Origin: an uncultured Candidatus Saccharibacteria bacterium
GTDB taxonomy: Bacteria > Patescibacteriota > Saccharimonadia > Saccharimonadales > Saccharimonadaceae
Length of the DNA stretch: 64,000 nucleotides
Reading direction: 5' to 3'
Assembly: GCA_964532185.1 (NCBI GenBank)
Contig: CAZHGO010000001.1
Span: 2,897 to 66,896, forward strand
Part shown: in pieces, positions 1-64,000 of the stretch
Position numbering within the stretch: the stretch's first letter is position 1
How the letters are laid out: every line of letters begins with the position of its first letter
The notes under the pieces: generated by a model
What the model saw: the letters and a program-made list of their open reading frames with translations, nothing else
Database searches by the model: none
What the model was told of the DNA's origin: nothing
Translations under genes and position numbers: made by a program

Positions 1-428
1 TTAGCAATTCTCCGAATTCCCCAAATATACCCCATCCAATATAGTCTACTTTTTTCCTGCACCGATTCCATTAAAACACCTAAATCCCGATAATCAAATA
101 CCAAATCATCCAAATCAAACAATACTTTTATCCCACATTTTTTCATCTTCCTAATCATCCTAATCAACCCGTATTTCTTACCAGTCTGCCGGACTATTAC
201 CACAATCTTCACTTTCTCAAGATATTTTTCTATCATTTTTAGTTCGTGGGTCAAAAATCCCACTACTACCCATTTTTTGCTACCTCTAATAGCCGCTTCA
301 ATATTGCTATATCGATAACGATATTGATTATTATTTTCGTTCTCAAAAACATAAACTACCACCGCTTTATGTTGCTTAATGCCATCGCTCAACAACAAAG
401 TTCTAGCCTTTAAATCCAGCATTTTCAT
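1..428 (-). CDS. Glycosyltransferase-like protein, 5' part only (runs off the left edge; not in ORF track)
   Basis: ATG at 428 opens MKMLDLKARTLLLSDG...YRYRYSNI...KVLFDLDDLVFDY... with no stop before position 1. The FDLDDLVFD motif is typical of GT-like glycan enzymes. TGT-TATAAT lies 9 nt upstream. Confidence 0.7.
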   Translation of the reverse strand, partial: MKMLDLKARTLLLSDGIKQHKAVVVYVFENENNNQYRYRYSNIEAAIRGSKKWVVVGFLTHELKMIEKYLEKVKIVVIVRQTGKKYGLIRMIRKMKKCGIKVLFDLDDLVFDYRDLGVLMESVQEKSRLYWMGYIWGIRRIA

Positions 429-450
429 ATACTATCTATTATAACAAACG

Positions 451-2769
451 TTAGATTTTTTTCATATCAGACACTTTATATTTTTTGATATCCTTTTGTA
501 TTCTATCACTCATCTCCGTCAGTGCCCTTACGTCCATATTATTATAATTAATTTCCAAAAAATCATCTATCTCATTTGGGAAATAGTCCTTCATTGCATC
601 TTTCAAAATATTATAATTCACATCTAGCACAAACATTTTTCTCAGTTTACTATCTAAGCCCTTAAATGATTCAATCATGTACTTATCAGCTTTAATTTTT
701 TTATCCTTCCAATCGCTAGAATTATAAGTTAAGTACGCCGTATTCTCTCCGTGTTGTCTATAAAGTACCAATTGTTCATCAATATAGACCATCCCTCTTC
801 CATTCAATATTGCATTATAAAGCAACCACAAATCATGATATATTATCTGTTTTGGTATATCCGAAAACTTCTTCACAAACTCTGCATTCATCAAAGTTGT
901 GCAACCAAGCATGGTATTTTCCACAATATTATCATGCACCCAATATTTTGTAGTTTTATCAACCTCGTAGGCCTCGTGCATATATTTCTTTGGATGATAA
1001 TTGTCTTTTTCATCAATCACACATACTCCCGATTGGATAATATCAAATCCATCAATCTTTTCTACTAATCTAGTTATTTTATTAGGTTCCCATATGTCGT
1101 CTTGATCAGATAATGCAATGTATTTTCCTTTACAATGTTTGATTGCATTCACAAAATTCCCTAGTAGCCCATGATCATTATTATGAAAAACTTTAATCTT
1201 ATTTTTAAATTTTTTCAACACTTTTAGCGTATCGTCTTTTGAGCCATCATCAGAGACTATGATCTCTATATTTGGATAGTCCTGCTTCAAAATACTCTTG
1301 ATTTGTTTCTCGATATATTTTCCGCCATTATACGAAGCCAAAGCTACCGATACCAAAGGTTTTTCCTTTAACCTATTTTTACGCCCATCTATTACGTCGG
1401 TAAACGGAAGTGTATAATTACCCAAATAAAACTGTCGGATATTCTCCACATATTCATCGTCATCATAAAGTTTAGCATCTATCTGACGGCATTTATTTAC
1501 TACTTCATCAAAGGCATCCGCATCACTGTACTTTTTCATTAGCTTTGTAATTTCTTCGTACATTTGAGAATAATCTTCAAATATATTTGGCATTCCATCA
1601 TAACTATCATCAAAGAAATTCAAATTATAAACCGAAAAAGCCATCGCCCCACTTCTAATACTTTCCGAAAAATATCCATCCAGTCCTTCTCCAAAAGTAA
1701 TCATCCACTTTGCCTTACTAATTGTTTCTAGATACTCTGGATATGTCATATTCCTGATTTCTTTAGTTTTTAACGTAGGAAAATCTGCTTTAATTTTATC
1801 CAAAATTCTTTCCTTCATTGGATGTATATCAGGCGAATATACCAATAAATCCTCCTTTTTGTCAAAAGGCACGTATTTATATTTTGTAAAATTACTAGTC
1901 GAAAACAAATGCACATCTATATCGTAAGAAGTCCTCAGCTGCGGTACGCAATATCTTTTATGTGCACAAGTCATAGTCACTTTACTAGACATTTCTTTCA
2001 AATAATTAACCTCTCTAGGCCTTGGCAAAAATTCCACATTTTGATTCAAAATATTAATCTGAACATTCTCCACGCTCTCTATCCATAATTGCTGCTCGGG
2101 CGTCACAAAATACAAAAAAGGATATACATATATCTCGGGAATATGCAGTATCAAATTCTTTACATTTTTAAAATAACTCATTAGCTGATCAAACCGATAA
2201 ATATGAAAATCCGAATCGAACTTTGTATATTCATAAAAAGTTTTTGGATTTGGCATCGTACAAATTATAACTTCACTATTATGGATATTTTTTAATGATT
2301 TTGTTACCTTAGCAATCGAATTAATAGACATCACCCCACCGCTAACTGTGTTTTTTTCCGGCACCAAAAAGACTATCAAATTTTCTGTCTTATTGTCATA
2401 TTCTTTTGCAATCGATTCATCTTGTTGCTTTTTTATTTCTTTAAGTTGTTCTTTTTCTCTCTCGCCTACATAAATTTCTTCTGTAAAAACTTCTTCATAG
2501 CAACCATATTTCTCGTAATGGATTATTGGATTTGCCTTAACATATCTCACATCGTCGTAAATCAATTCGTATTTTATTCTAGAAAAATCTGGCGATGGGT
2601 TATAGCCAGCTTTTGCGCCATGCAACAAATAATGTTTAACCGCATCACCTCTCACATTATAATTCTTTTTATACCAATCTGCATCAAAAAATCGCGATTT
2701 CTTAATCAACATATAATCATTACTTTTTCTTCTAAGTTTTTCTATCAGCATCCTAAACCTCACTTTCAA
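451..2769 (-). CDS. Multidomain glycosyltransferase with C-terminal GT2 domain and N-terminal FFDADWY/HYLLHG repeat module
   Basis: VSVALASYNGGKYIEKQIKSIL, VSDDGSKD and YIALSDQDDIW are GT2 (GT-A) motifs. Confidence 0.85.
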   Translation of the reverse strand: MKVRFRMLIEKLRRKSNDYMLIKKSRFFDADWYKKNYNVRGDAVKHYLLHGAKAGYNPSPDFSRIKYELIYDDVRYVKANPIIHYEKYGCYEEVFTEEIYVGEREKEQLKEIKKQQDESIAKEYDNKTENLIVFLVPEKNTVSGGVMSINSIAKVTKSLKNIHNSEVIICTMPNPKTFYEYTKFDSDFHIYRFDQLMSYFKNVKNLILHIPEIYVYPFLYFVTPEQQLWIESVENVQINILNQNVEFLPRPREVNYLKEMSSKVTMTCAHKRYCVPQLRTSYDIDVHLFSTSNFTKYKYVPFDKKEDLLVYSPDIHPMKERILDKIKADFPTLKTKEIRNMTYPEYLETISKAKWMITFGEGLDGYFSESIRSGAMAFSVYNLNFFDDSYDGMPNIFEDYSQMYEEITKLMKKYSDADAFDEVVNKCRQIDAKLYDDDEYVENIRQFYLGNYTLPFTDVIDGRKNRLKEKPLVSVALASYNGGKYIEKQIKSILKQDYPNIEIIVSDDGSKDDTLKVLKKFKNKIKVFHNNDHGLLGNFVNAIKHCKGKYIALSDQDDIWEPNKITRLVEKIDGFDIIQSGVCVIDEKDNYHPKKYMHEAYEVDKTTKYWVHDNIVENTMLGCTTLMNAEFVKKFSDIPKQIIYHDLWLLYNAILNGRGMVYIDEQLVLYRQHGENTAYLTYNSSDWKDKKIKADKYMIESFKGLDSKLRKMFVLDVNYNILKDAMKDYFPNEIDDFLEINYNNMDVRALTEMSDRIQKDIKKYKVSDMKKI

Positions 2770-4045
2770 TTAATAGACTTTCAATCGCATCAACATCAAA
2801 AACTGGAATTTTCTTCTTCTCAAAAACATCTTTTCGGTCTGGGAAATAATTATCTACAAAAATCGCTTTTTCATGTTTTATATAATCAGACTTTAATTCA
2901 TCCTCACCAATATGTATAATTTCATCAAACAGCTTCGGACTAATCTTATAGTTATCCAAATCGTTATAGATATCCGTACTATGTTTAGTCAAAAGAGCTA
3001 CCTTGATTCCCAAATTAACACACTGATAAATCAATCTAACCGCCATCGTATTTATTTTGCCATCGACAATTATTGTGTCATCAAAATCAATATAAATCCA
3101 GTCATACTTTAAATCTATTTTGTAAAAACTCTTATACTGCCTATCAAGCTCTATACCACAATCGTTACAAATTACATCTACATCATAACCCATAAAATCA
3201 AACAAAGTTAAGCAGGGGAAATTCACGCCTAATTCCCTATACAAGCTCATCGTGCCTGCGCATCTTACAGAAATCTCCATCAGCTTATACTCACCATGTT
3301 TATCTTTTTTCAACTGAAAAAACCACAAACCCCTAAACTCCAATCTCTTATTTAGATCTTCTGCTATTTGTTTAATCTTATCATCTAGTTTCACTCGTCT
3401 CGACCTAAAAGAAATGCCTGTCGTGATTCTCTCTCTAGTTCTCGGCCCCACAAACAAAAGCTCACCTTTTTTGTTAGTAAAACAATCTACCGTATACTCG
3501 TCCCCTGGCAAATATTCCGAAATCAAATATCCATCAAGATTTTTTATCTTTGACAATTCTTCCTTATCTTCTATTAGCTTTGCTCCTTTACCACCAGCAC
3601 CATGGTTAGGCTTAATAAAGACCGGGAATTCCACATCATCCATATTAGTATAAACATTCGGCAGATAAAACGCTCCTGCCAATTTGTTAAACGTATCAAT
3701 CTTTCCAAAAGCAATTCTACAAGTTTCTACGGGCGAGGCCACTATCGTTGCATGTATTTTATCTTGATTTTCTACCAAAAACAAAATTATTTCATCGTGT
3801 GTAGGTATAATATATTCAATCTCTTTCTTATCCAAATATTCGTTTAAAAGGTCAAAAAACTTAGGAGAATTTATATTATAATCCCCTATATTAAGATGAT
3901 CCTTATCCAAAATATACTCAGAATGATCTCTCTTACTAGTTGCTCCAAATACTTCAAAATGAAGATTGTATTTAAGCGCGTCAATTACGCTCAAAGCATT
4001 TTCAGCGCCAGATGGAAATATCAACACTCTAGTTTTTTTCATCAA
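2753..4045 (-). CDS. ATP-grasp protein with C-terminal HAD-like domain
   Basis: FPVFIKPNHGAGGKG, ISEYLPGDEYTVD and LMEISVR are ATP-grasp motifs; YIDFDDTI is a HAD motif I. Confidence 0.8.
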   Translation of the reverse strand: MMKKTRVLIFPSGAENALSVIDALKYNLHFEVFGATSKRDHSEYILDKDHLNIGDYNINSPKFFDLLNEYLDKKEIEYIIPTHDEIILFLVENQDKIHATIVASPVETCRIAFGKIDTFNKLAGAFYLPNVYTNMDDVEFPVFIKPNHGAGGKGAKLIEDKEELSKIKNLDGYLISEYLPGDEYTVDCFTNKKGELLFVGPRTRERITTGISFRSRRVKLDDKIKQIAEDLNKRLEFRGLWFFQLKKDKHGEYKLMEISVRCAGTMSLYRELGVNFPCLTLFDFMGYDVDVICNDCGIELDRQYKSFYKIDLKYDWIYIDFDDTIIVDGKINTMAVRLIYQCVNLGIKVALLTKHSTDIYNDLDNYKISPKLFDEIIHIGEDELKSDYIKHEKAIFVDNYFPDRKDVFEKKKIPVFDVDAIESLLIESEV

Positions 4046-4991
4046 TTTGACTCCTTATTATTTTACAAATATAGTCCATGTCTTCCTTGTCATAGCGCTG
4101 GTCAATTGGAATTGGCATGATGTTCCTCGCTAATTTACATTCTAATTCATTTTGCTCGTTTTCAAGTACATTTGGCCACAGAATTGGCACAAAAACTTTC
4201 TGGTCAATCAATGCCGCCCTTATTTTTTCCGCATTATCATTTAACAAAGGATACATAAAATCCATTTGCCCCACATTTAAATCGAGCTCGTTGTATTCTC
4301 TAAGCTGGTCATGCAAATATTCAATATTTTCTTTTCTACGTTCTCGCACCAAATCGTAATTAATTGCACCCATTATATTTTCTGTAAAATCAGACATCTG
4401 TGCTACATTTTCATGATAAAAAGTTTCCTCGGCTTTTTTAAAATCCACATAGTATTCGGAAGCTGTACCCTCTAGTCGGCCAACCAAATGCTTTATTCTA
4501 TTTCCAGATTTACCTTTTTTAATCTTTTTGCTATCATAATCCAAATCTGTTGCTAAATACGCACCATCCGGCACTCCAAAATATTTTCTACAACTATAGA
4601 TTGTATCAACTCCTGGCAAGCTATTCATAAAGAAAGCGTGCGTATTATCAACTATTATATTTTTATATCTCTTTTGTAATGTTTTTAGCACATTTTCATT
4701 CAACATGCCGTAATAGTTCACTATGCATAAATATTCATCTTCAGCTAATTCTTGATCAAAAATTGGCAAAAAATCCGCACCAATTCGAAAATATTCCACT
4801 TTCACATTATCTTCATCACATGCCACGCTAAACGCGTCGCACAAGAAATAAGGCAAATAAATTTTCCTTATTTTCCGTTCTCTCATTATAAATCTCAAAC
4901 AATTTCTTGCCGAATTTAATTTCACACAATTATCGTGCCATTCATTGTGAATTAACTTTTCAAATTCAAAATACCCTCCAATTTCCTTCAT
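4029..4991 (-). CDS. DegT/DnrJ/EryC1/StrS-like PLP-dependent protein (short form)
   Basis: IIVDNTHAF, YSCRKYFGVPDGAYL and PIPIDQRY. Confidence 0.7.
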   Translation of the reverse strand: MKEIGGYFEFEKLIHNEWHDNCVKLNSARNCLRFIMRERKIRKIYLPYFLCDAFSVACDEDNVKVEYFRIGADFLPIFDQELAEDEYLCIVNYYGMLNENVLKTLQKRYKNIIVDNTHAFFMNSLPGVDTIYSCRKYFGVPDGAYLATDLDYDSKKIKKGKSGNRIKHLVGRLEGTASEYYVDFKKAEETFYHENVAQMSDFTENIMGAINYDLVRERRKENIEYLHDQLREYNELDLNVGQMDFMYPLLNDNAEKIRAALIDQKVFVPILWPNVLENEQNELECKLARNIMPIPIDQRYDKEDMDYICKIIRSQIDEKN

Positions 4992-4992
4992 T

Positions 4993-6231
4993 TTATTCCT
5001 CTTCCTCCAACTCTACCCGGACATATTTATCAACATCAGCAAAAACTTCCTCCATTTTGTCTCTATCATCAAACTTCAAGACTAATGTCCCCATAGATTC
5101 ATTCGCCCCCTTGAATCCCCCTACTCTTTCCCCTTCTTTCACCCACAAATCTTTTTCAACTATATTGTCCTTTATTACGTCATCAATTTCAAGCGACTTA
5201 AAAATCCCTGGTTTTTTGCTATGCAAAATTATCTCACTCCAAAAACCATCAAAATCTTTTTGATAAATATCGTCTATTTTCATCCCTAAAGCAGCCATAA
5301 TCGACCCCCTTAACAAATCTATTCCCGTCCCCAATTCAATCATTTCGGACAATCTATTACCACCTCCCCTCGGTGAAAATTCCATAATATAAGCTTTACC
5401 ATTAATACATTGCCTAGTCTCTACATTATATACTGATGATTTTAATCCCAATAAATCCACCAAACGTTGTATTTCTTTCTTTAATAAATCAACGTTCTCA
5501 TCACTCATACTTGAAGGCCAAGAAAATGCCGCTGGCGTATACGGATTTTCTGCCACCTTATCAAACCTTTGTGAATTAAATGAATAAAATACCATCTTAC
5601 CATCAATCGAAAAACAATCACTATCCGAAGAAAAACCCTCTTGTTGCAAAAAATCTTCTACTATAAAAGCTCCATTATGTGCTGAAGCCAATGCAATTTT
5701 TATTGCATCTCTTAGCTTGTCAGGATTCTCAACTTTCACAACGCCCTTAGAGCCAGCCGAATCTGTAGGTTTCACAATTACTGGCCAATTAAAATAATCA
5801 ATATCATTAAATACTTCCTCAACGTTCTCATAACGTTTTGCATTAGGCACATTAAACCCATTTTCTTTCAAAAATTTTCTAAACAAACCTTTATCCTGCA
5901 ATATTGAAACAGATTTATATGAGCCAACTGACGGCAAACCCATTTTTTCCGCCACATAAGCCGCCGTTACCACACCAGGATCACATGCAAATGACATAAT
6001 CCCATCTATTTTTAATTCCTTAGCTTTTTCAAGTACTACGTCTTTATCCAAAATACTAATGTTACAATATTCGTCAGAAAATTTATGAGCAATGTTATCT
6101 GGCAAATAATCACAAGTAATTACATATGCACCAAGCTCATGAGCTTTCTTGATTATTGGCAAGATATATCTAGATCCACCCAGTATCATCAATTTCTTCT
6201 GGCTCATTTTTTCTCCTTTATAATCTTGCAT
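4993..6231 (-). CDS. ATP-grasp domain protein (amino-sugar amide ligase-like)
   Basis: WPVIVKPTDSAGSKGV, FIVEDFL and IMEFSPRGGG. The true start may be MSQKK (~6207). Confidence 0.8.
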   Translation of the reverse strand: MQDYKGEKMSQKKLMILGGSRYILPIIKKAHELGAYVITCDYLPDNIAHKFSDEYCNISILDKDVVLEKAKELKIDGIMSFACDPGVVTAAYVAEKMGLPSVGSYKSVSILQDKGLFRKFLKENGFNVPNAKRYENVEEVFNDIDYFNWPVIVKPTDSAGSKGVVKVENPDKLRDAIKIALASAHNGAFIVEDFLQQEGFSSDSDCFSIDGKMVFYSFNSQRFDKVAENPYTPAAFSWPSSMSDENVDLLKKEIQRLVDLLGLKSSVYNVETRQCINGKAYIMEFSPRGGGNRLSEMIELGTGIDLLRGSIMAALGMKIDDIYQKDFDGFWSEIILHSKKPGIFKSLEIDDVIKDNIVEKDLWVKEGERVGGFKGANESMGTLVLKFDDRDKMEEVFADVDKYVRVELEEEE

Positions 6232-7325
6232 ATCCTTTCGACATTTTCCCTACCAAGATCCGGATACAAAGGCAAGGTTAATATCTTATCAGAAACGTCT
6301 CTAGCAATCGGGGTATCACCAGGATAGCCCTGATAAGCTTCAAAATCGTTTGTTATTGGGTAAAAATACTTACGAGCATAAATTTTGTGACTAGCAAGCA
6401 AATCAAAAAGTTGATCCCTGGTTAGTGAAAATGGTTTTTCAACTCTAATAGGAAAATAAGCATAATTTGAATCAACCTTTTCTTGTACCGTACTCAATAC
6501 AATGCCATCTACATCCTTCAATAATTCGGTGTAAAGTTCAACGATACGTTTCCTAGCCAAAATATTTTCTTTCAAATTCTTTAGATTGCATAGCCCCATT
6601 GCCGCCTGAAATTCGCTCATTTTTGCATTCCCACCTACATATTCAATCGATTCGTAATTCGTAATTCCAAAATTCTTAAGCGCTTCGGCTTTAACTTTCA
6701 AACTCGCATCAGAAAAAGCTAACCCACCCCCCTCAATTGTATTAAACACCTTAGTAGCATGAAAAGAGAACATCGTTATATCGCCAAACTTAGCAATCGA
6801 CTTACCTTCATACTTCACACCAAAAGCATGTGCTGCATCATAAATCACTTTCAGATTGTGTTTCTTAGCGATTTCCTCAATTTTCTCAACATTACATACG
6901 TGTCCATAAACGTGCACCGGTACAATTGCTACTGTTTTTTCAGTAATCAAATCTTCTATTTTATCTACATCAATAGTATAATCATCCGGATTAATGTCAC
7001 AAAAAACTGGTGTATTACCAGTTCTCACAATTGCACTAGTAGTAGAAACAAATGTAAAGGGCGTAGTAATTATTTCGCCTTTTAAATCCAGTAGTTCCAA
7101 CGCATTTTCAAGCGCAAGATGCCCATTAGTATATAAAGAGACATTCTCTACATCAAGATATTTCGAAATCTCTTTTTCAAGTTCCTCATGCAAAGGCCCA
7201 CAATTCGTCAACCATACTCTATCCCATATCCCCTTTATAGTCTGGCAATAATCATCATAATCCGGCAACGACGACTTAGTAACTAAAATTTCTTCTGTCC
7301 CCATAAGACTATTAGTAACCTCCAC
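6204..7325 (-). CDS. DegT/DnrJ family sugar aminotransferase (VioA-like NDP-4-amino-4,6-dideoxyhexose transaminase)
   Basis: VIYDAAHAFG, FSFHATKVFNTIEGG (PLP Lys) and TLPLYPDL. Start codon uncertain. Confidence 0.85.
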   Translation of the reverse strand: MEVTNSLMGTEEILVTKSSLPDYDDYCQTIKGIWDRVWLTNCGPLHEELEKEISKYLDVENVSLYTNGHLALENALELLDLKGEIITTPFTFVSTTSAIVRTGNTPVFCDINPDDYTIDVDKIEDLITEKTVAIVPVHVYGHVCNVEKIEEIAKKHNLKVIYDAAHAFGVKYEGKSIAKFGDITMFSFHATKVFNTIEGGGLAFSDASLKVKAEALKNFGITNYESIEYVGGNAKMSEFQAAMGLCNLKNLKENILARKRIVELYTELLKDVDGIVLSTVQEKVDSNYAYFPIRVEKPFSLTRDQLFDLLASHKIYARKYFYPITNDFEAYQGYPGDTPIARDVSDKILTLPLYPDLGRENVERICKIIKEKK

Positions 7326-7394
7326 ATCTTAATAATATCTATATTATATTATACAGCTATTCACTTTTTTATCAAGCAACAACTTATAGATAAC

Positions 7395-9125
7395 TTATTT
7401 AGCCAAAACTAATATTTCTATTGCTTCCATTTGTTTAGACTGCCCAGTCGTCCCAGCCATTTCTCCATTTTTCACCCAATCCATCCAGCCGATATCTGCC
7501 ACATGCACTCTATAATAAATATCGTAGTAGTTAATTAATTCGTCACTTAGTTTAATCTCTATAGCCTCTATGCGTCTCGACTGCCCAGTCGTCCCAGCCA
7601 TTTCGTTGTTGCCTACCCAATCCATCCAGCCAATATCCGCTGCATGAACTCTATACTGGATATCCTCCTTGTTTTTGCCATCAAAGTTAATGATTATTGC
7701 TTCCATTCGTCTCGACTGCCCAGTCGTCCCAGCCATTCTATTATCTTGCACCCAATCCATCCAGCCAATATCTGCCACATGCGCCTTAAAATTAAGTCCT
7801 GTCTCTTTTTTCACAATTTTTATTTGTATTGCTTCCATTTGTTTAGACTGCCCAGTCGTCCCAGCCATTTCTCCATTTTTCACCCAATCCATCCAGCCGA
7901 TATCTGCCACATGCACTCTATAATAAATATCGTAGTTCTTGGAAAGTTGCTCATTTAGTTTTATTTGCACTGCTTCAATCCTGAGATTGCGACCAATCGT
8001 TCCGCTCACCTCACCATCTTTCTTAAATTCGCTTTCCCACCCAATATCCTGTATATGAGAGCGGTATTCAATTCCCTTTGTATCTTCCAATGCAATAGAC
8101 AAAGCCTCCATTCTCAAACCATACCCAGTTGTACCAGTCATTTCCCCACCATTAACTGGAGGATCCATCCAGCCCAGTTCTGCCACATTCACATTATATT
8201 TAAAACTCAGTTCATTCCTTTCAGCCGCAACCTTTGGCATATTCGCCCGCACCCCTTCAATAGTTAATGCCGGTTTTTCATCAGTTATTCCACCAAACCA
8301 ATCCTGAAAATACGCAAAGAAGTTTCTATTTCCGTATGCCCCACAATACGCTGTACCATAGCCAGCTGCCAAGGCTCCTGCATTCGGTTGATATGGAGTA
8401 TATCTATATAATGCCGACGTTGCTAAATTCTGTATATACACCATCGAACTTCCACAATCTGGATTTGGACTATACCGTATATTATTATAGCCAATCGGAT
8501 AATACGAAGAATTTCCATCCATCACCACCCTAAATAGATATGCCGCATTTCTAATTTGATTCTTAAACCCATAATATTTTTCTGAACAAGCCGCTGTGTC
8601 TGGGCATCCATAACCAGCCGTTCTTTGATAATCCCAGCTATTCGGAATCGGATCAGTAATCAGACCTGTTTCTTTTTGAATTAACACCAACAAAACTTTT
8701 GGATTGATCCGATAATCTTGTGCAGCTTGCCAAATCACATGCGCAGCCGACTCTCCATTTACATTTTCCTCTGCTAAGCACACCGTATGGCCATTCCTCA
8801 CATGCCAAGTAGTTGGTGGAGTATAATCAGAAAAATAGTCAACCCTTGTCCCCACTCCGTTAAAATTAGTATTATAACATCTACCTTTTGCCCACAAAAA
8901 ATTTTGGATATCCATTTCGCTCATAGAATCGTACTGCGTCATCTGATAATCCGAAATAATATACCCAGCATTAAAATTAGCCAGATTCGCCGCACTAGTG
9001 CTATCTTCAATTTTCCCAAATCTCTGTGCCAAAAACACAAACAAAAACACCGCCACAAAAACACCTAACCCAAAAATTACCAAATTACGATAATTCCTTC
9101 TTCTTATATTTTTTGTTTTTATCAT
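7395..9125 (-). CDS. Membrane-anchored putative lysozyme-like ('hemagglutinin'-type) domain protein with C-terminal ChW (clostridial hydrophobic W) repeats
   Basis: N-terminal TM; INPKVLLVLIQKETGLI, GYGCPD and ATSALYRYTP; about six repeats of YRVHVADIGWMDWV..G.MAGTTGQS..MEAI. Confidence 0.75.
   Translation of the reverse strand: MIKTKNIRRRNYRNLVIFGLGVFVAVFLFVFLAQRFGKIEDSTSAANLANFNAGYIISDYQMTQYDSMSEMDIQNFLWAKGRCYNTNFNGVGTRVDYFSDYTPPTTWHVRNGHTVCLAEENVNGESAAHVIWQAAQDYRINPKVLLVLIQKETGLITDPIPNSWDYQRTAGYGCPDTAACSEKYYGFKNQIRNAAYLFRVVMDGNSSYYPIGYNNIRYSPNPDCGSSMVYIQNLATSALYRYTPYQPNAGALAAGYGTAYCGAYGNRNFFAYFQDWFGGITDEKPALTIEGVRANMPKVAAERNELSFKYNVNVAELGWMDPPVNGGEMTGTTGYGLRMEALSIALEDTKGIEYRSHIQDIGWESEFKKDGEVSGTIGRNLRIEAVQIKLNEQLSKNYDIYYRVHVADIGWMDWVKNGEMAGTTGQSKQMEAIQIKIVKKETGLNFKAHVADIGWMDWVQDNRMAGTTGQSRRMEAIIINFDGKNKEDIQYRVHAADIGWMDWVGNNEMAGTTGQSRRIEAIEIKLSDELINYYDIYYRVHVADIGWMDWVKNGEMAGTTGQSKQMEAIEILVLAK
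7419..7936. repeat. ChW-coding DNA repeats, including a perfect 110-bp direct repeat (7419-7528 = 7827-7936) with two more diverged copies between them
   Basis: tattgcttccatttgtttagactgcccagtcgtcccagccatttctccatttttcacccaatcc...atcgtagt occurs twice, offset 408 nt. Confidence 0.9.
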
Positions 9126-9682
9126 ATCTTCACCCTACCTTCTATCTTACCAGATTTTCCTTCAGATTCCAAATTAATTTCTACTTGCAAATTACCACTC
9201 ACAAGTTCACTCACTGGAATCTTAAAACCATCACACGTAGAGGTCGTCACAGATTCTATAATCCCCACCGAACCAGTATAATACGTTATGCCATTTCTGC
9301 TCATGACAATATTGCAAGTTCCTGTCTGCAAAAACTGATCAATATTCACCCTGATTGTCAATTCTTCATCCGCTACATTAGCATAAGTAATCATGCCGGT
9401 AAGAGTTTCTGACTTATTTGGACTTTCACCGTCATACTGTGGAACTTTCTCTTCTGGTTTTTCTTCTTCCGTTTTGTTTTCTTCTATTCTATCACTATTA
9501 GAGTTTGCTTCTGGTTCTTTATCCTCCGGCCTATTCGCGTTTTCAGACTGCTGCGGATTATCCCCCGATTTTTCATTAAAATAATTATTCTTTACCAAAA
9601 TTACTACTACTATGGCAGCAACAACTAGCACCAAAAATGACAACCATTTTACCCATCTAAAATCTCTCTTTCTTTTTGGCAT
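9122..9682 (-). CDS. Membrane-anchored hypothetical protein
   Basis: N-terminal TM, acidic linker and beta-rich C-terminus with a Cys pair; its stop overlaps the start of the ChW gene (ATGA). Confidence 0.7.
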   Translation of the reverse strand: MPKRKRDFRWVKWLSFLVLVVAAIVVVILVKNNYFNEKSGDNPQQSENANRPEDKEPEANSNSDRIEENKTEEEKPEEKVPQYDGESPNKSETLTGMITYANVADEELTIRVNIDQFLQTGTCNIVMSRNGITYYTGSVGIIESVTTSTCDGFKIPVSELVSGNLQVEINLESEGKSGKIEGRVKI

Positions 9683-9759
9683 CTATAATGCTCCTACCTA
9701 CAATTATACCTTATCTACCCATATTTTCAACCATTAGTAAAATATGCTAAAATATATTT

Positions 9760-11142
9760 ATGAAAAGAAAGCAGCGCGTCAAAAGAAAAACCGCGCCCAA
9801 AGTCAAGCATGTCAAAAAAATTTCCCCTTTCATAGCCATATCCTTAATTTTGATCTCTCTTTTCGTAATCTCAGCTACTACCTACAAAATTGTCGAAGTT
9901 GTTCTGGTCAATAATCATTCCAATACTTTTCCCAAACTAGAGATATTTTTATCCGAAGTACCTATCGAACAAATAAACACCAACGACAAAAATCTTAAAT
10001 ATCCAAATAATACCATTGTTCTCACTACTAATGATAACTCCACCAATTACAAAGATGTAGAAATCAAAGGACGTGGTAATTCTACTTGGGCTCAACTCAA
10101 AAGGCCTTATCAAATCAAATTTTCTGAAAAAACCGGTCTCTTTGGCAATCAAGAAGCCAAAAAATGGATTCTCCTTGCTGACTATTTTGACAACACTCAT
10201 CTAAGGAACGCCACCGCTTTTTATCTAGAACGCCTCTTAGAAACCTCCTACCCTATTAGCGGAGAATTCGCAGAAGTTTATATAGACAATAATTATTATG
10301 GCCTCTATTATGTTACAGAAAAAGTCGAAATAGAAAAAAATCGCGTCAACTTAACCGATCCATATAGCATCATCGTTGAGCTAGACAACATCCATAATTC
10401 CAATAAAGGTTGTGCCGCTTACACCAATAATAATAGTTGTCTCACAATTCACGACACCTTAAATGCCGATAACTCCGATACTGCAATTGCAGTCTTTACT
10501 GCAAAATTCAAACAGCTAGAAAACGCCATCGCCAAAAAAGACTACCGCACAATCGCCAACCTTATTGACGTAGACTCTTTTGCTAAATATTTCTTGCTTA
10601 ATGAGTTTATCAATAACCCCGATGCTTATAGCACTAGCTTCTTCATGTATCAAAATGGGGACGAAGATAAAATTCATGCTGGACCAGGATGGGATTTTGA
10701 CCTTACTCTAGGCAGCAGGGGCTGGATTGAAAAAGGAATTGATCAAGACGTTTTTCTTTCTCCATCTGGAACCATGGCGCTTAAAAATTATTTAACCGAC
10801 GAAGTCCCCCACTCAAAGACCGTCTCTACTATTATTTATGACCTCATGGACATCCCAGAATTTGCAGTCAAAGTTAAAGAAATTTATCGGGAAACTCTTT
10901 CCGGAAAAAGTGAAGAGCTCTTAGAGTATATCCGATCCCAAGCCGAATACATCAAACCAGCCGCTCTTCGCGACCAAGAACGTTGGAAATTCAAAACTAA
11001 TTTCGACGAAGAAGTCGATTATCTCATCGATTGGGTTGCTAAACGCTTCAGCCACTTTGAACAAACTTATGGCGTATCAACCAATCAAGAAATCAGCTCA
11101 AATCCAGCCCCAGAATCTCCGCAGCCTTCTCTAGAACTTTAA
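9760..11142 (+). CDS. CotH kinase family protein
   Basis: IKGRGNSTW, YQIKF, KKWILLA, YYGLYYVTEKVE and GPGWDFDLT. Confidence 0.85.
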   Translation: MKRKQRVKRKTAPKVKHVKKISPFIAISLILISLFVISATTYKIVEVVLVNNHSNTFPKLEIFLSEVPIEQINTNDKNLKYPNNTIVLTTNDNSTNYKDVEIKGRGNSTWAQLKRPYQIKFSEKTGLFGNQEAKKWILLADYFDNTHLRNATAFYLERLLETSYPISGEFAEVYIDNNYYGLYYVTEKVEIEKNRVNLTDPYSIIVELDNIHNSNKGCAAYTNNNSCLTIHDTLNADNSDTAIAVFTAKFKQLENAIAKKDYRTIANLIDVDSFAKYFLLNEFINNPDAYSTSFFMYQNGDEDKIHAGPGWDFDLTLGSRGWIEKGIDQDVFLSPSGTMALKNYLTDEVPHSKTVSTIIYDLMDIPEFAVKVKEIYRETLSGKSEELLEYIRSQAEYIKPAALRDQERWKFKTNFDEEVDYLIDWVAKRFSHFEQTYGVSTNQEISSNPAPESPQPSLEL

Positions 11143-11422
11143 AATCTTCATCAGAAGCTTCTTTCATTCTCGTCTTAAACAAATTTACAGTCTCCGTATG
11201 TTGATAATCCAAAATCTCCAAAGAACGTGCTTCTCCAGGAGTTTTTAATAGTGCTCCCTTAGAGACCAAATTATCGATATGCTCCGCTACTGCTGAAACT
11301 GAAGTTAAACCCAGCCCCTCCATAATCTCCCGATAGGACGGCGAAACCCCACGTTCCTCTGTGAAATCTCTGATAAACTCCAAAACTGCTAATTGTTTTT
11401 TTGTGAGTTTCGCTACATTCAT
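11093..11422 (-). CDS. LexA DNA-binding-domain protein (109 aa) lacking the S24 peptidase domain
   Basis: LTKKQLAVLEFI...GVSPSYREIMEGLGLTSVSAVAEHIDNLVSKG...PGEARSLEI. Start reassigned to ATG 11422 (TATAAT 6 nt upstream); the longer ORF-track call overlaps the LCP gene. Confidence 0.8.
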   Translation of the reverse strand: MNVAKLTKKQLAVLEFIRDFTEERGVSPSYREIMEGLGLTSVSAVAEHIDNLVSKGALLKTPGEARSLEILDYQHTETVNLFKTRMKEASDEDFKVLEKAAEILGLDLS

Positions 11423-11438
11423 GTTATAATTATATACA

Positions 11439-13271
11439 ATGGCTGAAGATAAATCAATTGATGGGCTTTCTACTCGTTCTGCCAAAAAAGCAGAGGCAAA
11501 GAAAGCGCCCCAAAAATCCTCTAAAAGAGTAAAGACTGTTTCTCCAGAGGATTTTGCTCGTACTCCCGATAACAATCTCTGGGATTCTATCATAGAAGAC
11601 GCCAAGCCAACAGAGACCCCAACTCTCGTTGAAGAAATTAACATAGACGAAGAAATCACCGAGCAGCCTAAGCCAATAGTTGAAAAACCCGTCAAAAGGC
11701 CCCGCCAAGTAGATGGATTTACCCCTATCAAAAAAGAAGAAAAGCCTCTCAGCTTTTTAAAGCCTGTAGCGGCCTACGAATTTGACGAAGAAGACGGTCT
11801 TACCGAGAGCGAAGACACTGTAGAAGAGATTAAGCAGCTTGCTCACGACGAAGACGAAGACGAAGACGACGCCGCAGAAGCAGAAAAAGACAGCGAGGAA
11901 GAAATTATGTCCGAAAAAACAGCCAAGAAAAAAGCCAAAAAAGACGCTAAGAAGCTTAAGAAAAAACCTATCAGCAAAAAACGCAAAGTTATCAGCATCA
12001 CTGCTCTTGTTGTTGTTATATTATTGATTGGTGTGGTAGTTTGGGCTATTTTCTGGGGTAATGATATTATCGCCAAAATTACCGGTGGTCGTGGCAATAT
12101 TTTTGATTTCTTTGTAGAAAGTTATGAGCCGTTAAAAACCGACGCAAACGGTCGCACCAATATCCTTGCTATTGGCACTGGTGGTTACAATATGGACGGT
12201 GACGAAGGTAATGGAGTTCACGATGGAGCTCAACTTACTGATTCTATTATGCTTATTAGTTTTGATCAAAACACTGGCGATGTGGCCATGATTAGCCTCC
12301 CTAGAGATTTAAAGGGCCCAGCCACTTGTACTTCTACCGGCAAAATCAACGAAGTTTATTGGTGTAATGGCGGCGGCGGAGACGCTTCTGTTGAACAAGA
12401 AGAAAAGGCTGCTACCGCAGTAATGGACGCAGTCGGCGAAGTCTTAGGTGTAGATATTCAGTATTACGCCCACCTCAACTGGGGCTCACTCGCTTCTATT
12501 GTAGACTTACTTGGCGGCATCACCGTTACTCTAGACGAAGACATTAATGACTACCAGTATACCGAAGCCGTATTCAAAGCCGGCGTTCCTTATGAAATTG
12601 ATGGCAGCCAAGCTGTAGGCTTAGCTCGCGCCCGCCATGGTACCACCGGTGGCGACTTTTCTCGTGGTACTTCTCAACAAAAAATTATCGTTGGCATCAA
12701 AAACAAACTCCTAGAAAAACAGCTCTCCATTCCAGATATATTAAGCCTAGTCTCTACATTGGGCGACAATCTTCGCACTAACTTCTCTGTTGCCGAAATC
12801 AAAACCCTTGGCCATGATCTCACCACTCTAGATTTTGATGTGATGCGCCATATTTCCCTCTACCCAGACTACATGACCACTGGTATGTTAAACGGTATAT
12901 CTTATGTCCTGCCAAAAGCCGGCGCCGGCAATTACAAAGCCATTCAGCTATACGTTGCCAAACAATTATCGTCAGACCCACGTGATTACGAAGAGCCCAC
13001 CATCGCCATTTACAACGCCTCTAATACCGATGGTCTCGCCGGTGAAGAAAAAATCAAATTAGAAAATAAAGGCTATACCATTAATCTTATAGATAATGCC
13101 CCAGAAGGCGAATACGAACAAGGTACCAGCATTTATGTCATCAACCCCGAAAAAGCCGGCACCAAACGTCTGCTCACCGAAGAATACAACTATGAGCTAA
13201 AGCCTGCCGAAGAGCTCCCAGCCGGTATCACACCAGACTACGACTTCATCATTATTTTAAATGATAAATAA
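11439..13271 (+). CDS. LCP (LytR-CpsA-Psr) family glycopolymer transferase with C-terminal LytR_C-like domain
   Basis: TNILAIG, LTDSIMLI, ISLPRDL, KINEVY, ARARHG and DFSRGTSQQKII; long acidic N-terminus, then a TM helix. Confidence 0.9.
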   Translation: MAEDKSIDGLSTRSAKKAEAKKAPQKSSKRVKTVSPEDFARTPDNNLWDSIIEDAKPTETPTLVEEINIDEEITEQPKPIVEKPVKRPRQVDGFTPIKKEEKPLSFLKPVAAYEFDEEDGLTESEDTVEEIKQLAHDEDEDEDDAAEAEKDSEEEIMSEKTAKKKAKKDAKKLKKKPISKKRKVISITALVVVILLIGVVVWAIFWGNDIIAKITGGRGNIFDFFVESYEPLKTDANGRTNILAIGTGGYNMDGDEGNGVHDGAQLTDSIMLISFDQNTGDVAMISLPRDLKGPATCTSTGKINEVYWCNGGGGDASVEQEEKAATAVMDAVGEVLGVDIQYYAHLNWGSLASIVDLLGGITVTLDEDINDYQYTEAVFKAGVPYEIDGSQAVGLARARHGTTGGDFSRGTSQQKIIVGIKNKLLEKQLSIPDILSLVSTLGDNLRTNFSVAEIKTLGHDLTTLDFDVMRHISLYPDYMTTGMLNGISYVLPKAGAGNYKAIQLYVAKQLSSDPRDYEEPTIAIYNASNTDGLAGEEKIKLENKGYTINLIDNAPEGEYEQGTSIYVINPEKAGTKRLLTEEYNYELKPAEELPAGITPDYDFIIILNDK

Positions 13272-13275
13272 TTAA

Positions 13276-13731
13276 TTAAATCTTAGAAATAATCAGTTTT
13301 CGTTCTCTGCCCTCACCTTCAGAGTGGGTCTCTATATCCGAGTAATCTTGGGCTACTTTATGCACTACCCGCCTATCAGCTGCATTGAGATTGATCGTCA
13401 TTGGCTCGCCAGTTTCACGCACTTTCGCAATCCAACCCTCAGCTTTGCCTGCAATCCTATCTTCTCTCTGTTTTTTATAGTTAGCAATATCAATACTAAC
13501 ACGAGTTAATTCTGCATTCTTGGTCACTAGCGCCATCATTACGATATGTTGAAGCGAACGTAGATTATCGGCATTACGCCCAATCAAAAGCGAATTTAAA
13601 GACGTAGATGGCACCGAAAGTTGTATCACTTCGTCTTCGGCGGTTGCATATACTGCCACATTAATACCAAAGAAGCTTAAAAGATCCTCCAGATATTTGG
13701 CAGCAAACCTAATCGATTCTTCTTTATTCAT
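13276..13731 (-). CDS. jag: Jag/KhpB-like KH-R3H RNA-binding protein
   Basis: LIGRNADNLRSLQ (KH) and RRVVH...HSEGEGRER (R3H); located downstream of yidC. Confidence 0.85.
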   Translation of the reverse strand: MNKEESIRFAAKYLEDLLSFFGINVAVYATAEDEVIQLSVPSTSLNSLLIGRNADNLRSLQHIVMMALVTKNAELTRVSIDIANYKKQREDRIAGKAEGWIAKVRETGEPMTINLNAADRRVVHKVAQDYSDIETHSEGEGRERKLIISKI

Positions 13732-13733
13732 TA

Positions 13734-14882
13734 TTATCTCCTTTTCTTTTTATTATCTTTTGCGGAGATACGTGTAATTTTTGTTCCAGTTTTTTTGTTT
13801 TCTACCACCTCTGCTTCTCTAATTTTAGCCCCCTTAGCAATATTTTTACCTTTCTCAGATTTCTTCAGTTCTTTCAAAATGGCTTTATCTGTATTGTCAT
13901 CCATTTCGTCACGCACTTTATTGAAGATTAGCTTCTGTTGTAGAATCGTAAAGATATTTGAAAGGAAATAGTAAAATGCTAGCGCGCCATGAAGGTTAAA
14001 CATAATGATAAACATCATAATAGGCATCATCTTAGACATCTGCCCGGTAGCAAGACCAGAAATTTCACTATCGTCCACCTCTTTACCATCTTTAGCTTCT
14101 TTCAAAATCTCGCGGAATTTCTTCTTCTTTTCACTCTTACCAGAAGAAGTTTGTTGTTTAGCTACAAAATACTGAGCGAGTGCTGCCGCAATCGAAATCA
14201 CCAACATAAACACCGCGCTCCAAGAGAATCTTGAAGGATTTATCACATCGCTAGCCTTAGCGGTAAGATCAATCGAATTAAACAGTTTTGGATCAAAATC
14301 GTATTTTCGCTTTTCTTCCGCCGGAATATCGTTATTTGCCAAATCTTCCAGATAATCTATCTGTTTTTGCTCTAGGCTAGCAATTTCCGAACCTTCATAA
14401 GCCACAAAATCGTAGGCCCGGTTAGTCAAATTATCTTGAGGCAGCGGCGTTGCAATTACCCGAATTGCCGAAAACACCGCAATAAAAATCGGGAGTTGGA
14501 TTAATAGTACTAGAATAGACGCAAATGGCTTTACATTATAGCGCTTATAAAGATCCATAGTTTGCAAAGACTCAAGCTGCTTGTTCCCATTACAATTCTT
14601 ACGAATCTTGGTTAGCTCCGGCTGAATTTTCTGCATCAGCCTAGTCTGAACCAATTGTCTTTTAGTCAAAGGCCACATAAACAGTTTTACCAAAATGGCC
14701 AAGATTATAATTGCCAAACCAAAATCATGTACCAAGTTAAAAATCATAAACTGAATATTTACTATTGGACGCACAATAATTAAGTCAATCAGATCAAACG
14801 GGCCACCCGTCGCAATTGAGCCAGCAATAAAAGCCACCAATAGAGTCAAGATAACATATTTTTTCACACTCTTCTTATCCAT
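13734..14882 (-). CDS. yidC: Membrane protein insertase YidC
   Basis: FGLAIIILAILVKL...IQPELTKI, LIQLPIF and AFYYFLSNIFTILQQ; conserved synteny. Confidence 0.92.
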   Translation of the reverse strand: MDKKSVKKYVILTLLVAFIAGSIATGGPFDLIDLIIVRPIVNIQFMIFNLVHDFGLAIIILAILVKLFMWPLTKRQLVQTRLMQKIQPELTKIRKNCNGNKQLESLQTMDLYKRYNVKPFASILVLLIQLPIFIAVFSAIRVIATPLPQDNLTNRAYDFVAYEGSEIASLEQKQIDYLEDLANNDIPAEEKRKYDFDPKLFNSIDLTAKASDVINPSRFSWSAVFMLVISIAAALAQYFVAKQQTSSGKSEKKKKFREILKEAKDGKEVDDSEISGLATGQMSKMMPIMMFIIMFNLHGALAFYYFLSNIFTILQQKLIFNKVRDEMDDNTDKAILKELKKSEKGKNIAKGAKIREAEVVENKKTGTKITRISAKDNKKKRR

Positions 14883-14895
14883 TATAATTATTATA

Positions 14896-15234
14896 TCATA
14901 CTTTGCTCTCAGCGACTAGTTCCCCAAGCAATTTTACCAGTTCTCTATATGGCATCGTACTAACCTCTTTTCTATAGACCACAAAAATATAATCTCGTTT
15001 TTTTGGCACCAAATCAAAATCTTGTCTCAATGCCTCGTACACCCGCCGACGAATTCTATTTCTACCCACTGCAGTTTTAGTCACCTTTTTAGAGACCACC
15101 ACTGCCACCCTAGTAAACCCCCGCGTATTATCACAAAAAACCAAAGACATCTGTGCCTTTCGCACTGTCTTCCCGTGTTGATAAACATATTTCACTCCCC
15201 CACGGGAGTGAAAACGGTATTTCTTCTTAAGCAT
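14896..15234 (-). CDS. rnpA: Ribonuclease P protein component
   Basis: VVVSKKV..TAVGRNRIRRR (RNR motif). Confidence 0.95.
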   Translation of the reverse strand: MLKKKYRFHSRGGVKYVYQHGKTVRKAQMSLVFCDNTRGFTRVAVVVSKKVTKTAVGRNRIRRRVYEALRQDFDLVPKKRDYIFVVYRKEVSTMPYRELVKLLGELVAESKV

Positions 15235-15249
15235 CCTATATATATTATA

Positions 15250-15387
15250 CTATATAGCGAGTCTTGCCCGGCCCTTTACACGACGCCTTTTTAAGACCTT
15301 GCGTCCATTAACAGAAGCATTTCTTTTCATAAAACCATGCTCAACTTTGCGCTGCTTTTTGTGTGGCTGATAAGTCCTTTTCGGCAT
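15250..15387 (-). CDS. rpmH: 50S ribosomal protein L34 (not in ORF track)
   Basis: Translated by hand: [45 protein letters not shown]; lies between rnpA and dnaA. Confidence 0.97.
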
Positions 15388-15442
15388 ATTTTATTTCCTT
15401 ACACTTTATTATTTTTCAAATACTTGTTATAGTATAGCATAC

Positions 15443-15572
15443 TTTTCCACATTTTTCAAAGGTTTTTCCACAAACCAATTAGGGAAATCACAAAAAATGT
15501 GGAAATCTCCACCCCTATACTCGCATTTCCATATTAAAAAATATTATTTTTCCCACCAAAACCTGTGGAAAA
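15443..15572. promoter_or_regulatory. DnaA boxes upstream of dnaA
   Basis: TTTTCCACA at 15443 and 15464; TGTGGAAAT at 15498; TGTGGAAAA at 15564. The dnaA -10 (TGc-TATAAT) is at 15589-15594. Confidence 0.8.
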
Positions 15573-15613
15573 CTCCCAACTTTTTTGCTATAATAGCCAA
15601 AAAGGAGGTCAAA

Positions 15614-16972
15614 ATGTACAACGTGTGGGAAAACGCCTTAGCTGAGATTGAGCAAAAAATCTCCTCTGGCAACTTCTCTACCTGGTTCCAAGACACCAGC
15701 CTTCTATCCACAGAAGACGGCCATATCATTATTGGTGTCAAAAACTCCTTCTTCATCAAACAGCTCCGCTCCAAGTTCTTAGACGTTATTAAAACCGCTC
15801 TCGAAAATACCGGCACCAAAGTCAAAGACATCGATTTCCAAATAGAAGTTAAGTCAAAATCCAAAGTCCGCCCGCGTGAAGTCACCGCTGACCCCACTCT
15901 AATCAAACACAAACTCCACCAAATCAAAGCCACTAGAACTCAAAAAACCCTAAACAACGGCCTAAACAGCAAATACACCCTGGACAACTTCATTGTCGGT
16001 TCCAACAACGACCTTGCGGTTTCCGCCGCCAAAAGTATTATTAATAACCCCGGCACTAGTTATAATCCATTCTTCCTTTACGGTGGCTCTGGCCTTGGTA
16101 AAACCCATTTGGTTCAAGCTATTGGTAATGAGATTCTCAAAAAACACCCTGATTACAAAATTCTCTACACCCCCATTTCAGATTTTTATGCCGATTTTGT
16201 AGATTCTGTTTTAAAAGGCAAGGGTAAAGATTTTAGTAATAAATTCCGTTCCCTAGATGTCTTAATTATTGATGATTTTCAATTTATCGTCGGCAAAGAC
16301 AAATCCCAAGAAGAGTTTTTCAATATCTTCAACAACCTTCATCAGTTAGACAAACAAATCATCGTCACCTCCGATCGTCTCCCTTCCCAAATTAAAACCG
16401 TAGACGAACGCCTCGCCAATCGTCTTACTTGGGCTGGAGCTTTCGATCTTCAACTCCCCCGTTTTGAAGATAAATGCGCCATTTTACGCTCCAAAGCCAA
16501 TCTTACCGGCGCCGAAATCGAGGATGAAGCTATCGAATATATTGCCGAAAACGTCAATACCAACATCCGCGACCTAGAATCAGAACTTTCCACCATATTA
16601 CTAATGTCTGATGTTCGCGGGCTCACTCCGTTAGAACTCATTAATAACGGTTCTATCAATGTTTCTCATACTCCTAAACTCCGCCCCACCACCCCCAAAC
16701 GCATTGTCGAAAAAGTTGCCAAATATTACAACTTATCCGTCGCCGAAATGAAAAGCAAATCTCGAGTTGCCCACATCAAAAACGCCCGCCAAATAGCCAT
16801 GTATTTATTATCAAAAGAACTTCATTTAAGTACCACCAAAATTGCTCCAGAAGTGGGCGTTAAAGATCACAGTACAGTCATTAATGGTCTTAAAAGAATC
16901 GACAAAGAGCTTAAATTAAATTTCACTCTTCGTGATCAAATCACTGAAATTAAGGATAAAATTTATGATTAG
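15614..16972 (+). CDS. dnaA: Chromosomal replication initiator DnaA
   Basis: YNPFFLYGGSGLGKTHL, LIIDDFQF and KDHSTVI. Start reassigned to ATG 15614 behind the SD AAAGGAGG. Confidence 0.98.
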   Translation: MYNVWENALAEIEQKISSGNFSTWFQDTSLLSTEDGHIIIGVKNSFFIKQLRSKFLDVIKTALENTGTKVKDIDFQIEVKSKSKVRPREVTADPTLIKHKLHQIKATRTQKTLNNGLNSKYTLDNFIVGSNNDLAVSAAKSIINNPGTSYNPFFLYGGSGLGKTHLVQAIGNEILKKHPDYKILYTPISDFYADFVDSVLKGKGKDFSNKFRSLDVLIIDDFQFIVGKDKSQEEFFNIFNNLHQLDKQIIVTSDRLPSQIKTVDERLANRLTWAGAFDLQLPRFEDKCAILRSKANLTGAEIEDEAIEYIAENVNTNIRDLESELSTILLMSDVRGLTPLELINNGSINVSHTPKLRPTTPKRIVEKVAKYYNLSVAEMKSKSRVAHIKNARQIAMYLLSKELHLSTTKIAPEVGVKDHSTVINGLKRIDKELKLNFTLRDQITEIKDKIYD

Positions 16973-17215
16973 CCTACATACCACATGTGCAAAACTTTGT
17001 GAAAATTTCCGTGTAGATCTCGTGCAGAATTCTGTGAATTTTTCTTCAGCCTATATTAATATGTGTAAAAAAATTCCTTTCCCACAGCTTTTTAACCACA
17101 TTTTTCGCCCACTTTTACACAAAAACCCCACCCCAGTTTCAACCCAAGCTTTTTCACATTTTCACAGCCCCTACTACTATTACTACGATATATTAAATAA
17201 TATTAATAATAGAAA
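16973..17215. other. Candidate oriC unwinding region (degenerate DnaA boxes, GC motif, DnaA-trios, AT-rich tract)
   Basis: Several TTTTCACA/TGTGAAAA-like boxes, then ATTTTCACA(17158-66)-GCCCC-TACTACTATTACTAC(17172-86)-AT-rich tract. Confidence 0.8.
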
Positions 17216-17223
17216 GGTTCAAA

Positions 17224-18348
17224 ATGGAAATTGAAGTCCTAGCCGAAAAAATATCAAAAGCCCTAAATAATGTTAGTCGCATTGCCACATCTAAAGTTAC
17301 CCTACCAGTGCTAAATAATGTTTTGATCAAAGTAAAAAACAAACAAGTTTCACTTATCACCACTAACCTAGATATGGCAGTAATAGATTTCCTCCCAGTT
17401 TCTAGTTCTAAAGACGGTGTAATTACTGTACCAGCCAAACTTCTTGCTGATTTTGTTTCCACTCTACCAAAAGAATCTAAAACCAAAATCTCCGCCAAAG
17501 ATAACAAAATCACCATTAAAGCCGACAAATATTCCTCCACCATCAATGGTACACCAGCCGACGATTTTCCAGAACTTCCCGAAATAGACGAAAAAACAGC
17601 TGTTATTTTTAGACTTGGTACCGAAGAGTTTAAAAACGGTATGAATCAAGTAGTGGTAGCTAGTTCTAACGATCTTAATCGTCCCGCACTTACCGGTATT
17701 CATTTCTACACTGCCGATAAATCTTTATATGTGGTAGCTACAGATGGTTATCGAGTAGCTAAAAAGCAATTAGTTAAAAACGTTCAAAGTGAAATTAAAG
17801 TTACCGTTCCAGCAAACTCTATCCAAGAAGTATTACATGCCATTAATGACGAAATGGAAGAAATAGAAGTCTCCTTTAATGAAGACTTGGTTCGTTTTCG
17901 CCTCGGTGAGGTAGAAATCGTATCAAAATTGATAGATGCCGAGTATCCTAATATTGATAACTTCATCCCAAAAACATCCGATATAAAAGTGGAGGTAAGC
18001 CGCGAAGAGCTTCTTCGGATCGCAAAGCTTGCTGGTCTCTTTGCAAAACACGGTACTAATGATGTGATTACCTGTGAAACCAAAAAGCCAGATATTCTTT
18101 CGGTTTATTCCATCGCTAATGAATTTGGCGAAAATGATTCTATTATTAATACCAAAGTAGAAAAAACTGGTAAAATTTCCATTACCTCACGTTATCTAAT
18201 AGATGCTCTAAATGTGGTGGATAGTGAAGATATTTCTATTAGTTTTTCTGAGGGTCTTGATAAAACCAATAATATTGCTGCACCTATGATTATTAAAAAA
18301 CAAAACTCAGATGACTATATTCATATCTTAATGCCAGTAAGTCTATAA
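17224..18348 (+). CDS. dnaN: DNA polymerase III beta clamp
   Basis: LPVLNNVLI, RPALTGI, VATDGYRVA and ILMPV. Confidence 0.97.
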   Translation: MEIEVLAEKISKALNNVSRIATSKVTLPVLNNVLIKVKNKQVSLITTNLDMAVIDFLPVSSSKDGVITVPAKLLADFVSTLPKESKTKISAKDNKITIKADKYSSTINGTPADDFPELPEIDEKTAVIFRLGTEEFKNGMNQVVVASSNDLNRPALTGIHFYTADKSLYVVATDGYRVAKKQLVKNVQSEIKVTVPANSIQEVLHAINDEMEEIEVSFNEDLVRFRLGEVEIVSKLIDAEYPNIDNFIPKTSDIKVEVSREELLRIAKLAGLFAKHGTNDVITCETKKPDILSVYSIANEFGENDSIINTKVEKTGKISITSRYLIDALNVVDSEDISISFSEGLDKTNNIAAPMIIKKQNSDDYIHILMPVSL

Positions 18349-18349
18349 A

Positions 18350-19351
18350 ATGCTTATCAAAAATATCTCTCTTACTAATTTTAGAAACCATAGTGCTTAC
18401 TCTCTACAATGTAAACCTACCACCACTTTAATTTTGGGTGAAAACGGTTGTGGTAAAACTTCAGTGCTTGAAGCAATTTATATTTTAACACAGGGTAAAT
18501 CTTTTCGCGCCACCGATCCAGACATCATCAAAAAAAATACTGATTTTTATCGCATAGAATTAATCTATGATAGCGGTGAAAAAATTATTGCCACTTATGA
18601 TACTAAGAAAAAATCTTTTCAAACTTTAGACAAAAAAACCACGCGTCTACCAACCAAACAAAAACATCCTGTAATTTTGTTTTTACCAAGTGATCTAAAT
18701 TTAGTCACTGGTTCACCATCTCGTCATCGGGATTATTTTGATAGATTTTTCTCCACTCTAAGCCCAGAGTATCACGCTGCACTTAGTAAATACAATAAAG
18801 CCCTACTCCAAAGAAATAAACTTTTAAAAAATGAAATAATTGAAAAAAGCACTATCTTTCCATGGAATCTACTGCTTGTTAAAAACGGAATCATTATTAA
18901 AAAACTCCGTGAAGAATTAATCCAGGAGATTAATCAATCTTTAACCAAAACTTATCGTACCATTGCCGAGAATCAAGACCAAGTAGAAATTAAATATATT
19001 TCAGATTTTAAAAATCTCACCGAAAACCAATACCTAGATTTATTAGAAAAGAATTACGAAAAAGATCATTTTTTAGGGCACACTAGCTTTGGTGTTCATC
19101 GTGATGATTTTGAGTTTATTTTTAATCAAAAACCCGCCGAATCCACCGCTTCTCGCGGCGAAACCCGTTCTGTTATTTTAGCACTCAAGTTTATTGAGGC
19201 CAAAATTATTACCAAAAAATTAAATCAAAAACCTATTATTCTTTTAGATGATGTGTTTTCAGAGTTGGACAACAAACGCCGGAAATGCCTAATTAATAAT
19301 TTCAAAAACCACCAAGTTATTATCACATCAGTAGAAAAATTTACTACCTAG
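18350..19351 (+). CDS. recF: DNA replication/repair protein RecF
   Basis: NFRN, GENGCGKTSVLEAIY, SRGETRS and ILLDDVFSELD. Confidence 0.95.
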   Translation: MLIKNISLTNFRNHSAYSLQCKPTTTLILGENGCGKTSVLEAIYILTQGKSFRATDPDIIKKNTDFYRIELIYDSGEKIIATYDTKKKSFQTLDKKTTRLPTKQKHPVILFLPSDLNLVTGSPSRHRDYFDRFFSTLSPEYHAALSKYNKALLQRNKLLKNEIIEKSTIFPWNLLLVKNGIIIKKLREELIQEINQSLTKTYRTIAENQDQVEIKYISDFKNLTENQYLDLLEKNYEKDHFLGHTSFGVHRDDFEFIFNQKPAESTASRGETRSVILALKFIEAKIITKKLNQKPIILLDDVFSELDNKRRKCLINNFKNHQVIITSVEKFTT

Positions 19352-21509
19352 CAGCCAACTCTGCTCTGTATTCTCTTACAAATGCCACCACTGGATTTTC
19401 CGGCCCTTCAAAATATTTAATATTAGTATAGGCTGTTTCGTCACCATCATATTGTCTCAAAGAGTCTGTAGCGCGCGCCAATGAGACATACCTCTGTGCA
19501 TACTTGTATTTCTCCCAATCTGGATTAGAAGAAGAGTTTACAAACACCTTACCAGTTGCTATCGCTCTATCTTCCTCAGATGCTCCCAACCAAGTTTTAA
19601 TCAGGGAAATAATACTGGAAACAAATGGTATAGAAGATGAATCGCTAGATAATGCTTCTAGTACCCCCCCATCCATCACCCCTATTGGTGTAATTTTCTC
19701 ATTGTTATATTTGATGAAATCTGCTAGCACTGAATCCTTCTTTACAGTTCTTTTACCATTTTCGTATTCCGTATTTTCTTCTACAAACGCCATAAACTCT
19801 TCATTGCTAAAAGGATCATCAAGTGTGGAGGTATCAAAAGTTGCTATCTCTGAACAGGCTGCTGACCCCACTGCGTTATATAGAGAACCTATTGTCTCAC
19901 AATCCACACCAAAATTAGAAAGATATAATGTCCCTTCGTCTTCTGCATGAGTAGATGGCATCAATTTGGAAATCGCAGTGCCAATAGTCGTTCCAATTGA
20001 TCCGAAAATAGAATCCTGACTCATACCTATCGCAAAACTATGGATAATAGACCCCAAAAAAGTATTTGGCGAACTTATATCAAATGGGCTCCTATTGAGT
20101 CTATCTGCTTCGGCATCCAAAGCTAAAATTTCTGAATTTAATCTAGCATAGGACTTTACCGCATCACCATCACCCGCTGTACCACCACTAGCTTTGGCTA
20201 GCATTTTTCCCACATTTACCGCACCTTCCACCAAAAATTCTCCGCCATAAATTCCTCCAATCGTTTCAAAATTGTTTTCTACCATAGAGCTATTGATAGT
20301 TGGCACCGTTGCTGCCATCGCGTCATAGTTAGCCGCCTCTTCTCCACCAAACAAAAACCTACCAATCGTTCCCTTAGTTTTTGTACCGGTAGAAGTCACT
20401 GTTTCTTCTCTAAATTTATTGTCTACATTTCCTACCCCAATTTGATTCTCTACAGTTTTTAGTACTCTATCCGAAGCGTAATTAGTCACTTTATTTACGT
20501 CAATTTTTTCGCCAGACAAAATTGCATAAAGACTCGGTGATTGCAACATACTCCCCTTCATTGTCACTGTTTTACCAGTTTTTGTATCTACTATACTGGA
20601 CTCCTGTTCTTTAAAAAGGTAATTCATGGCTTCATTAATCTTAGAAGTATTTCCATCTCCTGCTTTCATTTTGCTAATGTTTTCCATAAACGCCATATAA
20701 AAAATTGCTGACTTTTGCTCTTTAGAAATAATATCTGCATTATTTAGAGCTATCGTTGCGTCCATGGTTGCCGAAAAACTATCCTCATTAAGATTATTTT
20801 CTGCTACCGTTTTTACAAAATCCTCCGCAGAAGAATTAGAGTTTGCTGTGTCACCAACCACTTCGTACTCAGTATATTTTTTACCTTCTTCATCAACTTT
20901 CTCTACTAGTCCTACATTACTCACATTTACATTGCTACCCTTACCCACTAATTTTTCCATTACCTCGTCAAACTCCGAATTTTTAGTATAGTTATTTCTA
21001 GTAGTGCCAATTTTTTTAAATACTTCTTCTGCCGACTCATCATAATAGTAGGCCGCTCTATCATAAGTTGCCAGTGTAAAAGCGTTATAAAAATTTGCAT
21101 CACTGTGTAATTTATTTATTAAATTTTCTGCAGAAATTGTCTCGCCATCAAAGACTAAACCATTCCCAACTACTTTTATTCCCTGCCCTTCTAACCTTTT
21201 TATAGTGTTTTCTGGGATACTATCATCGGATAGCGCCTGCTGAAACACCAAAAACTTACTTTCTGTAGCATCGGCATATTGTACATCTGTTGCTTCAATT
21301 AGTCTTTCTGAAATAGCTGCCGGGATAAAATTACCAAACGAAACAAATATTGCAACCACAACTAACATTAAAGCAATTAGACCTAACGCCCCCCACGATT
21401 TATACTGCTTTGTTTTTTTGGTTTTTCCTACCACACGAGAAATAATCTGTGCATCACCAGTATTTAGTGCAGACCTCTCGTTTGCCCTAAGTAATTCTTC
21501 CGCGGACAT
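19344..21509 (-). CDS. Large membrane-anchored secreted hypothetical protein
   Basis: Long ORF with an N-terminal TM and a Cys pair (GVDC...AAC). The likely start is ATG 21509 (MSAEELL). Confidence 0.75.
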   Translation of the reverse strand: MSAEELLRANERSALNTGDAQIISRVVGKTKKTKQYKSWGALGLIALMLVVVAIFVSFGNFIPAAISERLIEATDVQYADATESKFLVFQQALSDDSIPENTIKRLEGQGIKVVGNGLVFDGETISAENLINKLHSDANFYNAFTLATYDRAAYYYDESAEEVFKKIGTTRNNYTKNSEFDEVMEKLVGKGSNVNVSNVGLVEKVDEEGKKYTEYEVVGDTANSNSSAEDFVKTVAENNLNEDSFSATMDATIALNNADIISKEQKSAIFYMAFMENISKMKAGDGNTSKINEAMNYLFKEQESSIVDTKTGKTVTMKGSMLQSPSLYAILSGEKIDVNKVTNYASDRVLKTVENQIGVGNVDNKFREETVTSTGTKTKGTIGRFLFGGEEAANYDAMAATVPTINSSMVENNFETIGGIYGGEFLVEGAVNVGKMLAKASGGTAGDGDAVKSYARLNSEILALDAEADRLNRSPFDISSPNTFLGSIIHSFAIGMSQDSIFGSIGTTIGTAISKLMPSTHAEDEGTLYLSNFGVDCETIGSLYNAVGSAACSEIATFDTSTLDDPFSNEEFMAFVEENTEYENGKRTVKKDSVLADFIKYNNEKITPIGVMDGGVLEALSSDSSSIPFVSSIISLIKTWLGASEEDRAIATGKVFVNSSSNPDWEKYKYAQRYVSLARATDSLRQYDGDETAYTNIKYFEGPENPVVAFVREYRAELAAR

Positions 21510-21547
21510 GATATCTATATTATACAATATATGGTATAATATGGCTA

Positions 21548-22699
21548 GTGATAAAGATAGAAAAGTTTATTCCGGGTGGTTTTGCGCTTGGGGCCGCCGC
21601 AAGCGGCAAAAAGATGTTTTTTTGGAATGCCCTCCCTGGTGAAATTGTTACAGAATATGAAATTACCAAAAACAAATCTTCTTATGCCGAAGCTATCGCA
21701 ACCTTTATCAAAAACCCGTCACCTTACCGTGTAAAACCCAAAGATGAATGCTTTCTCTCTACTTCCCCTTGGCAAATTTTAGACTATGATTACGAATTAA
21801 AACAAAAATCCTTGCTCGTTCAAGAAATTTTTAGAGAACATAATATCAAAATTAATGCTCCAGTAGTTGTCACTGACGGCAAAGACTACGAGTATCGCAA
21901 TAAGATGGAATATTCGCTTTATTACGATATTGAAAAAGCCAAAATTTTCCCTGCTTTTCACGCTCGCGGTTCCCATCGCAAAATTCCTATTACAAAATCA
22001 TCTCTAGAGCGCCCTGAGATTTTTAAAAAAGCTAAGGAGATTATTGACGATTTAAACGCCCGTGGCGAAGAGGCTCGCAAATACCAAACTTTACTTCTTC
22101 GCTGCAATCAAAACGGCGAAGTTTCCGGCGGGCTCTACGAAAATCACCAACCCCATCCAGTTTTTGATAATCTCAAAGATATTATTTTGGGTCAAGAATA
22201 TTCCTATTCTCCCAACGGCTTTTTTCAAATCAATCTTCCGGTCTACGAACTGGCTTTAAAAGAAATCAAAAAACATGTCACCACAGATAATGTCTTAGAC
22301 CTTTACGCCGGTGTAGGCACTATCGGCTTGTCCGTCGCTCGTGACAAAAATTTGACCCTAGTAGAAGTCGACAAATCTGCCTACAAAGAATTAGTGAGTA
22401 ATGCCAATAACGCCAAAACCATTCTAGATAAATCTGAAAATGTATTAAATTATATTCAAAATAATCAGACAGTTATTTTGGATCCACCAAGAGCTGGCTG
22501 TGACAAAAAATTAATAGACACACTATTAGAAATTGCTCCCCAAAAAATCATTTATCTCTCTTGCAATCCTGCCACTCAGGCCCGCGACGCTAAGTATTTA
22601 TTGGAAAAATATCAAATAGAGCTAGTCAAAACCTTTAACTTCTTCCCTCACACTCCTCATATTGAAAACTTAATAGTTTTGGAGCGAAAAAATGGATAA
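21548..22699 (+). CDS. RlmD/TrmA-family RNA m5U methyltransferase with TRAM-like N-terminus
   Basis: YRNKMEY, FFQIN, LDLYAGVGTIG, DPPRAG, YLSCNPATQARD and FFPHTPHIE. Confidence 0.9.
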   Translation: MIKIEKFIPGGFALGAAASGKKMFFWNALPGEIVTEYEITKNKSSYAEAIATFIKNPSPYRVKPKDECFLSTSPWQILDYDYELKQKSLLVQEIFREHNIKINAPVVVTDGKDYEYRNKMEYSLYYDIEKAKIFPAFHARGSHRKIPITKSSLERPEIFKKAKEIIDDLNARGEEARKYQTLLLRCNQNGEVSGGLYENHQPHPVFDNLKDIILGQEYSYSPNGFFQINLPVYELALKEIKKHVTTDNVLDLYAGVGTIGLSVARDKNLTLVEVDKSAYKELVSNANNAKTILDKSENVLNYIQNNQTVILDPPRAGCDKKLIDTLLEIAPQKIIYLSCNPATQARDAKYLLEKYQIELVKTFNFFPHTPHIENLIVLERKNG

Positions 22700-23363
22700 C
22701 TTGCCCAAAAAACGCACCCTCTGGTTTGCCATCATTAATGCATTTTTAATTCTCACTACCATTATTGTTACATACATTACTTTATGTTTTGGCACGGTGG
22801 CCGGACAGGTAGATACCGGCACTAGCTATGGTTGGGAATATATTATCACCTTTACGGTCCAAAGCAACCTTTTGCTAGGTTTAATTGCCTTAATTAATTT
22901 AATTTTTAGTATCAGAAACCTCAAATATAACAAACCTATCCCACGAGCGGTTTTTAACTGGTATTTGGTAGCTTCTTCTGCTGCCATGCTCACCGCTCTT
23001 GTAGTGATATTTTTCCTAGCGCCCTTACGGACCTTTTCTGGCCGCAATTATTTTGACATGCTGCTTGGTCCCATGTTTTTCTTCCACTTCTTTAATCCAT
23101 TTCTCTCCGCCGCCGCGTTTATTTATCTTACGCCTAAGATAAAATTTGCTCGTCCAGATTGCTTCCTAGCGCTCATTCCTCCAATCGTTTACGCCGGCCC
23201 ATATATTTTAAATGTGGTAATTCTCAAAAACTGGCCAGACTTTTATCATTTTACTTTTGGTGGCCACAACTGGGCAATTTTGCCGGTATTCATTGTTATT
23301 TCCGCCATTACTTTTTCGATTGCTTCGCTTCTTGCTTATCTTCATAATCGCCGCCACCACTAG
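22692..23363 (+). CDS. Pr6Pr-like integral membrane protein
   Basis: About six TMs; TFTVQSNL, HFFNP and YHF motifs. Confidence 0.7.
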   Translation: MDNLPKKRTLWFAIINAFLILTTIIVTYITLCFGTVAGQVDTGTSYGWEYIITFTVQSNLLLGLIALINLIFSIRNLKYNKPIPRAVFNWYLVASSAAMLTALVVIFFLAPLRTFSGRNYFDMLLGPMFFFHFFNPFLSAAAFIYLTPKIKFARPDCFLALIPPIVYAGPYILNVVILKNWPDFYHFTFGGHNWAILPVFIVISAITFSIASLLAYLHNRRHH

Positions 23364-23374
23364 TATAAAAATCT

Positions 23375-23402
23375 TTGCAAATCTTTTTGGTTGTGCTATT
23401 AT
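23375..23402 (+). promoter_or_regulatory. Sigma70-type promoter for the FISUMP-1 leader
   Basis: TTGCAA (23375-80), 16-nt spacer with TG at 23394-95, TATTAT (23397-402); predicted TSS ~23408-23410. Confidence 0.6.
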
Positions 23403-23407
23403 AAAAA

Positions 23408-23612
23408 TAAGGAATGACAAACCCCAACGCACTTTTTAACTAGAACTTTGGCTAAATATAAAATTAAACGTAAAAATCGGCACCAGTAGGTCCAATTGCG
23501 TTTAATCTTGTACGAGGTCAAATGCGTTGGGGTTTGTCAGCCTACGGGTGCCGATTTTTAATTATATGACCCTTAAACAAATCGGCACCCGTAGAATTCC
23601 TTAAGAAGGGAA
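23408..23612 (+). ncRNA. Putative structured cis-regulatory 5' leader
   Basis: Perfect complements 23415-31/23523-39 (17 bp), 23471-84/23547-60 (14 bp), 23542-57/23579-94 (16 bp) and 23408-15/23596-603 (8 bp); further stem 23463-73/23496-506; SD hairpin 23597-612. Confidence 0.6.
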
Positions 23613-23616
23613 ATAC

Positions 23617-25410
23617 ATGGTCATACAAATCAAGAATTATATCAACAAATTCAAGCTTATCCGTATAACAGGTATTGCTACTAGTGTAGCTTTCCTCTTA
23701 TTAGTATTCCTTTCAGTATTCCCAATCATCGGCTATCAAGAGCAAGCCGAAGCCACACCAATAACTAGCACTTCTACTATTACGATTACTTCTGCTTCTA
23801 GTATAGCTAGTGTAGATATTGCTCCAATAGCAAGTACTGGCACTTTTGCTAGTAGTGATAGTAACTCATCAGTAGCTTTTGGAGTAAGTACGGATAATCT
23901 CACTGGTTATCAGCTAAGTATTATAGGCAATGATGCTACTGGAGAACTTACTAATACAAGCCATGGTGATACTATAGCTTCTATCTCCAGTCCAGTAGAT
24001 GCTACTACCTTTGCTACAGGAGATACAGAGACTTATGTTAACAAATGGGGTATATTACCTAGCAAATTGAATTCAACTGCTAATACAGATTTTCTAGCAG
24101 CTCCTACTACAAATACCAATATCATTATAGACATTACTTCTAGTCCTAATACTATCGCTAATAACTATACTATAGGCCTAGGAGCTAGAGTAGACTATAC
24201 CAAGCCAGTAGGAACTTATACTAATACTTATGTATTGCAAGCGGTAGGAAGACCAGTTATGTATACAGTTAACTATTTAGACGATAGTCCAGATACTACT
24301 ACAGTATCTTCTACTCTCCCTGCTCCAGAAGCTGGTCCTAATGCTATAGCTAAACTAGCTCTTTCTACTACTATTCCTACTAGAGCTACTTACAAGTTTA
24401 ATAAATGGTGTGATGGTACTGTTACTCATTCTACTGCTGGTGATACTTGTTCTGGTACTACTTATAGTTCTGGAGCAGACTTTATTCCTACCATTAATGG
24501 CACTAATAACCTTTATGCTATGTGGAGTCCAGTAACCTTTGCTGAAGCTTATCAAGAAGCTGGGAAAAGCCAAACTAGTGGTTATTATAAAATGCAAGAT
24601 ATGACTACTAACATCTGTGCGGCAGTTACCCAAGACCAAAAGATTCAACTGATGGATGCTCGCCAAGAAACTAGTACAGTTACTTATAGAACTTATTGGA
24701 TAGCTAAACTCAGAGATGATAAGTGTTGGATGATACAAAATTTGAGGCTGGGAGCTAGCCTTGCTGCTAGCAGTGGGAGTATGACGCTTACTACTAGTAA
24801 TTCTAATATTACTAATAATTTCGAACTTACCAATAAACAGTCTCACCCAGTTCATTTTCCTAGCAAAAATCTTGGCAAAGTAGATCCCGCTGTGTCAGAT
24901 AGTATTTTTGTATGGGATGGACCAGCTTTTTACTGTGCCCCATCAGACGGCAATAACTACGTCGGCTGCTATTATAATTGGTACACCGCAACTGCAGGTA
25001 TAGGTAAGGGAGGATATGGACCAAACGGTGCAACTACGCCAACCACAGTTGAAGGCAATATCTCGGTTGACATTTGTCCTAAAGGATGGATGATGCCTAG
25101 CGATGGTGATAATAGCGATTTCCAAGCACTGTCTAATCAATATACGCCGCTCCAAATGCTAGTAACAAACCCCACTATTACATATGATAATGACGGAACA
25201 TATTTGCCAGGTTTTCTTCTCGGCGGATATTATACAGGTACGGCAGACGATGGTATGGGTGTTTCTAATTCAGGATGGTATTGGTCTCGTACTAATTATT
25301 CCATGGGGTATGCCTACCGGTTTATTATAACTACAACTAAAGTTAGTTATAATACTAAATACAATAAAGATACTGGCAACTCCATTCGCTGCCTCGCCTA
25401 TAGCTCCTAA
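23617..25410 (+). CDS. Secreted surface protein: signal peptide, WxL/pilin-like module, InlB-like repeat, FISUMP-like domain (FISUMP-1)
   Basis: AEA cleavage site; GARVDYTKPVGTYTNTYVL; YKFNKW...NLYAMW; DDKCWMIQNL, YYNWYTATAG, ICPKGWMMP, GWYWS and SIRCL. Confidence 0.8.
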   Translation: MVIQIKNYINKFKLIRITGIATSVAFLLLVFLSVFPIIGYQEQAEATPITSTSTITITSASSIASVDIAPIASTGTFASSDSNSSVAFGVSTDNLTGYQLSIIGNDATGELTNTSHGDTIASISSPVDATTFATGDTETYVNKWGILPSKLNSTANTDFLAAPTTNTNIIIDITSSPNTIANNYTIGLGARVDYTKPVGTYTNTYVLQAVGRPVMYTVNYLDDSPDTTTVSSTLPAPEAGPNAIAKLALSTTIPTRATYKFNKWCDGTVTHSTAGDTCSGTTYSSGADFIPTINGTNNLYAMWSPVTFAEAYQEAGKSQTSGYYKMQDMTTNICAAVTQDQKIQLMDARQETSTVTYRTYWIAKLRDDKCWMIQNLRLGASLAASSGSMTLTTSNSNITNNFELTNKQSHPVHFPSKNLGKVDPAVSDSIFVWDGPAFYCAPSDGNNYVGCYYNWYTATAGIGKGGYGPNGATTPTTVEGNISVDICPKGWMMPSDGDNSDFQALSNQYTPLQMLVTNPTITYDNDGTYLPGFLLGGYYTGTADDGMGVSNSGWYWSRTNYSMGYAYRFIITTTKVSYNTKYNKDTGNSIRCLAYSS

Positions 25411-25427
25411 AACAACAAAAAACCAAT

Positions 25428-27167
25428 TTATTCCGGCAACAAATAATCCAGATAATCCTTGAGCATCCTTGTCCCAGATATTATCGGCAAAAAGCCAGCA
25501 AGTTGTTTTTGGATTAACCCCGCCAAAACATCTCTATCTTGCCAGGCTCTTCCGGCTTCGTCCATCCGCCGATAAAGCTCCAAAACTTCTTCATCTTCCC
25601 CCATTCCTCGTACCGAAAGATAATCAGAAATAGAACCATCCGCTACGCCACCATCATGCGTAGAAATTAACAAATTTAAGTTACCTATATCCTTTTCCCA
25701 GGATGTGCCACAAGCTTCCAGGCCCACAATCGGCATATTAATTGCTATGTTAGAGCCCACAGACAGTGCATAGGCTAATCTTTCATCATAATCTACGATA
25801 TAATGCACGTGCTCTCTCAAAAAATCATCCGAATTAACTAGCTCCAAAACGTCCCTCAAAATTCCCGCCATCTTCACGTCCCCTGTATGCACTCTGCCCG
25901 CAATAATATAATGTGCATTATATTTTTGCAAAATCTCTCTTAATCTTGCAGGGTCTTTAAAAGGTAGTTGTGGCCTTTTGTAATTCACGAAACGCCGCTT
26001 AAAGTCAAACAAAATCTCTCCATTTTCAAATTTGAGGTACCGCCCATTTTGATCCGGACGCCTAGAAAGCTCATCATTTAATATCCCTCTACCAATTTCT
26101 TTAAATCCCAAAATCAAATCGCAAGAAAGCGCCTTTAATTTTTCCGCAAAATCAGGGGTAGGGATGTCAAATTCATCCAGGATCTTTTCGTCATGATAAA
26201 AGTTCATAATATCTGGTAGAATCCATTTTTGTAGGTCAATTCCATTAGTGATTGCCTTGAATTTTACCCTCTCACCGGCAATGTCGCGATAATTTGCCAC
26301 CCTAGCGTGTAATTTAGAAACCCCCGAGCGTAGCTCCGCGATTTCTATCGCTACCGAAGATAGCTTAACTTTTCCATTCACAAATTTATCTGAAAGCCAC
26401 TTTTTAACTGCTCGAGATTTAAGATTAGGAAAGACAAAATTTTCAAATTGGCCATAATAAAATTCCGCTTCCGCCGCCTGTATTAAAGTATGATTGGTAT
26501 AAAGTGTATGTTTGCGGGTGTAGACCATCGCTTCATAAAAATCCATTCCGTTAGAGACTAGCTCATCCAAACGCACCAAGGCGGCAAAAAACGTCGCCAC
26601 TTCATTTAGCTGCATGATCGCTGGCCTCAAACCCAACAATTTTAATGCTTGATATCCACCAAAACCTAGCGACACTTCTTGGTAAAGTCTATGATCAGAG
26701 CCAGAAAGCCCCGAATATAGCTCGCCAAAATTAGGCTCTGTAATTGCTAGAATCCGAGTATTTTCAAAAGCCTTTTCTATTACCTCCAGATTACAATCAT
26801 TGCCGCAACACCTCACCGATACGTCGCCAACTTTATTAAAACCATAGTTACGATAATCTACGGGGATATGCTCGTCTACAATCTGCCCGTCTTGCCATTT
26901 TTGATGGGTCTCAAACGGGTAAAAAGGTGTTATCAAAACAAACGGGACCTTCACTTGTTCAGCTATTCGCCTAGCATCAGCCGCCAGAACCCCCAAACCG
27001 CCGCCACCACGAATCCCATTTTCTTGATCGTATAATTCTAGAGTCCAATAGGTATAAGGACGCTCTGGCGACAACTTGCGATTAAACACACGCCTATCAA
27101 TAGCGGTTTCAAAAACTTCGGTATCTTCAATATTTTCTAATGGATGATAAAAAAAATCTTGTTCCAT
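25428..27167 (-). CDS. Alpha-glucan (glycogen/maltodextrin) phosphorylase-like, GT35, short form
   Basis: GGGGLGVLAAD, DHRLYQEVSLGFGG, YTNHT, ITNGID, RRFVNYKR and LEACGTSWEK. Likely start ATG 27167. Confidence 0.85.
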   Translation of the reverse strand: MEQDFFYHPLENIEDTEVFETAIDRRVFNRKLSPERPYTYWTLELYDQENGIRGGGGLGVLAADARRIAEQVKVPFVLITPFYPFETHQKWQDGQIVDEHIPVDYRNYGFNKVGDVSVRCCGNDCNLEVIEKAFENTRILAITEPNFGELYSGLSGSDHRLYQEVSLGFGGYQALKLLGLRPAIMQLNEVATFFAALVRLDELVSNGMDFYEAMVYTRKHTLYTNHTLIQAAEAEFYYGQFENFVFPNLKSRAVKKWLSDKFVNGKVKLSSVAIEIAELRSGVSKLHARVANYRDIAGERVKFKAITNGIDLQKWILPDIMNFYHDEKILDEFDIPTPDFAEKLKALSCDLILGFKEIGRGILNDELSRRPDQNGRYLKFENGEILFDFKRRFVNYKRPQLPFKDPARLREILQKYNAHYIIAGRVHTGDVKMAGILRDVLELVNSDDFLREHVHYIVDYDERLAYALSVGSNIAINMPIVGLEACGTSWEKDIGNLNLLISTHDGGVADGSISDYLSVRGMGEDEEVLELYRRMDEAGRAWQDRDVLAGLIQKQLAGFLPIISGTRMLKDYLDYLLPE

Positions 27168-27282
27168 GCTTATGCTTATTATAACATCAATAATCAAAAA
27201 TTGAAACGGAATTCATTTTCGTTTAATTTTCTTACTGGTTTCTTTTTCTGGGCTTTTCTTCCCAAAGAAAAGCCCAAATACT

Positions 27283-28248
27283 TTAATACCAAAAGTTTTT
27301 CGGCAGCTCATCGGCAACTCTTTGGTGAAATTCCCAATCAAACTCAGGAATTTTTTCAGGTATTTTGCCATCTTTGAAATATTTTTGGCGAATATATTCG
27401 GCAGTCATTGGCTTACCTGGAATCAAGCGATATTTTTTACGCATATTAAGGCCCCTTTTATACCCATTCGGTGGCAAAACTGCCATCGGCAAAAAGTCAC
27501 ATTTCATTTCTGGATCCTGATATAGTCTCAAAGCTAGTACCGACATCGTGGGTATAATTGGTTCCTTTTTTTCATACACATCCCTATTTTTAAATACTTT
27601 TTCTTGTCTAGTAGCTGATGGTGCTACAAAAATCACCCCACCATTCTTGATTACCTGATGTGATAAATCTGTGTACATATCTTTGAACTCATGTTTGATT
27701 CTATTTCCCTGCTCATACAAAAATGTACCCTTTTTAAGGCCCATTTTCTCCCAGGTAGAAGGTGTAATAGTTGGCGTAATGATAATCCCCAACATTTTAA
27801 TCTTGTCATAAAATGGAGCAAGCGCCTCATACCACGGTAAATTTACTGGAAAAAGCATCGTCGAGTCACCCATCACGTCTACTTTCATCATCATAATTCG
27901 CCCGATTTCGCCCAAAGAGGGATGATTAAAACCCACCACCAAACCATTTTTAGTATCCTTAGGGAAGCCTTTATATTCTCCTGGCGCAACCCTAGAAAGT
28001 ACCTTTACTAATTTTTTTCTAGCACTTTTACAATGTTTTTCATAGTTATTTTTTGGCCCCGTAGAAGCAATAAAATATTCCACCGCTGCCTTGCAGACTT
28101 TGCCCACTGGCACCATTTCTTTTCGCAATTTTTCTGCACCAAAAGTCTTAAGGAGTGAATAATTTTCATAAATAATTTTGCGATTAATCTCCCCCGCCGA
28201 AAGAGTTTCAAGCTCTTTTTTGGTGAATGTCTTTTTTCTGCCACTCAT
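27283..28248 (-). CDS. PlsC-like acyltransferase-fold protein
   Basis: VVGFNHPSLGE (HX4D/E block I) and IFVAPSATR (FPEGTR-like block III). Confidence 0.55.
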   Translation of the reverse strand: MSGRKKTFTKKELETLSAGEINRKIIYENYSLLKTFGAEKLRKEMVPVGKVCKAAVEYFIASTGPKNNYEKHCKSARKKLVKVLSRVAPGEYKGFPKDTKNGLVVGFNHPSLGEIGRIMMMKVDVMGDSTMLFPVNLPWYEALAPFYDKIKMLGIIITPTITPSTWEKMGLKKGTFLYEQGNRIKHEFKDMYTDLSHQVIKNGGVIFVAPSATRQEKVFKNRDVYEKKEPIIPTMSVLALRLYQDPEMKCDFLPMAVLPPNGYKRGLNMRKKYRLIPGKPMTAEYIRQKYFKDGKIPEKIPEFDWEFHQRVADELPKNFWY

Positions 28249-28297
28249 GCCTTCATTATAGCATTTTTTAAGAATTTATGGTAAAATATGAGAGTAC

Positions 28298-28372
28298 TGG
28301 GGTGTCGCCAAGTGGTAAGGCAACGGGTTCTGGTCCCGTCATTCGTGGGTTCGAGTCCTACCACCCCAGCCA
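28298..28372 (+). tRNA. tRNA-Gln (anticodon CTG)
   Basis: Acceptor stem TGGGGTG/CACCCCA, anticodon arm ACGGG-TTCTGGT-CCCGT, TTCGAGT T-loop, encoded CCA. Confidence 0.97.
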
Positions 28373-28381
28373 GAATAAAAC

Positions 28382-29758
28382 ATGAATGACCTATTAACCA
28401 CAAAAGAGATGCCGGACCGTTGGGGCGTTAGCGCCAAGCAAAATGCTAGAACCAAAACAATAGGTGACTATTGTGCCAGATTCGATGAAATTGAAAAAAA
28501 ATACAATATATTATACCCAGAGAGCAATAACGCTACATATACCAGTCTTTTAAATTACTCCGATGACCTAGAAAAGCCATTTCAGAGATGGTGTAGATAT
28601 AAAGAAGGATTTTCTACTCAATTAGTCCAAAATCTGATAAAACACTACTCTACACATACTTCTAATATCATACTTGATCCTTTCTCTGGTAGTGGGAGCA
28701 CGATATTGGCTGCTAATAAATTAGGGTACGAAGGCATCGGCTTTGAAGTCAATCCTTTTTCCTTCTACCTCTCAAAATGCAAACTGTGCAATTATACTAA
28801 TTCAGAAAAAAAAGAATTCGATGCCGCTTATAAAAAACTTCTAAAAGATATGCTTATTAAGAAAAGAGGCTACACGCTTCCGGCATTATCCATTAGTAAA
28901 AAGGTTTTTAATAAAAAAATTGAAAAAATAATGATGACATTAAAAGTCTTAATCGAGGAAAGCGAATATACAGATAATATTAAAAATCTTCTAAAGCTTG
29001 GTTGGCTTGCCAGTATAGAACCTTTATGCAACTACAGAAAAGCTGGCAACGGGCTAAAAATTAAAAAATATGTTAAACCCCGAATAATTACAGAAGATGA
29101 TGCTGTAAAAATATTACAAAATGAATATTCCGTTATGAGTGCAGACATTAGAGATGAAACCACCAAAAAACATTCTAAAATCTACAACACCAGCTGTCTA
29201 AATATGGGAAGTTATATTAAAGATAGTTCTATAGATGGAATAATTTTTTCACCTCCATATGCTAATTGTTTTGATTATACAGAAATTTACAAACTAGAAT
29301 TGTGGTTCGGGGGATTTGTGAAAGATTATTCCGAACTTAAAAAATTACGCAAATCATCGCTACACTCTCACTTAAATGGTGATCTAAAAATTGATGTAGA
29401 GCCAAAAAGTTCATTACTTACTGAGCTCATTAACGATGTACAAGCAAAGGATCTCTGGGACAAGCGCATACCAAAAATGCTGATCCTTTATTATGACGAC
29501 ATGTTTACAGTTATCGACGAATGTTACCGCTCTTTAGCTAAAGGCGGTTTTTGCTGCATTGTAGTCGGAAATTCTTCCTATGGAGGAGTAATATTTCCAG
29601 CAGACCTCATACTTGCAGATTATGCGGAAAGAATCGGATTTAAAATAGACAAAATTGTCGTGGATAGATATATAATTACAAGCTCGCAACAATACGAAAA
29701 AACAAAAGAAGCCGGTAGATTCCAAAGGGAGAGTATAGTATGTCTAGTGAAGAAGTAA
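28382..29758 (+). CDS. DNA methyltransferase M1 (N4-cytosine type, motif I before motif IV)
   Basis: RWCRYKEGFS, DPFSGSGST and SPPY. Confidence 0.9.
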   Translation: MNDLLTTKEMPDRWGVSAKQNARTKTIGDYCARFDEIEKKYNILYPESNNATYTSLLNYSDDLEKPFQRWCRYKEGFSTQLVQNLIKHYSTHTSNIILDPFSGSGSTILAANKLGYEGIGFEVNPFSFYLSKCKLCNYTNSEKKEFDAAYKKLLKDMLIKKRGYTLPALSISKKVFNKKIEKIMMTLKVLIEESEYTDNIKNLLKLGWLASIEPLCNYRKAGNGLKIKKYVKPRIITEDDAVKILQNEYSVMSADIRDETTKKHSKIYNTSCLNMGSYIKDSSIDGIIFSPPYANCFDYTEIYKLELWFGGFVKDYSELKKLRKSSLHSHLNGDLKIDVEPKSSLLTELINDVQAKDLWDKRIPKMLILYYDDMFTVIDECYRSLAKGGFCCIVVGNSSYGGVIFPADLILADYAERIGFKIDKIVVDRYIITSSQQYEKTKEAGRFQRESIVCLVKK

Positions 29759-30993
29759 TTGAAGTCGAACATCTTCCGCTAAAAATTGAAAATGGAGCAA
29801 CGTATTCAATTGTGCAAGCTAACCCAAATAACTATACGCACGGTATGTTTAAATATCCTTGCAAGTTTATTCCTGAAATTCCACGTTGGGGTATAAAAAA
29901 GTATTCTCACAAAAACACCGTTGTTTTTGATCCATTTGCAGGTAGCGGAACTTCATTATTGGAGGCTAATATACATGGCTACAACGCATTGGGCACAGAA
30001 ATCGACGATGTAGCGATACTACTCACCAAAGTCAAAACCAAGAAACTATCAAAAAAACAAATCAAGGAATTAAAAAAAATACAAGAAGAATTACTACAAA
30101 GATTTTCAAGAAACACACAAAGTAAATTTAGGCCAGTTATATCCAATCTTTCTCATTGGTTTTCCGATGATGCAATTAATAAATTGGGGCTTATCCGAGA
30201 CGAAATTAAAGCCCAAGCTGATATTGACATTGCCGACTTTCTCAAGGTCGTGCTAGTATCAATTATTAAAAAAGTGTCCTACGCCGATGATGCCTCTCCA
30301 AAACCATACGTATCAAATAATATCAAAAAAGTCCCTCCATCAGTAGATTCGTGCTTTGCCAATACTTATAGTAGATATATAAAAATGGTCGAGGAGCTCA
30401 ATAAAATAAGGGCATTAGGCAGTTCTGAAATAATTGGCAAGAGTGCGCTAAATTTTTCGTTGCCTCACAAAACAAACCTGGCCATAACTTCCCCTCCCTA
30501 CATCAACGCTTTTGACTATGGTAGAATTATGCGACTCGAAAACATCTGGCTGGATTTCAACGATGAAACTTCTTTAAGAAACAAGAAAAAATCCTATATT
30601 GGGACAGAAATTATAGGAAGAGATTTTGAACCAAAACATTCGGATATTCTCAAACGAAGTGACTTGCTCAAAAAATACGTCTCCACTATCGACAAAGTTG
30701 ATAAAAAGCGGGCGCTTATCGTTGAAAAATTTTTTGACGATATGCTCCAAAACATCCAGTGTGTACACGATAATTTGTGCGATAGAGGTAAATATATGAT
30801 TGTTATTGGAAATAGCAATATTAGAAAGCAAGAAATTGAGAGCTGGCGCGTGTTAGAACAACTTGCAAAAAGTATAGGCATGAAGACTGATTCCTATTTT
30901 AGTTATATAATAAAAAATCCGTATATTAGGATTCCGCGGAGTGGAAAAGGTGGAAAAATTGCAAAAGATTATATAATAGTAATGGAGAAATAA
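29740..30993 (+). CDS. DNA methyltransferase M2 (N4-cytosine type)
   Basis: YPCKFIPE, DPFAGSGTS and TSPPY. Confidence 0.9.
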   Translation: MSSEEVIEVEHLPLKIENGATYSIVQANPNNYTHGMFKYPCKFIPEIPRWGIKKYSHKNTVVFDPFAGSGTSLLEANIHGYNALGTEIDDVAILLTKVKTKKLSKKQIKELKKIQEELLQRFSRNTQSKFRPVISNLSHWFSDDAINKLGLIRDEIKAQADIDIADFLKVVLVSIIKKVSYADDASPKPYVSNNIKKVPPSVDSCFANTYSRYIKMVEELNKIRALGSSEIIGKSALNFSLPHKTNLAITSPPYINAFDYGRIMRLENIWLDFNDETSLRNKKKSYIGTEIIGRDFEPKHSDILKRSDLLKKYVSTIDKVDKKRALIVEKFFDDMLQNIQCVHDNLCDRGKYMIVIGNSNIRKQEIESWRVLEQLAKSIGMKTDSYFSYIIKNPYIRIPRSGKGGKIAKDYIIVMEK

Positions 30994-30997
30994 CACT

Positions 30998-32764
30998 ATG
31001 GCTACAAAAAATCGCACAAAAGAAATTTGGCTTATCCCAAAAAGGGTAAGCGTACATCAAGCAGTTTGCCTCATTGAGGGTATTCTTAATCGCAGTTACG
31101 ATGGTACAACCTGGAATCCTAACAAACAAAACGACCTCGGCGTAAATCTAAAGAGAAGAGGAGCAACAAAAGATGGCAGCAACATATCTTCTCAAGCAAT
31201 TAGGACGCTTGCGGCTCTCCCCCAGTATCTTGGCTTTTTATATATCGATACAAATAAAACCCCCAGCACTATAAATATTACCAAGGCTGGCCACCAGTTT
31301 TATAATATGCACAAAAACGAGCTAAAAACCGTCACTAACCTAGTGGCCGGTAAAGATGATATCATTACAACATCTAAGGCTGTTTTGCAGCAGATGGAAA
31401 AGCTCCAAATAACCAATCCCATAATTAATAAAGACTGCGAAAATATTTTTGTTTTTCCGTTTCGTTTTATGCTAAAAGTCTTACTCGAGGTAGACTATCT
31501 TGACCAAGAAGAAATTGCATATTTCTTGTTCAAAGTGAGAAATGAAGATGAGTTGAATCTTATAGTTCACGAAATTAAGAATTTTCGTAAACTTTCAATT
31601 TCTCAAAGAACCTCTATTATCGAAGCTTTTAAAAAGACCCATATAGGAAACATCACGCTTGTTCAGGCTGCCTCGTCCGGATACTATATCGCCCTATGCG
31701 AGGCGACTGGAATAATTGACAGAGTTAAAGTATGCCCAGAAAATAGAGAGGCGTCCATTCCGGCGCTACGTATTAACGAAAAATCTCTTGGATACGTAAA
31801 GAGTGAACTCGCAGAAAAGTTTGCTAATGTTAAAGTCTATGATTTTAAAGACAACCTTAATCTTTGGATTGATTATATTGGCGAGCCAAAACGTCTGACA
31901 CCTCCGATTGATGTTTCTCTGCATAACCAATCCGATGATGATTATTTAATTCAGATACACCAAGGGAACAAATACATTACAGATTGCATTATCAATGCTC
32001 ATGGGGCCGTAGAAAAGCCCATGTTTGCTGACGAAGAGTATATTATAAAAGTCATCGATTTAACCGACGGAGAATACGCAAATGACGTATCAATAAAGCC
32101 TACGTTCAGTCTTAGAAATTTTGATGTCGTTACCTCCAAAGGTTTAAAATTCAAAAAAGAGGAATCTCTTCAAGACATTATTGGCGAAATAGAAGAGCAT
32201 TGTGCATCTCAAAATTTTAACAATAAAACCCTAAATTACCTAAAAGCACTCAGAAAAGTTACCGGAATTGATAGAACACAAGACATGCAACTTCGCGGAG
32301 CATATTTGGAATATTATTTCTATAAATTATTATCTTTACTCAAACGTGGCCATCTAATAGATGACGTGGTTTGGAATGGTAAGTTAGACGCACGGTACAA
32401 TCTTCCGAAATCAGCGCCAGGAGGCAAAACCGGTACTCCAGATATAGTGTTTGCTATAGACGGCACACATTTTATTCTCGAATTAACAACTATCAAGGCA
32501 AAAGCACTTCAGTTTAGCGCCGAAGGAGCTTCGGTGCCCGACCATGTAAAAATCTATAACGAGAATAACAAAAATGAATGCATCGGGATATTTTCTGCTC
32601 CAATCATCCATCCAAGAACAGCGGCTTCGGTTAAATCTACTTCAAACAATAATGGAGTAGAGACTAAATGCATAGAGGTAAAAGAATTGCTTAAAATTTT
32701 ACAGCAAAAAGATAAGGAAAGTATCAAAAATTCTATTAAGAATTATAGTGAAGAAATAGCTTAA
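30998..32764 (+). CDS. AlwI-family-like Type IIS restriction endonuclease
   Basis: KLQITNP, IFVFPFRFMLKVL and C-terminal APGGKTGTPDIVF...ILELTT (PD...E-x-T); follows two MTases. Confidence 0.75.
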   Translation: MATKNRTKEIWLIPKRVSVHQAVCLIEGILNRSYDGTTWNPNKQNDLGVNLKRRGATKDGSNISSQAIRTLAALPQYLGFLYIDTNKTPSTINITKAGHQFYNMHKNELKTVTNLVAGKDDIITTSKAVLQQMEKLQITNPIINKDCENIFVFPFRFMLKVLLEVDYLDQEEIAYFLFKVRNEDELNLIVHEIKNFRKLSISQRTSIIEAFKKTHIGNITLVQAASSGYYIALCEATGIIDRVKVCPENREASIPALRINEKSLGYVKSELAEKFANVKVYDFKDNLNLWIDYIGEPKRLTPPIDVSLHNQSDDDYLIQIHQGNKYITDCIINAHGAVEKPMFADEEYIIKVIDLTDGEYANDVSIKPTFSLRNFDVVTSKGLKFKKEESLQDIIGEIEEHCASQNFNNKTLNYLKALRKVTGIDRTQDMQLRGAYLEYYFYKLLSLLKRGHLIDDVVWNGKLDARYNLPKSAPGGKTGTPDIVFAIDGTHFILELTTIKAKALQFSAEGASVPDHVKIYNENNKNECIGIFSAPIIHPRTAASVKSTSNNNGVETKCIEVKELLKILQQKDKESIKNSIKNYSEEIA

Positions 32765-32765
32765 A

Positions 32766-32795
32766 TAAAAAAGCGGCACCAAAAGCGCCGCTTTT
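32766..32795. terminator. Bidirectional intrinsic terminator
   Basis: AAAAGCGGC-loop-GCCGCTTTT between convergent genes. Confidence 0.75.
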
Positions 32796-32800
32796 CAAAT

Positions 32801-34312
32801 TTACCACAGAGGATATTTTTGTTGTAAGGCATAATTTTCTTCAAACATTTTTACCAGTCCCCGCACGGTTTTGGGCCCTCGCTTGATTATACCATTGATT
32901 AATGTGCTATATATCTTTCCGCAGACGCGATACTTTTGACGGGGATCAACCAAGGCGATAACGTCATAATCCCTCCTAGGAAGATAAAGCCTAACAGCAA
33001 TCATCATTCTAGGTTCAATACCTTTTTTTGGTCGCACCAAAATCTGTTTTGCGTCCCATGCAATATAAGATTTTTCGCTATTGGTGAGTAACACAGAAAA
33101 ATCTTTTATCAAGTCTATCGAGTCATTCTCGAGGATATAATATATTTTGTACGAAACATGAGGGCCTTGTTTTGGCTCACTCATAACCAGAATAACATTG
33201 CGTGTCATTTGACAATGGTAAGGATTGATATAGGAACAAACGCCTAGCCTGTAGGGGGAATAATCCCAATAAAAGCTGTCCAAACCTACCACAAAACACC
33301 TTATTTTTAGTAAGGAATTTTCCATAGAAATCCCATCTTGTGGTTTTTCAGTGATAGCAAGAAACGTGTGCTTCCCTGTGCGACAAACTCCTACACAATT
33401 TTCTCCGTGCATCTCCAGAGCGTAGATTCTATCTCTCCCCCCGATGTGATTAGAAATGATAAGAATATCACGAGATAGTTTTATTGTATAGTCCTTATCG
33501 TCAACTATGCAACCCAAGAAACTGCATCCATATTTAGGTAGTACCGGAATATAATGATTTTTCTCTATTAGCTTTGGTAAAATTAATTCGCCCCAATTAT
33601 TGATTGGTAAATAGGTATAGACAGAATCACCAGCTAAGTTCTTTTTTTCTGTAAATAATCCAGAAACTTTCTCGTCAGAACCCCCTAGATAATACCCGCC
33701 GCATTTTTCATAATAATTAGCGATCTTAACTTCTTCATAGCGCTCTCTTGCTAGCTTCACAAAACTATCAAAATCCGTTACGGTAGGGCTAGTAGAGCCA
33801 CAAAGCTCCAAACATGTCTCCACAGAGCATCCGTCACTCGTTGGTTCCACCAGAATAAAACGAGCTGTAAGATAAGGTACCTCAACCTTAATCTGCCTAG
33901 TGTCTTTTTCAACTACCACATGAATTTCTGGATCAACTAAGTTTCTAAAAACATCTCTTATTTCCAACCGATTAGCTACAGAATAAATGTGTGCATCTTT
34001 CAAAAAATCTTCAAAATAGAAAAATGCCCCATCAAATAAACCAGTCGCCTTTTCGACAAAAATCTTAGACAAGACTTTTGTTCCCTCTTTATAGGACAAT
34101 AGAATATGCGATAATAAATTTTGGGTTAGCACAACAAACTCATTCCTGTCTATCTGCCAAGCATCGCATTCCGAGCCAAGCTCAGGTACCGGAAAGACGA
34201 ATCTTTCACCGTCAAAATCCGTAAAAGAAATAGCTCCCAAGAATTCTGCCCCTCTAATGTCGCATAGATCCTCTAACGTCCAACATTCTACATCAGTATG
34301 TAGTTTTACCAT
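32801..34312 (-). CDS. Cys-rich hypothetical protein (503 aa)
   Basis: Long ORF with strong SD (AAAGGAGGTG) and its own TGc-TATAAT promoter; no recognised motif. Confidence 0.75.
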   Translation of the reverse strand: MVKLHTDVECWTLEDLCDIRGAEFLGAISFTDFDGERFVFPVPELGSECDAWQIDRNEFVVLTQNLLSHILLSYKEGTKVLSKIFVEKATGLFDGAFFYFEDFLKDAHIYSVANRLEIRDVFRNLVDPEIHVVVEKDTRQIKVEVPYLTARFILVEPTSDGCSVETCLELCGSTSPTVTDFDSFVKLARERYEEVKIANYYEKCGGYYLGGSDEKVSGLFTEKKNLAGDSVYTYLPINNWGELILPKLIEKNHYIPVLPKYGCSFLGCIVDDKDYTIKLSRDILIISNHIGGRDRIYALEMHGENCVGVCRTGKHTFLAITEKPQDGISMENSLLKIRCFVVGLDSFYWDYSPYRLGVCSYINPYHCQMTRNVILVMSEPKQGPHVSYKIYYILENDSIDLIKDFSVLLTNSEKSYIAWDAKQILVRPKKGIEPRMMIAVRLYLPRRDYDVIALVDPRQKYRVCGKIYSTLINGIIKRGPKTVRGLVKMFEENYALQQKYPLW

Positions 34313-34403
34313 AAAAACACCCTCCTTTTTTAAGATACTAGCAGTCTAAACTTAACTCTGTCAAAATTATAGCACCTGCAATCTCAAAACTCAAGCATAG
34401 ACT

Positions 34404-37400
34404 CTATTCGCTTCTCAAAGCTTCCACTGGATCTTTTTTAGAGGCGGCTTTAGCCGGGATTAACCCGCCGATCAAGGTCAGAACCACCGAAAGTATAATC
34501 AAAATTACTGCCGAAATCGGCTGAAGCTCGGCGTATAGAGGAATGTCGCCGATGAACGAATGTAAAATTGCATTAATTATCGGAATAAATAGATAAGTAA
34601 TGCCGATTCCAAATAGACCAGAGAGGAGCCCCACAATAAAGGTTTCCGCATTAAAGATATTTGAAATATTGCGTTTAGACGCACCGATTGCCCGAAGAAT
34701 TCCGATTTCCTTAGTTCTCTCATATACCGAAATATAAGTAATAATCCCAATCATGATTGAGCTAACTATAAGAGAAATTGACACAAACGCAATCAAGACA
34801 TAACTTACAGCATCTACAATCGCCTTAACCGAAGACATCAAAACTCCAGTCGTATCAGTATAATCAATTACTTTATCATCTTGTTTTAAGGTCTTCATTT
34901 TTTCATTGTAATCATCCAAGAACTTTATAAAGTTAGTTTTCCCATCAAAAGAACTAAAATAAAACGAAATTTGCTTTGGATCGTCTAGTGGCTGATAGCC
35001 CATCAATGCCAAATTAGTAGAAAGCGTAGACTGCTTTTTAGTAAACATCGCTTGGACCACGCGCGAAAGTTCTTCTTCTGTAAAGTTTAACTTAAACGCC
35101 CCCACAATTGCCGACTCATCTACGTGAAAAGCATTAGCAAAAGTATTAGTAAGATACGATGTGAGAGAGCCGACTTTGGTTAAAATTTCTTTTTTCATTA
35201 CCGCCTCAGTCATTTGGCCAGCCAAACCAGTAAAGACTTCATTTATAATCGCATTAGACTCTAAATCTTCAATCGAAAGTGCCAATGGGAAAACTTTCAA
35301 GAAAATCTGTCTGAATATTTCGGCCGGCACCAAATAACTATCTTCTAGATCGGCAAAATCTTGCTCATCGAAAAATGGTGCGATGCAAGTTAAATCATTA
35401 TCAGCGTCGCATTTCCCTTCACTAGCAAGACCGGACTTTCGCACCGAGAAACCATTTTTAAGGCTAGTGAGTCTGAAAAACAAAGCTTCTTTAGCTGGTG
35501 TAATATCTACTGTAATTTCATTAGAAATTTCCGAAATATACTCTTGAGATTTTGCAGAAACTGCCTTTTGGTCTATATTCACCCCAAAGGCTTTTGAAAG
35601 CGCCGCGGAATCTGCCGAGACCAAGTCCGAAAATTCAAAGTTAAAATCATTTTTATCCTCGCCAAATTTAGTGTTGGAAAATACATCGAGCGTTGGGTTT
35701 TCTAGCTGTTTTTTTACAATTTCGGTATTCTCAGATTTTTCTATAATATGCGTAATGAGTGATGGTAAATACAAAATACCACTACCTAACGAGAACGAAG
35801 AATCCGGCGTCACAATACCAACAATTTTAAGCTCCTCAGACTTATTATTATACACATCCATCATATAAGACGCATCTTCCGACATGTCTTCATAAACTTC
35901 ATATTTTTCGCTATATTTATATATATCTGCCGGCAAAATCAAACGAAGTTTAGCATTCAAAATATCATCATATTCAAGCGTCAAAGGGTCTTCAGAAAGG
36001 TCAACATCTTCCCCGCCCATAATTTTAGTAATATTGCTGCTAATTTTGTCGGTATCATGAAAACCCAGCGAATAAGTTAGAAAATCAGAAATTTTATTTG
36101 GGTTAGAAATAAATACCACCATTTCATTGTAATTTTCCGGATAACGCCCAGCTACTAATTTCATATCGGCTTTGATATTTTCTGGCGCATATTGTACAAA
36201 TGCCGAAGTAAGGCTAGAATAAGAATTCATTAAGGAATTACTTCCTAGAACTGTTTCAAACAAACTATTCGGGTTTAATTTAGCGAGCTCATCAGTGGCA
36301 TCAATTGTATAGATAATTGGGTCAATATTATATTCATTTTCAATTAACCTAATATCATCTTTCACTTCATTATAATGATTATCGAGATAGGTTCTAAAAC
36401 TTTTTAGATCATTTTTGGTGACATTACCAAGTGCCGACGACATAATTGGATCTTCATGGAGCTTGCCATCTTCCGGAACCGAACCCTCACTGCCGGTGAG
36501 GCTAAGGAGCACTCCAGCAATATTTGACGATTCCTTCATTAGCGCCAAAGGATAAGACGTCAGCGTATCCCTCTCAATTTTATCGATATAGCTTTGAAAA
36601 CCAGTAGATACAGACATAATCAGAGCAATGCCAATAATGCCAATTGAGCCAGCAAACGCCACTAAAATCGTGCGGCCTTTCTTGGTTAGCAGATTATTAA
36701 GCGACAACCCTAAAGCAGTAAAAAACGACATTCTGGTTTTGTGCTGTTTTTTAGCCGCTATGTCTTCATCTAGAAAAGTCTTCATCTTGCCGTCGTAGAT
36801 GTTTGAATCTGAAGTAACCTCACCATCTTGTAGAGTGATGATACGAGTAGCGTATTTTCTCGCCAAATCCGGATTGTGAGTAACCATAATTACCAATTTA
36901 GTTTTGGCGATTTTTTTCAGCAAATTCATAATTTGAATAGACGTATCAGAATCCAAAGCCCCCGTGGGCTCATCTGCCAGCAAAATATCCGGATTATTTA
37001 CGAGCGCACGAGCGATTGCTACACGTTGCATCTGCCCGCCAGAAAGCTGTGCCGGCTTTTTATTGATATGATCTTTCAAGCCTACTTCTTCTAGTGCATG
37101 GCGAGCTCGCCGTACCGCTTCTCTTTTGGAAATTCCAGAAAGTGTCAAAGCTAGCTTTACATTGTTTAAAATTGTTTGATGTGGAATCAAATTATAACTT
37201 TGAAACACAAACCCAATCCGGTGGTTGCGATATGCGTCCCAATCTTTATCTTTAAATTTTTTGGTAGAAATTTCGTTGATTTTAAGATCGCCCGCATCGT
37301 ATTCATCTAACCCGCCGATAATATTGAGAAGTGTAGTTTTGCCAGAGCCAGAAGGCCCCAAGATTGCGGCAAATTCTGATTGGCGAAAATTAAGATTGAT

Positions 37401-37469
37401 GCCTTTTAAAACTTTCTGGTCTTTGCTAGCAACATGATAAACCTTAGTAATCCCTTTTAACTCTAACAT
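34404..37469 (-). CDS. Fused ABC transporter ATPase/permease (MacB/FtsX-like)
   Basis: [30 protein letters not shown] and [14 protein letters not shown]. Likely start ATG 37469. Confidence 0.92.
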
Positions 37470-37490
37470 TATCAATAATTATACCAAAAA

Positions 37491-39149
37491 TTAGCGTCTT
37501 TGGCCAGCGTTCATCATCATATTTCCGCCATTTCCCACCGTGGTAGTGATGCTAGAAATTGTAAATGATTGATAAACTCCGCCATCTACATATATATAAT
37601 ATGTCTCGCCAGCTTTAAACTTACTACTTCCAGCCGCTAGATGGCTAAAAGTCTTAGCCGAAGTATGAGATATGATTGTGTCGCCATTAACATCCAAAAT
37701 AGTAACTTCGGTGCCTTTAGCTAAAGTAGAAGTAAAGTAGATACTTACATTGTAGACCGATGAAGTATTGCCAAGGCTCTCCGCCATACCGCTGGCGCCT
37801 ACCGCCACTACAGTGCCTCCATTCATCACGATTCCCGCACCAGAATCTAGCGCACCGTTACCATTATTGGTAGGCCCGTCAACCACTACATTGCCACCGT
37901 TAAAATATAACCAGCCATTAGAGTCGATACCATCACCTGCTGCGTTTACATAAATCGAGCCGCCGTTAATCACGAGTTCGCAGTTTTCGTTTGCGGCAAA
38001 TGGATTAGCTCCTGCCCGATTTTGCGAAGAAGAATCGGCTCCACCACCAGCGTTCATCCCGTCATCATTAGAAAAGACCGAAATCTCCCCTGCATTAATA
38101 GAAATTTTCTGAGCCTCCAAACCCTCGTAAGATTTAGTAATATTGATTTTTCCACCATCCACAATCAATCTCGCGTCTGCGTGAATTCCATCGTCAGAAG
38201 AAGAAATTTTAATATCTCCGTTAGTAATACCAACGTAATTATTGCTATGGATAGAATCGTCGACAGAAACGATGTCAAAATTGCCACCATATATTATTAT
38301 ACTGTTGGTAGCCTTAATACCTTTGCCGCTCGCTTTAATCGCCAAATTTCCATCTTCAATCAAGATGAAACCTTTAGTCGTATCGGTATCATTATTAGAC
38401 TTAACCGCATCAGCAGAAGAAGCAATATTGAATGTACCATTCGAAATATGCACAGAATCTTTCCCTCTAATTGCGTCATCCGCCGCAGTGATGTTGTATG
38501 TACCATTTCTAAAAGTCAGATCATCTTTAGAAACAATTCCATCACCATGGTTAGCCTTAATTGTGAGCGCACCATCGCCAGTAAACGCTAAATCTGATTT
38601 TGAATAAATCACCCCGTCTACATCCTCATCTAAACTAACATCATATTTCGCTCCGTCTTCAAGATAATTTACGCCATTAAGCTCAATTACCAAATCATCT
38701 GCAGTGTAGCAAGCAATCGTCGGACCGCTAGAATTTTTGATAGACACATTATTGAGCACCAAACGCACCACATCTTCCTTGGTAGCATTGATAATGATGC
38801 CGCCATCAGAAATCTCCCCACTAAGATAATAAGTCCCCGAGGTGGTAATCGTATAAGTATCAGAAAGTTCCACTTCATACGATGGATATCTTTCCCAATT
38901 GATATTGATATCACCATTATCTATGTTAACCGTCCCAGCTACATTAGCGGCATTATCGCCAGTATGACCATGGATTAAATTCAAGACCACTGCACAGACA
39001 ATCATAGCCACCAAGAGCAAAGTACCTGCTAAAATTCCCCAATTAAACTCAAACTTCTTGTTTGGTAACTCCTCAGAAGCAGGAGTCTTTATAGGAATAG
39101 GAGCATCTTGGGCCTCGCCATTCCAAAAATTCCTTTGGCCAGTAGTCAT
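37491..39149 (-). CDS. Cthe_2159/DUF4353-type carbohydrate-binding beta-helix protein
   Basis: Repeated DDAIRGK, DDSIHSN, DDGIHAD, YEGLEA, DDGMNA and DGIDSNG turns; N-terminal TM. Confidence 0.8.
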   Translation of the reverse strand: MTTGQRNFWNGEAQDAPIPIKTPASEELPNKKFEFNWGILAGTLLLVAMIVCAVVLNLIHGHTGDNAANVAGTVNIDNGDININWERYPSYEVELSDTYTITTSGTYYLSGEISDGGIIINATKEDVVRLVLNNVSIKNSSGPTIACYTADDLVIELNGVNYLEDGAKYDVSLDEDVDGVIYSKSDLAFTGDGALTIKANHGDGIVSKDDLTFRNGTYNITAADDAIRGKDSVHISNGTFNIASSADAVKSNNDTDTTKGFILIEDGNLAIKASGKGIKATNSIIIYGGNFDIVSVDDSIHSNNYVGITNGDIKISSSDDGIHADARLIVDGGKINITKSYEGLEAQKISINAGEISVFSNDDGMNAGGGADSSSQNRAGANPFAANENCELVINGGSIYVNAAGDGIDSNGWLYFNGGNVVVDGPTNNGNGALDSGAGIVMNGGTVVAVGASGMAESLGNTSSVYNVSIYFTSTLAKGTEVTILDVNGDTIISHTSAKTFSHLAAGSSKFKAGETYYIYVDGGVYQSFTISSITTTVGNGGNMMMNAGQRR

Positions 39150-39824
39150 TTAGAGCTCCTCTTCTAGCACGCACTGTGAAAGTGAAACTTTGAGATTACA
39201 ATTTTTGGTTCTAATCTCATCCATAAAAGCCTTTTCCTTCACCCCAGCCTTCAAACGAACATTGTAAGTAAGATCGTACAAACTCCCCATATTTACAGTC
39301 TTAGAAGAAATGAGTTCAGCATAAGAAGTATATTTTTTGAACGTATCTTTGAAGATATCTGTATAATCCATATCTTCCGGTACTACGATTTTGAGTACTT
39401 TGTCTTTTTTGTTTGGTTCCAAAATTGGAGCATAAGTAAATACAACGATTGCAACAATGGCAATTGCAGCCATCACCGCGCCAAATAGCACGTGCCCCAT
39501 TCCGCAAGACAGGCCAATCATCATCGCAAAGAAAATCGAAAGTAGATTCTTAGCATTACCACGCACCGAACGGAAACGAATCAAAGAAAACGCACCGAGA
39601 ATTGCAATAGAAGTGCCGAGACTACCATTAATCATAATCATCACCGCCATGGTGAGAAGTGGCAAGACCAAAAGCGTAATCAAAAACCCCTTGGTAGTAC
39701 CACGCGTAGTAAGTTTATGTGTGAGCGCCAACAATAGGCCCATACCTAGTGCCGCTGCTGCCGCAATTAAAGCGGTGTTGATTTCTAGCCCCGCCGTAGA
39801 GCTATCAAATATACTATTAAACAT
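39150..39824 (-). CDS. DUF4956 family membrane protein
   Basis: SLGTSIAILGAFSLIRFRS, IGLSCGMG and NLKVSL. Start ATG 39824 behind the SD GGAGG. Confidence 0.85.
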   Translation of the reverse strand: MFNSIFDSSTAGLEINTALIAAAAALGMGLLLALTHKLTTRGTTKGFLITLLVLPLLTMAVMIMINGSLGTSIAILGAFSLIRFRSVRGNAKNLLSIFFAMMIGLSCGMGHVLFGAVMAAIAIVAIVVFTYAPILEPNKKDKVLKIVVPEDMDYTDIFKDTFKKYTSYAELISSKTVNMGSLYDLTYNVRLKAGVKEKAFMDEIRTKNCNLKVSLSQCVLEEEL

Positions 39825-40554
39825 TTTTTGCCTCCTTTTTATTAATTGATTCGTATATTTTACCAATTTTTGAAAAACGTGCCGGGTAAGCTTTAGTCTC
39901 CGACAAAACTTGCACCAGCCACAGCGGCATTACCCCGCTCGCCTTAACTTCCATTATAATATTTTTTCTATCACTGAAGTAACGTTTATCATGAACTTTT
40001 TTTCTAAAATTCAAATCCGTATTTCTAAAACCCAGATTCTCGTCAAAAGTAATTCTCAAACTGTTTTTACCTATATAGCTTTTACGATCATAATAAATTA
40101 GAATCTTCGGTTTTAAATTAAAATAATTAATTAAATAGTCTACTTCTGCGGCGATTTGCAAGTCGTTATCTGTTTCAATTTTTTCACCGGCTAGCTCTAG
40201 GGCAGTTTTTTGGTTATTTATAAATTTAAGATAATCATTGTGGGTGATTAAAAATCTACGCTTATAACCTACTCGATTTTCGTCGCCTTTTAGTTTAGTT
40301 TTAATTTCTAAAAACACTTTGTCATAACCACCATAAGAACGCGCCCGAAACTTTTGCTTAAAATTCGGATTTTCAATCGATTTAATAATCAAATCATAAT
40401 TATCGGTGTCAAAATAAATATTAAAAATTTCTGATTTAAAATAAGGGCTTTTTTGCATATTCTTCTCTACTGCCTTCAAAATATTTTTCATTTGTTTTGC
40501 ATCAATGAGATATTTTTTTTCGATTCGGTCAAAGGTTTTTTCATCCATACCCAT
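39817..40554 (-). CDS. VTC (polyphosphate polymerase) domain protein
   Basis: RIEKKYLI, NIYFDT, KFRARSY, FLEIKTK, LRITFD, MEVK and FSKIG. Confidence 0.85.
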   Translation of the reverse strand: MGMDEKTFDRIEKKYLIDAKQMKNILKAVEKNMQKSPYFKSEIFNIYFDTDNYDLIIKSIENPNFKQKFRARSYGGYDKVFLEIKTKLKGDENRVGYKRRFLITHNDYLKFINNQKTALELAGEKIETDNDLQIAAEVDYLINYFNLKPKILIYYDRKSYIGKNSLRITFDENLGFRNTDLNFRKKVHDKRYFSDRKNIIMEVKASGVMPLWLVQVLSETKAYPARFSKIGKIYESINKKEAKNV

Positions 40555-40590
40555 ATTTTATTTCTCCAAACTTAAAACAAACTTAAAGCC

Positions 40591-41514
40591 TTAATTTTCA
40601 TAAAATTTTGCCTCCAACTCTCTACCTAACCTCCGAATATCAGTAAAATCAATTTTATTTGTCATCACTATTATAATATAACTACGTATAGTTCCATCTT
40701 CCTGTGGAAACTTTACAATTGCGGCGTCATGGTAGATATTCCAATATTTACCATCTGCATTATAAGCCCAACCTACTTTGTTGTAGACTTCGGCTTTAGC
40801 AAAACCTCTAGGCAAACCCTGGCGCCACTCATAGGTGGTATCAGGTTGATTTAGAAAAGAATCCCACATTACATCAAGTAATTCCGTGTCATTAAAATCC
40901 GGATGCTCATAAAACCTTTTTAGAATTCTCATAATATCACCAACATTAGAAGTAAGATGTGAAATATCAGAGTTGGTAATCCCCCAGCTATTTTTAATGA
41001 TAGTGTCTAGCTCGGTGTGACCAATCATACTCCATAAAGTCTCTGCGCAGGGCGAATGAGATTCTCTAATGGCGAGATCCAGACATTTGGAAATAGTTTT
41101 GCCAGTAGAGCCAGCCCTAGTATCCCCATCCCAAGTGCCATTTTGAAGACGCTTATATCCTTCATATACTACAAACAATTTATACAAAGATGCTGTATTA
41201 TAATCCTCTTCTACATTATAGGAAGCAATTTCTTTCCCAAGATCCAAATCATATATCAAAATGCTTTTATTTCCGCCCACAGTTTTCGCCCAAGCATCCA
41301 CCACTGGCTGAAAATCCACTTCTTTAGTCTGTGGCCCAGGCTCTGGTTCCGGATCTGGGGGTGTTGGCTCAGTAGGAGTAGTATCTTGAGCTTGTTCTGA
41401 ATTATTTACCATCTCAACAATTTTATCAACTCCAAAAATTACTCCAAAAGTAATTAAGCCAGACAAAAGAAACGCCACAACTACAAGTAAAAAATTCTTA
41501 CTTCCCACACTCAT
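40591..41514 (-). CDS. Membrane-anchored serine hydrolase (class A beta-lactamase/PBP-like fold)
   Basis: TASLYKL (SxxK), SHSPCA and YNKVGW...HDAAIV. Confidence 0.8.
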   Translation of the reverse strand: MSVGSKNFLLVVVAFLLSGLITFGVIFGVDKIVEMVNNSEQAQDTTPTEPTPPDPEPEPGPQTKEVDFQPVVDAWAKTVGGNKSILIYDLDLGKEIASYNVEEDYNTASLYKLFVVYEGYKRLQNGTWDGDTRAGSTGKTISKCLDLAIRESHSPCAETLWSMIGHTELDTIIKNSWGITNSDISHLTSNVGDIMRILKRFYEHPDFNDTELLDVMWDSFLNQPDTTYEWRQGLPRGFAKAEVYNKVGWAYNADGKYWNIYHDAAIVKFPQEDGTIRSYIIIVMTNKIDFTDIRRLGRELEAKFYEN

Positions 41515-41538
41515 ATTATATATATATTATAGCACTAT

Positions 41539-42507
41539 TTAGAAATTTGAAAAATATTGTGACCAGTGGGTCTTGTATTTAGTATTATTATCAAAATAAA
41601 ATCCTACCGCCAGTTTAGTATAATTAGGATTGAGAATGTTTTCGCGGTGTTTCTCAGAATTCATCCACGCCGCTACGGTAGTTTCGGGTGACACCGCCGA
41701 GCTACCAACCACCAAATTCTCCCCTTCTAGATAAGTAGCATATTCACCCGCGGGCTCTATGCAAGCTGTATCCCAAGAAGAGCCATCCGGTCTAGTATGG
41801 GAATAAACTTGCACTATTTCTTCTGCTCTTATTTCTGCTGCATCCGCACAAGTATCTCCCCAAGTTAGTTTATCTAGACCATTCCTTACTCGTTCTTGAT
41901 TAACTAATGATAAGACTTCATATTTCCATTTGTCTTTTGGTGCTTCCAAAACTATCACATCAATAGTATCGCGCCGATTACCATCATAAGTACCGGCTAC
42001 AATCGTAGCCTTACCCACACCAGCAATAATCGGCGTCCTGCAAGTATCTGAAGAATAGCCAAGCCAAGTCCTCGCCGAATTATAAAAACCCGAAATCACT
42101 TCCGGATTAGTAGTCTGCCAATACATTGCACCCAACCCAGAAAGATCACCCCCTACACAGATATCCGCATTTCCAGTTTCATAAATAAAAATTGAATCTC
42201 CCGCCCACAGCTCACCCGCCGGTACCGGATCAGAATTCATCCCTGTGTTAGTGTGTACGGAAGTGACATAGTTTTTTTGTGCCTCAGTTAACTCAGTAGA
42301 ATTATTACTCTCTGCATCAATCATCTGATCTTGAGTAATATTCTGAGCTACTTCATCCGAACGCTCATCTACCACTCTAAAATCCAACCCGCCATTTAGG
42401 CAAATTGCACTAGCAATCAAAACCCCCGCAACTAAAATCGCGGCAGCATTTACCGACAAAAGAATTGTCATCTTAGTCTGTTTGAGAGTTGCCGCGGCAG
42501 CCGCCAT
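41539..42507 (-). CDS. CAP/SCP domain protein with Ig-like (Big_2-like) domain
   Basis: LVNQERVRNGL, HTRPDGS, GENL, AWMNSEKHRENIL and HWSQYF. Confidence 0.85.
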   Translation of the reverse strand: MAAAAATLKQTKMTILLSVNAAAILVAGVLIASAICLNGGLDFRVVDERSDEVAQNITQDQMIDAESNNSTELTEAQKNYVTSVHTNTGMNSDPVPAGELWAGDSIFIYETGNADICVGGDLSGLGAMYWQTTNPEVISGFYNSARTWLGYSSDTCRTPIIAGVGKATIVAGTYDGNRRDTIDVIVLEAPKDKWKYEVLSLVNQERVRNGLDKLTWGDTCADAAEIRAEEIVQVYSHTRPDGSSWDTACIEPAGEYATYLEGENLVVGSSAVSPETTVAAWMNSEKHRENILNPNYTKLAVGFYFDNNTKYKTHWSQYFSNF

Positions 42508-42621
42508 CCCGAATCAATACCTCCTTAAGCTACCATTATTATAGCATAATAAATTAATTTTTAAAATTTATTGAATTTACGTTTTTTTCATGCTATACTA
42601 AAAACAGCTAAAGGAGGTACC

Positions 42622-43983
42622 GTGCATTTAACTACATTACTTCTCATCATTGTCGCTATTTTGACGGCGCTTTCTGGCATTGCCGTATTTTCTGGGGCTC
42701 ATAAAGGTGAACGTATACGTGCATTTCTATTTTTCTTCACTACAATTATGGCTCTAATTTGGGCAATCGGCATTGGAGTTTTTCTTTCTCTACCAGAAGA
42801 TACTAGCCCAGATATCACCAAGATCATTATAGACATGATCTATATAGGTGCACCAATTATGTGTTGGGGGTTAATGGCCTATGCTTGCCACAGTTATAAA
42901 TTGGGGCGAATCGGCATGGTTATTCTAGGAATATTATGCTTAGTATTTGTTGGCACAATTTTAGCAAAGCCCGAACTTCTCTATAGTGGCTTTACATTAA
43001 GCGAGGCTACCGGCAATATCGTGCATCTTCACCAAGATAATTTCTATATATTATATGGCGCCTACCACTTTTTAGCGGTTGGATTATATATCATAGGGTT
43101 AGGCTACACTGCCTACACCGCCAAAACCAGCCAAGTTAAAAAATCCTATCTCATGGTACTAATAGGTTTCACTATTACCGGCATTCTGGCGCTAGTTTAT
43201 GATTTTATCTTGCCATACTTTGGCAAATATGACACTATTTGGGTAGGTATTTTAGCTATGTCTATCGCTTGGATTTTTCACTACTACGCCATTCTGCGTT
43301 ACCACCTACTCAATCTTTCCAGCCCATGGCTCAAGACTTTCTCTCGCGTAATTGTATTAAGCTGCGCCGCAGTAATCTATCTAGTAATTTTCTTTATAAT
43401 TTTTGCAGCATTATTCAAAACTCCTGCTCCGTCTGTCCAAGTAATTATTCTTAATGTATTAATGATTGCCGCAGTAATGTTATTGATTCCAGCCCTAAAC
43501 GAATTGAGTGCCTTTGTTGGTTCGCTTGCCTCGGCTGACGAGATAGATGTATCCTATATTATCAAAAAAATGACCGCCATCGTAGGCTACGACGTCAATC
43601 TTACTGAGCTCTCCTCATTCCTTTGTGATCATTTGCATTTTCAATACATTGGTTTTATCCTAAATGGAGAGCTGTATGGCTCTAGTCAAGCTAAAATCTC
43701 ATCAGACACAATCAAAGAAATCGCTAGGTCAAAGAAAATCAGCGGCGGAATTTGGCTCGAACCAGACGAAAAACTTTCTGCTACCTTACACCACCTAGAT
43801 ATTAGCGCAGTAGCCGAGCTTCGTGATGGCAAAGGCAAGATTATCGGCCAAATCGTATTTGGCAAGCCAAATGGTCATATCAATTTTGAAAATCGCGATA
43901 TCGTACCTATTGAAATTATCATCCAAGTCCTCCCGGCCGTAATCAAACCTGGCAATCACCGTATCAAAAGACACCTAATTTAA
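42622..43983 (+). CDS. HisKA_7TM-like multi-pass sensor protein without a kinase domain
   Basis: About nine TMs followed by a GAF-like tail; no H-box or G-box. Start GTG 42622 behind the SD AGGAGGT. Confidence 0.6.
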   Translation: MHLTTLLLIIVAILTALSGIAVFSGAHKGERIRAFLFFFTTIMALIWAIGIGVFLSLPEDTSPDITKIIIDMIYIGAPIMCWGLMAYACHSYKLGRIGMVILGILCLVFVGTILAKPELLYSGFTLSEATGNIVHLHQDNFYILYGAYHFLAVGLYIIGLGYTAYTAKTSQVKKSYLMVLIGFTITGILALVYDFILPYFGKYDTIWVGILAMSIAWIFHYYAILRYHLLNLSSPWLKTFSRVIVLSCAAVIYLVIFFIIFAALFKTPAPSVQVIILNVLMIAAVMLLIPALNELSAFVGSLASADEIDVSYIIKKMTAIVGYDVNLTELSSFLCDHLHFQYIGFILNGELYGSSQAKISSDTIKEIARSKKISGGIWLEPDEKLSATLHHLDISAVAELRDGKGKIIGQIVFGKPNGHINFENRDIVPIEIIIQVLPAVIKPGNHRIKRHLI

Positions 43984-44012
43984 AACCCCCGGGCTAGTTA
44001 CCCGAGGGTTTA
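43982..44012. terminator. Bidirectional terminator-like hairpin
   Basis: AAACCCCCGGG-CTAGTTA-CCCGAGGGTTT (one mismatch) between convergent genes. Confidence 0.65.
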
Positions 44013-44022
44013 GTGGGGTGGA

Positions 44023-45147
44023 TTAAACAGAATGTTTCCTAATAGTAAATCTTACGCTAGTAGTACCCCAAGGTTCCACTAATGTTACTTCCGGGTCGAG
44101 CGTCTCAATATCGGCTATCCCTGCCAGCTTAGTGCTGACCACTTGTAGAGTGATTCGCCCTTGTATAATAGCGTCAGAGACAGTGTCAAAGATTACCATC
44201 GGGTTTCTTGGATCATAAGGCCAATTCTGGGTTTTGATTACTCTTCGCATCGACTCAGTCCAAAGCAAATAATCATACTTCATATAGCCGCCCGATCTTA
44301 GCAGGGTCAATCCTGCCAAAATCGCTCCCGTCATCTCGTGCCGCTCGACCTCATTTAAATACATAGATACTCCATGCATCCAGACTAACTCCTGGGTATT
44401 AAATAAATCTTGATGCTGCATGGCCTTACTGAGCGGCTCGCGACAATAGTGCACATTCTTTCTAACGTTCTCATCAGGAAAAAGCTCTTCCATAGGGCTC
44501 ACTGGGCCATCATCAAAAACTGTCAGCTCCAAATCTTTCGGCAAAGAGTAAAAACGTTCTGGAATATTACCACCGCCAAAAGTGGTAGCATATTTGATAT
44601 TTTTACTCGTAATAAAATCTGAGATAGCCTGAGATTTCTTACGCTCGTTGATATTCATACCTTCAAAATAGGACATCTGATACCACACGTCGTTTGGTGG
44701 AACTTCGCGCACCACGCCCTTCAAATCTTTGCCATAATTATGTAGATACCCCATCAGCTCCGCGATTCTCCGATCCCATACTGCAAAATAGAATTGAAGC
44801 ATAAAATCCGAAGATGGTATCTCAAAAAACTCAAAATTTTTGAGAAGACCAGGGTCCTCCAAGTGTTTTTCTGCCTCTTCCATCCGCACTTCAACTGTGT
44901 CAGCATTAAAACTGCTACGCTCCACTAGGGCCTGACGTACAGCATAAAGCATCTGCTCTTTACGTTTTTTACCTTCAGGAGTTGCAGAAACTCCAGGGAG
45001 GTCTCCATTAAAATAACGTTCCGAAAGATCAGCCTGTTCAGTTGCCCATTGATATATTGCTTCTTTAGGTAATTGTCCATAAGAAAAACTGTCATTTCCT
45101 CTTGTGACACTCCATGCATTTTTCAACGTCTGCTGCGTATTCATCAT
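44023..45147 (-). CDS. Hypothetical protein with possible class I SAM-dependent methyltransferase-like C-terminal half
   Basis: TFGGGNIP, LTVFDD, ELVWMHGVSMYL and LLRSGGYM appear in the order of Rossmann MTase motifs. Start behind the SD AAGGAGG. Confidence 0.45.
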   Translation of the reverse strand: MMNTQQTLKNAWSVTRGNDSFSYGQLPKEAIYQWATEQADLSERYFNGDLPGVSATPEGKKRKEQMLYAVRQALVERSSFNADTVEVRMEEAEKHLEDPGLLKNFEFFEIPSSDFMLQFYFAVWDRRIAELMGYLHNYGKDLKGVVREVPPNDVWYQMSYFEGMNINERKKSQAISDFITSKNIKYATTFGGGNIPERFYSLPKDLELTVFDDGPVSPMEELFPDENVRKNVHYCREPLSKAMQHQDLFNTQELVWMHGVSMYLNEVERHEMTGAILAGLTLLRSGGYMKYDYLLWTESMRRVIKTQNWPYDPRNPMVIFDTVSDAIIQGRITLQVVSTKLAGIADIETLDPEVTLVEPWGTTSVRFTIRKHSV

Positions 45148-45244
45148 GTCAATCCTCCTTATCAAAAATACTTAAGTCATCCACCCTCTAACCTACTTCA
45201 GTAAGTATATCACAAAAAAATATTTTAGAAAAGCTAGACAATAG

Positions 45245-46738
45245 TTAAGGTTTTACTTTTACGAGTCTTTCAATCCACCATTTCATAGTATCTTCATCCA
45301 GAAGCCTAGTCTGCATATCTTTGCCATAAACCGTACCTACCAGTTTGGTCTGGAGCAATTTGCCGTTATGAAAATAATGCGATAAAATCAAACTCCTAGT
45401 CGTACCTGGCCACCAAATTTGGTCAAAGAACAAATTTCCTAGCCCATAATAAATTACTCCATCACCATAAAGTTCAAAAGTTTGAGCCTGGTGAGCAGAA
45501 GTCCCCACCACCACGTCCGCACCAAGATCAATCAAATGACGGAAAAAGCCGATTTGATCACCAGCTGCAGAATTAGCCGCATCGCAAATTGGGTCTTCAT
45601 ATTCTGAAGCATAAGCCGCACATTCATAATACTGCACATCCACTATCACAAAATCACCCCGTTCCTTAGCTTCTTTGATTTGCTCAGCCGCCACATTTTC
45701 ATAATATTGATTCGCACCTGGTGTATTACCCCGTGTTGCCCCACCCGTAGATTGATTAAAGGCCAGCATAGTAATATTGGTACCCTTTTCAGACAACTCC
45801 AAAGGCGCTTTAGCCTCAGTAGCATTTTTGCCGCCACCCACCATTTTAATGCCCTTTTCGGTGTAAATGTCGATGGTATCAAGTGCAGCTTGATTACCAC
45901 AATCTTGGTTATGGTTACCGGTGAGTTCTACTACATCCAATCCGATTGCGGTTAGCGTATCTATAAATCTTGGATCAGAGCAAATATTTCGATCGTGCGC
46001 CGCTGTAGTAAAAGAAGATTCGTTAGAGGTATGCGTAATATCGAATGCAGACAAAAACGGACCGATTTGTTCTGCAAAGTAAGTTGCATCACCCCCAACA
46101 GACTTTAGCTTAGCATTCATGCCCCGAGAAAGCGCGGTCACGCCAGTTTGCGCAAAGGTAAGTACTGTGTCAGAGCTAGGAAAAGTCTTATTAAACATTT
46201 TGGAAACAAGCGGCCAAATTTCTTCCCTAAACTTCTCTGATTCAAAATTGATAATTCTATATACGGCGCCAGTTTTGAATTCGTCCAGATAATAATTATC
46301 GTTAATAGATAGTAGCTTATTAGAAAAATCCAGCTCCGAAACCGGGATTAGTTTTATATTATTTTGATTCAAAAAAGTCTCATCGGCCAGCTGTTCCACG
46401 TTCTCAACGCCAACATTAGTCTCCGAACTATAAAAATCCGTTACTGGTACATAAACTTCATAGAGATATTCACCCTCCGCAAGCTCAGGCAGCTCCAAAA
46501 CTTCTCTAACATCAATCTTTACGTCTTTATCAAGATCGACTTCCTCCGTAAAAATTTCGTGAAATTTAGAAAGCTCATCTTCTTTTAGGCCTTCACCATA
46601 ATATACTACGCCTGGCACCCTAAATATACCCGTCTTAGTGACAAATTGCACGCCAAAGAACACTCCTACAGAAATCCCTGCAAATATCGCTAAACAAATT
46701 AGCAGTTTCGCTGCACTTTTTTTTCTTCGCTCACTCAT
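45245..46738 (-). CDS. CapA/PGA_cap family metallophosphoesterase-like protein
   Basis: TGNHNQD, VVVGTSAHQAQ and YYGLGNLFFDQ; N-terminal TM. Confidence 0.8.
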   Translation of the reverse strand: MSERRKKSAAKLLICLAIFAGISVGVFFGVQFVTKTGIFRVPGVVYYGEGLKEDELSKFHEIFTEEVDLDKDVKIDVREVLELPELAEGEYLYEVYVPVTDFYSSETNVGVENVEQLADETFLNQNNIKLIPVSELDFSNKLLSINDNYYLDEFKTGAVYRIINFESEKFREEIWPLVSKMFNKTFPSSDTVLTFAQTGVTALSRGMNAKLKSVGGDATYFAEQIGPFLSAFDITHTSNESSFTTAAHDRNICSDPRFIDTLTAIGLDVVELTGNHNQDCGNQAALDTIDIYTEKGIKMVGGGKNATEAKAPLELSEKGTNITMLAFNQSTGGATRGNTPGANQYYENVAAEQIKEAKERGDFVIVDVQYYECAAYASEYEDPICDAANSAAGDQIGFFRHLIDLGADVVVGTSAHQAQTFELYGDGVIYYGLGNLFFDQIWWPGTTRSLILSHYFHNGKLLQTKLVGTVYGKDMQTRLLDEDTMKWWIERLVKVKP

Positions 46739-46770
46739 ATTTCTATTATAGCATATGTTATAATTAAAAC

Positions 46771-48741
46771 ATGGCTTGGTGGGTATTTAGAAAAGAAGAA
46801 ATCGAAAAAACTATTTTTTCTCCTGATGGCAAAATCCGTTTAGACTTTTTGCTTAAGAATAATCAAATTTTTTACTCAGTTTCAAAAGACGGTAAGCCCA
46901 TTATTAAAAAATCTAAATTAGAATTTGAAATCGTTGGCGAAGATCTATTCAAAAATAATTTAAAATTAATTCGCAGTCGTACTTCTCGTCATGAAGAAAC
47001 TATCGAGATGCTTTGGGGCGAAGATCGGTATTTAGAAAATAATTATACCGAAGGGACTTTTTATTTGGCAGAATCTAATAAATTTCGTAGAATCTTTACA
47101 CTTAGATTTAGGATTTTTAATGATGCCATAGCTTTTCGCTACGAAATCCCACCCCAACCAAAATTTAGCAGGATCGCTGTCAAAGACGAACGTACAGAGT
47201 TTAATATAGATCTAAATTCCGTAGCTTGGCAAATTCCCGCCTATCAGCCAGACCGTTATGAATATAACTACGAACGCAAAAATGCATATGAATTAGAAAA
47301 TTCCGTACATACTCCACTCACCATCAAAACTCCAAACGGTTTTTATCTTTCTATTCACGAGGCTGCACTATATAATTATGGTTCCATGACGGTCAAACTA
47401 AATCACGATAAAATTTTAAACTCTGACATCACGCCATTGTCAGACGGAACTAAAGCCCATGTAAATCTACCATTTAACACGCCTTGGCGATTAATTATGA
47501 TAGCAAACTCCGCCATTGAACTCACTGCTAACCGCACTATGTATTGCCTAAATGATCCACCACAAGAGGATTTTAGCTGGGTTAAGACGCTTAAATTTAT
47601 TGGTATTTGGTGGGCTATGTATGTAGGTGAATGGACCTGGGCCCCTGGCGAACGTCATGGTGCTACCACGGAACACGCCAAAGAATATATTGATGCCGCA
47701 GTGCGACTTGGCATTAGCGGAGTTTTGATTGAGGGCTGGAATGATGGCTGGGAAGGTAACTGGTTAGAAAATGGCATCAACAATAAATTTACGGTAGCTA
47801 CGCCAGATTTTAATCTAGAAGAAGTAGCAAATTATGCTCGAAACAAAAATATCGAGCTCGTTGGTCATCACGAAACTGTTGGTTTTGTCGATAATTACGA
47901 AAGCCAGCTTGAAGACGCCTATAATTATTATGCTGCCAACGGTGTACATTATATCAAGACCGGTTATGCCGGAAGCCAAATCGTGATAAATGGTAAAAAA
48001 GAATTTCATCATTCTCAAGCCGGAGTTAATCATTACCAAAAAACCGTGGAACTTGCTGCCAGGAAAAAGATCATGCTAGATATTCACGAACCCATCAAAG
48101 GCACTGGTATTGAACGCACTTGGCCAAATCTCCTAACCCGTGAAGGCGCCCGTGGACAAGAATATGAAGGTGGAGCCCTTAGACCATCACATGCATGCTA
48201 CCTGCCTTACACCAGATTACTAGCTGGTGGAATGGATTACACCAATGGCATTTTCGATATTGCTAATAACATCAAGCGAATTTCTACGACACTTGCTCGC
48301 CAGGTAGCGTATTTCGTGACTATCTATTCCGGTATGGCCATGGCCGCCGACCGCCCCTTTATGTACGAAGAAAAATATCCTGAACTCTTTGAATTCGTCA
48401 AAAAAGTCCCTACCAATTTTGAAAAAACCTTGCCCCTAGTTGGCGAAATCGGTGATTTTTACGTCGTAGCCAGAAAAGACCGCAATTCTGACAATTGGTA
48501 TCTTGGCGGCGTCACCGATCAAGATTCTCGTCGAGTCCATATTAATCTGGATTTCTTAGATTCCGGGGTCTACAAAGCCAAGCTATACCTAGATGGTGAA
48601 AACGCTCATTTTCGCGACAACCCCTATAGTATCAATATCTCAGAAAAACACGTTGGTAAATCCGATTCCCTAGACATTTATATGGCGCCCGGTGGTGGCT
48701 TTGCTATATCTCTTGAGCGGTTACAAGCAAACGATGTGTAG
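46771..48741 (+). CDS. Glycoside hydrolase family 97 (SusB-like alpha-glucosidase)
   Basis: SPDGKI, LIEGWNDGW, GHHET, DIHEP, EGARGQE and GGMDYT. Confidence 0.9.
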   Translation: MAWWVFRKEEIEKTIFSPDGKIRLDFLLKNNQIFYSVSKDGKPIIKKSKLEFEIVGEDLFKNNLKLIRSRTSRHEETIEMLWGEDRYLENNYTEGTFYLAESNKFRRIFTLRFRIFNDAIAFRYEIPPQPKFSRIAVKDERTEFNIDLNSVAWQIPAYQPDRYEYNYERKNAYELENSVHTPLTIKTPNGFYLSIHEAALYNYGSMTVKLNHDKILNSDITPLSDGTKAHVNLPFNTPWRLIMIANSAIELTANRTMYCLNDPPQEDFSWVKTLKFIGIWWAMYVGEWTWAPGERHGATTEHAKEYIDAAVRLGISGVLIEGWNDGWEGNWLENGINNKFTVATPDFNLEEVANYARNKNIELVGHHETVGFVDNYESQLEDAYNYYAANGVHYIKTGYAGSQIVINGKKEFHHSQAGVNHYQKTVELAARKKIMLDIHEPIKGTGIERTWPNLLTREGARGQEYEGGALRPSHACYLPYTRLLAGGMDYTNGIFDIANNIKRISTTLARQVAYFVTIYSGMAMAADRPFMYEEKYPELFEFVKKVPTNFEKTLPLVGEIGDFYVVARKDRNSDNWYLGGVTDQDSRRVHINLDFLDSGVYKAKLYLDGENAHFRDNPYSINISEKHVGKSDSLDIYMAPGGGFAISLERLQANDV

Positions 48742-49195
48742 CATCCTTATCACCTACCGGTTCACCCGCACATGTCATCAAAACCAAAGTATTGTCAGAC
48801 TCAGGCTTCAAAAGTTCGCCCATATCAATGTCTGTTTTTCTAAAAGTCTCTACGTCGGTAATCATATATCTTACATTATTATAGGTAATAGTATCATTGA
48901 CAGTTACTTGGTCTAAATTTTTAAAAATTGTAGTAGAATGGCCAATCAATAAAGTTTTACTAGAGTTTTTGCTAAAACTGCCCACAATAGAATCTGGAGT
49001 ATCAAGCCGGTGATTTTTCAATTCTAATTTAGTCACACCAGAAACTAAATCAATGCTAGGAATAATCAATCCGCCGTCAAACATATAGGCAGTGCCATTT
49101 GGCGATACAAAATAAAACGACATATAGGCCAAAAAAGACACCATATATAATATAGTAAACAATTTCCTAAAAGAAAATCTCCGTTTTAATTCCAC
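48704..49195 (-). CDS. Sortase (class F-like)
   Basis: LIGHS, LVLMTCAG and HRLLV (His/Cys/Arg triad); N-terminal TM. Confidence 0.8.
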   Translation of the reverse strand: MELKRRFSFRKLFTILYMVSFLAYMSFYFVSPNGTAYMFDGGLIIPSIDLVSGVTKLELKNHRLDTPDSIVGSFSKNSSKTLLIGHSTTIFKNLDQVTVNDTITYNNVRYMITDVETFRKTDIDMGELLKPESDNTLVLMTCAGEPVGDKDATHRLLVTAQEI

Positions 49196-49248
49196 ACTTC
49201 CTCCTTATGCTAATATTATAGCACAAGCAAAATAAATGTGAAGATATT

Positions 49249-49791
49249 TTATACGCCCGGATTAAACATTTTTAATTTTTTATCGTGATTTTTATAATTT
49301 TTGTCGTGTTCATATACCTCTGCCCAAAACGCCCTGGAATGGTCCATGTGGTTTAGATGGGCAAGTTCATGCAAAATTACATAATCGCGTAATTTTTCGG
49401 GAAGTTTCATCAAGCCAATATTAAGGGAAATAGTTTTTTTGGAAGAGCAGGAACCCCATCTGGTATTAGCATGAGTTAAACGACATTTATCATATCTATA
49501 ACCATATAATTTAGCATAATATTCCAAACGATACGGTAAATATTCGCGGGCTTTTTTCATTAAAATTTTTTTCTGATAATCACGCGTACGTTGAGTCGTC
49601 GGGTCGTTGATTGGCAGTTTTTCACGAATTCTCTCACGATTAACATCCAGATATCTCTTTACCAAAAAATCCGGCGTACGCTTAGGCACGGACATAGAAA
49701 GACGTCCAGAAGTAGAAACCGAGAATTTCACTCCTCGACTCCAGGCATTCTTGCGAACGATAATCTCGCCAAATTCTTTATCTACCAACAT
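49249..49791 (-). CDS. YgjP/M48-like zinc metallopeptidase domain protein
   Basis: TRWGSCS and YVILHELAHLNHMDHS. Confidence 0.85.
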   Translation of the reverse strand: MLVDKEFGEIIVRKNAWSRGVKFSVSTSGRLSMSVPKRTPDFLVKRYLDVNRERIREKLPINDPTTQRTRDYQKKILMKKAREYLPYRLEYYAKLYGYRYDKCRLTHANTRWGSCSSKKTISLNIGLMKLPEKLRDYVILHELAHLNHMDHSRAFWAEVYEHDKNYKNHDKKLKMFNPGV

Positions 49792-50272
49792 CAGCAAGAC
49801 CGGCTAGCACATGTTTGGTCTGGGTTTCAAAAGTATGTTTGCCAGATAGAATAATTGGGTCCTCAAGCTCGGAAGGGGCTTCTAGATTAGAAACTTCCTT
49901 GTCATAAACTTCCTTTGCCTTTTCTACAGATTTGTAGCGAGTTTTAAGACGATTGCGAATGGTAGTAACGTCGGTCTGAATCCAAATCAAAGACGGGTTA
50001 TAACCAGCGTTTCTCAAGATATTACGAATCTCTTCTCGCTCTTTCTCGGTAGAAAGACCACCTTCTATAATGATAGTTTTTCCAGTATGTGCGATTAATT
50101 TAATAATTAATAAAATATTTTTTCTAGTCAAACGATATTTGACTTTTAACTCGTCGAAATCATAGAGAGCCAAATCAAACTTATCGGCGAACTTCTCGCT
50201 AAAAGTAGATTTCCCACTGCAAGGCGCTCCGAATACGAGTAGAGCTCTTGGTTTTGACTTATTACCTTCCAT
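49778..50272 (-). CDS. P-loop (AAA_33/nucleotide kinase-like) protein
   Basis: GAPCSGKS. Start reassigned to ATG 50272 (TTGCAC-N17-TATAAT upstream). Confidence 0.75.
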   Translation of the reverse strand: MEGNKSKPRALLVFGAPCSGKSTFSEKFADKFDLALYDFDELKVKYRLTRKNILLIIKLIAHTGKTIIIEGGLSTEKEREEIRNILRNAGYNPSLIWIQTDVTTIRNRLKTRYKSVEKAKEVYDKEVSNLEAPSELEDPIILSGKHTFETQTKHVLAGLADVGR

Positions 50273-50313
50273 ATTGATTCCATTATAGCACAAAAAATCT
50301 TTCGTGTGCAAGT

Positions 50314-51180
50314 TTAATTATTTACACCATGATGCACGGTAGGACTGTCAAAAGATAGAGGCTCAAACACATAGCCATTTTCGTTTCCATATTGGATAAT
50401 TCTTTCTACGGCCTCTACGGAATAAGGCCTAATGTCATGTTGTAAAACTACGTTCGTACCAGGTTTTAAATGCGAAGCTACATTTACATAAACTGTATCA
50501 GAATCCTTAGCCTTGCCTGCATCATCCGAATCTACATTCCAATCAAAATATTGATAACCCCTTGCTTCCACTTCTCGGGTTAGGGTAGTCATGATTCTAG
50601 TGCGGCCATCATAACGTTTAGAAACTAGATTAGAACTCCCACCCGGAAATCTAATTAATTTAGCGTCCTCACCCGTAATATTTTTAACTCTATCCGCAAT
50701 TTGATTAAGATCCGCAAAATAATTATCTACACTAGCATAAACATAGGCATAGTTGTGAGACCAAGTGTGGAGTGCCACCGTATGCCCTTCGTCATATTCA
50801 CGTTTAATCGTAGCATCATCCCCACGCCCAGTCACAAAAAAAGTGGCCTTTACTTCATATTTATCTAAAACATCCAAAAGTGCATTGGTATAATCCCCTG
50901 GACCATCATCAAAAGTTAAATACACTATCCCTACCGCCTCAGCTAATCTCTTAGCATGCTCAGCCTCTCTCTCAGCTTCTTCCTCCGCCAAAATTATCTT
51001 AATATTTTCTTCACAAAAACCACATTCCAAATTTTCTTTGGGGGTTTTTGCCTCTGCCGCAATAATGTCCGACGCCATTAACATAGAAATCAAGAAAAAT
51101 AACGCCACTCCAAGTAGCGTTGAAAGAATGGCCAATGTAGCGATATGAAGTCTAATTTTATTACGACGCCTCATTTCCAT
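50314..51180 (-). CDS. Polysaccharide deacetylase (NodB/CE4)
   Basis: YLTFDDGP, ALHTWSH, RFPGGS and VLQHD. Confidence 0.9.
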   Translation of the reverse strand: MEMRRRNKIRLHIATLAILSTLLGVALFFLISMLMASDIIAAEAKTPKENLECGFCEENIKIILAEEEAEREAEHAKRLAEAVGIVYLTFDDGPGDYTNALLDVLDKYEVKATFFVTGRGDDATIKREYDEGHTVALHTWSHNYAYVYASVDNYFADLNQIADRVKNITGEDAKLIRFPGGSSNLVSKRYDGRTRIMTTLTREVEARGYQYFDWNVDSDDAGKAKDSDTVYVNVASHLKPGTNVVLQHDIRPYSVEAVERIIQYGNENGYVFEPLSFDSPTVHHGVNN

Positions 51181-51226
51181 ACTTTTATTATAACACGGTC
51201 TATGTTAAAATATAACTAGGCACTTT

Positions 51227-51302
51227 AGGGGTGTAGCTCAGTTGGTAGAGCAGCGGTCTCCAAAACCGCGTGTCGTGGGTTCAAGTCCTGCCACCCCTGC
51301 CA
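51227..51302 (+). tRNA. tRNA-Trp (anticodon CCA)
   Basis: Acceptor stem AGGGGTG/CACCCCT, anticodon arm GCGGT-CTCCAAA-ACCGC, TTCAAGT T-loop, encoded CCA. Confidence 0.97.
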
Positions 51303-51346
51303 TTTTTTTATGCCAAAATTAACATAAGTATGATATAATAATATAG

Positions 51347-52570
51347 ATGAAAATACTTATGTTAGGTTGGGAGCTGCCGCCTCACAATAGTGGGGGTCTT
51401 GGTGTTGCCTGCTTAAATATGGCTCACGCGCTTTCTAGTCAAGGCATAGATATCGATTTTGTCGTACCATACGCTGCTGAGCATCCGCATACCAATTTTA
51501 TGCATGTTTTACATGCTACAGATTTAGACCCAATTCACCGTTACGGTGGTGGAGCTTATGCCTCCCTAGACATTCATAAGAAACAGATCCCATCCATAGA
51601 TCACCCAGATATGCTTTCCATCCGTGATATCCAAAAAAGTTATCAAGATTTTGTTAGTGACTATCTCATGGAATTCAAACCAGATTTAGTCCATGCTCAC
51701 GACTGGCTCACCTACGAGGCTGGCATACTAGCAAAAAAGAATTATGGTATTCCACTAATCGCTCATGTTCATGCCACCGAGTATGATCGTGCCGGCATGC
51801 ATACGGGCAACCCTTTAATTCACGAAATCGAGCAGCAGGGGCTAATGATGGCAGACAAAATCATCGCCGTATCAGAAATCACCAAACGCATTGTTCATGA
51901 AAAATATCACATCCCCCTAAATAAAATCGACGTAATTTACAATTCACTAGACGAAGACTATTACAAAAACGGTTACGAATACGACGACAGTATTCATAAA
52001 TACACTACTAGCCTCAAAAAACAAGGTTACACCATCGTTTCTACAGTCGGGCGTTTTACCGTCCAAAAAGGCCTGGAGTTCTTTTTGAATGCCGCCGCCA
52101 AAGCCATCGCTACTAATCCCAAACTTTTGTTTATTTTTGCTGGCGATGGAGAAGAACGCAATCGCTTAATCTCTGAAGCCGCTACGCTCGGCATTTCCGA
52201 AAACGTAGTCTTTACCGGTTTTATTAGAGGCAGAAAACTTCGCGACATTTACACACTTTCCGATATCTTTGTGATGAGCTCCGTATCAGAGCCATTCGGT
52301 CTTACCGCCCTTGAGGCTGCCTATCATAAAGACGCTTTGATTCTCACTAATCAATCTGGCGTATCAGAAATCATCTGGTCTGCCATGAAATATGATTTTT
52401 GGGACGAGAACAAACTTGCCGACGAAATTCTAGCTATCGCCCAAAATCCCGCCCTTAGGAAGACTTTGCAAGAAAATGTCGGCCACGAGTATAACCAAAT
52501 GTCCTGGAGCAAAGTTGCGAAAAAATGTCAGAAGATATATAATAGCATTAACCATAAGGAGATTTGTTGA
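51347..52570 (+). CDS. GT4 family glycosyltransferase (glycogen-synthase-like)
   Basis: MLGWELPPHNSGGLG, HAHDWLT, HVHATEYDR and SEPFGLTALEA. Confidence 0.88.
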   Translation: MKILMLGWELPPHNSGGLGVACLNMAHALSSQGIDIDFVVPYAAEHPHTNFMHVLHATDLDPIHRYGGGAYASLDIHKKQIPSIDHPDMLSIRDIQKSYQDFVSDYLMEFKPDLVHAHDWLTYEAGILAKKNYGIPLIAHVHATEYDRAGMHTGNPLIHEIEQQGLMMADKIIAVSEITKRIVHEKYHIPLNKIDVIYNSLDEDYYKNGYEYDDSIHKYTTSLKKQGYTIVSTVGRFTVQKGLEFFLNAAAKAIATNPKLLFIFAGDGEERNRLISEAATLGISENVVFTGFIRGRKLRDIYTLSDIFVMSSVSEPFGLTALEAAYHKDALILTNQSGVSEIIWSAMKYDFWDENKLADEILAIAQNPALRKTLQENVGHEYNQMSWSKVAKKCQKIYNSINHKEIC

Positions 52571-53775
52571 TGCGCGCGATTTGTCTGTATTTACATATTC
52601 ATCAGCCGCTTCGCTATCGCGAATATCCAATTTTTGATGTTGGCAACAATTCCAATTATTATATCGATGACTATAATGGCCGTCAGTCCAACCAACGCAT
52701 TTTTGAAAAAGTCACTGAAAAATCTTACCGTCCGATGCTAGAATTATTAGAAAAAAAGATGGGGCAACATCCAGATTTTAAAGTCTCCTTCTCTATTACT
52801 GGCACTTGGCTAGAACAAGCCGCCAAATGGGCCCCAGATTTGATCTCTCAAATTCGCCGCATGGTCGCAAAAGGTCAAGCCGAAATCTTAGGCGAAACTT
52901 ATTATCACTCCCTGGCTTTTTTCTATAATCAAGAAGAATTTGAAGACCAAGTAGAGCTCCACGCTGACGTTATCAAAAAAGTTTTTGGCGTCACTCCACG
53001 CGTCTTTAGAAACACCGAACTTGCCTATAACGATGATCTCGCCCGCTGGGCTGAAGAAAAAGGTTATCTTGGTATTTTGGCCGAAGGCTGGGACAAAATA
53101 CTTAAAAATCGCACGCCCAACCGTGTTTATCGTCCTACCGGCTGCGAAAATCTTAAACTATTGCTCAAAAATTACCGTCTATCTGATGATATTGCTTTTA
53201 GATTTTCTAATCAAAGCTGGAAAGAATGGCCTTTAACGGTAGAAAAATACCAAAACTGGCTAGATATGGACTGTCTCAATGGCAATCTCATTAATTTATT
53301 TATGGATTTTGAAACCTTTGGCGAACATCAATGGAAAGACACCGGCATTTTTGAATTTATGGATAGTTTTATTGATTCCTGGCTTTCCGAATACGAAAAT
53401 AAATTTGTTACTGTTTCCGAAGCCTGCAATCTCATGACGCCAGACGGCGAAATCTCCATGCCCGAAACCGTTACCTGGGCGGATACCGAGCGCGATTTAT
53501 CAGCCTGGCTCTCTAATGATATGCAAAAAACCGCCATGAAGGATATATATAATATACGGTCAGATATTCTAGATACCAACGACTCTAAATTGATTGCCGA
53601 TTGGCGCCATCTTACCACTTCCGACCATCCGTATTCTATGTGCACCAAATACTGGCACGATGGCGACGTCCACGCCTACTTCTCGGCTTACGCTTCACCA
53701 TACGAATCATTTATGTATTTTATGAATGTGCTAAGAGATATAGAATATCGCTTAAGTCTCATCCAAAATCAATAA
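52570..53775 (+). CDS. Glycoside hydrolase family 57
   Basis: HIHQP, ETYYHSL, FRNTEL and MDFETFGEH; TGATG overlap with the GT4 gene. Confidence 0.9.
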   Translation: MRAICLYLHIHQPLRYREYPIFDVGNNSNYYIDDYNGRQSNQRIFEKVTEKSYRPMLELLEKKMGQHPDFKVSFSITGTWLEQAAKWAPDLISQIRRMVAKGQAEILGETYYHSLAFFYNQEEFEDQVELHADVIKKVFGVTPRVFRNTELAYNDDLARWAEEKGYLGILAEGWDKILKNRTPNRVYRPTGCENLKLLLKNYRLSDDIAFRFSNQSWKEWPLTVEKYQNWLDMDCLNGNLINLFMDFETFGEHQWKDTGIFEFMDSFIDSWLSEYENKFVTVSEACNLMTPDGEISMPETVTWADTERDLSAWLSNDMQKTAMKDIYNIRSDILDTNDSKLIADWRHLTTSDHPYSMCTKYWHDGDVHAYFSAYASPYESFMYFMNVLRDIEYRLSLIQNQ

Positions 53776-53817
53776 AATCTATTGCATATATCATAGTCTT
53801 CATGCTATAATTAAATC

Positions 53818-55993
53818 ATGCTTAAGGTTGTGCATTTTCTGGAACAGCTGAGAACCTATATATATATATATATATATAGGATTTGCACTCCTTTTTTCGA
53901 TTCTTTTGGTAATTCTTGCAACTAATTCTGCCGCTTTTGCCACTGATATAGAAACCAGTGTCACTATTAAGCCTAGCCTTAGTCTGAATATCCCCACTAA
54001 TACTATCATCATGAACCTAGATCCATCCAATCATACTTTTGATGAAAAAGATTTAACTATTAAAGTAGGTACTAATAATCTCTATGGCTATAAGCTATTT
54101 GTTAATACCATTAATGGTACTAGTGATACTAATCTAGTTAACATAGCAGACAATACTAAGACTATTCCTAATCTTTCTACTTCTACTACTGTATCAGATT
54201 TTCCAGTTAATCAATGGGGCTATAGATTCACTCCTAATGCTACCTCGTCTTCTGGTAACTATGGAGTCTTTACTCCAAGTGATTCTACTCCCATTATGGA
54301 ATCTACTGAGCCAGTGAATGAGGATACTGCTACTATGGGCTTTGCTGCTAAAATAGACTACAACAAACCAGCAGGACAATATGAACTAAACTTAAACTTT
54401 AAAGCTCTACCTATTGTTACTACTAACTATATGCAAGACATTGCAAGCGATCCTACACTTGCTAATACTATTTGTACTGAAGAACCTACTGTAGTGATAG
54501 ACAAACGTGATGAACAGGCCTATACCATTAGAAGGATTAATGGTACTTGTTGGATGGTGGAGAATTTGCAGTTTACTGGTACTACTATGGATAGTACTAC
54601 TACCAATATTGCGCCTGAGTATACGCCACAGAATCCGTATAGAGTGAACAGTGGGGATGGGTATTATGATTCAGAAAGTGACGGGGCAGACGATAATAGA
54701 TGTGGTGCAATGAGTACGGGTAGCACTGGCAGTGGTAATGGTTTTTCATATGCTTGTATACACAAAGGAGATATATCCACCTCCAGAAGCCCAATTACTG
54801 AAAGTTCTACTTCTACCAACATTTCTACTGTTTGGTATAATTACGCTGCAGCTTCTGCCGGGACAATAACTGGCATCTATAATACAAATCCACAAATTTA
54901 TGATATATGTCCAGCTGGTTGGGAATTGCCAGCAAGGATAGATTTTGATAGTGTTATTAATAACGTTTCTGAATTTAATCCTGTTGGTGGTGGAGGATAC
55001 CAACACGGATCATTAGATGCTACCAATGGTGGATATTGGTGGGATAGCAACGCCTATATCGATCATGGCGGTGAGGGATATAGAGGAATGAATCGTTATC
55101 GATTAGGTTGGGATTCTACTAATGACACTTTTGATTCTGGGCATGTATCCGGCAATAGGGGTATATGGAGCTTCTATGTCCGTTGCGTAATGAAAGAAAC
55201 TGGTATCGACAATCTTACCTACATGCAAGATTTTGCTAAGTTGAATGAAAGTGGGAATGCGGTGAAGAAGCAGCAAGTGATAAATTCTATGACCGAAAAT
55301 GAGACATATACATTAGCTGATATTAGAGATAATGCTTCATATACCTTTAGAAAACTAGGCACTGGAGATATTTGGATGGCGGAAAATCTTAAGCTCGGAT
55401 ATAACAGCAACAATCCAAATACTACCGCTCTTGACCTCAATCCTACCAATACCAATATTACCGCCAATAAAACACTCACATTATATGACGCAGTGACTTA
55501 TGGAGGAACTAGTAGCTATTGTTATGGCACCTATACTAATAGCGGCACTTCTGGAAGCGGAGACGGTTATACATACCTATGTATGCATAGTGGAACCATA
55601 GACGCAGAATACACTATGGACAATATAAGTAAAACTACAGTTTGGTATAATTATTCTGCCGCCACCGCTGGCACTATCGTAGGCGCAGGCAACACCACTA
55701 TAGCTACCGAAGATATTTGCCCAGCCGGATGGAAACTACCTAATTATGCAGAAGGAGAAAGTCTCGTCGGAACAACCTATGCCACCGCTACAACATTTAA
55801 TCCCGCCTTTGATGGGTATTACACCAACGGAAATATCAGCCACGGGTATGGTATTTGGTGGGGAACCTGGGCATATAATGGTGTACGGCGTGGTCGCCCA
55901 TATGTATATAAGTCTGACGGAGTCAATACAATAAGTATAGAAGCAGGCACTCCACAATATATGGCGTGCAGCATCCGCTGCGTCGCCAAATAA
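53818..55993 (+). CDS. Secreted WxL/pilin-like + tandem FISUMP-like protein (FISUMP-2), frameshifted at the (TA)n tract (putative phase OFF)
   Basis: The ATG 53818 frame stops at 53925. The downstream frame (ORF track 53906-55993) has the rest of the signal peptide, KIDYNKPAGQYEL and two CWMVENL/WMAENL...WYNY...ICPAGW...RCV modules. Confidence 0.8.
53855..53880. repeat. (TA)11 microsatellite (CC(TA)11GG, a perfect 26-bp palindrome) in signal-peptide codons
   Basis: Eleven TA units counted at 53857-53878. Confidence 0.92.
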
Positions 55994-56082
55994 AGACTTA
56001 ACTAGCAGGACACAAATCGGAGAATGAGCAAACAACAAAACTCACGACGAAGCTAGATGTCTCAATAATTATAATTAAGTTT

Positions 56083-56292
56083 CTACCGTTTCTTCTCTTT
56101 TACTTCGTTCCGCCCCAGATTCTTCTTTGTCTCCACAAAAAGCACATGCTTCCTCAAAACCGGATCATATTTCTTGAGCGAAAGCTTATCTGGAGTATTC
56201 ATGGTATTTTTCTTAGTATAATAAGCACGAACACCAGACTCTTCAGACACAAGCCCAACCAATTTTCTCTTAGTATTATTCTTCTTTGCCAT
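56083..56292 (-). CDS. rpmG: 50S ribosomal protein L33 with basic C-terminal extension
   Basis: YYTKKN...[19 protein letters not shown]. Likely start ATG 56292. Confidence 0.93.
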
Positions 56293-56348
56293 AATTATAT
56301 ATAATCTTACCACAAATCTCCTAAAATTTCAAGAGTAAAATTAGAGAA

Positions 56349-56374
56349 GAAAAAGGACCTCACTTAGAGGTCCT
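56349..56374 (-). terminator. Intrinsic terminator
   Basis: Minus strand AGGACCTC-TAAGT-GAGGTCCT-TTTT. Confidence 0.8.
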
Positions 56375-56384
56375 AATAAAACGT

Positions 56385-56549
56385 TTAAAAGCCTTGAAAC
56401 CGCTCCATTAGCGAGAAGCCTGCTCCGCAAGAAAGCATATGAATATTTCTTTCGATCTCCGAAGTAAAAGGTCTGCCACATCTTGGACAGCTCCATGTAA
56501 TATGTCGAATCTTAGACCATATCTTCAGGTTACGCTTAATGTTAAGCAC
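56385..56549 (-). CDS. Small (54 aa) CxxC protein, not in ORF track
   Basis: GTG start behind GAAAGGGGGTGG; MLNIKRNLKIWSKIRHITWSCPRCGRPFTSEIERNIHMLSCGAGFSLMERFQGF*; followed by a terminator. Confidence 0.6.
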   Translation of the reverse strand: MLNIKRNLKIWSKIRHITWSCPRCGRPFTSEIERNIHMLSCGAGFSLMERFQGF

Positions 56550-56598
56550 TTTAACCACCCCCTTTCAAAGACTTTTTTAAGGTACTGGCAGTATTTTA

Positions 56599-59500
56599 CT
56601 ATTTTTCCTCAAACTTTGCAAGCAAAAGCTTTATGAAGGCCTTAATTTCCTTTAGTCCAAATTCCTTATTTGCCGGCATCATCACCTCTGAATCGTCCAA
56701 AAACTTAAGATCAGTAATCTGATAATACACCGCCTGCATCAAACTCCTCAGCTCATTTTCATCATTGTCGTTAAATTCATAAACTTTATCATAAACTTCG
56801 CCATCCTGGTCGGGCTTCACAAACAAAATATGCGCCCTCTCTATCTTGTACTTAGCATAAGTTGGCGAATTGTTGAGTAGCAACTTATAAAAGCATAGTT
56901 GCAACATATTCTTGTAGAGTGTCGGGTGAGATTGCCACTTCTCTTTATGAAACTTCCCCGTCTTAAAATCATAAATCTCAATCTTTTTATTTTCTTCGTC
57001 AATCAAAATATGGTCAATTTTACCCGTTACCGGCACACCATCAATCGCCAAATGCTCAAAACCAAGATTTACCTCTGCTTTGCCCTGGCGAATCACATTA
57101 GAAAAGACTTTGAGAGGCACCAAAATCTCTTCCGGCCCCTTTTCTCTAATTCTATCCTTAATTTCCTGTGGCAAATCTTTCTTTTCTAACTCCGAAAGAT
57201 AAAACTCTATTGCCGCCTCATCTGAAATCCCCGTGTTAGCCACTTGCTCAAACGTGGCATGCGCCAAGTTCCCCAGCGCCAAAAACTCATCTTCCGGCTC
57301 TTGTTCACCTCTTAGTACCTGCTTTTTAAAAAACTCCTCTGGCCCCGCATTTACAATATCAATAAAAGACGTCAACGCAGATGCACTCATCCTCCAACCA
57401 TTAATCCGCTCTAAATATATTGCCCGCATATCTGGAGTAGACTCGATAAACGGTGTCAAATAATTTTTCAGTGACTTCGCCGACCTCTGATTTGCGGAAA
57501 GTAGAAAGGCGCTTTTATCTTCGTCTTTAATGGCTGCAATATCCGCATCTGAATATCCCAACCACACGTTTTTGGAAGGTAGATATGGTGAAATCACCTC
57601 CATCCCACCATCAGGCAGTTTTTCTACTCTCTCGTCAAAATATTCTAGCCGCTCAGGCGATTTGCCAGCAAAATCATGCAAAGAATTAGTGATATAGAGG
57701 AACTTCTTGGCCCTAGTCAACGCCACATACAGCACCCGAATTCTCTCACCATCTGTAATACCAGTATGACGAATATGTACCAAATTCTTCGGCAACGTCA
57801 AGAAATTATTGTTTCCCTTACCCCTCCCCCAACAAGAATGATCTGCCGAGACTACAAACACATATTCAAACTCCAACCCCTTAGCTTTATGCGCTGACAA
57901 CACCTGTACTGCCTCATCCGCATCTCGATAAGGACTCGTGGTATTAAGCGCCATCTCCGCTGCCTCATAGTCATCCACCATCTCTACTAAGTCTCGCACT
58001 CTCAAAGGTTTTTCGCCACAATGTTTAATTAATTTTGCCCTAAGCGAAGCCAAATTTTCATAGAACTTAAACATTTCATAAGATTCCATACCCTCTACAT
58101 GCATCTTTCCAGCAATCTCATTCAAAATCACTTCAAGCGGCGTGTTAAAGGCTTTACCCACCAAATCAGACAAAAACTCCATTACACTGCGGATATTTTC
58201 ACTTACTTCCGCATTCAAAAGGTAATCAAACACCGCTTTGTGTGCTTCTCTCGCTTCCGCTGTCAACTTCACCACCTCTATCATCGGCAAACCCCACCAA
58301 TCATAAGAAAAAACCTCTAGCATTGATACCGTTGGTTTCTTTTCTCTAGCAACCTCATCTATCAGTCTTGCAATCATCAAAATCTGATGAATTTTATCAT
58401 CCTCAAATAAATTATCTCGCCTTTCGTAGGCAATTTTGATCTCTGGATGAGACTTAAGATAAGGCAAAAGCGGCATAAAATATTTATGTTTACCAGAAAT
58501 AATCGCAATTTCGGACTGATTTACCCCAGATTTAACTAATTCTGCAATCTTGTCTGCAATATAATTATATTCTTGGTCCGAAGACAAAAACTCCAGCCGA
58601 TAAATCTGCGATTTCTTTGGTGCCGGTCTGTGCGCAGTTAACGGCTTATCATTCACAAAACGGTTCGGCGCCTGGTCGATAATCTGTTTAGAAAAATCCA
58701 AAATCTCTTGTGTAGAACGGTAATTTTCGGTTAGCGCCACTACATGCGCTCCATAATATTCCTGAAAATCCGACAAATTAGTCGAATTTGCTCCCTGGAA
58801 CTCGTAAATCGCCTGGTCGTCATCCCCCACCGCCATAATCATAGGCTTTTCATAATCCGTAATTTGCTTAACAATGGCCAGCTGCGAAGGGTTGGTATCC
58901 TGGAATTCATCCAGCATGATGAACTGATATCGCTCTTCCAAAGTTTCTTTAAAGCCCAGGTCTTCTTTCAAAATCCTCCCCGCTTCAATAATCATATCAT
59001 CAAAGTCGCATAGTCCATTATCTGACAAATACTTTTGATATTTTTCCATCACCACCGCCAGCGAGGCCAGTTTTTTGTTAGCTACTCTATCCGCCAACCG
59101 ATATCCACCTTTACCATCTTTCTCAAAATAAGTGTCCTTCCAATCAGACAAAGGTTTAATCTTCTCAGAAGCCTGCGCTTCAAGAATTGCTTGTTTCAAA
59201 TCTCGGCTCATCCCCGCAATCGAACGCTCTACCCCTGGCAAAATCGGCTCGGCTTCCTCATATTCCTTCAAAATCTCATAAATCGGCGCGTAGGCATTAT
59301 TATAAGACTCTTCAAACTTCCTCGGCACAATATTTTGCAAAAAAGACGAAATCACCGAAGATAGCACCTCAGAATCCTCTGCATTCTGCTTGGCCACTTT
59401 AGCTAAATCTTGAGCCGAAAGTCCCGCCGATTTGGCCTCCGAGATCACACTCAAAATATCTTTTACCTTATCCCCACTCAGAATATCCTTAGCGGATAAA

Positions 59501-59871
59501 CCATCCCGAATTTCCTTTACTATCTTAAATTGCGTTACCTCGTCAATCGCCCCATCCGTCACTTTAGCGTATTCCGGCGAATAATTACCATACTGCGCCA
59601 AAATATTTTGCCCAAAAGAATGATAAGTGCCAATATTTACCTTCATTGCATCTTTACCGATAGTAGATTTTAGCCGCTCTCGCATATTAAAGGCTCCGGA
59701 TTCGGTAAAAGTTAAACATAAAATATTCTCTGGGTTGGTATCAGTATTTTTAAGAATATAAGCCACTTTTTCAGATAAAAGTTGAGTTTTACCAGTCCCT
59801 GGCCCTGCCAAAACCAAAAGTGGGCCCTCTAGATATTCCACCGCTTCTTTTTGCTTAGGATTTAATTCCAT
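56599..59871 (-). CDS. UvrD/AddA-like ATP-dependent helicase with C-terminal PD-(D/E)XK nuclease
   Basis: AGPGTGKT, LDEFQDTN, GDDDQAIYEF, SAHKAKGLEF, LYVALTRAK and GKIDHI...IYDFKTG. Likely start ATG 59871. Confidence 0.92.
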   Translation of the reverse strand: MELNPKQKEAVEYLEGPLLVLAGPGTGKTQLLSEKVAYILKNTDTNPENILCLTFTESGAFNMRERLKSTIGKDAMKVNIGTYHSFGQNILAQYGNYSPEYAKVTDGAIDEVTQFKIVKEIRDGLSAKDILSGDKVKDILSVISEAKSAGLSAQDLAKVAKQNAEDSEVLSSVISSFLQNIVPRKFEESYNNAYAPIYEILKEYEEAEPILPGVERSIAGMSRDLKQAILEAQASEKIKPLSDWKDTYFEKDGKGGYRLADRVANKKLASLAVVMEKYQKYLSDNGLCDFDDMIIEAGRILKEDLGFKETLEERYQFIMLDEFQDTNPSQLAIVKQITDYEKPMIMAVGDDDQAIYEFQGANSTNLSDFQEYYGAHVVALTENYRSTQEILDFSKQIIDQAPNRFVNDKPLTAHRPAPKKSQIYRLEFLSSDQEYNYIADKIAELVKSGVNQSEIAIISGKHKYFMPLLPYLKSHPEIKIAYERRDNLFEDDKIHQILMIARLIDEVAREKKPTVSMLEVFSYDWWGLPMIEVVKLTAEAREAHKAVFDYLLNAEVSENIRSVMEFLSDLVGKAFNTPLEVILNEIAGKMHVEGMESYEMFKFYENLASLRAKLIKHCGEKPLRVRDLVEMVDDYEAAEMALNTTSPYRDADEAVQVLSAHKAKGLEFEYVFVVSADHSCWGRGKGNNNFLTLPKNLVHIRHTGITDGERIRVLYVALTRAKKFLYITNSLHDFAGKSPERLEYFDERVEKLPDGGMEVISPYLPSKNVWLGYSDADIAAIKDEDKSAFLLSANQRSAKSLKNYLTPFIESTPDMRAIYLERINGWRMSASALTSFIDIVNAGPEEFFKKQVLRGEQEPEDEFLALGNLAHATFEQVANTGISDEAAIEFYLSELEKKDLPQEIKDRIREKGPEEILVPLKVFSNVIRQGKAEVNLGFEHLAIDGVPVTGKIDHILIDEENKKIEIYDFKTGKFHKEKWQSHPTLYKNMLQLCFYKLLLNNSPTYAKYKIERAHILFVKPDQDGEVYDKVYEFNDNDENELRSLMQAVYYQITDLKFLDDSEVMMPANKEFGLKEIKAFIKLLLAKFEEK

Positions 59872-59873
59872 TG

Positions 59874-60653
59874 CTACCTCCATTCGTTACTAATTTTCAT
59901 CAATCCTTTTAATTTAATAGCCGTGTCTGGCACCTTTATCTCACCCCGTTTAATCTTGAAAAGAGCGGTTAGACCCTCTACGGTCTTTTCTGGTCTTGCT
60001 TTTGGATTTTCTCTCAAAATCTGCCCAAATTCGTAATTTCTAGAAGGATAGTCACAGGTCAATCTCAAATCGCCTTTACCGCAAGCTAGTTCTACCGTCT
60101 CAGCCTCACCCCCATTAAAAGATAGAAGCGCCTTCATTTCTTCCGCCACCTCTGTTAAATATTCCTCGTGCGCCGCAGTCCCTGGCTTCAAGTCTAAAAA
60201 TCCTGCAAAAATCGCATAGACGTTTTTGAGCGCCCCACACATCAAAACTCCCACCGAGTCAGAAGTAAAATCAAAACTCAAAAACTCGGTTTCAAATAAT
60301 TCCATCACTCGCTTATCCGTAGCAGTGAGTAGGGTCTGTTTACCAGCTTTGATATCATCTGCAAAACCGGGACCAGACAGCACCATATAATCCGAAAAAT
60401 TCCTAAAATTATGCGCATCTAAAAACCCTTTAGTCGCCACAATAAGAGGTATATTTTTAGGAAGATACGTCAAGAGATAAGGCGCAGCCATAGAGGGTAC
60501 CGCTAAAACGATATATTTAGCACTCTCCAAAACCCCCGCCAGGTCTTCTTTTTCTATCTTAGAATCATAATAATCGATATCGTAGCCCTTGCCAGCCAAA
60601 ATTCCTCCGAGCGCCGTTCCAAAAGCCCCCGCACCTAAAATCGCAATTTTCAT
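59874..60653 (-). CDS. gpsA: NAD(P)H-dependent glycerol-3-phosphate dehydrogenase (short form)
   Basis: GAGAFGTALG, ATKG, GALKNVYAI, GDLRLTC...SRN and VEGL. Confidence 0.85.
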   Translation of the reverse strand: MKIAILGAGAFGTALGGILAGKGYDIDYYDSKIEKEDLAGVLESAKYIVLAVPSMAAPYLLTYLPKNIPLIVATKGFLDAHNFRNFSDYMVLSGPGFADDIKAGKQTLLTATDKRVMELFETEFLSFDFTSDSVGVLMCGALKNVYAIFAGFLDLKPGTAAHEEYLTEVAEEMKALLSFNGGEAETVELACGKGDLRLTCDYPSRNYEFGQILRENPKARPEKTVEGLTALFKIKRGEIKVPDTAIKLKGLMKISNEWR

Positions 60654-60665
60654 ATCTCTATTATA

Positions 60666-61067
60666 TCACGAGTTGCGATAGTTATTGATGGCCTCTTTTA
60701 GAGCATCATGGCCCAAAATCGAGCAGTGAAATTTATGTTTGGGCAAATTACCCAAATAATCGTCAATGTCATGAGCGTCAATCTCAAGAGCCTCATCTAG
60801 GGTCTTACCCTTAGCTAGCTCCGACAGAGCCGAAGTTGAAGCAATTGCCGAAGCACAACCATAGGTTTTCCATCTAATATCCGTGATTTTGTCGTTTTTT
60901 TTATCTACTTTGATATACATCTTCATCTGATCGCCACAAACCGGATTCCCTACAATCCCAGTGGCGTCAGCCTTAAATTTGTTCTCATCCCCCATCAGGA
61001 AATTCCGCGGATTCAAAAAATGATCTTTCACCTTCTCTGTATAAACCCAATCTTGACCTTCGTTCAT
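60666..61067 (-). CDS. iscU: Fe-S scaffold IscU/NifU-N
   Basis: GNPVCGD, YGCASAIAS and KFHCSIL. Confidence 0.92.
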   Translation of the reverse strand: MNEGQDWVYTEKVKDHFLNPRNFLMGDENKFKADATGIVGNPVCGDQMKMYIKVDKKNDKITDIRWKTYGCASAIASTSALSELAKGKTLDEALEIDAHDIDDYLGNLPKHKFHCSILGHDALKEAINNYRNS

Positions 61068-62119
61068 AGCCCTATTGTACTCATTTTTTGCAACCTGTCA
61101 ATAATTCCCGGCAAAACTTCCATCACTCTATCAACATCTTTCATTGTATTGTCAAGCCCAAATGAAAACCGAATCGAAGAATGGGCCACCTCCGCATCGC
61201 CAGTCTTAGCCATCAAAACATGCGAAGGCTTGATGTCGCCAGCAGCACATGCTGAGCCTGTAGAGACTACTATTCCCTCAGCATCCAAATATAATTGGAT
61301 AGACTCTCCTTCTGCCGCTCTAAAAGACGCATTCAAAATATTTGGTAGCGACTTAAGTTTGGCAATATCCGTATTTAGAGAACTACCCGGAATCTCCTCT
61401 AATATTCGTTTTGCCAGATAGTCGCGCATTTTTCTAATTTTAGTATCATAAATCTCCCAAGTCCGGTGTTTTTTGGCATATAGAAGCGCCTTTTTAAATC
61501 CCGCAATTCCCACGGTATTATAGGTCCCACCTCGCCGCTTATTTTCTTGTAATCCTCCGACAATCAAAGGCTTGAATGGTGCCCCTTCTCTAACATATAA
61601 CACCCCCACCCCCACCGGCCCGCCAATCTTGTGTGCACTAAAAGTTGCGTAATCAAGACCTAGTTTTTTTACGTCAATCGGAATTTTACCTAACACCTGA
61701 GTAAGATCAGAATGTAGATACCCATCTTTATGTTTTTTTGGCAAATTTAAAAATTCTCCAGTTTCATTATTATACAGCATATAAGAATATAATTTTGGCA
61801 ATTTACGACCTCTATAGATTCGCGCAGCTTCGATAATTGAATGATGCTCTAAGGGCGAAGTCTCTATCTGGCAGCCTTCAAAAGTCCTAATCACAGTATT
61901 ATTAGACTCCGACGCCCCCGAAGTAAAAATAATTTCAGAAGGCTCAGCATTAATTAGATTAGCCAAAAGCTCCCGGCAATCTTCAATTTCATTTTTGGCT
62001 AGATGCCCAGGGGTATGCAAAGCCGAAGCGTTGGCAAAAAACTTTTGCTCAGCTTCACGCATAGCCTCAACCACCTCTGGAAGTAGCGGTGTAGTCGCCG
62101 CATAATCAAGATACACCAT
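61064..62119 (-). CDS. iscS: Cysteine desulfurase IscS/NifS
   Basis: YLDYAATTP, FTSGASESNN, SAHKIGGP and STGSAC. Confidence 0.92.
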   Translation of the reverse strand: MVYLDYAATTPLLPEVVEAMREAEQKFFANASALHTPGHLAKNEIEDCRELLANLINAEPSEIIFTSGASESNNTVIRTFEGCQIETSPLEHHSIIEAARIYRGRKLPKLYSYMLYNNETGEFLNLPKKHKDGYLHSDLTQVLGKIPIDVKKLGLDYATFSAHKIGGPVGVGVLYVREGAPFKPLIVGGLQENKRRGGTYNTVGIAGFKKALLYAKKHRTWEIYDTKIRKMRDYLAKRILEEIPGSSLNTDIAKLKSLPNILNASFRAAEGESIQLYLDAEGIVVSTGSACAAGDIKPSHVLMAKTGDAEVAHSSIRFSFGLDNTMKDVDRVMEVLPGIIDRLQKMSTIGL

Positions 62120-62155
62120 ACCATATATATACCAAAACCGCCCCCCAAAGTCAAA

Positions 62156-62788
62156 CTAATTGCCAACGATAGTATATTTCACTGCGCCCGTATAAGAACC
62201 AGCTGGCTGCGTAGTAGAAATATTAACCATATAATCTGGACGCATACTACCAGTCACCACTGCAGTAGTAGAACCAGTAAATGACAAAATCGTGGTAGAA
62301 TTGCTCGGAATCAGCCCATAAGTATTATTATATCCATTAGGATAAGACACACCGCCAGAAACAGTGTTATTAGTAGCAGAAGTAATTTTCATAGCCCAAT
62401 AAGAATTAGAGCCGCTTGTACCAGTAGGAATAGTGCCATTAGCGCCATACATATCAGTAGCTCCATCCACTCCTACACCTGCACTAGAAGAAGTAGGTGA
62501 AGAACCAATTGCCTTAATCAGAAAACCGTTAATATCATTACAAGTCACAGTAATAGGCTGCCTAGTAGTACTAGAGACAGAGGTAGTATCCACAGAAGTA
62601 CCAGCAGAGCCAGAAAGCGAAAAAGTATAGCTATAATCAGCATCAAACGTGCAGGCATCGTTCACTTGTACTACCGCTTCAGCAGAATCGTCAGCCGCCC
62701 CAACATAAGGCATAGTCAAAATTGCCCCACCAAAAGCAGTCATTAAAGTTAATATAATCGTTGGTATATATTTTAATTTAATTCTCAT
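62156..62788 (-). CDS. Secreted small WxL/pilin-like subunit
   Basis: Signal peptide; Ser/Thr-rich beta protein ending TQPAGSYTGAVKYTIV, matching the N-terminal module ends of both FISUMP proteins. Confidence 0.55.
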   Translation of the reverse strand: MRIKLKYIPTIILTLMTAFGGAILTMPYVGAADDSAEAVVQVNDACTFDADYSYTFSLSGSAGTSVDTTSVSSTTRQPITVTCNDINGFLIKAIGSSPTSSSAGVGVDGATDMYGANGTIPTGTSGSNSYWAMKITSATNNTVSGGVSYPNGYNNTYGLIPSNSTTILSFTGSTTAVVTGSMRPDYMVNISTTQPAGSYTGAVKYTIVGN

Positions 62789-62832
62789 AATATGTATTGA
62801 CCTTATCTACCTATATTTTAACACTAGAATTT

Positions 62833-63690
62833 TCAAAAATCAACTACTTTTTGTACTTTTTTACGTCTTGCATGTATGCTATAGAGCATCATCCCTATTA
62901 CGGAGCCAATCGTAGCTGCCACTAAGAATACGAACCAAATTGGACAAACCACCATCACGGTAGTAATATCCATATTTTCCCCCATATAAGACACATTCTG
63001 TGTCACTTCAAAAATCCCTAGTGGTGGCATACCAGAAATATCTCTTTTGACCAGCCTCGTACTCTGCGGCATGACAATCGACTCAAAAACCTCATTTTCT
63101 CCGTCTTTAGGAAAAACTGTCTCTCCATTTAGATTATTTTTAACCCTAATTGTTATTGCCGCAGTCTCGTGCACATTACCTTGATTAGACAGTCTCACCG
63201 CAACATATGGTTTTTCTGCAGCCACAAACCCAGGGATTTGATTTTCTAAAATTTGCCCACCGTGAGAGACCTCACCTTCTACATCCGCATACACCACGCT
63301 CGCCATCTCATATACATTTTGAATTGCCATTTGGTTAGCTTCATCATCTGAATTGTCTGAGCTTACTCCTAACATCATGTATTGGCCACCACCCGGAGCA
63401 TTCTTAGGCACTTCAATCACAAAATTAACCATCTGCGTCCCATTTGGCGGCAAAACACCGGTGTCATTTTCGAGAGTAGTCCAATCCACGATCCTAGACC
63501 AATCTGAAGCGCTACTAAAATCCGTATCATATTCTTCGCCAAGTACAGAATAAGGGTACATCGTCACTTTATAACGAAAATCTTCTGTAGCTGCTGCCGG
63601 ATTCGCCACCATGATTGAACCTCTATAGGTTTCGCCCGGCTTCAGATGGATTTGTTGTTTTATTGGTGATACCGTAAAGGCATTTTTCAT
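62833..63690 (-). CDS. DUF916/WxL-interacting (PapD-like Ig) membrane-anchored protein
   Basis: FTVSPIKQQIHLKPGETYRGSIMVAN, PGGGQY, LSNQGNVHE, G.FEVTQNV and a C-terminal TM with basic tail. Confidence 0.6.
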   Translation of the reverse strand: MKNAFTVSPIKQQIHLKPGETYRGSIMVANPAAATEDFRYKVTMYPYSVLGEEYDTDFSSASDWSRIVDWTTLENDTGVLPPNGTQMVNFVIEVPKNAPGGGQYMMLGVSSDNSDDEANQMAIQNVYEMASVVYADVEGEVSHGGQILENQIPGFVAAEKPYVAVRLSNQGNVHETAAITIRVKNNLNGETVFPKDGENEVFESIVMPQSTRLVKRDISGMPPLGIFEVTQNVSYMGENMDITTVMVVCPIWFVFLVAATIGSVIGMMLYSIHARRKKVQKVVDF

Positions 63691-63698
63691 CTTATCTC

Positions 63699-64000
63699 CT
63701 ATTCAATACTTAAAATCCTGCCTGTACCTTGCTCCAAATGCAGCAATCGCTGATTTTTAGACCCTCTATATCTGAGCGATAAATCCTTCTGCGACAGAAT
63801 AAATGGCCCGTCAATCAAAGCATCAAGGGATTTAAGAAATTCCCATGCATCTCCACCAGCTTTCTCAATTTGCTCATAGGTAAATCCAGAAAAGCTCCAG
63901 ACATCCCAGCCAAATTCTTTTCGCACTCTGTCAGCAATCTCTTTGCAAGCCTTTGGTTGCACAAATGGCTCACCCCCACAAAAGGTCAACCCCGTTTGTC
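63699..64000 (-). CDS. nrdG: Anaerobic ribonucleotide reductase activase (radical SAM), 3' part; the gene continues past the right edge
   Basis: GLTFCGGEPF, WSFSGFTYE, DALIDGPF and YRGSKNQR. Confidence 0.85.
   Translation of the reverse strand, partial: QTGLTFCGGEPFVQPKACKEIADRVRKEFGWDVWSFSGFTYEQIEKAGGDAWEFLKSLDALIDGPFILSQKDLSLRYRGSKNQRLLHLEQGTGRILSIE

Follow-up and report, generated by a model that had tools for sequence, protein, structure and literature searches.

What kind of element lies between the promoter and the start codon of a gene for a secreted FISUMP protein in an uncultured Candidatus Saccharibacteria bacterium, and what does it do? The window analysed here is a stretch of 64,000 nt from that genome, in which a first-pass annotation, made from the sequence alone, had marked a leader of about 210 nt with mutually exclusive helices and had taken it for an ON/OFF translational switch. 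All the pairings that the annotation had listed (P1, P2, A:B, B:C and a clamp between the 5′ and 3′ ends) are present, at the coordinates collected in Table 1. A further pairing, absent from its list, joins 23557-71 in the B:C loop to 23619-33 in the start codon region. A sigma-70-type promoter directly upstream places the predicted transcription start at ~23409-10, so that the first 1-2 bases of the annotated 5′ element probably fall outside the transcript. We conclude that the leader belongs to a hitherto undescribed family of structured 5′ leader RNAs of gut Saccharibacteria (Nanosyncoccus and relatives), which measure ~150 nt from the transcription start to a U-tract.

Table 1. Features of the leader and its surroundings in the window
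Feature	Position	Strand	Partner, evidence and remarks
Promoter (predicted)	23375..23402	+	−35 TTGCAA 23375-80, 16-nt spacer, extended −10 TGcTATTAT 23394-23402
P1 5′ arm, rod base	23415..23434	+	partner 23520-39; 20 nt, 95% complementary
Middle helix 5′ arm	23447..23453	+	partner 23516-22; MFE structure
P2 5′ arm	23457..23473	+	partner 23496-512; complementarity and MFE structure
Element A, rod tip	23471..23490	+	partner B 23541-60; 20 nt, 95%, one mismatch
P2 3′ arm	23496..23512	+	complementarity, MFE structure and covariation
Middle helix 3′ arm	23516..23522	+	MFE structure
P1 3′ arm	23520..23539	+	complementarity, MFE structure and covariation
Element B, hub strand	23541..23560	+	complementary to A and C; U-tract 23555-59 at its end
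Element D, UAUAUGACC	23563..23571	+	in the B:C hairpin loop; complementary to the start-codon region; accessory, one subfamily
Element C, A-like copy	23579..23594	+	perfect 16-bp hairpin with B 23542-57 (16/16)
ATTCCTTA, then SD AAGAAGGGA	23596..23612	+	partner of ATTCCTTA is the 5′ tail or the SD; subfamily-specific
5′/3′ clamp, TAAGGAAT/ATTCCTTA	23408-15 / 23596-603	+	8/8 complementary
D′, GGUCAUACA	23619-27	+	overlaps the start codon of the downstream gene
Downstream gene, 597-aa secreted FISUMP (Fib_succ_major) domain protein	23617..25410	+	

Within the window the folded stretch extends from 23409 to 23603. The minimum free energy of 23400-23625 is −85 kcal/mol, as compared with −44.9 ± 4.3 kcal/mol for dinucleotide shuffles of the same segment (z = −9.3; 0 of 200 shuffles folded as well), and the equilibrium structure consists of the rod together with the B:C hairpin. 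Element A also makes a small apical hairpin, which carries a GNRA cap in most copies. The opposite strand of the leader folds equally well; folding energy alone therefore cannot separate RNA from DNA or pick a strand, and it was the comparative data that settled both questions. As to the surroundings, the plus strand directly upstream of the promoter (22692-23363) encodes a 223-aa protein with no family match, and the minus-strand flank (25428-27197) encodes an alpha-glucan phosphorylase-like protein (PF00343; TIGR02094 below its cut-off).

The first-pass annotation had recognized no known riboswitch consensus, and the Rfam search agrees: cmscan against Rfam 15, run on positions 22800-24200 at E ≤ 10 and on 20 further copies at E ≤ 1, gave only faint matches to miRNA hairpins, which we treat as noise and whose scores fall well short of gathering. 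No account of the leader was found in the literature searched on Saccharibacteria riboswitches, leader RNAs, RNA motifs and Fib_succ_major. A BLAST-type DNA search of 200 genomes of the bacterial family recovered leader copies in the own genome only, which indicates that the leaders are held together by structure rather than sequence, and that covariance models are needed to follow them. One such model, R1, was built from six paralogues of the own genome (0.84 Mb, 111 contigs) aligned by MAFFT; it found nine copies in that genome and matches in 22 of 60 congeners. Another, R2, was built from alignment A3, which held 96 matches after 60 more loci had been added. R2 finds 14 leader copies in the own genome; at E ≤ 1e-5 it matched 25 of 40 congeners, the highest copy numbers per genome being 32, 25 and 16. 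Among 150 genomes of the family it matched 32, and of the 94 other genera it matched 24, usually with one or two copies each, a spread that the single-genome model R1 had underestimated (2 of 150 genomes in other genera). In ~146 genomes from 79 other families of the phylum R2 gave no match.

An exact-pattern scan of one genome per species, covering 185,579 species, matched at least 106 loci, and among the loci listed all but two belong to MAGs of Candidatus Saccharibacteria or Candidatus Nanosyncoccus, from the gut of sheep, goat, cattle and mouse. Of the two listed matches outside Saccharibacteria, L168 in an Oscillospiraceae MAG is probably a contaminant introduced by binning, and L191 in Candidimonas nitroreducens probably a match by chance. 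In the own genome, an exact A-type motif, AAAAAUGGCAUCAUGAGG, lies at ~1458 of contig 88, near the end of this 1.5-kb contig, and is probably a fifteenth, truncated leader copy. The annotation had named FISUMP and WxL genes as the place to look for homologous leaders; before FISUMP genes such leaders do occur, as a multi-copy family that the covariance model recovers. The family is new within the class of cis-regulatory structured leaders with alternative helices, and is unusual in both architecture and copy number.

The rod is kept as a structure and varies freely as a sequence. Across 95 copies in A3, P1 is 98.2% paired, with compensatory double changes in 15 of 15 pairs, and P2 is 93.9% paired, with covariation in 12 of 12, as compared with ~40% pairing in controls with the partner shifted by 1-3 columns; A3 having been fitted to the model, these counts for P1 and P2 lean towards structure. 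The stem sequences are essentially unrelated between copies, the internal loops share the freedom of the rod in sequence and length, and the middle helix is likewise variable in both respects in other copies. Among the six own-genome paralogues, 24 of 39 predicted pairs show compensatory double changes.

The A:B pairing is kept in all 95 copies. For this helix a structure-blind MAFFT alignment, A4, running from A to B, was used, and a fixed set of 19 column pairs was counted. In A4, 88.4% of cells are paired, as compared with 42-52% when the partner is slid by 1-3 columns, and double changes occur in 15 of the 19 pairs (145 cells); 0 of 500 shuffles reach the observed values, a statistic that overstates significance, the copies being mutually related. 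The variants include GGCACC/GGUGCC, GACACC/GGUGUC, GGUGCC/GGCACC, CAGCACC/GGUGCUG and GGGAUC/GGUCCC, and cognate A:B duplexes average −27.5 kcal/mol, as against −22.2 kcal/mol for non-cognate ones. Compensatory changes, which the annotation had looked to homologues to supply, are thus present in P1, P2 and A:B alike, and the support from covariation is as strong as for accepted RNA families. Furthermore, G.U cells outnumber A.C cells by 312 to 49 in the rod and by 167 to 59 in A:B, an excess which shows that pairing is selected in the gene-sense RNA. A structured leader on that strand, just after the promoter as annotated, is therefore genuine.

The genomic context is similarly constant. An extended −10 element (TGnTAtAAT) directly precedes the leader in 95 of 95 distinct copies, and in most of them the last three bases of the −10 box are the first positions of the model, so that P1 begins at or within a few nucleotides of +1. 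Downstream of B, at a distance of 19-229 nt, about 80 of the 96 copies have an SD-bearing ORF on the same strand, and most of the remaining copies are cut off by contig ends. In many copies the U-tract lies 19-60 nt from the start codon, which leaves no room for a second promoter; the gene must therefore be read from the leader promoter. The proteins encoded downstream begin with a basic and then a hydrophobic, signal-peptide-like segment, and a Fib_succ_major/FISUMP domain is present in the window gene and in most of the long downstream examples. In the other genera the leaders precede a wider range of genes, frequently ones for small membrane proteins; the core (promoter, rod, A:B and U-tract) is kept there and C is largely missing, while C is present in most Nanosyncoccus copies. 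Taken together with the covariation, we regard it as very likely that the element is a functional, gene-sense, cis-acting leader RNA.

In many copies the leader points towards a contig end 30-300 nt away, because paralogues have in common a repeat that extends from B over the first ~70 codons. Assemblies break 25-40 nt after B in many copies (own-genome contigs 75, 62, 16, 30 and 31, and many congener contigs), which indicates that the multi-copy repeat runs from the B–C spacer through C into the 5′ coding sequence, and that copy numbers from MAGs are lower bounds. In the window, the 280 nt from the 3′ half of B to codon 69 (23545-23824, with C and the SD inside) are 100% identical to the paralogue on contig 11 (~1580-1860 of locus L002), whereas the rods of these two are only 47-82% identical. 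On sequence grounds the identical block is suggestive of gene conversion, or of recombination, with one end of the exchanged tract lying within B. In their many copies per genome, extensive self-complementarity and nearby assembly breaks the leaders are like REP or MITE repeats; they differ in their fixed promoter-to-gene context, their strand-specific G.U pairs and their unrelated stems with compensatory changes. A repeat of that kind would be expected as nearly identical copies, bounded by terminal inverted repeats, at unrelated sites without regard to genes; the leaders do not fit this pattern. The annotation had allowed that the element might prove to be a dispersed MITE or REP copy unrelated to the downstream genes, a possibility at odds with the extended −10 before all 95 copies and the ORF after some 80 of 96.

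The mutually exclusive helices that had been annotated are centred on B, whose alternative partners are A and C. The B:C hairpin reaches −15 kcal/mol or better in 73 of 88 copies and −20 kcal/mol or better in 54, with a mean of −22.6 kcal/mol as against −13.2 kcal/mol when the downstream sequence is shuffled, and C tracks changes in B, with several Watson–Crick types per column. The conserved bases of the leader are almost wholly those of A, B and C. Such conservation, combined with a freely varying rod, argues against a small-molecule aptamer.

B begins 0-3 nt after P1 and ends in the U-tract, and the core of A:B ends 1 nt before this tract of 4-6 U residues in 94 of 95 copies. T fills the columns of this tract in 92-94 of 94 copies, but A occupies those of the complementary A-tract in only 59-80 (63-85%), and the neighbouring pairs flip freely among AU, UA, GC and CG. 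The U residues are thus kept as such and not merely as complements, a hallmark of intrinsic terminators. Two features expected of an attenuator are present: a predicted promoter directly upstream of the gene (95 of 95 copies, with the ORF 19-229 nt after B), and a stable, GC-rich helix followed by a U-tract. That helix is A:B, which measures 14-22 bp, its strands lying 50-70 nt apart, atypically long-range for a terminator. In 93 of 95 copies A:B (−28.8 kcal/mol) is favoured over the P2+P3 hairpin that sequesters A (−18.1 kcal/mol); with the inner rod as a whole (−29.8 kcal/mol) it is about level. On these calculated energies, a fold of P1 plus A:B would be poised against the full rod. Once C has been made, the rod plus B:C is the clear energy minimum.

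In 72 of 95 copies a second, local hairpin (GCACC/GGUGC, 5 bp, ~−7.5 kcal/mol) stops 2 nt short of the U-tract. It was considered as a universal terminator and rejected, being absent from the window's subfamily and having a single informative pair that is only partly correlated. Elsewhere in the own genome, stand-alone hairpins with the A:B stem sequence (AAAAAUCGGCACC...GGUGCCGAUUUUU) and a U-tract occur at 2790-2832 of contig 13, within an intergenic cluster of four terminator-like hairpins, and at ~23845 of contig 5. They may be ordinary terminators related in origin to the A:B helix of the leader. The occurrence of these hairpins with their U-tracts is consistent with A:B being terminator-like.

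The universal A:B helix and the invariant U-tract point to termination or stability rather than to SD masking. The U-tract, the energetics, the behaviour of the SD across copies (see below) and the lack of room for a second promoter together favour control of elongation or stability over SD masking. On balance we lean towards the combined statement that the leaders form a new cis-regulatory family in which B is the pairing hub and which is probably a transcription attenuator. That the leader works by termination is a claim that we make more tentatively, as having a little less than an even chance. In such an attenuator, the rod would fold first and hold A in its tip. The emerging B may then invade the tip, forming A:B beside the U-tract and bringing about intrinsic termination; if A were instead kept locked in the rod tip, polymerase would read through. 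The small local GCACC/GGUGC hairpin could offer a second terminator-like option in most copies. After read-through, C would capture B, and the mature mRNA would carry the rod and the B:C hairpin. Candidate inputs to the decision are a protein bound to the rod tip, folding kinetics, and cross-talk among the many leaders.

Two points weigh against this scheme. First, we know of no established precedent for a terminator whose strands lie 50-70 nt apart and whose loop is paired elsewhere, as in a pseudoknot, and it is hard to see how a full-length A:B could be accommodated sterically together with the full rod. Second, C lies downstream of the U-tract and cannot influence a termination decision; its strong conservation therefore needs a separate role.

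Alternatively, the leader could be an mRNA stabilizer or processing element, in which the rod, by pairing the extreme 5′ end, guards the abundant mRNAs of surface proteins from 5′-end-dependent RNases and A:B and B:C hide a U-rich, RNase-sensitive stretch, no on/off decision being made. The rod alone would also fit a 5′ stabilizer: P1 starts at the predicted transcription start or a few nucleotides from it, pairing in the rod is kept while its sequence is free, the downstream genes encode secreted surface proteins, the SD is not sequestered, and the equilibrium fold is that of the rod plus B:C. Stabilizing hairpins are known from the 5′ UTRs of highly expressed surface-protein mRNAs, such as Escherichia coli ompA, Bacillus subtilis aprE and Lactobacillus S-layer slpA, and the leader is analogous to these in placing a long, stable hairpin at or next to +1, upstream of a gene for a secreted or surface protein. 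Those, however, are simple hairpins that lack a covarying three-partner A/B/C system and an invariant U-tract. Stabilization leaves unexplained why A, B and C are conserved in sequence and the rod is not, why B has two alternative partners that both covary, and why the U residues are invariant rather than merely paired. We consider it unlikely.

The translational switch of the first-pass annotation, in which a ligand, an antisense RNA or a ribosome would shift the leader between pairings that leave the SD or start codon accessible and pairings that cover it, draws on features that the window copy does possess: the TTCCTT anti-SD, the 5′/3′ clamp, and D:D′, which pairs onto the start codon. The clamp and anti-SD, as annotated, are real in this copy; they are confined to it and to its near-identical contig-11 paralogue, which is identical over that stretch, and are absent from the contig-19 copy. 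The clamp was for this reason discarded as a feature of the family. D is present in 11 of 78 copies, of which 10 also carry D′ near the start, and one compensatory exchange is seen (AUGACC:GGUCAU to GUGACC:GGUCAC); the pairing is nevertheless limited to ~13% of copies. Across 78 copies the SD is neither consistently paired nor free (mean probability of being unpaired 0.52), and its distance from B is highly variable. SD sequestration was for these reasons rejected as a general mechanism, and the annotated masking switch does not carry over to the family. D:D′ and the clamp with its anti-SD may instead be a translational add-on of the window's subfamily, outside the family core. The RNA motif (A)AGGUCAUACAA is found repeatedly at start codons or close to them, in the window at 23619-23627 and at many related loci, among them L028, L037, L111 and L093. 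At some loci it is coding, with N-termini of the form M..VIQ, and at others it falls in the 5′ UTR; it may serve as a conserved signal motif of the N-terminus, as an element of the RNA, or in both ways.

A ligand-binding switch would, moreover, be expected to have a conserved unpaired core as aptamers do, and the leaders have none. Nor is there a conserved uORF or leader peptide: ATG-initiated ORFs occur in 36-39 of 95 copies (less than 40%), they encode unrelated peptides, and many of their ATGs fall inside the −10 box. This bears on the likeness to IncI plasmids that the annotation had drawn. In the control of repZ and repA in IncI and IncB plasmids, a loop-to-RBS pseudoknot acts together with a leader peptide, repY, and an antisense Inc RNA. 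The leader is analogous in that an apical hairpin loop would pair with a distal downstream segment of the same leader; unlike the plasmid systems, it has no conserved leader peptide, its pairing target is not at the RBS, it has an invariant U-tract, and no antisense promoter or RNA was identified there. The repY/repZ comparison thus holds as an analogy. As an account of the family, translational switching seems to us quite improbable.

It could also be argued that each element is an independent gene for a trans-acting sRNA, comprising a promoter, a rod RNA of ~150 nt and a terminator, with read-through into the gene being incidental. A promoter, a structured body and a terminator-like end are all present, and the A, B and C motifs are common to many loci of one genome, which makes cross-pairing possible: A or B might pair with other leaders, coordinating or mutually excluding expression of surface proteins. 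Against this, there is mostly too little space before the downstream genes for them to have their own promoter, the orientation and position of the element relative to the gene are constant, a full element without a downstream gene has not been seen as a stand-alone copy, and motif subfamilies differ within one genome. A search of the own genome for A- or B-like 14- to 15-mers with up to two mismatches outside the leaders, as possible partners in trans, yielded matches in genes that are attributable to chance, two small hairpins resembling terminators and one copy that is probably truncated, and nothing else. We regard an sRNA gene as very doubtful. A DNA-level element, whether a MITE- or REP-like repeat, a cruciform, or a recombination or inversion site that switches surface-gene cassettes, can be set aside as highly improbable, since the multiple copies, the equal folding of both strands, the many copies adjoining contig ends and the mosaic of 100% identity between paralogues from B into the coding sequence are outweighed by G.U far exceeding A.C, which places selection for pairing on one strand only, by rods that are unrelated between copies yet paired, unlike the products of recent transposition, by the fixed position after a promoter and before a gene, and by the occurrence of no inverted variant among 95 copies.

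Returning to the preferred reading of the leader as a transcription attenuator, its closest relatives in design would be terminator/antiterminator leaders, that is, attenuators and riboswitch expression platforms such as the T-box, PyrR and ZTP-type pseudoknot switches. Like these, it is a promoter-proximal 5′ leader in which one strand has mutually exclusive partners, it has a GC-rich helix ending at a U-tract, and it employs long-range pairing of a loop with a strand, as in the pseudoknot type of riboswitch. Unlike these, it has no Rfam match and no aptamer-like core, only its pairing elements being conserved; its candidate terminator is formed from the loop of a rod tip and a strand 50-70 nt away, with C downstream of the U-tract; and it occurs in up to 32 copies per genome, before surface-protein rather than metabolic genes. 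As regards the T-box in particular, GUGGCACCGC is taken by us to resemble a T-box sequence in part; RF00230 matched neither the window leader nor the 20 further copies, and the genes downstream of the leader are not related to amino acids.

Saccharibacteria are ultra-small epibionts that live attached to host bacteria, and their surface proteins form the interface with the host; to our knowledge, almost nothing has been established about how the genes for these proteins are regulated. The finding that one RNA design precedes up to roughly 4% of the genes in a 0.8-Mb genome provides a testable handle on the regulation of a large family of surface proteins, and supplies an alignment and a model for a new RNA family that is absent from Rfam. 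It may also reveal a new way to build a terminator. In its fullest form, which we put forward as a speculation with the odds against it, the leader would represent a new class of attenuator, in which a pseudoknot terminator is made from the loop of a rod tip and a distal strand, and C serves as a downstream decoy that resets the fold. Placed before up to 32 surface-protein genes of a 0.8-Mb epibiont, such leaders may be read by one common factor, or through RNA–RNA cross-talk between them, so as to coordinate or diversify which surface proteins are made.

Follow-up and report, generated by a model that had tools for sequence, protein, structure and literature searches.

A TA repeat in signal-peptide codons as a probable slipped-strand switch of a FISUMP surface protein in a Saccharibacteria genome

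The stretch of DNA analyzed here (the window) is 64 kb long and belongs to a genome of 838 kb (~0.84 Mb), the assembly of which is 94% complete. The source bacterium is described as a tiny, rumen-type member of the Saccharibacteria. A putative surface-protein gene with the following features was identified on the + strand of the window.

53782..53787, + strand: -35-like hexamer TTGCAT, 18 nt 5' of the -10 (read directly)
53803..53811, + strand: extended -10, TGcTATAAT (read directly; recurs in the cassettes of the family)
53818..53856, + strand: genuine start codon and signal-peptide n-region, MLKVVHFLEQLRT (same leader in in-frame homologues)
53849..53851, + strand: TGA that closes the long frame on its upstream side (read directly)
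53857..53878, + strand: (TA)11 simple-sequence repeat, the proposed switch (length differs between assemblies)
53879..53941, + strand: signal-peptide h- and c-region, GFALLFSILLVILATNSAAFA, read in frame +1 from the first post-tract base
53923..53925, + strand: TAA stop of the 35-aa reading frame with 11 units (OFF state)
53942..54418, + strand: N-terminal beta domain (pilin-like Ig fold), common to all paralogues (alignment, AF2, Foldseek)
54419..55195, + strand: first FISUMP (lectin-like) module, C-end FYVRCVMK (TIGR02145; borders approximate, from sequence landmarks)
55196..55993, + strand: second FISUMP module, C-end CSIRCVAK, stop at 55991-55993 (PF09603, sub-gathering, and TIGR02145)

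The sequence TGcTATAAT (53803-53811) is followed, after a gap of 6 nt, by ATG 53818. The (TA)11 tract (53857-53878) is the sole dinucleotide array in the window, and its length of 11 units is known from one assembly. With 11 units, the frame of ATG 53818 reads MLKVVHFLEQLRTYIYIYIYRICTPFFDSFGNSCN, which is 35 aa and stops at 53923-53925. The long open frame of 704 codons lies +1 relative to it. Because TGA 53849-53851 closes its upstream side, the long frame offers no start upstream of TTG 53906, its first canonical one, which would give 695 aa. The public gene call for the window gene, P0004, uses this TTG and is 695 aa. A preliminary description of this DNA had reported the -10/ATG geometry, the 35-aa product, the +1 long frame, and its closure by TGA 53849, and every coordinate was confirmed. 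It had also claimed that 12 or nine units would fuse the frames. With 12 units, ATG 53818 is joined to the gene body in a computed protein of 725 aa, and the fusion with nine units, 723 aa, is present in public data as P0001. The tract (TA)n translates to (YI)n whatever the frame, and no stop is ever created. A genetic code in which TGA is a sense codon was rejected, since the neighboring genes are long and open under table 11 and in-frame alleles exist.

A consensus promoter scan found no promoter at 53782-53811, because the -35 fits the consensus at only 3/6 positions. The promoter assignment is based on the extended -10, which recurs in 19 cassettes of the same genome. In nearly all of these, 6-8 nt separate the ATG from the end of a TATAAT or TACAAT, and most have a TTGnnn element at similar spacing 5' of the -10. 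This short distance suggests that the mRNA is leaderless or near-leaderless.

Homologues show that ATG 53818 is the real start. In other Saccharibacteria MAGs, the MLKVV.. leader is joined in frame to the hydrophobic core, and the same leader opens the in-frame, full-length proteins P0001, P0003, P0008, P0011, P0015, P0027, and P0039. P0001 and P0003 are the same gene as the window gene in other assemblies. P0008 is from a different species and carries (TA)11, and P0011, P0015, P0027, P0039, and P0044 are without a long tract. In L096, a degenerate TATATATGTGTA is found where the tract sits in other members. The variation of the leader by codon position (0.81/0.59/1.09 bits), with synonymous CTT/TTA and GTT/GTC/GTA codons, is that of a coding sequence. 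A protein search with residues 1-60 of the C1 fusion gave two matches, and one with residues 1-40 of the C46 fusion gave none. The homologues thus place the tract within the gene. The preliminary description had allowed that they might begin at TTG 53906, but their start is the leader ATG, either in frame through the tract or tract-less. It is therefore hardly credible that the tract belongs to a promoter or 5'-UTR and that translation begins at TTG 53906, even though (TA)n looks like a -10 box and the (TA)n switches known elsewhere act in promoter spacers. The array begins 46 nt 3' of the -10 and 39 nt 3' of the conserved ATG, outside the -35/-10 interval, and the hydrophobic core opens with the first post-tract codon. 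A TTG start would leave MVILATNSAAFA, which has a 5-residue core and is without an n-region.

The protein encoded by 53818-55993 would be a secreted surface protein in which a long Sec-type signal peptide precedes a pilin-like beta domain and a pair of FISUMP modules. By inspection only, the ON allele reads MLKVVHFLEQLR, then TYIYIYIGFALLFSILLVILA, then TNSAAFA before TD. Its signal peptide appears long, at 40 aa, with the charged n-region, hydrophobic h-region, and c-region judged by eye, and AFA before TD fits the AxA sites seen in the paralogues. For the in-frame allele, the AF2 model has a single helix at residues 2-34 and pLDDT of 76-91 across residues ~50-200, the N-terminal beta domain; it is poor outside residues 1-250 (mean pLDDT 55.9). 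Foldseek matched the N-terminal domain to the CfaB, CS17, PapA, and FimA pilins and to TasA; the pilin matches are moderate (E 4e-4 to 1e-2, target TM 0.47-0.54, rmsd 5-9 A). Sequence-family models gave the beta domain no family match to pilins or to WxL/DUF916 systems. That the gene encodes a FISUMP protein, as had been proposed, was borne out by TIGR02145, which scored 71.6 bits in two stretches against a cut-off of 41.65. PF09603 (Fib_succ_major) scored 24.3 bits against a gathering threshold of 33.9, at residues 506-636 of the 713-aa translation. Membership of FISUMP therefore rests on the NCBIfam model TIGR02145. The domain content and the moderate fold match suggest that the protein could act as an adhesin or in host recognition.

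Tract length is polymorphic between near-identical strains with conserved flanks. L016 and L018 are two independent assemblies of the same locus. Aligned to L016, the window shows 13 mismatches in 7,491 nt (99.77% identity), and the single gap is the tract (11 vs 9). Aligned to L018, it shows 42 mismatches in 12,485 nt (99.63% identity), and again the single gap is the tract. L016 has (TA)9 and L018 has TATATC(TA)6, both in frame, and the interruption in L018, ATA to ATC, preserves Ile. Nine and 14 units are found in L017, a relative with 91% identity. At the C14 locus, there are 10 units in four assemblies and nine in one. The C22 cassette is out of frame here, with 11 units, and in frame in isolate S3M_St_33, with nine. 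The phase-variation reading is supported by this locus, which has 11, nine, and interrupted nine units in three assemblies, and an invariant tract, which would have spoken against it, was not found, as lengths vary between flanks that are 99.6-99.8% identical. Since sister strains have nine units and an intact gene, an on/off switch driven by slippage is the most likely explanation, and slippage is the probable cause of the length change.

The preliminary description had dealt with this one switch. The switch stands, but its scale was understated, as nine (TA)n and about 13 poly-G cassettes of one family are present in the genome. The nine (TA)n cassettes have 9-12 units; 8/9 are out of frame and 1/9 is in frame. 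A first-order Markov model predicts 6e-5 (TA)9 tracts per 838-kb genome, against the nine observed. TA-run lengths are bimodal, with 276, 57, and 7 runs of three, four, and five units, none of six to eight, and nine of 9-12. Downstream of the seven other OFF cassettes, the bodies are likewise open, at 392-740 codons. For poly-G, 13 of the 14 G/C runs of 9-11 sit in signal peptides of the same family; G9 is in frame, and G10 or G11 is out of frame.

These cassettes bear on whether the window gene is simply misread or broken. Dinucleotide repeats stutter easily, and in two other assemblies the tract of this locus is 18 nt long and in frame, so the true tract could have nine or 12 units in an intact gene. 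The 22-nt repeat, however, fits easily inside a read, and four assemblies made independently from different samples agree on 10 units for the C14 tract. In addition, the frame would be repaired by +1 or -2 units in five OFF cassettes and by -1 or +2 in three. Corrections of opposite sign cannot come from one systematic error, and an assembly or sequencing error is quite unlikely. A decaying pseudogene, left by a one-way frameshift in a redundant paralogue family, is very unlikely. The family is indeed large (>40 tblastn matches) and many copies are out of frame. In the window gene, however, 704 codons past the shift are without a stop and the repeat is the sole lesion, and the 99.6-99.8%-identical sister strains are in frame. 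About 20 genes also keep long perfect tracts at one shared codon position, with none of intermediate length, which indicates selection for mutability. ON cassettes (1/9) fall below the one third expected from random lengths, although not significantly (P about 0.14), and some copies may be on their way to being lost. In four cassettes (C14, C19, C26, and C39), a long basic linker that contains ATGs precedes the membrane helix. Gene callers take these ATGs as starts (P0005), so these four may not be fully dependent on the tract. This does not apply to the window gene.

Another possibility is that the tract acts at the level of RNA or the ribosome, with transcriptional slippage or +1/-1 frameshifting on (UA)n giving some full-length protein from any allele. 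Polymerase can slip on long repeats, as in the poly(A) tracts of endosymbionts, and most cassettes are at nominally OFF lengths with intact bodies. Reversible switches in DNA predict intact bodies equally, and near-identical strains differ in length at exactly the tract site. Relatives that lack long tracts hold the leader strictly in frame, which shows that frame matters. Folding of the 5' region gave only a trivial UA hairpin (z = -1.5), with no frameshift-stimulating structure evident. Such a rheostat is unlikely.

The gene is thus probably a contingency switch of the slipped-strand type, seen here in its OFF state, that controls a surface protein with pilin-like and FISUMP (lectin-like) parts. 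The hypermutable (TA)n lies in the codons of the signal peptide, after the charged n-region and before the hydrophobic core. During replication, slippage would add or remove TA units, and only unit counts divisible by three (9, 12) would connect the start codon to the gene body. At 11 units, ribosomes starting at ATG 53818 would yield the 35-aa peptide and stop. As the 704-codon body has no usable start, the gene would be OFF and the protein presumably lost in this state. Because the tract encodes Tyr-Ile in every frame, ON alleles would differ only by YI pairs in the part that is cleaved. Across the genome, (TA)9-12 or G9-11 in the common promoter-leader cassette would gate about twenty paralogues. 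Each lineage would therefore show a random, heritable, and reversible subset of surface proteins. No MutS or MutL motifs (GPNM.GKS, ELVENSLDA-like) were found in the six frames of the 94%-complete assembly in a search for motifs only; the control motifs RecA, UvrD, and Ung were found in the same search.

Beyond this genome, any (TA) tract of at least nine units is present in 2/24 representatives of the same genus, and both tracts are intergenic and without the cassette. Long TA tracts therefore appear to be specific to a lineage rather than genus-wide. A scan of GTDB species representatives for the cassette pattern gave four matches, of which one is real (L022), with a pattern that was too strict, as it missed L093, in which the sixth codon is CAG. 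A scan of JGI metagenomes for the leader with (TA) of at least six units gave 66 matches, all chance or eukaryote-like microsatellites, and 0 cassettes. No published report of such a switch in this phylum was found in the literature searched.

The mechanism itself is textbook, as in the CT-repeat outer-membrane genes of Helicobacter pylori. What the finding adds is therefore a new phylum, the scale, and a connection with the epibiotic lifestyle. Saccharibacteria live attached to other bacteria. About twenty promoter-plus-repeat cassettes on lectin-like surface proteins could produce variation of the attachment surface at the level of the population, a concrete and testable answer to how these cells choose, retain, or switch hosts and escape phages and the defences of the host. 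The genome also has two DGR-type reverse transcriptases. It is possible, although doubtful, that some 20 repeat-gated pilin-lectin paralogues, whose (TA)n and poly-G tracts occupy two sites in a shared leaderless signal-peptide cassette, and the two reverse transcriptases, possibly rewriting the lectin tips, amount to stochastic bet-hedging on host range, in which the epibiont re-draws the bacterial hosts, glycans, or phages that it engages. If true, this would be an organizing principle of Saccharibacteria biology that is undescribed in the literature searched. There is also a consequence for annotation. Gene callers truncate or split the cassette genes and contigs break in the shared cassette, so the main surface family is systematically mis-annotated in MAGs.

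Several known systems resemble this one. Chaperone-usher pilins and tip adhesins (CfaB, PapA, FimA/FimH) are the source of the moderate Foldseek matches, and the window protein would likewise combine pilin-like and lectin-like modules. In comparison with FimH, the order is reversed, with the pilin-like domain first here. The WxL/DUF916 surface systems of Firmicutes were compared as well and are without a sequence-family match. The Vmm/Vmc proteins of Mycoplasma mycoides/capricolum and hif of Haemophilus influenzae have (TA)n in the promoter spacer, which tunes transcription. They share (TA)n of ~9-12 units, a conserved 5' cassette, a variable surface family, and a small, repair-poor genome. 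In contrast, the tract here is 39 nt into the coding sequence, where it would shift the frame, and lies outside the -35/-10 spacer.

Neisseria pilC1/pilC2 (poly-G) and opa (CTCTT) have switches in signal-peptide codons, and Campylobacter jejuni has a poly-G phasome. Phase variation driven by SSRs is described in PMC8437040 and PMC5084427. As in these bacteria, the repeat is in a signal peptide, here a predicted one, that would be cleaved so that ON variants would give the same mature protein, and many loci per genome would allow combinatorial surface states. The poly-G class of this genome is the direct counterpart. The window gene, a putative switch, differs in having TA rather than G or CTCTT, in its phylum, and in its protein family.

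Another close system is that of H. pylori, in which sabA, sabB, hopZ, and babB have CT dinucleotide repeats in the 5' signal-peptide region and MutS/MutL are apparently lacking. For oipA, PMC10564699 describes a CT repeat in the 5' signal region and ON/OFF switching by slipped-strand mispairing. Both have a 5'-coding dinucleotide repeat and a paralogous surface family, and slippage would shift the frame here as it does there; by the motif search, MutS/MutL may be missing here too. The unit, however, is TA (YI) here and CT (LS) there, and the proteins are unrelated, being pilin-like with FISUMP here and Hop porin-like there. The organism here is a Gram-positive-type ultrasmall epibiont with apparently leaderless mRNA, and ~20 loci have two repeat types at two positions in one shared signal peptide.

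The FISUMP surface protein gene of the window (53818-55993, + strand) is probably a slipped-strand contingency switch that is OFF in the source assembly. The elements of the locus, as follows, were each found at the coordinates that a preliminary description had given.

53803-53811, + strand: extended -10 element TGcTATAAT, read from the sequence, followed by 6 bases and then the ATG at 53818
53849-53851, + strand: TGA that closes the long +1 frame upstream, from the ORF reading
53857-53878, + strand: (TA)11, the sole dinucleotide array of the window
53906, + strand: TTG, the first canonical start of the long frame, giving a 695-aa ORF
53923-53925, + strand: TAA stop of the ATG frame, which reads MLKVVHFLEQLRTYIYIYIYRICTPFFDSFGNSCN

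The long ORF had been described as lying in the +1 frame and shut upstream by a TGA, and this agrees with the coordinates found. The proposal that 9 or 12 TA units fuse the frames was reproduced in silico, with a 725-aa product at 12 units. Gain or loss of TA units by strand slippage would toggle the frame between leader and gene body, and the source allele would have been caught OFF. Some product could also leak through RNA-level slippage or ribosomal frameshifting; against this, folding of the 5' RNA predicts no more than a trivial UA hairpin.

The preliminary description had considered that homologues might begin at TTG 53906. They open instead with the leader ATG. A product from the TTG would open MVILATNSAAFA, without a charged n-region and with a hydrophobic stretch of only five residues. 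The hydrophobic core, GFALLFSILLVILATNSAAFA followed by TD, opens at the first codon 3' of the tract. The window gene is known as a 723-aa protein opening MLKVVHFLEQLRTYIYIYIGFALLFS (P0001 from ENA and P0003 from NCBI GCA_017433485.1). More distant homologues in other Saccharibacteria MAGs lack a long repeat and have the leader fused in frame to the hydrophobic core; examples of their junctions are MLKVVHNSSMPRICICVVAIF, MLKVVHRANWLSYICVGVLL, MLKVVRNLICCVCLLFAF, and MLKVVRKSRKASAILVV. At the homologous position, the DNA of one other locus (L096) is TCC TATATATGTGTA GG, a short degenerate tract. Among 18 cassettes, leader variation peaks at third codon positions (0.81/0.59/1.09 bits), with Leu as CTT or TTA and Val as GTT, GTC, or GTA. 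Taken together, these data show the leader ATG to be the true start, with the tract inside the gene. The public call for window 53906-55993, the 695-aa TTG-start ORF (P0004), is truncated, missing the greater part of the signal peptide, and for other paralogues the calls begin at internal Met codons (P0005 and P0007).

A common promoter recurs in nearly all cassettes: an extended -10, which ends 6 nt ahead of the ATG, is separated by an 18-nt spacer from a TTGCAT-type -35. From this arrangement a leaderless mRNA is predicted. A consensus promoter scan gave no call at the window gene's promoter because its -35 is weak. The (TA)n switches of Mycoplasma and Haemophilus act in the promoter spacer; such a role was considered here and is ruled out by the position of the tract.

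The identification as a FISUMP protein held, with two matches to NCBIfam TIGR02145 (71.6 bits versus a cut-off of 41.65); a Pfam PF09603 match was below threshold. The in-frame allele was modeled with AlphaFold2 from a 31-sequence alignment. The model has one helix (residues 2-34) and a confident beta domain (residues ~50-200, pLDDT 76-91), with low confidence elsewhere (mean pLDDT 55.9). In Foldseek, the beta domain came closest to chaperone-usher pilins (CfaB, CS17, PapA, and FimA) and to TasA; E-values started at 4e-4, and the TM score on the target was ~0.5. On the TIGR02145, AlphaFold2, and Foldseek results, the protein is predicted to be a secreted pilin-like module bearing two lectin-like modules, and a putative role as an adhesin or in recognition can reasonably be proposed.

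An invariant tract, which would have spoken against a switch, was not found; related assemblies carry 9, an interrupted 9-unit length, and 11 units at one locus. Window 50818-58308 aligns with L016 (ENA ERZ27256797) over 7,491 nt at 99.77% identity (13 mismatches), and window 43818-56302 aligns with L018 (GCA_017433485.1) over 12,485 nt at 99.63% identity (42 mismatches). Each alignment has one gap, and in both it is the tract, which is in frame as (TA)9 in L016 and as TATATC(TA)6 in L018. The A-to-C interruption in L018 changes ATA to ATC and retains Ile, which fits a translated tract, and it should lower the likelihood of slippage. Within the locus, it is the tract that is hypervariable. L017, a relative at 91% identity from a separate sample, has two cassettes, both out of frame: the one has 9 units and differs by 2 nt in its flank, and the other has 14 units. 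These (TA)9 and (TA)14 cassettes lie 3.6 kb apart (L017:1-3760, ENA ERZ27256958 k141_413002), and the second is separated from the first FISUMP gene by an AAA_14/DUF4143 ATPase gene. The C22 cassette has 11 units in the source genome; isolate S3M_St_33 carries it with 9, in frame. In another species (NCBI locus tag IKG07_01645) the leader occurs with an in-frame (TA)11. The samples, named XIEF21 and WILK20, are presumably ruminant gut metagenomes.

The source assembly (111 contigs, 838 kb, 40.8% GC) contains nine (TA)9-12 tracts. A first-order Markov model of this 838-kb genome predicts 6e-5 (TA)9 tracts. The length distribution of TA runs is bimodal: 3, 4, and 5 units occur in 276, 57, and 7 runs, 9-12 units occur in nine, and no run has 6-8. 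All nine tracts lie within one cassette type, made up of promoter, ATG, leader (M[LQN][KE]V[VIM]HNLL..K.KS), tract, hydrophobic segment, and conserved mature N-terminal domain. Only one, on contig C39, is in frame (786 aa). The other eight are out of frame, five requiring +1/-2 units and three -1/+2, and their bodies are open over 392-740 codons. An erroneous 11-unit allele in the assembly is unlikely, since the cassettes would need corrections of opposite sign and the C14 cassette has an identical 10 units in four assemblies (9 in a fifth; this comparison, by exact protein, finds OFF alleles only). One-way pseudogenisation of the window gene is contradicted by intact gene bodies, sister alleles in frame, and the maintenance of perfect tracts.

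A contingency switch may not be limited to TA repeats in this family. In the genome, G/C runs have a bimodal length distribution peaking at 10, and 13 of the 14 runs of length 9-11 lie in the c-region, at the end of the signal peptide, in members of the same gene family (..LLM-Gn-tgcaaccgc, read LLMGGG ATA; ..LLM-Gn-ATAT..). G9 is in frame, as seen in an allele from another assembly (L095), and G10 and G11 are out. These poly-G (G9-G11) tracts are on contigs outside the window:

C2:45544, C3:19790, C5:13230, C15:4058, C18:4969, C19:6294, C20:13779
C23:1805, C28:12, C41:3686, C63:1, C68:2923, C85:1540

No A or T homopolymer >8 is present, though A+T is 59%. The family's N-terminal domain gave >40 tblastn matches, and several members are cut by contig ends. 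Contigs C2, C20, C28, C63, C68, and C85 end inside the shared promoter/signal-peptide cassette, and the family is a main cause of contig breaks in the assembly. In a six-frame translation of the genome, MutS (GPNM.GKS) and MutL (ELVENSLDA-like) motifs were not found and RecA, UvrD, and Ung motifs were; this motif search is only suggestive of mismatch-repair absence.

The cassettes on C14, C19, C26, and C39 have long basic linkers ahead of the membrane helix, with internal ATGs that gene callers take as starts (P0005). These genes may be controlled differently from the window gene. In C14:4056-4175 (L012), two hairpins lie in the linker 3' of (TA)10 and ahead of the gene-caller ATG. The first is aaactttcttttt/aaaaagaaagttt and the second is tctgaaacg...cgtttcaga, followed by the T-run ttttgatttt. 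Together they may act as a terminator coupled to translation, strengthening the OFF state. A (TA)13 tract is present in a different setting in L094:3001-3260 (ENA ERZ27280436 k141_691977). Its ORF follows a GGAGG site and encodes ..VVPNTG.., a membrane helix, (IY)n, and RKHKQ, with another membrane helix and then a FISUMP protein after these, apparently a sortase-signal-like N-terminus fused through the repeat. Two reverse transcriptases of ~370-390 aa are also encoded, on C26 (minus strand, ORF from ~2840 in reversed coordinates) and C77 (minus strand, from ~773), and one shares its contig with a TA-gated FISUMP gene. Both carry IGNL[ST]SQ, a motif typical of diversity-generating retroelements (DGRs), and both are below the cut-offs of the group II intron, retron, and Drt families. 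The Pfam scan, of the C26 copy only, gave RVT_1 at 43 bits. FISUMP lectin tips may in addition be diversified by DGRs.

Repeat-driven phase variation is known from pilC and opa of Neisseria and from the poly-G phasome of Campylobacter, which are further parallels to the window gene. Full-text literature searches on Saccharibacteria, TM7, Patescibacteria, or the Candidate Phyla Radiation gave no report of repeat-mediated on/off gene variation; what came nearest was a 9-mer repeat, in frame, from a Gracilibacterium (PMC6851277) and a paper on TM7x phages that discusses the matter in general terms (PMC11032452). The nearest known system is the Helicobacter pylori outer-membrane gene family, whose 5' signal-peptide region contains CT repeats, as PMC10564699 describes for oipA; PMC8437040 and PMC5084427 treat SSR-driven phase variation. 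The window protein is unrelated to the switch proteins of H. pylori, Neisseria, and Campylobacter. The mechanism is of a known kind, and what makes this case noteworthy is the phylum, how densely the switches occur, and their connection to an epibiotic lifestyle.
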